Positions 1-22,579 of a stretch of DNA of 22,579 nt are shown in pieces. Origin of the DNA: Myxococcota bacterium (GTDB lineage: Bacteria; Myxococcota_A; UBA796; GCA-2862545). The position numbers and the translations under genes were made by a program. How positions within the stretch are numbered: position 1 is the first letter of the stretch; each line of letters starts with the position of its first letter. Location of the stretch: positions 1 through 22,579 of the forward strand of contig JBCCQY010000155.1 in the NCBI GenBank assembly GCA_039208735.1, in the 5' to 3' direction. Below the pieces are notes generated by a model that saw only the letters and a list, made by a program, of their open reading frames with translations, was not told where the DNA came from and ran no database searches.

Positions 1-2725
1 CACGGGCCATCGCGTCCGCCACCAGGTTGACGATGACCTGTGACTTTCCGGTTCCCGGAGGCCCGTCCACGACGAGCAAACGTTGGGTTCGGGCCAGTTG
101 CAGCACGCGGCGCTGGGAAGGGTCCGACGCTAGCACGGGAATGATGGGCAACGTGGCCGCGGCTTCGACCTCTTCCTCGATGCACAGTTCCTCACGCACC
201 TCGACGGGAAGCAAAGGGCCTGCTGCGCCGAGCGTGTCAGCCAAGGGCACGCGTCCATCCGCCACCGAAGACAACAAGTCGTCGTAGTCGGCGATCATGT
301 CGGACGTGGACTGCGGGAAGAACCCGAGCACCGCGCACGGTTCCAACACGAGGCGGCCTGGGTCTTCGGCCTGGTCGCCTTCTTCAACGCTTTGGAACGA
401 CGTCAGCTCATCGGCGGGGGCCCGGGCCCGGAGCCCTTCGTCGGCCAGGGCCTGGCGCACCGCATCGGCACCATCGGCCGCGGCGCGGTCGAGCGTTTCG
501 GCGAGGTCCTCGTGAAACGACAGCCCCTTCTTCTGAAAGACGAGGCGGACCAACGCCAAGTTCACGATGGGCACTTCGGCCGTTCGGGGCACCAGCTGAA
601 AGCCGCGGGCCTCGCTGCGCTCGAGTTCGTAGGGATGGAGCACCAACGGCCCGCGCACGAAGTAGCCGTCCACCGTCCCGGTGAGGAAGGGGTAGCCTAC
701 GTACAGGTCACGGGAGCCGGTCTGTTCCGTTCGGGCGGTGGCCTCTCGCGAAAGTGCGATGAGCTGCTGGCTCACGACTGCCGCACCGGTGTGCACTCCG
801 GCTTCGCGGCCGTCGACGAGTCGAGCCGTCTCGTGGTTCGTCACGAGGGTCAGGGTGCGTTCGCCGTGGCCGACCGACAGCGATTCGAGGGCGTGCAGGT
901 CGAAGGTTCGGCCGTTGCGGACGGTGCGCAACCGGATCGAAGGAGACCGTCCATCACCCGAGACGAGCGATTCGCGAAGCCGTGCTACGCCCTTCGACAG
1001 TCGCATACGAGCGTCGCCGAGTTCTGGGTCGGGCATGCGAACCCGCTGCGTACGGGCCTTCTCGTACGCTTCTTGGCGGGCTTCGTCGTTGAGGGTGAAC
1101 GCCAGCGGCTGGTCGAGCGAGACCTCATCGAGGTCGATGTCGGTGACGAGGCCCACGCGGTCGAGCAACCGATGGACGGTGTCGAGGCTGTGCTGACTGC
1201 CCTCCCGGTCGCCGAGAAGCCGCAGCATCCGGCGCAACGACGCCTCCCCGCCTCCCCGGCGCTGAATGCCCCGGAGGAACACCTCAAGGGCCGTCTCGGC
1301 CTCCGCCATGCGCGCAGGCATGGGGATGGTCCGCGTGATCTTGGACAAGTCCCGAGGCTCATCGCCGAGGACCGCAAGCACCGGTGCCAGCAAGGTGCGG
1401 TAGAGTTCGCCACAGCCCAGCGCATCCCCGATCGCGCAGATCATCTCGACTTCACGGGCTTCGACCTCGGTATCGGCGGCGAGCACGTGCACGAGAACCT
1501 GGAACATGGCGCGTTGGGCGGCAATGCCGCCGGCACGCACGACGGAGCCCGTGTCGGCGAAGGACTCGAGGGCTTGGTCCCACACGAGGTAACGCTGCCA
1601 ATCGCCCACAAGCGTGCCAAACACGGTCTCGATGGCGTGGGACTCCTCTTCCGAAAGCTCGCCGTCGGCCAGGGCGACAAGGGCCGCTCCGGCGAGTGCA
1701 CACTCGTGGATCTCGGTCATGGGCTCGGGAACGAGCGCCGAGTCCACCAAACCAGCGACTCCCACCACCCCAATGGCCCGCGCAATCTGCTCGTCGACAT
1801 CCGACAATGGGCGGGTGCCCGGACCTTGTCCGGTCATCGCCTGGTAGGTCTCGGTCTCCGAGAACAGCCACAACGCCCAGGCTCGCAGACCGTGCTCGGC
1901 GTGCCCCGTGGTGCCCTCGACGAGCGCGTGGTCCATCAGCGCCTTGCACTGCTCGAGGTAGGCGGTGGTGTCCCAGGTAAGCGAACTCGTGGCGAGGCCC
2001 GTCGTGGCGGCCATCTCGAGTCGCAGCGCGGCGGGGAGGTCGCGACACGCGAGTAGCCCAAACCGATCTGCGGTGATCTCTCGGGCCAACGTCAGCGTTG
2101 AGGCGGCCCGCAAGGCGTGATCCGGCGCGTCGGGAAGGTCGAGGGCGGCCTTGGCGACGAGCCCCAACGTGGCATCGGGGAAGTTTGGTCCATGGGCCAG
2201 GTAGTGACCCACTTCATGACCCAATGCGGCGACGGTGCTCGGGGCGTCGAGCAACGTCAGGAGCCGGCCCCGAACCTCGAGCAGGGCGGGGCTTTCGATC
2301 AGGTGAATCGCGGGGTTCTCCGCCCCAGACGCTTGGTGGATTTCGAGGTCGACGTCGACCCCTAGGCGTTCCGCGGCGAGTCGCGCGGCTTTCCACACGT
2401 CCGCCGCCATGCCCTCTGTGAGGCGCACCGCGCTCGCTTGGAGGCGTCGGCGAATGCGAGCGGGATCGGTACGGCCACGCGCCTGGGCGGCCACGATGAG
2501 GTCCTGAAGCCACGGATTCGCCCGGAGCTGACTTGCCGCCGTTGCCTCGCCGCTGAACCGGATGCGGTCGGCTTCGATGGGATCCAGAACCACCGCTTCC
2601 CCGGGTTCGGAGTCGCTTGCGGCGGGCATCTGGACCGTCGTGTCTTCGCTGATGTCGGCGTCGACAGGCTTTTCCGATGCGTCGGAAGCGGCGTTCGGTT
2701 CGGAGCCGTCGTTGTGGGGCTTCAC
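1..2725 (-). CDS. Multidomain protein, 3'-truncated by the window edge (>908 aa): M48-like Zn-metallopeptidase + TerB-like + DUF4011-like + UPF1/DNA2-like SF1 helicase (AAA_11)
   Basis: Not in the ORF track because there is no stop codon in the window. Manual translation from GTG 2725 (GGGAGAG SD ~6 nt upstream) stays open to base 2. Motifs: ALGHEVGHY (HExxH, 2204-2218); REITADRFG (third Zn ligand, 2066-2080); ALADGELSEEE and AADTEVEAREVEMI (TerB-like pair, ~1670-1440); RTEQTGSRDLYVGYPFL...RGPLVLHP...VNLAL (DUF4011-like, ~740-550); SDPSQ...LVVDGPPGTGKSQVIVNLVADA (Q motif and Walker A, 41-64). Confidence 0.9.
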   Translation of the reverse strand, partial: MKPHNDGSEPNAASDASEKPVDADISEDTTVQMPAASDSEPGEAVVLDPIEADRIRFSGEATAASQLRANPWLQDLIVAAQARGRTDPARIRRRLQASAVRLTEGMAADVWKAARLAAERLGVDVDLEIHQASGAENPAIHLIESPALLEVRGRLLTLLDAPSTVAALGHEVGHYLAHGPNFPDATLGLVAKAALDLPDAPDHALRAASTLTLAREITADRFGLLACRDLPAALRLEMAATTGLATSSLTWDTTAYLEQCKALMDHALVEGTTGHAEHGLRAWALWLFSETETYQAMTGQGPGTRPLSDVDEQIARAIGVVGVAGLVDSALVPEPMTEIHECALAGAALVALADGELSEEESHAIETVFGTLVGDWQRYLVWDQALESFADTGSVVRAGGIAAQRAMFQVLVHVLAADTEVEAREVEMICAIGDALGCGELYRTLLAPVLAVLGDEPRDLSKITRTIPMPARMAEAETALEVFLRGIQRRGGGEASLRRMLRLLGDREGSQHSLDTVHRLLDRVGLVTDIDLDEVSLDQPLAFTLNDEARQEAYEKARTQRVRMPDPELGDARMRLSKGVARLRESLVSGDGRSPSIRLRTVRNGRTFDLHALESLSVGHGERTLTLVTNHETARLVDGREAGVHTGAAVVSQQLIALSREATARTEQTGSRDLYVGYPFLTGTVDGYFVRGPLVLHPYELERSEARGFQLVPRTAEVPIVNLALVRLVFQKKGLSFHEDLAETLDRAAADGADAVRQALADEGLRARAPADELTSFQSVEEGDQAEDPGRLVLEPCAVLGFFPQSTSDMIADYDDLLSSVADGRVPLADTLGAAGPLLPVEVREELCIEEEVEAAATLPIIPVLASDPSQRRVLQLARTQRLLVVDGPPGTGKSQVIVNLVADAMAR

Positions 2726-2776
2726 GTAGCGCTCTCCCGGTCTAGGCCGTGCCGCGGTCGTAACCTGTCGGGAGAC

Positions 2777-3472
2777 TCAGGCCTGCGAGACCGCCTTCAC
2801 AACGTCACGCTCGATGTCCGCCGCATGTTGGGGGAGCAACGCGAAGACGGTGACCGCGAACCGGTCGGCCGCCACCGACTTCACTTCGGGTGGTTTCGAA
2901 GGGGTCGACCAGTGATGCATGAGCGCCACGCGTTGTAAACGCTGCGGCGTCCAATCGGTGGACGGCACGTCAACCTCGAAGGTGTAGCGATGGGCGCCGT
3001 CGACCCGGGGCGTGCGGACGATGGTGCGCGCCGCGAGCCGACTGTAGGGGATGATGGCGTCGGAGCCGTCCTGGGTTTCGATGGTGAGTACACGAGGGCC
3101 CAACCGGCTCACCCGGCCTTGCCAGGGTTCGACGGTAATGGTGTCGCCCACCTTCACGTGCCCGCCGGCCCGAAGAAACGCGCCATGCCAGAGGTCCATC
3201 CAGGTGTAGCGGGCAAGCCAAAGGCCAAAGAACAGAATGAGGAGCACGGCCAGGGCCCGGTAGGCGGGCTCGCTGAAGAGCCCCTGCACGCCCAAGACCA
3301 AAAAGCCGAGGATGGAGATGAGCTGAAGGATGGGAAACCACTGCTCGAGCGACCGACGGCGCGCCTGGGTCATCGGCGCAAGACGCACCAGCGCCCAGGC
3401 TCCAAGCAACACCGTGATCAACGCAAGCGCCAGCCCAAACAGCTGCACCAATGTCCAAATCAGGGCATTCAT
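2777..3472 (-). CDS. Small MscS-family (mechanosensitive channel domain) membrane protein
   Basis: Three hydrophobic helices followed by the MscS beta-domain pattern VKVGDTITV...GRVSRLGPR...IETQDG...IIPYS. The ATG overlaps the stop of the upstream gene (ATGA, 3469-3472). Confidence 0.8.
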   Translation of the reverse strand: MNALIWTLVQLFGLALALITVLLGAWALVRLAPMTQARRRSLEQWFPILQLISILGFLVLGVQGLFSEPAYRALAVLLILFFGLWLARYTWMDLWHGAFLRAGGHVKVGDTITVEPWQGRVSRLGPRVLTIETQDGSDAIIPYSRLAARTIVRTPRVDGAHRYTFEVDVPSTDWTPQRLQRVALMHHWSTPSKPPEVKSVAADRFAVTVFALLPQHAADIERDVVKAVSQA

Positions 3473-6400
3473 GACACCAGCCCCCGACGAAGCATGCTTC
3501 GCAGCACCAAGTGTTGGGTGCGGGGTTGCAAACGCACGACGTTGCGCTTTTCGAGCTGGACGAGGCCCGCTCGACGTAGCGAGGCGAGTTGGCGCTGAAG
3601 TTCGGCCTTCGGCCGAGCCGAAATGCGCTCGAGCCGCTCAAACGTCATGCCCTTGTGGAGCATCATCTGGAGCAACAGGGCGACAAGCTCCATGTCGAGG
3701 GCGTCCATGGCGGCATCGTCGAGGTTGTGGGGGGAGACGATCGAGAGCTGTTCGGCATCGACATGCTCGATGTGGGCAAGCCAGCTTTGCAGGGCGGCCC
3801 CGATGTTCCCGTCGGTATGGTCGAAGTGACGGGTAAAGAGCTGGGCGACCGCGAAGTCGGACAATTCGTCGTCACGGCGACCATCGAGCGAGTAGCGCAA
3901 TCCCGTTGAGTTGTGGCGCAGCAACACGATCTCTTTCAGGGTCCGGGCATCGACCGGACCGCATTCGATGGTGTCGAGCGCGCCGGTGCCGAAGGGCGAG
4001 AACTGCTGGATGAAGCGCAAGGTCGGACTAGCCATTTCGATGATGAACAGCACCCGGTCGCCAAAGCGTTCCACGAGGTCCGCGATGCGGTTCAGCACAC
4101 CCATGCCATCGCGCGACCGTTCCCACCACAGCTGGGCGTCCGTCAACACGACGACACTGCGCTCCTCGAGCCCATCGATGAGGTCCTCGATGCTCCCGCG
4201 GCGCTTGAGGTCGACCTGCAAGGCCCGTCGAAACACCGCCGGGTCACACGAGCCGCCAGCCGGTGGTGTCACACGCACGATTGGTCGGCCCACGAGGAGC
4301 CGCTCGATGGCCACCTCGCAGAGCGCGGTTTTGCCCGCCCCCGGGTCGCCGGTGATGAAGATCGCGCCGTGAAATCCGCGCTGGTAGCGAACGATGGCCT
4401 GCTCAAGCCGGTCGATCTCATGCTCACGGTCGACCCAGAAGGCCGAGTGCAAGGCCGACTGGGTCGAGAACAGTTGGGTGTAGAAGCTTGGTAGGGCCTC
4501 AATGACGGCCGGATCGGGTGAGAACGCCTCGGCGAGCGCCAGCACCCCATCTGCGGCCGGCGGCTTCGTCGCGGCCTGGACGCGTCGGGCGAGCAAGACG
4601 GTGGCCGAGCGACGGTACGCGAGCGACACCAGGGCTTCACGCACCCACCGGGCAAATTCCTGGGGCCATGCCCCCATCGTCCCAAGCGTACTCGTGCGAC
4701 GTTCGCCCTTGGCGAGCGCCTCGACCGTGCCGAGCAGGGCAAACCCGTTGGTGAGGTCCAACACCTGCTCCAGGCGATCTTCGACTTGCTCGGCCATCGT
4801 TCGGTCAAACTGCCGGAGGCGGCCCAAATCGGCGTTCAGGCGTTCGATGCCGGCCTTGAGAACGGGTTCGAGGGCTTCTTCAAGGGATTCGCCGTCGGCG
4901 TGCTCGGTCTCGGTGAGGGTGAACCGAACGAGCCGCACCACGTCCTCGGCGTTGGTGGATGCGCGGATCATCTCCCGAGGCACATCGGCGAGCAGGTCGC
5001 GCAACGGGGCCACCAATTCGCCATCCACGAGGAACTGGAACCGACGGCGCAGGCCGATCTCGACGACCTCGATCTCGGAGAAGGGGTCGCTCTGGAGCGC
5101 CGACAAGGCATCGTCGGTGATGACATCCATCGTGGGGGGCACCGAGGCGGAGGCGGCCTGCAACTCCTCCCGAAGCTCCTCGATGGTGCGACGTTCCACC
5201 CCGGTTTCGTCCGCGAACTCGAACCCCGAAAGGGCGCTGTCGTTCGTCGGCGACTCCTTCTGAAAGTCCTCGAGCACCGCCACGAGCGAGCGGTTCCGAT
5301 GGGAGATGCGGGCGTCGATGGTGTCCCGCACGGCGTGCTGGGCTCGCCGCACCGATGCCACCACTCGGGTCTGCACCTCGGCGACCACGGGAACGAGCCG
5401 GGCGCGCATCAAGGTGAGGCGTTGATGCCACGTCCACACCGCAGGGAGTTCATCGAACGCCTCGAAGCCGGCAAACCCACCGCGGGGAAGCCGTCGCTCA
5501 AGGCGCGCATGCCGTCGGAGTTCGAGGGTGCCGAGGTCGCTCGCAAGCGTCTGTTGGATGGCGCGAGCGTCCGATAGCCAACGTTGAGCCAGGCGTTCGC
5601 TCGCAAGTTGGTTGGCTCGCGCGAAGTTGTCGATCTGGCGGGTCACCCGTTCGGTTTCGACCTCGACGAGTTCGGCGGTGATGGCGCGGTCCAACGCCCG
5701 GCCTGTCAACACCGCGAGGCTGTCGCGGAGGGTGTTGAAAAGCCGTCCCAACTCGGTCGAGAACTGCAGCGACCGACTGGCTGCGTCACGCAGGGCATGA
5801 TCGAGCCATTCGCGCGTGCGATGATCGACGTGAAACCGCATGAGCCGACGGGTTCGGAACGTGGTGCGGACCACCTTGCGCTGCAAGACCAGCGCAATGA
5901 GGCGGCGCCGAGCCTTGTAGCGGCGCCGATGAGGAGGATCGGCAGGATCCGCGGCGTAGTCCGACAACGGCCGCCGAGCCACGATGCGTCGGGGGACGGC
6001 GCGGCGGAGGGGTTCGATGCCCTCCACAAACAACTCGAGGGCACGTTCGAGCGTCGCCTGCCGCTGCGGAAGCTGGGTGGTGACGAAGCTGTCGAGCTGT
6101 TGGGCCAAGTCCTCGTACAGCGCACAAGGGCCGTCCTCGAACTGGGAGGTCCGGACTTCAGGCTGCTCGACGGCCTGTCCGAGCCGCGCGTAGAGATCGG
6201 CGATGGACTCCCGCACGCCTTCGAGCAGCGCCATCTGGGACTCGAAGACCGGACGCAGCGCGGCCTCGACGAAGCGCTGTACCAGCTGCTGGTGGGCCAC
6301 CGAAAAGCGCGCCGCGGGTTGGGCCAGCGCCGGCACGGAAGGCAGGATCAAGGCCGGAAGCCGGTTGGGACCGGGCACGGGCGTTGGCGACTTGGGCGAC

Positions 6401-8595
6401 CGCCGGGTTGCGTTCGAGGCGGCGGTGAATGCCGATGAACCTCGCACAAACAGCGCCACCCCGATCTGTCGCACCATCGTCTCGAGTTCGTCGACGCGAC
6501 GAGGGGTGATGTCGTTGTCGGAAAGCCCGATCACCGTGAGGTCGGCCTTTGCCGAGTACTGAACGACCCATTCGGCGTGCGGGCGTCGTTGCACAGAGTT
6601 GTCGATGACCTTGACCTGGGCGTCGATGCGGGAGTCGACCAGAGCCTGGGTGGTCGTGCGGTGGAGGGCGTCCGAGACGCCGGGTTCGTCGTGAATAGCG
6701 AGGAAGCGCAGCTTGGCGCGGCGCCACTCATCGGAGGACGAAATGAACCGGATGAGGGCAAGGTGGAGCGGCAAGAACCCCGTTTCGTAGCGGAACCAAA
6801 GGTCGATCTGTTCGTGTTTGCCAAAGCCGCGTTCCGCATCGAACGCCAGGGCAAGCAGATTCAAATCGAGTTCACGTAGGGTTCCGAGGAACGACGAAAA
6901 AGCGTCGGGACGACGGGCGTGATCATGCCAATCGATCATGACGGTATTGGGTTCGAGCCCGGAAAACCCATGGAATCGACACACCGCCGACATCGTGTCG
7001 TAGGGGTCGCCGTTGAGGTCCACCACGCGATGGAAGAACCCTTCATGGTCATGGTCTTCGTGCGTGTGAGGTACGCTTGGGGGCACGGTCTGGTTGCGAG
7101 CGAGAAGGAACTCGGTGGCCACGCCACGATGGCGGATGAGGGAGTTGCCGAATTCGAGCAGCGGTTCGCGGCTGTCGGCGTCGTGCTTCGTGAACAGCAA
7201 CAGGTTGGGACGCCAGTTGCGCTGGTGCTCGTGCTCCCGCGTGAGCTGCTGGAGGCCCACCCGTACCACGGACGACCAAACGCCAAGGAGCGCATCCCCG
7301 GTTTCAAGCTGCAGCTCGCGTCGCTTCAAGACGAAGAACAGCCCGGTCATAAGGGCGGCCGCAAGCAGCATTGCACCGAGGTCCAGCCAGATCATCAGCA
7401 CGGCACAAATGGCCGCGCCAAGGATGGGGATGGCCACGGGAATCTTGAACTCGGGACGGAAATCGGGGCTTGCGATCATCTCGAAGCCCGCGGACAGGTT
7501 GAGGAAGCCGTAGGTCGCGATGAAGAAGACACTCACGATTTGAGCGATCACATCGAGTTCACCGATCAGGATGCCCGCAAGCGCGATGACGAACGCGAGG
7601 ACCAGCGCATAGCGAGGCTCGTTGGTGCGACCATGGCCGATGGCGAAGAGGTGCGGCGTGATCTTGTCGAGCGACAAGGCCTGAAGAATGCGGGGTGCGC
7701 CCAAGATGCTGCCGAGCGCCGATGAAAGGGTGGCCCCCCAAATGCCGGCGCGAACGGCCTCGCTGTTGAAGGCAAACGCTTCGAAGGCCGAAGCCTCGTC
7801 GGCCAAAAGCTCGGGAGGGATTCGGTAGGCGCAGAAGAACGCGAGTCCCACATACACCGCCATGCCCACCGCAATCGCGGCGAGGGTGCCGATGGGGATG
7901 GACCGTCGTGGATCCTTGAGGTCGCCCGAAAGGTTCACGCCAGCTGTGAACCCGGTCACGGCAGGGAAGAAAATCCCGAAGAGTTCGGATGCTGCGCGGC
8001 CATCGGGCGCCGCAAAGAGCCGGGGCTCGAATGTTGGTGCAGCTTCTGCCGTTCCGCCGAACACAATGGAAAGAAGTGAGATTCCGATTGCGGCCAAGAT
8101 CAAGTATTGAACGCGGATCGCAAACGATGTGCTGATGAAGGTGATGATCGTCAACAAAACGAGAACGATGGTGCCGCAAAGTCGCAGTGCGTTCAGGTCG
8201 ACCCCGGCCGGGGCATCGCCCACCGCAGGCAGCATTCCAATGTCGAGCGTACGAAGAAAGCTTTCCGAAAACCCGATGATGTAGAGACTGATCGAGAACG
8301 ACAGCCCTACAAACAACGCCAAACCGAGGGTTCCGCCCATGGCGAGGCCCATCGATCGAGAGATGATGTAGTAAGCACCTCCGGCTTCGACTCGTTTGTC
8401 GGTGGCGATGGACGAAACCGAAAGGCCTGTCGTAATCGAGATGAGGTGCGCGGCGAGGATGATGCCAATCGCCACGATCAGTCCGCCATCATGCACGACC
8501 AACGGCAAGCGAAGGTACATGATGACGCCAAGGATCGTCAGGATCGAGGGAGTGAACACTCCGCCGAAGGTGCCGAACTTATTTCCGGAGGCCAG
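3469..8595 (-). CDS. Cation-chloride cotransporter (SLC12/APC superfamily) fused to a long helical region, a P-loop NTPase and a C-terminal winged helix (~1708 aa)
   Basis: CCC motifs: KFGTFGGVFTP, ILGVIMYLR, GGAYYIISRSMG, FFPAVTGFTAG, SGDLKDP, GAPRILQAL, RNWRPN, GFSGLEPNTV. Walker A GDPGAGKT at 4327-4350, degenerate Walker B VVVLTDAQ at ~4132-4155. HTH-like tail GMTFERL...LASLRRAGLV. Start moved from the track's GTG 8559 to CTG 8595 (see findings). Confidence 0.88.
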   Translation of the reverse strand: MASGNKFGTFGGVFTPSILTILGVIMYLRLPLVVHDGGLIVAIGIILAAHLISITTGLSVSSIATDKRVEAGGAYYIISRSMGLAMGGTLGLALFVGLSFSISLYIIGFSESFLRTLDIGMLPAVGDAPAGVDLNALRLCGTIVLVLLTIITFISTSFAIRVQYLILAAIGISLLSIVFGGTAEAAPTFEPRLFAAPDGRAASELFGIFFPAVTGFTAGVNLSGDLKDPRRSIPIGTLAAIAVGMAVYVGLAFFCAYRIPPELLADEASAFEAFAFNSEAVRAGIWGATLSSALGSILGAPRILQALSLDKITPHLFAIGHGRTNEPRYALVLAFVIALAGILIGELDVIAQIVSVFFIATYGFLNLSAGFEMIASPDFRPEFKIPVAIPILGAAICAVLMIWLDLGAMLLAAALMTGLFFVLKRRELQLETGDALLGVWSSVVRVGLQQLTREHEHQRNWRPNLLLFTKHDADSREPLLEFGNSLIRHRGVATEFLLARNQTVPPSVPHTHEDHDHEGFFHRVVDLNGDPYDTMSAVCRFHGFSGLEPNTVMIDWHDHARRPDAFSSFLGTLRELDLNLLALAFDAERGFGKHEQIDLWFRYETGFLPLHLALIRFISSSDEWRRAKLRFLAIHDEPGVSDALHRTTTQALVDSRIDAQVKVIDNSVQRRPHAEWVVQYSAKADLTVIGLSDNDITPRRVDELETMVRQIGVALFVRGSSAFTAASNATRRSPKSPTPVPGPNRLPALILPSVPALAQPAARFSVAHQQLVQRFVEAALRPVFESQMALLEGVRESIADLYARLGQAVEQPEVRTSQFEDGPCALYEDLAQQLDSFVTTQLPQRQATLERALELFVEGIEPLRRAVPRRIVARRPLSDYAADPADPPHRRRYKARRRLIALVLQRKVVRTTFRTRRLMRFHVDHRTREWLDHALRDAASRSLQFSTELGRLFNTLRDSLAVLTGRALDRAITAELVEVETERVTRQIDNFARANQLASERLAQRWLSDARAIQQTLASDLGTLELRRHARLERRLPRGGFAGFEAFDELPAVWTWHQRLTLMRARLVPVVAEVQTRVVASVRRAQHAVRDTIDARISHRNRSLVAVLEDFQKESPTNDSALSGFEFADETGVERRTIEELREELQAASASVPPTMDVITDDALSALQSDPFSEIEVVEIGLRRRFQFLVDGELVAPLRDLLADVPREMIRASTNAEDVVRLVRFTLTETEHADGESLEEALEPVLKAGIERLNADLGRLRQFDRTMAEQVEDRLEQVLDLTNGFALLGTVEALAKGERRTSTLGTMGAWPQEFARWVREALVSLAYRRSATVLLARRVQAATKPPAADGVLALAEAFSPDPAVIEALPSFYTQLFSTQSALHSAFWVDREHEIDRLEQAIVRYQRGFHGAIFITGDPGAGKTALCEVAIERLLVGRPIVRVTPPAGGSCDPAVFRRALQVDLKRRGSIEDLIDGLEERSVVVLTDAQLWWERSRDGMGVLNRIADLVERFGDRVLFIIEMASPTLRFIQQFSPFGTGALDTIECGPVDARTLKEIVLLRHNSTGLRYSLDGRRDDELSDFAVAQLFTRHFDHTDGNIGAALQSWLAHIEHVDAEQLSIVSPHNLDDAAMDALDMELVALLLQMMLHKGMTFERLERISARPKAELQRQLASLRRAGLVQLEKRNVVRLQPRTQHLVLRSMLRRGLVS

Positions 8596-8661
8596 GACGC
8601 CCTCCCCTCAAGCGAAAACCCCGCTCGAAGGCTACGCGAATATTCCGCATCGTAACCGTAT

Positions 8662-9453
8662 TCACCATCGTATCGAAAACCCTACGACCGCGAGACCAAA
8701 TCCCACGCCGCCGAGGACACTTCCTGCTGCGTACCGTCGATTGGCTTGCCCCCGCGCTAGAGGTCTCTCGGCGGCGGGCAGGGTGCCATCCTTGAGGTCG
8801 GCCTCGAGGCGAGCCGCGGAAACCATGGTTGCGGCGCCCACGGCAAGCAGTCCAACGCCTGCGAGACCGGTGACAACCCGCCTTGCGGTCGAACGTCGGC
8901 GTGGGTCGAGCGTATCGAAGTCCAGCGTCGGCACGTCTTCGGGGCGAAAGTAGTACCCGGTGTGCACGAGCAGGCCTTTGCGTGACTGTGCGTGCAGCAC
9001 GAAGGCGCGTGACAGCGGAACTTCGTCCGTGCGTTCGCCGTCCACGAGCCAGCCCCCCCGAGAACGCTGGGTGAGGGGCACGGTGCTCGAGTCAGGCGTT
9101 GCCGCCTCGTAGACCGTCCAGATCCCATGGCCGGGGCCGAACCGCCGAGAATCGGGCTGGAGCGTGGGATCGAGGGCTCGAAGCGCGGCCCATGCGCGGG
9201 TCGACGCATCACGGTCCCGATCGGCATACGCGATGAGGGCCATCGCACGATGCAAAACGCGCAGGGTCGCTGGTGCCATCGGTCGATCGACGCAGGGAAG
9301 CCCCTTGCGAAGGCCGTCCCGCGCAGCTTCGAGCAGGTCTGCATCCGACGCGTCGAAGGCTTGCATCACCTGTCGCGCTTCGACGAGCAGTTGCTCTTCA
9401 GGTTGTTCCGGGCAGTTAGCGAATGCCGTCGATGCCCAGAGGAAGCCCCACAT
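8662..9453 (-). CDS. Hypothetical exported/membrane protein (short signal peptide, helical TPR-like segment, two C-terminal hydrophobic segments)
   Basis: ATG 9453 has a GGAGA SD and reads MWGFLWASTAFA-NC. Two Gly-rich hydrophobic stretches lie near the C-terminus. The ORF fills the gap between neighbours. Confidence 0.65.
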   Translation of the reverse strand: MWGFLWASTAFANCPEQPEEQLLVEARQVMQAFDASDADLLEAARDGLRKGLPCVDRPMAPATLRVLHRAMALIAYADRDRDASTRAWAALRALDPTLQPDSRRFGPGHGIWTVYEAATPDSSTVPLTQRSRGGWLVDGERTDEVPLSRAFVLHAQSRKGLLVHTGYYFRPEDVPTLDFDTLDPRRRSTARRVVTGLAGVGLLAVGAATMVSAARLEADLKDGTLPAAERPLARGQANRRYAAGSVLGGVGFGLAVVGFSIRW

Positions 9454-9557
9454 CGTGTGGTCTCCAAGTCGGACCGATTTTCCCCGTCGGTCACGGGCCA
9501 CGATAGGTACCCCATCGAGGCGATGGCTGCCGGAAACTGGCCCATCGTGGAGGTCTG

Positions 9558-10001
9558 ATGCTTCAATTCGGTGAACCCATTCCGGGGGCTCGGCGGCGCC
9601 CCGGGGCTTATGGGATCATCCACGACCCCAGCCGAGGGTTGGCGCTCGTGACGGCGGGCGGCGGTGGGCTGCACGTCCCTGGGGGCGGCATCGAGGCGGG
9701 AGAGGACGACCGTGATGCGGTCGTTCGCGAAGTGGCCGAAGAGACGGGTTTGACGGTGGAGGTCATCGAACGGATCGGGGTGGTTCGTCAGGCCATCGGC
9801 CACCTCAACAAGGTGTCTCACTACCTGTGGTGCCGCGTACTTACCGAGGGGGGGCCTCATGAGCCCGACCACGAGCTGTTGTGGCACCCGTGGGAGGACG
9901 CGGCTCGGTCGTTGGAGTTGGGGGCGGATCGGTGGGCGATCGCCACGTGGGCGAAGGCTCGAGGATACGACGCCAGCTGGCGCGGGAGGCCCCATGCGTA
10001 A
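9558..10001 (+). CDS. NUDIX hydrolase
   Basis: Nudix box GGIEAGEDDRDAVVREVAEETG (GX5EX7REUXEEXG). GGAGG SD upstream. Confidence 0.92.
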   Translation: MLQFGEPIPGARRRPGAYGIIHDPSRGLALVTAGGGGLHVPGGGIEAGEDDRDAVVREVAEETGLTVEVIERIGVVRQAIGHLNKVSHYLWCRVLTEGGPHEPDHELLWHPWEDAARSLELGADRWAIATWAKARGYDASWRGRPHA

Positions 10002-10605
10002 GCCCACCGGACACCCCTTGCTCGCGCGACTCATCGACTGGACGATGGCGCCCCTGGATGCCGTCCGAGGGAAGTTGGTGCCGCACGCCCGGGGCGAGGT
10101 CCTCGAAATCGGGTTTGGGACTGGCCTCAACCTGCCTCACTACAACTTTGACCAGGTGCGCTCTCTGACCGCCATCGAGCCCGATCCCCACATGCGCGTG
10201 CGCGCCGAGGCCAGGGTGGAGCGGCTGGCATTGCCCGTGACCCTCGTAGAGGGGTTCGCCGAATCCTTGCCCTTCGAAACCGCAACGTTCGACGAAGTGG
10301 TCATGACCTTCACCCTGTGCACCGTGAAGGATCCCAAGGCGGCGCTCGCGGAAATTCGGCGAGTCTTGCGCCCTCAAGGGGTACTGCGCTTCGCGGAGCA
10401 TACCGTGTCGGATCATGGCGCCACGCGAGCCTTTCAACACGCCATTGACCCCGTCTGGGCCCACTTTGCGGGCGGGTGCCACGTGGTGCGGGATGCGGCT
10501 CACCTCATTGGCGAAGCCGGGTTTTCGATCGACACGCTCTATGGCCACGGTCGTCGGCCTTTCAACCCCACGCCGGTACATCGGGGTCAGGCCCTCCGCA
10601 CGTAA
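9994..10605 (+). CDS. Class I SAM-dependent methyltransferase (Methyltransf_11-like)
   Basis: Motif I VLEIGFGTGLN, then AESLPFETATFDEVV, LCTV and EIRRVLRPQG. ATG 9994 has a GGGAGG SD and overlaps the NUDIX 3' end by 8 nt. Confidence 0.92.
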   Translation: MRKPTGHPLLARLIDWTMAPLDAVRGKLVPHARGEVLEIGFGTGLNLPHYNFDQVRSLTAIEPDPHMRVRAEARVERLALPVTLVEGFAESLPFETATFDEVVMTFTLCTVKDPKAALAEIRRVLRPQGVLRFAEHTVSDHGATRAFQHAIDPVWAHFAGGCHVVRDAAHLIGEAGFSIDTLYGHGRRPFNPTPVHRGQALRT

Positions 10606-10611
10606 ACCTCA

Positions 10612-12879
10612 TCAGTTTTCCGGGAACGCGGTCCAGCCCTCGAGCCACGTGTGTTTGGTGCCCGGCCGGGTTGCTCCGAGCCAGGTGGCTGCCGCATCCC
10701 AGAACTCTTCGTCGGGTAGCGGAGTCGCGCCTCGCGCCGCCGGGGAGTGGCCCGGTGGCGTGAAGTCGGGGGCCGAGATGTCCATCGTGCCGCCATCCAC
10801 GAGCTCCAGAGCCCCGGGCCACCCGCTCTCGATGAAGCCCCCGTCATCGTCTTCCTCCTTGGGGAAGGGGGTGCGCCCATCTTCGCCAAGGCCATACATC
10901 ACGCCAGGCCCGAGCGTGAGCCGACCCTGTCGAGCAAGCTCAGCGGTGCTCGCATCGCCAACGTCGGCCACCCCTCTCCGGAACCCACCAATGACCACGT
11001 TTTCGATGCGGCCGGCGGTCCCGCGACGCAACACGAGGGCCCGCTGAGACACCCGATCGTTGCGGGAACCGAGGAGGGTGAGGTGCGAAAGTCGAGGTTC
11101 GGAGCGGGGCGTGGCCTTGCTGTTCTCTTCGAGGTTGTCAGCTTCGATCGCGTTCTGCCCGCGTTCGTCGCCCAACTGCACGATGATGAACTGGGCCCGG
11201 CCCCTCCACCCCTGATCCCAATCGAGTCCATCGTCGCCGGGCTCTGTGATCACGACATGAGAGAGGTCGGCGGTGCCCCCGAACAGCTCCACTCCGTCGT
11301 CGAGGCCCTGGTGGACCTGGACGTGCCGAACGATGGTACGCCGCCCACAACCGCCGAGTGTCAGGCCATTCAGTTCGCTGTTCGCCCAGGCTTCGAACCC
11401 TGAGAACTCGATGCGGACGTATTCGAGGACCCCACAGTTGGATTCGGGGTCGTCGCCTCCATAGGCACCGCGTGGATCTTCGGGGTTGACTCCTTCGATT
11501 CGTCCATCCCCCACATTGACTGGCGCAGAACCGAGCAACACCACACCGCCCCAGTCGCCCGGAGCCCGTTGGCCGACTGGCTGGGCCGACGTGAACACCA
11601 CGGGGGCGTCGGGGCGACCCTCGGCACGAACCGTCGCGGTCTGGGTAACGACCAAGGCCGAACCTTCTTCCCCGCGTACCTCAGTTCCGGCTTGGATGGT
11701 CAGCGTGCCCTCTTCAACGAAGACGGGCTCGGTCAACACATAGATGTTTTCGGGGGTCCATTCATTGGTTCCCGTGAGCACGCCGTCGACCTCAACCAGC
11801 TCTGGCGAGCGGGTGGCCCATGCCGCGATGACCCCAGCGGCCAAGGCGACCAAGAAGAGCGACGCCGCCGCTCCCAACGCAAGTCCGAGGCCCCACCCCC
11901 GACCTTGTGCGGTGTCGGTCGGCCAGTCGACGCCAGAAATCGAGGAGACGGAACGAAGGCTGCGCGGGGGCGCCGAGCCAAGCGACGTTGTCGTGATGGG
12001 GTCGCCCGTCACGTGGCGGTGGATGATCTGCAGGTCTCTCGCCACCTCGAAAGCCGAGCTGTAGCGGTCGGCTCGGTTCTTTGCGAGGCATCGTTGGATA
12101 ATGTTGTCGAGACCCTCTGGGAACTGCCCCTCGGGCAGCGCGTCGCGAAGCTCCGAAGGGGGCTCCTGCAGATGCGTAAGCAAGATGCCCGCGGTGGTGG
12201 TGCGGGGGTCGAACGGCTTTTTGCCGGTGAGCATCAGGAACAAGGTGACGCCCAGCGCGTAGATGTCCACGCGGCCATCCAAGGCATCGCCTCGAATCTG
12301 CTCGGGTGCCATGTAGGCCGGGGTGCCGAGTAAAATCCCTTTTTCGGTTTGATCCGACTCGATCCGAAGGTCCTTGACGAGGCCCCAGTCGACCACCTTG
12401 ATCCACTCTCGTCCGTCGGCCGAATGGGTGAGCAAGAGGTTTTCGGGCTTGAGATCGCGATGGACCAAGCCGCGGGCGTGGGCCTCTTGCAGGCTGTCGC
12501 AAATCTGTAGTGCGAAATCCAACGCACGAGGGGTGATCAAAGGCCCTTGCTTGAGCAGCGCAGACAGAGGTTCGCCCTCGATGAATTCCATCACCAGATA
12601 CGATTGGCCGTCCCACCAGCCATAGTCGATGATGCGAACGGTGTGGGGCGACGTCAATGCTGCGAGCGAGGCCGCCTCTCGTCGGAAGCGGTCGGCCCAC
12701 TCTTGCGACGGTTCGATGGTACCCACATCCAGGAACTTTACCGCCACCTTTCGCCCGAGCGGCACCTGTTCGGCGGCGTAGACCCGACCCATCGCGCCCC
12801 GAGCGAGCAGCTCACGGACCACGAACCGGTCGCCGACCAGGCGTCCGATCAGCTCGTCGACATGTGGAGGATGGTCCAT
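10612..12879 (-). CDS. Transmembrane Hanks-type Ser/Thr protein kinase with a C-terminal extracytoplasmic beta-helix-like domain
   Basis: Kinase motifs LARGAMGRVY, VAVK, HRDLKPEN, DWG, GTPAYMAPEQ and DIYALG. One TM helix at ~11815-11890. The C-terminal ~390 aa contains PVVFTS, GDWGGVVLLG, YVRIEFSG, DDGVELFGG and DDGLDWDQGW. Confidence 0.92.
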   Translation of the reverse strand: MDHPPHVDELIGRLVGDRFVVRELLARGAMGRVYAAEQVPLGRKVAVKFLDVGTIEPSQEWADRFRREAASLAALTSPHTVRIIDYGWWDGQSYLVMEFIEGEPLSALLKQGPLITPRALDFALQICDSLQEAHARGLVHRDLKPENLLLTHSADGREWIKVVDWGLVKDLRIESDQTEKGILLGTPAYMAPEQIRGDALDGRVDIYALGVTLFLMLTGKKPFDPRTTTAGILLTHLQEPPSELRDALPEGQFPEGLDNIIQRCLAKNRADRYSSAFEVARDLQIIHRHVTGDPITTTSLGSAPPRSLRSVSSISGVDWPTDTAQGRGWGLGLALGAAASLFLVALAAGVIAAWATRSPELVEVDGVLTGTNEWTPENIYVLTEPVFVEEGTLTIQAGTEVRGEEGSALVVTQTATVRAEGRPDAPVVFTSAQPVGQRAPGDWGGVVLLGSAPVNVGDGRIEGVNPEDPRGAYGGDDPESNCGVLEYVRIEFSGFEAWANSELNGLTLGGCGRRTIVRHVQVHQGLDDGVELFGGTADLSHVVITEPGDDGLDWDQGWRGRAQFIIVQLGDERGQNAIEADNLEENSKATPRSEPRLSHLTLLGSRNDRVSQRALVLRRGTAGRIENVVIGGFRRGVADVGDASTAELARQGRLTLGPGVMYGLGEDGRTPFPKEEDDDGGFIESGWPGALELVDGGTMDISAPDFTPPGHSPAARGATPLPDEEFWDAAATWLGATRPGTKHTWLEGWTAFPEN

Positions 12880-13091
12880 CCGACGCTATCTCCTTGCATA
12901 AAAAGTCATGCTTGAAGCTTGGTTTACGGTGAGAGGCGGACAACCCGGGACGACAAACTTCGTGGCCGGCTTCGAGACGAGGGAATACGGGTCTGAACGC
13001 TTGTTCAAGCGCCAGGCCACCGAGTGTCCGAATCGGTCGAATACTGGCGTGGACCATCACTAGCTCGACTCGCTTGCCGGAGGATTGCCTG

Positions 13092-13574
13092 ATGTTTTTG
13101 CCGAACGTGGACTCGCGCACGCGCACTTATTTACTGGATGAGTTTCAGCGCGATGTCAATGCGGGCCGGCTTCACGTTCCCATGGATCTGACCAAGGAGG
13201 GGACAGGGGATTGGCCGGTCCTGTTGCAATTGACGCTGATGGAGAGCGGCCCCGATGCACTTGCGCAACATCTCCGCCACCGTGGGCGAATGCGAGATCC
13301 GCGCAAGGCAATCGCGTTGGCCCACGCTGAGTACCGGCGGTTGTATTGTCGTGCGATCTGCCGCCGGGCGATCGATGACGGTCAGCCTGAAGTCCAGGTC
13401 ATAGGTCCGAAACAGGGTGGCCCCGCGCGAATTGAGGCCCGTTCGCTTCTCGGGGCGCTACGCGCGTTTCCCGATACGCCAGCGGGTCTTCCGGGGCTTC
13501 CCAATACCGAAGCGGTTGTCGCCATTCCAGATGTGAATTCCGATGTGAATCAGAAGTCCACGCTCGCTGCCTAA
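13092..13574 (+). CDS. Hypothetical cytoplasmic protein (160 aa) ending in -LAA
   Basis: ATG 13092 has a GGAGGA SD. Globular-looking composition with LAHAEYRRLYCRAICRRAIDDG. Divergent from the kinase gene. Confidence 0.7.
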   Translation: MFLPNVDSRTRTYLLDEFQRDVNAGRLHVPMDLTKEGTGDWPVLLQLTLMESGPDALAQHLRHRGRMRDPRKAIALAHAEYRRLYCRAICRRAIDDGQPEVQVIGPKQGGPARIEARSLLGALRAFPDTPAGLPGLPNTEAVVAIPDVNSDVNQKSTLAA

Positions 13575-14203
13575 GGAGGTCCGTCCGTTTCCGTTCCGCG
13601 CTCCGGAGCACGAAAGTGCAGCCGTCGTAGCGCACGATTCGAAAAGCCATCGAACGCCTGCTCCTTGTGTCGCTCTACGAGCACATTGCACAGCTCGAGC
13701 GCCGAGGGGCTATCCACGGTGCACCACCATTGTCGGCCGTTCTCCCCATCGGAGACGCTGTAGATTGGATCGTCGCCCAGGCCATCGAGCGCTTGGCCGC
13801 AGGGTAAGAGCCCGGGATCGACGCCAATATCGCGAAGTACGGTGGAGGCGACGAGCCGAGGGCGATCGCCTAGGATCTTCAACCATCCGCCAAGATGGTC
13901 GAGGTTGGGGCTTCGCACGACGGCCGCACACCCCGCGCTTCCGCACAACGGTTGGAGAGGAAGGTCGCAAGCACTCGTGATCGCCTCGATCTGTCGCACA
14001 AAGGCGGCTTGTCGGGGCTCTGGAGGTGGCGTTGGCGTCGTGGGGGGAGCTGCCACGGGGGCAACGGACCGAAGGTCACGCGACGGTTGCATCTGGCGAG
14101 CCGCGCGAGGGGGAGAGACGGAGCTGCGGGGCGCCCACCACCCAAGCCCCAACGCGAGGGCCCCCGACACCGCGAGGGCAACCAGCATGTGTCGACGCGC
14201 CAT
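13571..14203 (-). CDS. Hypothetical membrane-anchored protein (N-terminal TM, Pro-rich linker, 6-Cys domain)
   Basis: ATG 14203 has a GGAG SD and reads MARRHMLVALAVSGALALGLGWW. A PPTTPTPPPEP linker is followed by six Cys. The track's longer start would overlap the J-domain gene on the opposite strand. Confidence 0.65.
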   Translation of the reverse strand: MARRHMLVALAVSGALALGLGWWAPRSSVSPPRAARQMQPSRDLRSVAPVAAPPTTPTPPPEPRQAAFVRQIEAITSACDLPLQPLCGSAGCAAVVRSPNLDHLGGWLKILGDRPRLVASTVLRDIGVDPGLLPCGQALDGLGDDPIYSVSDGENGRQWWCTVDSPSALELCNVLVERHKEQAFDGFSNRALRRLHFRAPERGTETDGPP

Positions 14204-14272
14204 GCGCTGCTCCAGGGTTCCGCTACGGGCTATCCCATCGTCCTGCACGTTACCGTGCGTGCGAGGTGCGCC

Positions 14273-15070
14273 TTGGACGATCCCTTCGCGATTCTCGAAG
14301 TCCCGCGAGATGCGACCGATGCCGACATCAAACGGGCGTACCGACGGCTCGCGAAGGTCCACCATCCCGATCGGCATGAAGGAGACCCCGAAGCCGCCGA
14401 TCGATTCAAACGCATTGCGCAGGCGTTCGAGACGCTTTCGGACCCAGAACGGCGGGCCACCTGGTTGCGCGCCAATGCGACCTCCGCGGGAGGGTGGCCG
14501 GAGCACTTCACCGCGACGGTGGAAGATGCGGTAGCGCGCGCCCAGACCTACCTCGAACGGCAGGTATTACCGCACTATGCCCAGTATTTTCGAGGTGCGG
14601 GAGCGGAAGCGGCGGTTCGCTTGTGGCGCGATGCGGAGAAGCTGGTCGACATTGCTCATCTCGCGGATGCGGAGCCCTCTGGAGTTTGGGCCGAGCGGCG
14701 AGCCGCGTGGTGGAGTCGACGCATCGAGGTCACCATGGAGGATTGGCCGATGGCGCAGGCCAGCCACCGCTTAAGGCTGCGCAACGGTGCTCATCGCATC
14801 GTCGTACTGCCCTTTGCGCTGTGGCACGGGGGGATGCGGGAGCCCGCCAACGTTGACGAGGCCGTGCTGAGGCTCCTCATCGCCCGGTACGCCCAGATCT
14901 GGGGCGACCGTTCCGGAGCCCTTTCGTTCGCCTCCTCCGAGGAGGGGATCATACGGGCGAGATCCGTCGACGATCTTGAGGTTCGCCAACGGCGCGTCAG
15001 CGCACTGTTGACGACCGGTTTGGTCCTGTTCGCGACCCTTCTCGTCTACTCTGGGCTCGCAGGTTGGTAA
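14273..15070 (+). CDS. J-domain (DnaJ class C) protein with a C-terminal transmembrane anchor
   Basis: DPFAILEV...IKRAYRRLAKVHHPDRH...FKRIAQAFETLSDPERR with an intact HPD. TTG 14273 has a GAGGTG SD. C-terminal TM ALLTTGLVLFATLLVYSGLAGW. Confidence 0.88.
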   Translation: MDDPFAILEVPRDATDADIKRAYRRLAKVHHPDRHEGDPEAADRFKRIAQAFETLSDPERRATWLRANATSAGGWPEHFTATVEDAVARAQTYLERQVLPHYAQYFRGAGAEAAVRLWRDAEKLVDIAHLADAEPSGVWAERRAAWWSRRIEVTMEDWPMAQASHRLRLRNGAHRIVVLPFALWHGGMREPANVDEAVLRLLIARYAQIWGDRSGALSFASSEEGIIRARSVDDLEVRQRRVSALLTTGLVLFATLLVYSGLAGW

Positions 15071-15106
15071 GGTGCACCCAGCGCCGGGGATGGGAGCACA
15101 GCGACG

Positions 15107-15679
15107 ATGTACGGCTTGGTCATGGCGGGGGCTTTCTTCAGCAGCCCCGCTCACGCACAGGCGGACGCCGAAGGGGCCAGTGAACCGCGCGTCCGGCTGA
15201 CCGCTCGCGGCGGCTACACCAACTACTCCCGGCTGCATTTCGTGACCGGCGAGGCCGAGGTCGCGTTCCGCGTGGTCTCGAAGCTTCATGTGGTCGCAGG
15301 TGCAGCGGTCTACGGGGTTCAACTCACCCCTCCCGTGCAGCGGCAGCTCGAAACAGGGAAGCTCAAGGAATGGGCGGCTCTTGCGCCATTTCACGCGGGC
15401 GTTCGTTTCCAGTTCCCCGTTCTAAGCAACGAGTTGTACCCCTTTGTTGGCGCCGACCTTCTCACGGGCCGGTACTACCAGTCCGATGACGGCGGCGCCT
15501 GGGCGTTGGGAGCACGTCTTCGGGGAGGCGTGGATTGGATGTTCCTCGACCCACTCGGCCTGCACGCCAACGTCGGTTTTGGGGTTTGGACGGGCGACCG
15601 TTGGGGAGAGTTGGCCACCGGGCTTCCGACAACCGGGGTGTTGCCACAGCTTTCGGTTGGTCTGACCTACGCGCTCTGA
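15107..15679 (+). CDS. Small outer-membrane beta-barrel protein (OmpA/OmpW-like)
   Basis: Signal peptide ending AHA-Q. Alternating amphipathic strands (YPFVGADL, GARLRGGVDWMF, LHANVGFG). Terminal strand LSVGLTYAL. Confidence 0.7.
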   Translation: MYGLVMAGAFFSSPAHAQADAEGASEPRVRLTARGGYTNYSRLHFVTGEAEVAFRVVSKLHVVAGAAVYGVQLTPPVQRQLETGKLKEWAALAPFHAGVRFQFPVLSNELYPFVGADLLTGRYYQSDDGGAWALGARLRGGVDWMFLDPLGLHANVGFGVWTGDRWGELATGLPTTGVLPQLSVGLTYAL

Positions 15680-15856
15680 TCGCGTGACAGCCTCGTCGTC
15701 CGTTGGAGAACAGCAACACGACGAGGCACCCACCCCGGCGGGACACGCTTGGGTTCGGCGATCGATCCGACGAGAAGCGTCAAGACATCGCATAGCGGGA
15801 GTCGATCGGGCCCGGACAAGCCGTTAGAGGCCGGAGGCTGCCGCAGGAGCGCTGAT

Positions 15857-17242
15857 TTGTACCTCGTGTTGATGCTAGCGGGTCTTGCCGACGCCGCGGA
15901 AGTCCAGTTCGAAGGGTTCTATCGAGCGAGGGCTCGCGCGTTCGACTCGCTATCGCTGGTTCCCCCTGCCCAAGACGCGTCTCAGGGCGCCTCGTTGTTT
16001 GCCCAGCATCGGTTGTGGCTTCGGCCACGATTCGTGCTGACAGACGAGGTGTCGCTCTACACCGAGTTTCGGGGGCTCGATGGGGTCCTGTGGGGTGGCG
16101 AAACGGCTCCAGAGGCGGTGTTCGCCGAGGATCTCGCGGCGCTTGACGCCGATGGCTACGAGCAGGTCTTCGAGCTGACCCATGGCCGGGCCGCCTTGCG
16201 CGATGCCAGCCGGTCGCCCTTTTCGATCTGGCGGGCGTGGGGTGAGGTCAACACCGACATTGGTCGGTTCACCTTTGGTCGCGTGCCGTTGCACTGGGGC
16301 ATGGGCATCTGGCTGAACGATGGCCTCTCCACGATGCCGATGTTCAGCGATTTTGGCGATACCACCGACCGCCTGATGTGGGAACAGCTCTTCCAATCCG
16401 TCTTCGTGCGGTTCGCGGTCGATGTGCCGCTCGAGGGGCTCCTCGGCGAGTCGGATGATCGCTACGCGCTGACCGGGGCGGTGGCCTACCGCACCGAAGA
16501 CATCGAGGCCGGCTTGCTCGTCCAGTACGACCGGACCGAGGGGGTGGGACAAGAGGGCGGAGACCCGTTTGGGCTTGGCATCTTCACCGCCGATGGCACG
16601 GTCGACGCGTCGTTGGGCCCGATTTCCGCCGAGGCTGAAGCGGTGGTGCACATCGGTCAAACGCCCGACACCTCGATCCAGCAGAACGAAGCAAACCGTT
16701 CGGTGTTCGCAGTGGGAGCCGCCGCGGAGTTGTCGCTCGATGCTGACCCGTTCGCGTTGTCGCTTATGGGGGGCTTTGCATCGGGCGATCAGCCAGGCCG
16801 AGATGACACGACCCGTCGGTTCCGGGGTTTTGCGTTCGATCCCGACTTCTCGCCTGGGCTCTTCATGTTCGAGCAGCCCTTGCCCACGGTCACCCTCGCG
16901 CCGGGGGCCGAAGATCCGCGCACGCCGGGCCAAGTCGCGAACGCGATTTTCGTGTCACCCAAGGTGTCGCGTCGTCTGGTGGAAGGCCTCACCGCCGAGG
17001 CATCCTGGCTGTTCGGAACGACCGCACGACGTCTTGATCAGGCGGGTGAGCGAGCCACCTACGGCAACGAGTTCCAGATCGGAGCCCACTACGACGGCAT
17101 CCAACACCTTCGCCTCGACGGACGAGCGGCGGTGTTCCTGCCGGGTTCGGTCTACACAACGCAGGCGCTCGATGACGATGGCAACGTATCGTTTAGCCGG
17201 ACCTCGTTTGGGTTCCAGCTAGGTGCCCGAATCGATTTCTAG
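15857..17242 (+). CDS. Large outer-membrane beta-barrel/porin-like protein (alginate-export-like or myxobacterial TIGR04551-like; family uncertain)
   Basis: TTG 15857 has an AGGAG SD. Short signal peptide, then FEGFYRAR, IWRAWGEV...GRFTFGRVPLHWGMGI. C-terminal GFQLGARIDF ends in Phe, consistent with a BAM signal. Confidence 0.75.
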   Translation: MYLVLMLAGLADAAEVQFEGFYRARARAFDSLSLVPPAQDASQGASLFAQHRLWLRPRFVLTDEVSLYTEFRGLDGVLWGGETAPEAVFAEDLAALDADGYEQVFELTHGRAALRDASRSPFSIWRAWGEVNTDIGRFTFGRVPLHWGMGIWLNDGLSTMPMFSDFGDTTDRLMWEQLFQSVFVRFAVDVPLEGLLGESDDRYALTGAVAYRTEDIEAGLLVQYDRTEGVGQEGGDPFGLGIFTADGTVDASLGPISAEAEAVVHIGQTPDTSIQQNEANRSVFAVGAAAELSLDADPFALSLMGGFASGDQPGRDDTTRRFRGFAFDPDFSPGLFMFEQPLPTVTLAPGAEDPRTPGQVANAIFVSPKVSRRLVEGLTAEASWLFGTTARRLDQAGERATYGNEFQIGAHYDGIQHLRLDGRAAVFLPGSVYTTQALDDDGNVSFSRTSFGFQLGARIDF

Positions 17243-17245
17243 TTC

Positions 17246-19390
17246 CTACGGTACGATTTCGGGAACGTTGACCGTGACCGACTTGCCGCTCTCGAAGGCC
17301 TTGGTGGTGCTCCAGTCGAGGCCGACCGCAGGATTGACGACCCGAACGGTGTGTTGACCTGGCGGAATGCCTTGGCCCTGAAGCGGAGCTCGGGCCTCGA
17401 GCTTGACGTTGTCGATGTAGACGTCGGCGCCGCCTTCGGTCGGTACGGTCAAGATGAGCTTCGCAGGCACGACCGCATCTGCAAAAGGATCGACAAGGTC
17501 GTCGAGTCCTGCTTCGTACACCTCTTGCGAAGGCGCGGCCGCAGGCGCGGCTTCGTCTTCACCCTCCTCGGCCACCGCTTCGGAGGGGACGACGGCAATC
17601 CCGTCGGGGCCAAGCACTTCGCCTTGGGGGTCCAGCAGCTGGCGTTCCGTGGTTCCTAGATCGAGGCTGATCACGGTCGAACCTGGGGCCAGCTGGAGTT
17701 CGGTCGCGGCGTCTAGGTGCCCTTTGAGCCGCATTTCGACAGAATAGGCGCCACCGAGTTTGCCATTTGTCCACAACAGCGGCGTGACGCCGAGCCGAGT
17801 CCCATTCACAAAGATTGCGGCGCCCGTCGGCGTCGAGCGGAAGGTGACGGCGGGGACGCTTGGGTCGGTCGGGATGTCACCCGCAATGACCGGGGCATTT
17901 GCGTCGCGGTCGAGGCGGATCATCATGGGGGTAAGCAGGCCCTGTTCGACTGAAATTTCAGCCTCGTGAGGGCGGAAGCCTGGCGCCATGACCTTCAGCG
18001 CGTGCAACCCAGGTTCGAGCGAATCGATGATGAGGTGGCTTCCCTCGCCGCGTGGAATACCGTCGATCTCGACGCGACCGGGTGGGTCGACCACGACCTC
18101 GATGCCACTCGCCGCCGCCGCGGTAAGCCCTTCGCTGGTCGGGGCTTGGTCAGTCGCCCAACCCTGAAGCCATTGGGGCTGAATGGTCCGCACCGCAAAT
18201 GCGATCGATCCGATGACCACCAACAACACCGCCATGGCCACCGCGCCGGTCAGCGCCGAGCGAAGGCTTTGGTTGGAGGCGGTTCCCCGATCGGGCAACG
18301 TCGACGGAGTGCTGCCGTCCCAATTGGCTTCGAGCCGAGGCCCGGTGGCCACGGGCATGGTTTGCAAGGCTTTCGTGAGCCGTTGCTCTTCCGCTGCGCG
18401 TTCGGTGGGAAAGTCGGCTTCGAGCAGTTCGGCGAGGCGCTCTCGAGACGCCTCGACCGAGCCCGGGGCGATGAACGCGCGCAGTGCATCTGCCATGGCA
18501 TCCGCCGAGGGGTAGCGGTCATCGCGGTCACGCGACAACGCCTTGAGACAGATGGCCTCGAGTTCGGGGTCTACGCCTGGCCGATAATGGCCCATGGAAG
18601 GAATCTTTGATTCGCGAATCTTCTGGAGGGTCGCGATCTCACTGTCGGCCTTGAACAGGCGTCGGCAGGTGATCATCTCGAAGAGCAAGATGCCCGCGGC
18701 AAAGATGTCGGCCCGTTGGTCGATGTCTCGCCCTTCGGCTTGCTCGGGGCTCATGTAGTCGAACTTGCCCTTGAAAATGCCGCTTTTCGTGCGGTTGGCA
18801 TTGGACGAGGCCTTGGCGACGCCGAAGTCCGTGAGCTTGATCTCTCCGGTATAGGACAACAACACGTTCGCGGGCGAGACGTCGCGGTGCACGACGTCGT
18901 AGGGAACGCCTTGGTCGTCGGCCAAGGTGTGGGCGTAGTGAAGGCCCCGGCACACTTCGTGGGCGATGGCCGCGCACAGCGACAACTCGAGGAAGCGTTC
19001 GCGATGGGCAAGCCGCCGCAGCACGTTGCGCAGGTCTTTGCCTTCGACGTACTCCATCGCGATGTAGGAGTCGTGGTGGACCCGGCCGAAGTCAAACACC
19101 CTGACCACATTGGGATGCCGGAGCGCCGCGGTGATCTTGGCTTCGTCGGCAAACATATCGACGAAGTCTTCATTTTCGGCGATGTGGGGAAGAATGCGCT
19201 TGATGACGAGCACATCGTTTTCACTCAGCGGATTTGGCCCGCCTTGCACGGGCAAGGCCCGAAATACCTCGGCCATCCCGCCCGTCCCGATGCGGTCGAT
19301 CAGGTAGTACTTCCCGAACGTGAACGGGTGAAAGACACGTTGGGGTGGCCGTGAAATCGACGGCGCAACTGGTCGCTCGGGACCGGTCAA
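17246..19390 (-). CDS. Transmembrane Ser/Thr protein kinase with three extracytoplasmic PEGA-like domains
   Basis: Kinase motifs IGTGGMAEVF, LVIKRIL, HRDVSPAN, DFG, GKFDYMSPEQ and DIFAAG. One TM. PEGA-like repeats VVVDPPGRVEIDG, FRSTPTGAAIFVNGTRLGVTPL and GADVYIDN...PGQHTVRV. Probable TTG start at 19390 overlaps the upstream TGA and has a GAGG SD. Confidence 0.92.
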   Translation of the reverse strand: MTGPERPVAPSISRPPQRVFHPFTFGKYYLIDRIGTGGMAEVFRALPVQGGPNPLSENDVLVIKRILPHIAENEDFVDMFADEAKITAALRHPNVVRVFDFGRVHHDSYIAMEYVEGKDLRNVLRRLAHRERFLELSLCAAIAHEVCRGLHYAHTLADDQGVPYDVVHRDVSPANVLLSYTGEIKLTDFGVAKASSNANRTKSGIFKGKFDYMSPEQAEGRDIDQRADIFAAGILLFEMITCRRLFKADSEIATLQKIRESKIPSMGHYRPGVDPELEAICLKALSRDRDDRYPSADAMADALRAFIAPGSVEASRERLAELLEADFPTERAAEEQRLTKALQTMPVATGPRLEANWDGSTPSTLPDRGTASNQSLRSALTGAVAMAVLLVVIGSIAFAVRTIQPQWLQGWATDQAPTSEGLTAAAASGIEVVVDPPGRVEIDGIPRGEGSHLIIDSLEPGLHALKVMAPGFRPHEAEISVEQGLLTPMMIRLDRDANAPVIAGDIPTDPSVPAVTFRSTPTGAAIFVNGTRLGVTPLLWTNGKLGGAYSVEMRLKGHLDAATELQLAPGSTVISLDLGTTERQLLDPQGEVLGPDGIAVVPSEAVAEEGEDEAAPAAAPSQEVYEAGLDDLVDPFADAVVPAKLILTVPTEGGADVYIDNVKLEARAPLQGQGIPPGQHTVRVVNPAVGLDWSTTKAFESGKSVTVNVPEIVP

Positions 19391-19713
19391 GTATCGCCTC
19401 GAGCCGCCTCTCCCCACAACAGGTCGAGGTCATCGCAGTTGAGGTTGTTGTCGAGGGCCTGTGGCGACCCGAAATCTCGGCAGGACTGTGCGTCTTCCGT
19501 CGAGACATCCTGCTGAGCATCGAAGCAGGCGTTGACGTCCGCGTCGGGCACCGCAACGCCGCAGTCCCTGGAGAATTCAGCGAGTCGAACACACACGTTC
19601 TGACAGGGATTGCGACACGCTGAAGCCGTACCCAGGGCGAGAACGACGAGTGCGACCGCGTTTGAGGTTGCGACCCGGCGGATGACCGCCCGCGCTCTCG
19701 TTCCTACAACCAT
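19387..19713 (-). CDS. Small Cys-rich lipoprotein (108 aa)
   Basis: ATG 19713 has a GGGGAGAG SD. Basic n-region, hydrophobic h-region and lipobox-like TASA-C, followed by six more Cys in ~60 aa. Confidence 0.75.
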   Translation of the reverse strand: MVVGTRARAVIRRVATSNAVALVVLALGTASACRNPCQNVCVRLAEFSRDCGVAVPDADVNACFDAQQDVSTEDAQSCRDFGSPQALDNNLNCDDLDLLWGEAARGDT

Positions 19714-19772
19714 GAACTCTCCCCGAACGTGCCATGTTGCATGGAGCGTAGCCAACGGCAAGCGCCGTCCGC

Positions 19773-20144
19773 TCAGTTCACGTAGAGGAACCACATGCCG
19801 AAGATGGCCACTACCCCGACGGCAAGGATGCCTCCGCCGAGCAGCGAAAGCGCCAGAAGAACAGGGTGGACGCGACGGTCGGCTCGATCGTCGTCGAGCA
19901 GCTGAATGCGGGGCCGGACGATCACCTCGGTGTCGAGTTCGTCGTCGGATTTGGGCCCTCGGCGGGCTTTTCGTGGTCGAGGTTCGGTCTTGTCGAGGTC
20001 ATCGACGAGGTTCCGCAGGGCTGTCTTTTCGTCGACCTCGTCGTCGCCTCCGTCACGCGACAGGCCGAGCGACCCGATGGGGAACGCTGCGGTGGGCGTC
20101 TCGAGGTACCTAAGGGAGTCCTTCTGCGGATCTTTCTTCGTCAT
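19773..20144 (-). CDS. Hypothetical tail-anchored membrane protein with a charged, disordered N-terminus
   Basis: Probable ATG 20144 (MTKKDPQKD...). Single long C-terminal hydrophobic segment. Lies in line between dapA and the lipoprotein gene. Confidence 0.6.
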   Translation of the reverse strand: MTKKDPQKDSLRYLETPTAAFPIGSLGLSRDGGDDEVDEKTALRNLVDDLDKTEPRPRKARRGPKSDDELDTEVIVRPRIQLLDDDRADRRVHPVLLALSLLGGGILAVGVVAIFGMWFLYVN

Positions 20145-20210
20145 CGCGGGACAGCCTACCAAAAAAACGCAAATTACGGCCGGGTGAAACTGCAACAGCC
20201 CCTGGGGCGC

Positions 20211-21083
20211 TCACGGTTCGGCGGACTCGGCCGCGTCCACCAGGGCGCGTACCCGCGTCACCGGGAGGTCGTCCGAACGTCCGACCAACGGTGGACGAGT
20301 CGTGGGACCCCCAAACCCCAGTACCGCGAGAGCGGCCTTGGCGTGAATGGGATTACTGACTTCCATCAACCAGGTCATCAACGGGAACAGAGCCTGAAAG
20401 CGCCGGATGGCCTCGGCATGGTCTCCACGTTCCCAAGCGTTGAACACCGCCACGGTCGCGGCGGGAACCACATTGGAGACCACCGAAACACAGCCTGTTC
20501 CGCCTTGGGCGAGGAGGCCGAGAAACGAAAAGTCATCTCCGGAGAGGATGGCCGTTTGGGTGGCCGTGATCAGCTCCGTTCCGTATCGCAAGTCGCCCGT
20601 GGCCTCCTTGACCGCCACGATGCCATCCATCGACGCGAGTTCGGCGAGCAGCGGAGCCGGCACGTGTTGCCCCGTACGGTGGGGCACATGGTAGAGCATG
20701 AGCGGTAAACCGACGTTGATGGCCTGCCGGACGTGTTCGCGAAGGCCATCGGGATTGGGCTTGTTGTAGTAGGGCAGCACCAGCAACCCGTGACTGGCAC
20801 CGCAGGTTTGCGCCCTTTCGCAGAAAGCGACCGTCGAACGTGTGTTGTTGGTGCCGACGCCGGCCAAGACCGGCACTGTGCCTGCGGACGTGCGAACCGC
20901 CGTCCGTACGACGGTCTCCCATTCTTCGTCCGACAGGGTGGGCGTTTCGCCCGTTGTCCCACAAGGCACGAGCCCGTGAATGCCCGCGTCGATCTGGCGG
21001 CGGCACTGGGCTTCAAAGGTGGCCACGTCGAGGCGTTGGTCCTCGTCGAACGGTGTCACCAATGCAGTCAGGATGCCGTTCAT
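20211..21083 (-). CDS. dapA: 4-hydroxy-tetrahydrodipicolinate synthase
   Basis: GTTGE, PYYNKP, LYHVPHRTG (catalytic Tyr/Arg), VKEATG (Schiff-base Lys), LSGDD and SNPI. 290 aa with a GGGAGA SD. Confidence 0.9.
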   Translation of the reverse strand: MNGILTALVTPFDEDQRLDVATFEAQCRRQIDAGIHGLVPCGTTGETPTLSDEEWETVVRTAVRTSAGTVPVLAGVGTNNTRSTVAFCERAQTCGASHGLLVLPYYNKPNPDGLREHVRQAINVGLPLMLYHVPHRTGQHVPAPLLAELASMDGIVAVKEATGDLRYGTELITATQTAILSGDDFSFLGLLAQGGTGCVSVVSNVVPAATVAVFNAWERGDHAEAIRRFQALFPLMTWLMEVSNPIHAKAALAVLGFGGPTTRPPLVGRSDDLPVTRVRALVDAAESAEP

Positions 21084-21120
21084 GATTGTTCTCCCGTCGG
21101 TTGTCGGCCCGCTCGACGAG

Positions 21121-21151
21121 CCCCCGTATCCGACCGACCGGATATCGGGGG
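21121..21151. promoter_or_regulatory. GC-rich inverted repeat (12-bp stem, 1-nt bulge, 6-nt loop) in the dapA/capA divergent intergenic region
   Basis: CCCCCG-TATCCG accgac CGGATA-t-CGGGGG. No U-tract on either side. Function unknown. Confidence 0.4.
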
Positions 21152-21166
21152 GGCCTCGGAGGGGGA

Positions 21167-22381
21167 ATGCTCTTCGCCTGGTGGTGGGCGTGCGGGATGA
21201 TGACCGCGGACCGGGGGCTCGAGGCCCCGCTGGGATCGCTATCGGTAGCCGGGCCTGGTCAAATCAGCCAAGAAACCGGCCATCTCACCGTATTGGCCAC
21301 CGGTGACATCATGATCCATCGGGCCGTGGAACGTGCAGCCGCAAGCATGGCTTCGACCCGGCAGACGTCAGAGCGCCATGGTTACGAGGCGCTCTTCGAG
21401 GGCATTCGAACCTTGGTGAGAGACGTCGACGTAGCGTTCGCCAACCTCGAGACCCCCGTGGCGCCTTCACGGTTCCGCGCCCGGCGACCGCGGGTCTTCA
21501 ACGCCGACCCGCTCGTGGTGGAGAGCTTGGTTGCCACAGGGTTTGACTTGGTCAGCTTGGCCAACAACCATGCGTTCGACCAAGGGCCCGAGGGCCTCGA
21601 AGAAACCATGACGGTGCTCGATGACCGGAGCCTCGGCTTCGTCGGGGTTGGATCGACCTGTGAGGAGGCCCGGACGCCGGTCGTGATGCGACGGAGCGGT
21701 CTCACCGTGGCGTTCTTCGCGGCCACGGAGCTGCTCAACGAGGACTGGAACGTTCGGGCCGATGCAACGTGCACGGCGACCCTCGACCCAAGCGACCTCA
21801 TCCAGCGGGCGCAAGCCGCACGCGAAGCGGGAGCGGACTTCGTGGTGCTGAGCCTGCATTGGGGCGACGAGTACGTGCAGGACCCGGGAGCCAGTCGCCG
21901 CCGCCTGGCCCGACGTTTGGTCGAGGGCGGAGTGGACGTCATTTTGGGCCATCATGCCCATGTGCTTCAACCGGTGGAACTGCACCGGACGTCCGATGGG
22001 CGGGCGGCGTTGGTGGCCTATGGGTTGGGCAATCTCATCAGCAACCAAGCGGCCTGGTACCTGCCGGGGGTGCATGCGCCGCGCAGCGCTCGGCCACGCG
22101 ACGGACTCGCGCTGTCTTTTCGTTTGTCGCGACGGCAGATTGGCGAAGGGGAAACAGCCACATGGCGTAGTGAGATCGTAGACATTCGGACGATTCCGTT
22201 GTGGACGGTCAACGATCGCCTCCGCGCGGGTACCGAGATTCGAGTGGTGCCGACCGACGATGCCGTCGACGAGTTGCTGGGTAGCGAAGAGGATGGTCTT
22301 GCCTGGGTCACCGAGCTTCGGGCTCGCGCTCAGTTGGTTCGTGATGAGGCACGGCCCACGATCGTGGCCCCGCGGCACTGA
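21167..22381 (+). CDS. CapA-family (PGA_cap) metallophosphatase-fold protein, probably exported or lipid-anchored
   Basis: TGDIM, ANLETP, SLANNHAFDQG, SLHWGDEY, GHHAHVLQP and YGLGNL. ATG 21167 has a GGAGGGGG SD. Confidence 0.9.
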   Translation: MLFAWWWACGMMTADRGLEAPLGSLSVAGPGQISQETGHLTVLATGDIMIHRAVERAAASMASTRQTSERHGYEALFEGIRTLVRDVDVAFANLETPVAPSRFRARRPRVFNADPLVVESLVATGFDLVSLANNHAFDQGPEGLEETMTVLDDRSLGFVGVGSTCEEARTPVVMRRSGLTVAFFAATELLNEDWNVRADATCTATLDPSDLIQRAQAAREAGADFVVLSLHWGDEYVQDPGASRRRLARRLVEGGVDVILGHHAHVLQPVELHRTSDGRAALVAYGLGNLISNQAAWYLPGVHAPRSARPRDGLALSFRLSRRQIGEGETATWRSEIVDIRTIPLWTVNDRLRAGTEIRVVPTDDAVDELLGSEEDGLAWVTELRARAQLVRDEARPTIVAPRH

Positions 22382-22422
22382 CGCAAAGTTTGTCACCCAA
22401 GGGCGCGCCGTTGCGCGGTAGC

Positions 22423-22579
22423 ATGCCGGGACCGGGGGGCACGTTGTCCGAGGATGGAATGATCGGCGGGGTGCTGGTCGGCAAGTATGAGCTGACGGGC
22501 CAGCTTCAGCCTGGGAAATTTGGGGACTTCTGGCGCGGGAAGCGCCTCGATGACGGGGAGGAAGTGGCGATCAAGCTGC
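22423..22579 (+). CDS. N-terminal fragment of a Ser/Thr kinase-like protein (truncated by the window edge)
   Basis: Manual translation MPGPGGTLSEDGMIGGVLVGKYELTGQLQPGKFGDFWRGKRLDDGEEVAIKL matches kinase subdomains I-II. Alternative ATG at 22459. Confidence 0.75.
   Translation, partial: MPGPGGTLSEDGMIGGVLVGKYELTGQLQPGKFGDFWRGKRLDDGEEVAIKL

Follow-up and report, generated by a model that had tools for sequence, protein, structure and literature searches.

The long minus-strand reading frame at the start of the window (the whole stretch of 22,579 nucleotides of Myxococcota DNA that was analysed) is, as judged from its sequence, the first half of a gene of ~1,966 aa split by the contig end, and a second contig, C254, opens with the other half. 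The encoded protein has a directly observed domain order (M48 zinc peptidase, one TerB domain, winged helix, DUF4011, Upf1-like helicase and a Vsr-like, MTES_1575 domain), conserved zinc and ATPase motifs, a Vsr-like domain that has lost its acidic residues, and no partner gene. We tentatively regard it, at somewhat less than an even chance, as an anti-phage protein of the Hhe/Prometheus group in which the effector has been swapped from nuclease to protease, so that the helicase would sense nucleic acid and the predicted protease would provide the output.

One gene across two contigs

The frame runs from a GTG start at 2725 to position 2 through 908 uninterrupted codons. It had originally been described as a hidden ORF of at least this length; the frame is real, and was missed merely because the contig ends before a stop codon is reached. 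All the motifs on which the original prediction was built (HEVGH at 170, EITAD at 216, ADGELSEEE at 353, ADTEVEARE at 417, LGFF at 800, MIADYDDL at 810 and GPPGTGKS at 888) were found in place. The features of this half are:

2..2725, minus strand: 5' part (908 codons) of the single gene, the rest being contig C254:1-3183 (plus strand)
2732..2738, minus strand: Shine-Dalgarno-like GGGAGAG, 7 nt upstream of the GTG start, from sequence
2594..2725, minus strand: acidic N-terminal extension, aa 1-44, predicted disordered (pLDDT <50 for aa 1-39)
1769..2578, minus strand: soluble M48/BepA-like zinc peptidase domain, aa 50-319, from fold matches and Pfam M48 in homologues
2204..2218, minus strand: HEVGH zinc-binding motif, aa 170-174 (H 136/138, E 137/138, H 138/138)
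2063..2080, minus strand: EITADR, with the third zinc ligand E216 (137/138) plus D220 and R221 (138/138 each)
1883..1903, minus strand: M48 'HP...R' motif as HAEHGLR (H275, R281), with P replaced by A and a short deletion ahead of the motif
1361..1723, minus strand: one TerB domain, aa 335-455, with invariant D354, E361, D418 and E425 (138/138 each)
1073..1327, minus strand: predicted winged helix-turn-helix, aa 467-551, from secondary structure and PurR 1o57 (Z 5.6 over 470-545), with middling scores
236..1003, minus strand: DUF4011 region, aa 575-830 (Pfam core 638-726), family motif SGDGRSPS
2..142, minus strand: start of the Upf1-like SF1B helicase, with Q motif and Walker A GPPGTGKS (aa 888-895, nt 41-64)

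The second half (G000:C254:1-3183, plus strand) encodes 1060 aa comprising the helicase insertion, helicase motifs II-VI and a degenerate Vsr-like domain; the AAA_12 and MTES_1575-type C-terminus anticipated for the missing part are both present there. The ends of the two contigs share a 7 nt overlap, in frame, and the Hhe and ProA profiles carry on from one contig to the other, through model positions 367 and 691. Of the differences listed within the ORF for the runs compared, 30/36 lie at third codon positions (17 more fall outside this listing), indicating that the frame is under selection. A public contig, which may be the source sample itself, spans 94-2900 with zero differences and zero gaps. 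A gene split or frameshifted between protease and helicase is ruled out by the single intact frame and by full-length homologues, and an assembly chimera by a helicase-only tree in which the family is monophyletic (55/55 tips, support 1.0).

The family comprises at least 136 full-length homologue clusters and is patchily distributed, being present in 13/301 genomes of the phylum. In the window's genus the gene was found in 5/5 genomes, three of which (G000, G001 and G002) carry it at one shared locus among housekeeping genes. Searches of phage and plasmid collections gave no match to the M48-TerB part. M48-TerB(-wHTH) also occurs as a free module (P0223, P0241, L141, L144), and further N-terminal additions are an exonuclease (P0034) and a kinase (L037).

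The predicted peptidase and its companion domains

The AlphaFold model of the peptidase domain matches the folds of 3c37 (Z 8.1, rmsd 3.7, 148 aligned), BepA (6sar, Z 7.7) and ZMPSTE24 (Z 6.9). Foldseek with the N-terminal model gave no match at E<=0.001, and the window protein did not match Pfam Peptidase_M48 (PF01435) at E<=0.1; the gathering score of this family was reached by 5/10 homologues scanned, and together with the structural matches this supports the M48 assignment originally proposed. HExxH, the downstream E-x-x-A-D and HP...R are all present, the last with A for P in the window copy, and the zinc motif is complete in 136/138 peptidase-bearing sequences. The family shares folds and catalytic or acidic motifs with M48 peptidases (BepA, Q74D82, Ste24/HtpX) and TerB proteins; unlike those peptidases, the window protein has no signal or membrane-spanning part (its highest hydropathy window, 1.83, lies in a linker at aa 314) and is fused to a helicase.

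The original prediction had listed two TerB-like motifs. Both acidic motifs and the TerB fold stand (2ou3, Z 9.6, rmsd 4.4, 122 aligned; 2h5n, Z 9.0), whereas two separate domains are rejected, since the AlphaFold model places both motifs in a single domain; Pfam TerB scores 20.8 bits at 343-438, under its cut-off of 24.4. The winged helix between TerB and DUF4011, which gave weak Foldseek rows to MarR/ArsR/PadR, was absent from the earlier domain list. DUF4011 and the SF1 helicase were both correctly recognised: Pfam DUF4011 (PF13195) scores 31.6 bits at 638-726 against a cut-off of 22.2, AAA_11 matches at 868-905 with AAA_12 also present, the K, S, D, E, Q and R sites of the helicase are kept in 136-137/137 sequences, and the fold of the C-terminal half resembles those of Upf1 (2xzl, Z 15.4) and Ighmbp2 (Z 15.1). 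A helical insertion of about 500 residues separates helicase motifs I and II. The DUF4011 region, taken within the longer model, gave no fold match, and a sequence search of the PDB returned nothing beyond a weak ZNFX1 match.

In a second, separate helicase lineage, the gene directly upstream encodes a related M48 peptidase in 7/7 loci (profile match of the peptidase domain to this two-gene family, 99.85%). A single clade for both helicase lineages is rejected (AU test, p 8.7e-5). HExxH, E, D and HPE-R are intact in 70/70 two-gene peptidases; a TerB-like tail on them is not claimed, its profile probability being just 2.8%.

Within the window's genus, the zinc ligands are lost in 3/5 copies (QELGH in G002, QQLGH in G003, RKLGH in G004) while the gene is retained, and because the genus is losing the motif the predicted protease of the window copy may itself be weakened. 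Across 45 genome loci the motif is clearly lost in 5, and 3 others matched one pattern only. With the frame kept and the helicase motifs near-invariant, these losses lend weight to another account, unlikely in our estimate, according to which the helicase is the effector of a defence protein, stripping or unwinding phage transcription or replication intermediates, and the M48-TerB-winged helix module caps it as a sensor or auto-inhibitor, with a catalytic activity that is either not needed or confined to self-processing. The free M48-TerB modules also favour it, and the exonuclease and kinase additions suggest a modular sensor slot. It is opposed by the retention of all catalytic residues in 136/138 fusion proteins and in every two-gene peptidase, and by the second-hand report, in the available text of PMC13700489, that all domains of Prometheus are essential.

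The Vsr-like domain and related defence systems

The Vsr-like fold is retained (3r3p, Z 8.9; 3hrl, Z 8.2); the Pfam score of the window's protein (PF18741) is 36.5 bits against a cut-off of 38.2, which homologues do pass. The Asp of 'RID' is found in 8/135 fusion proteins versus 71/72 peptidase-less relatives, being mostly replaced by Pro; the 'ExDG' site is acidic in 0/135 versus 70/72, and the 'RD' site in 0/135 versus 72/72. In Hhe, the mutation E1731A abolishes defence, according to the available part of the report (bioRxiv 2022.06.16.496414); residue 1731 is the Glu of ExDG if counted from an upstream in-frame ATG, a numbering that is assumed, and the matching position in the window's protein is Leu. 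The same Glu-to-Leu change is seen in 3/3 full-length helicases of the two-gene lineage.

Since the canonical acidic residues are lost family-wide, the Vsr-like domain looks catalytically dead across the fusion family, and the earlier suggestion of a helicase/nuclease activated by proteolysis becomes unlikely. The domain keeps a conserved E-x-H-x-H-x-P. We consider it improbable that nuclease activity persists through a rearranged active site (conserved D/E-E/D-G, E-x-H-x-H), which would make the protein, as originally thought, a nuclease-helicase of the Hhe type to which a protease layer has been added: the fold is retained at high confidence, a His at P0002 position 1987 is present in 129/141 sequences and neighbouring acidic residues are conserved, but the canonical acidic sites have gone together, two in 135/135 and the third in 127/135. 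As the nuclease residue of the relatives is missing in every copy checked, the family would likely fight phages by predicted protein cutting rather than DNA cutting. A predicted complex between M48-TerB and the Vsr-like domain scored just 0.03 and gives no answer.

The chassis was originally described as Hhe-like. The domain order agrees, Hhe (NF042953, PADLOC PDLC02194) being a single gene with the same DUF4011-helicase-Vsr-like arrangement, but Prometheus/ProA and PDC-S37 outscore it. Three full-length homologues score 324-368 bits with the Hhe profile (cut-off 2000), and Hhe begins at DUF4011, without HExxH. The best NCBIfam match is Prometheus/ProA (NF058533), at 525-548 bits against a cut-off of 1500, true members scoring 1769-2372. 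This system, characterised by van den Berg 2024 as relayed in the available text of PMC13700489, has in common with the window family a single gene, DUF4011, a Upf1/DNA2-like helicase with a long insertion and an MTES_1575 domain. In ProA members, the N-terminal slot that M48-TerB-winged helix occupies here holds a transglutaminase-like segment with Cys...His, and DUF3320 lies at the C-terminus, whereas the C254 half stops right after the Vsr-like domain, with no PF11784 match. The ProA member L139 keeps the Vsr-like residues (RID, ECDG, YH, RD) that the window family has lost. The best PADLOC match is the candidate PDC-S37 (PDLC05009), at 485-548 bits, strongest over the helicase and the REase; with this profile, Hhe and ProA reach 1265-1274 bits. 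As far as the available text of bioRxiv 2024.01.29.577857 goes, PDC candidates are defined by embedding in BREX/DISARM/RM, and two of our loci (L048 and L054) show such BREX embedding.

The original prediction knew of no characterisation of this architecture. A literature search found no DUF4011-M48 pairing, although Gao 2020, Anantharaman 2012, van den Berg 2024, supplements and PDC tables may list it; DUF4011 and TerB appeared together just as unrelated mentions, and nothing was found on TerB with an M48 peptidase and helicase, on PDC-S37, or joining TerB, metallopeptidase, tellurium and phage. A peptidase on this chassis does have a precedent in the giant HEPN-transglutaminase-SF1 helicase-Vsr-wHTH proteins, whose predicted peptidase was suggested to add another layer of defence by cleaving proteins (PMC3710099). 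Theirs is a transglutaminase-like thiol peptidase without TerB, against a zinc gluzincin with TerB in the window family, and their Vsr domain is treated as a DNase, whereas ours looks dead. Shango, from what is available of PMC10250203, has three genes (a TerB-like protein, an ATPase and a DEAD/DEAH helicase), and the window family a single gene with an SF1 helicase.

Genomic context and proposed function

The gene is embedded in a type I-G cas operon (L072), directly follows brxC (L048, L054) and lies near QatCD (L043). Defence or mobile Pfam families occur at most 2 genes away in 13/49 loci versus 2/28 random stretches (p 0.034), or in 17/49 versus 2/28 with a broader defence list (p 0.0055); in these counts the family list was compiled after the case loci had been seen, the controls come from the window's order alone, and L032 and L064 have a common neighbourhood. 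About two thirds of the loci have no defence neighbour, and neither does any of the eight loci most similar to the window (L023-L029, L060). The loci nearest to the window's are thus not defence islands. A conserved partner gene is rejected, none recurring in more than 4/52 loci. That a DUF4011 gene is core in P. aeruginosa, according to the available text of PMC10250203, also speaks against a defence role, as does the lack of phage and plasmid matches to the M48-TerB part. On the embedding in BREX and type I-G cas loci and the enrichment, a defence role is plausible.

We think it quite unlikely that the protein would instead act in repair, as a helicase-coupled metalloprotease that removes proteins trapped on DNA or RNA, such as DNA-protein crosslinks and stalled polymerases, in the manner of SPRTN/Wss1. 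The two-gene helicases, which end in BRCT or WGR domains (one precedes uvrA), would fit such a role, as would the precomputed PF10263 matches of some two-gene peptidases, one of them named SprT family, and vertical inheritance at the housekeeping locus of the window's genus. The patchy occurrence in the phylum, the embedding in BREX and cas operons and the fact that the tested chassis relatives named in the cited papers are all anti-phage speak against it.

In the effector-swap reading that we tentatively prefer, the Upf1-like motor would load onto abnormal nucleic acid, such as R-loops or single-stranded phage replication or transcription intermediates, with the winged helix and the seemingly inactive Vsr-like fold as possible grips. 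TerB, with its invariant acidic residues, could be a metal- or ligand-binding switch next to the protease, and activation would release the M48 site to cleave a protein bound to that nucleic acid, a host factor on which the phage depends, or its own chain. A broader proposal, which we find rather doubtful, is an immune class whose Upf1-like motor follows invading nucleic acid and whose attached zinc protease degrades a host target or the proteins encountered on the way, the ancestral nuclease having been turned off; it would exist in two builds on separate helicase lineages, one fused and one of two genes with WGR/BRCT tails, and would parallel the transglutaminase-like slot of Prometheus.

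A widespread branch that lacks the nuclease residue essential in Hhe but retains a predicted zinc protease, and does so in two lineages of helicase, offers a clean test of whether a helicase's sensing of nucleic acid can be wired to proteolysis, and natural alleles that have lost the zinc motif provide ready protease-dead controls. TerB, long suspected of anti-phage roles, gains a defined position beside an enzyme. If the broader proposal is true, DUF4011 helicases would in general have a hidden output, namely proteolysis.

The open frame and its continuation on a second contig

The minus strand of the window from 2725 to 2 forms one frame, open for 908 codons, in which all motifs listed in the original prediction were found where it had placed them. 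Its claim that the gene escapes ORF tracks was likewise borne out: the frame lacks a stop, because the window lies at the start of its contig (C155), and ordinary tracks omit such frames. The source genome is a 9.4-Mb draft, and the expected continuation beyond the window edge was located at positions 1-3183 of another of its contigs, C254, encoding an Upf1-like helicase and a Vsr-like end. Relative to the closest full-length homologue, the C155 frame covers residues 70-966 and C254:1-3183 covers residues 965-2018 at 84%. The contig ends have 7 nt in common, in frame, and the profiles of Hhe and Prometheus ProA, known single-gene DUF4011-helicase anti-phage proteins, run across the break. Since no contig-bridging sequence was seen, the join rests on homology and the end overlap, which suggest that the halves form one protein of about 1,966 aa. 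Among the differences listed inside the ORF, 30 of 36 fall at third codon positions.

Modelled with AlphaFold (mean pLDDT 88), the window half resembles M48 peptidases at aa 65-303 (3c37, Z 8.1; BepA, Z 7.7) and TerB structures at aa 331-457 (Z 9.6 and 9.0), with a weaker match to a winged helix at 470-545; these Z values are middling, and the assignments lean on motifs. The predicted profile matches were obtained in part: in the window copy DUF4011 exceeded the Pfam cut-off, TerB fell just below it and M48 gave no match; among ten homologues scanned, 5 exceeded the M48 threshold. The C254 half (model pLDDT 90) comprises the Upf1-like helicase, a long helical insertion and a terminal Vsr-like fold.

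Spread and catalytic residues of the fusion family

At least 136 homologue clusters of at least 1,590 residues were recovered at E 0.001 (8,000 candidates scored); the 120 listed span 1,794-2,296 aa with identical domain order. Most carriers are Myxococcota, but beta- and gamma-proteobacteria and Verrucomicrobia also have the gene; of 301 phylum genomes sampled, 13 contain it. The family is monophyletic on the helicase alone (55/55 tips, support 1.0, FastTree). Across 52 loci, every neighbouring gene family was shared by 4 loci at most, so the gene is a single-gene unit. No published description of the fused architecture was found in the part of the literature that was searched.

Free M48-TerB and M48-TerB-winged-helix proteins (P0223, P0241, L141:6514-7770, L144:6668-7939) indicate that the N-terminal part is an independent module. 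Extra N-terminal domains also occur: a Ser/Thr kinase in L037:9092-16243 (2,383 aa, with SNF2 and SMC-like genes adjoining) and a DEDDh exonuclease (P0034, P0035). In some genome copies (L047:5082, L064:13935, L053) a stop or frameshift splits the gene within the helicase. The paralogue P0239 (1,995 aa) keeps the full architecture while all catalytic motifs are gone (HExxH and Walker A are absent, and DEASQ has become VEASQ); it has no Pfam match at E<=0.001 and is possibly a decoy or inhibitor.

A full peptidase domain was present in 138 of 142 aligned sequences, and 136 of these 138 keep HExxH and the third ligand; the acidic residues of TerB and the motifs of the helicase hardly vary in the same alignment. 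Distinct proteins having both helicase and REase domains number 257: 135 are fusions to the peptidase, 72 are relatives that lack it, 45 are fragments of the family and 5 are unassigned. Of the 135 fusions, 8, 0 and 0 retain the three Vsr-type acidic sites, versus 71, 70 and 72 of the 72 peptidase-less relatives. According to bioRxiv 2022.06.16.496414, E1731A abolished the weak anti-T7 activity of Hhe. In the Hhe sequence used for mapping (an end-to-end match to the model of the PADLOC defence collection, 99% to E. coli alleles), an in-frame ATG lies four codons upstream, and numbering from it places the Glu of GIECDG at residue 1731; E1731 would be this Glu, presuming that the authors numbered from that ATG. 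The window's protein has Leu here. The Vsr-like domain of the fusions retains a conserved E-x-H-x-H-x-P, and a rebuilt active site is therefore possible, a rebuilt nuclease being nonetheless a quite improbable account of the protein's function.

Two-gene relatives and ProA

In two relatives a 400-aa M48 gene overlaps the start of a DUF4011 helicase gene of about 1,830 aa and of another lineage, and the pairing was seen in 7/7 loci examined, the M48 gene overlapping or abutting the helicase start:

L140:5369-12032
L150:4461-11175
L155
L156:3076-9767
L157-L159

In the helicases of this form the Vsr-like domain is degenerate and the tail is BRCT or WGR (WGR in a Ralstonia megaplasmid locus); the three full-length ones retain the first Asp and share the Glu-to-Leu change of the fusions. 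The peptidase type forms 69 clusters, with 14 Ralstonia megaplasmid records, and catalytic residues are complete in all 70 aligned. Fused and two-gene peptidases belong, together with free relatives, to a single subclade of M48 (99). The helicase cores lie outside the fusion family (AU p 8.7e-5), and the REase domains group with it, weakly (0.84, 90 columns). Either one peptidase/dead-nuclease pairing swapped motors, or the pairing arose twice. Stand-alone peptidases of the subfamily (P0166, P0168, P0169, P0172, P0176, P0177, P0179, P0182) carry one to three short acidic 'LLxRFAxLE'-like C-terminal repeats, which presumably resemble the C-terminal helix of PspA/Vipp1.

Unlike the fusions and two-gene helicases, ProA keeps its nuclease sites intact (L139), and its N-terminal slot holds a transglutaminase-like segment of Cys...His type. 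ProA-type proteins (L139:1426-8088, L138:2203-7356, L152, L153) show this C-x-D...GH segment before DUF4011, uncalled by Pfam; it is a candidate second protease type on the DUF4011-helicase chassis. PMC3710099 predicts the segment to be a peptidase and a further line of defence.

Neighbourhoods and putative function

Clear defence or mobile-element Pfam families lie within two genes on each side at 13/49 loci versus 2/28 random stretches (p 0.034), and at 17/49 versus 2/28 on a broader list adding SMC, SNF2, DUF5655 and DUF234 (p 0.0055); the list was compiled after the case loci had been seen, related loci were counted and are not independent, and the controls (40 requested, 30 obtained, 2 too short) all came from one order. 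More telling is embedding: in L072:3754-17654 the gene sits within a type I-G cas operon, separating the Cas3-extension gene from cas4/cas1, and it directly follows brxC in L048 and L054. Embedding by itself suffices as a reason for testing a candidate, as argued in section 10 of bioRxiv 2024.01.29.577857. Against a defence role, neighbours are housekeeping genes at most loci, including all eight most like the window. A role in protein-crosslink repair is considered unlikely.

The gene is present in 5/5 genomes of the window's genus, syntenic in three, which likewise speaks against defence. Nearby in the window are:

3469-8559, minus strand: a 1,696-aa protein that joins an amino-acid permease domain (aa 4-452) to a long middle, an AAA ATPase (1375-1472) and, at its C-terminus, a TrmB-like HTH; a small MscS-type gene comes next, and G001 and G002 of the genus keep this order
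10612-12879 and 17246-19417, both minus strand: two Ser/Thr kinases, both with a long C-terminal part; PEGA repeats occur in one

Such kinases with long C-terminal parts are typical of myxobacteria.

By analogy, the window's protein may work like Hhe and Prometheus, yet it belongs to neither. Our leading reading, held tentatively, is a defence protein encoded by one gene, whose helicase would sense and whose protease would act as output. That the helicase is instead the effector, with a regulatory cap, is less probable, though ahead of crosslink repair. Across 45 genome loci, both peptidase patterns are present in 37 and clearly lost in 5, and 3 match one of the two. The window's genome and G001 keep every zinc ligand and share near-site changes (ENP for ENA, HAEH for HPEH, a short deletion); in G002, G003 and G004 the first zinc His is gone, and in two of these the catalytic Glu too. 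Judged from sequence, the family as a whole retains the protease, while the window's genus is losing it as the helicase stays, making it less likely that proteolysis is the output in every case.
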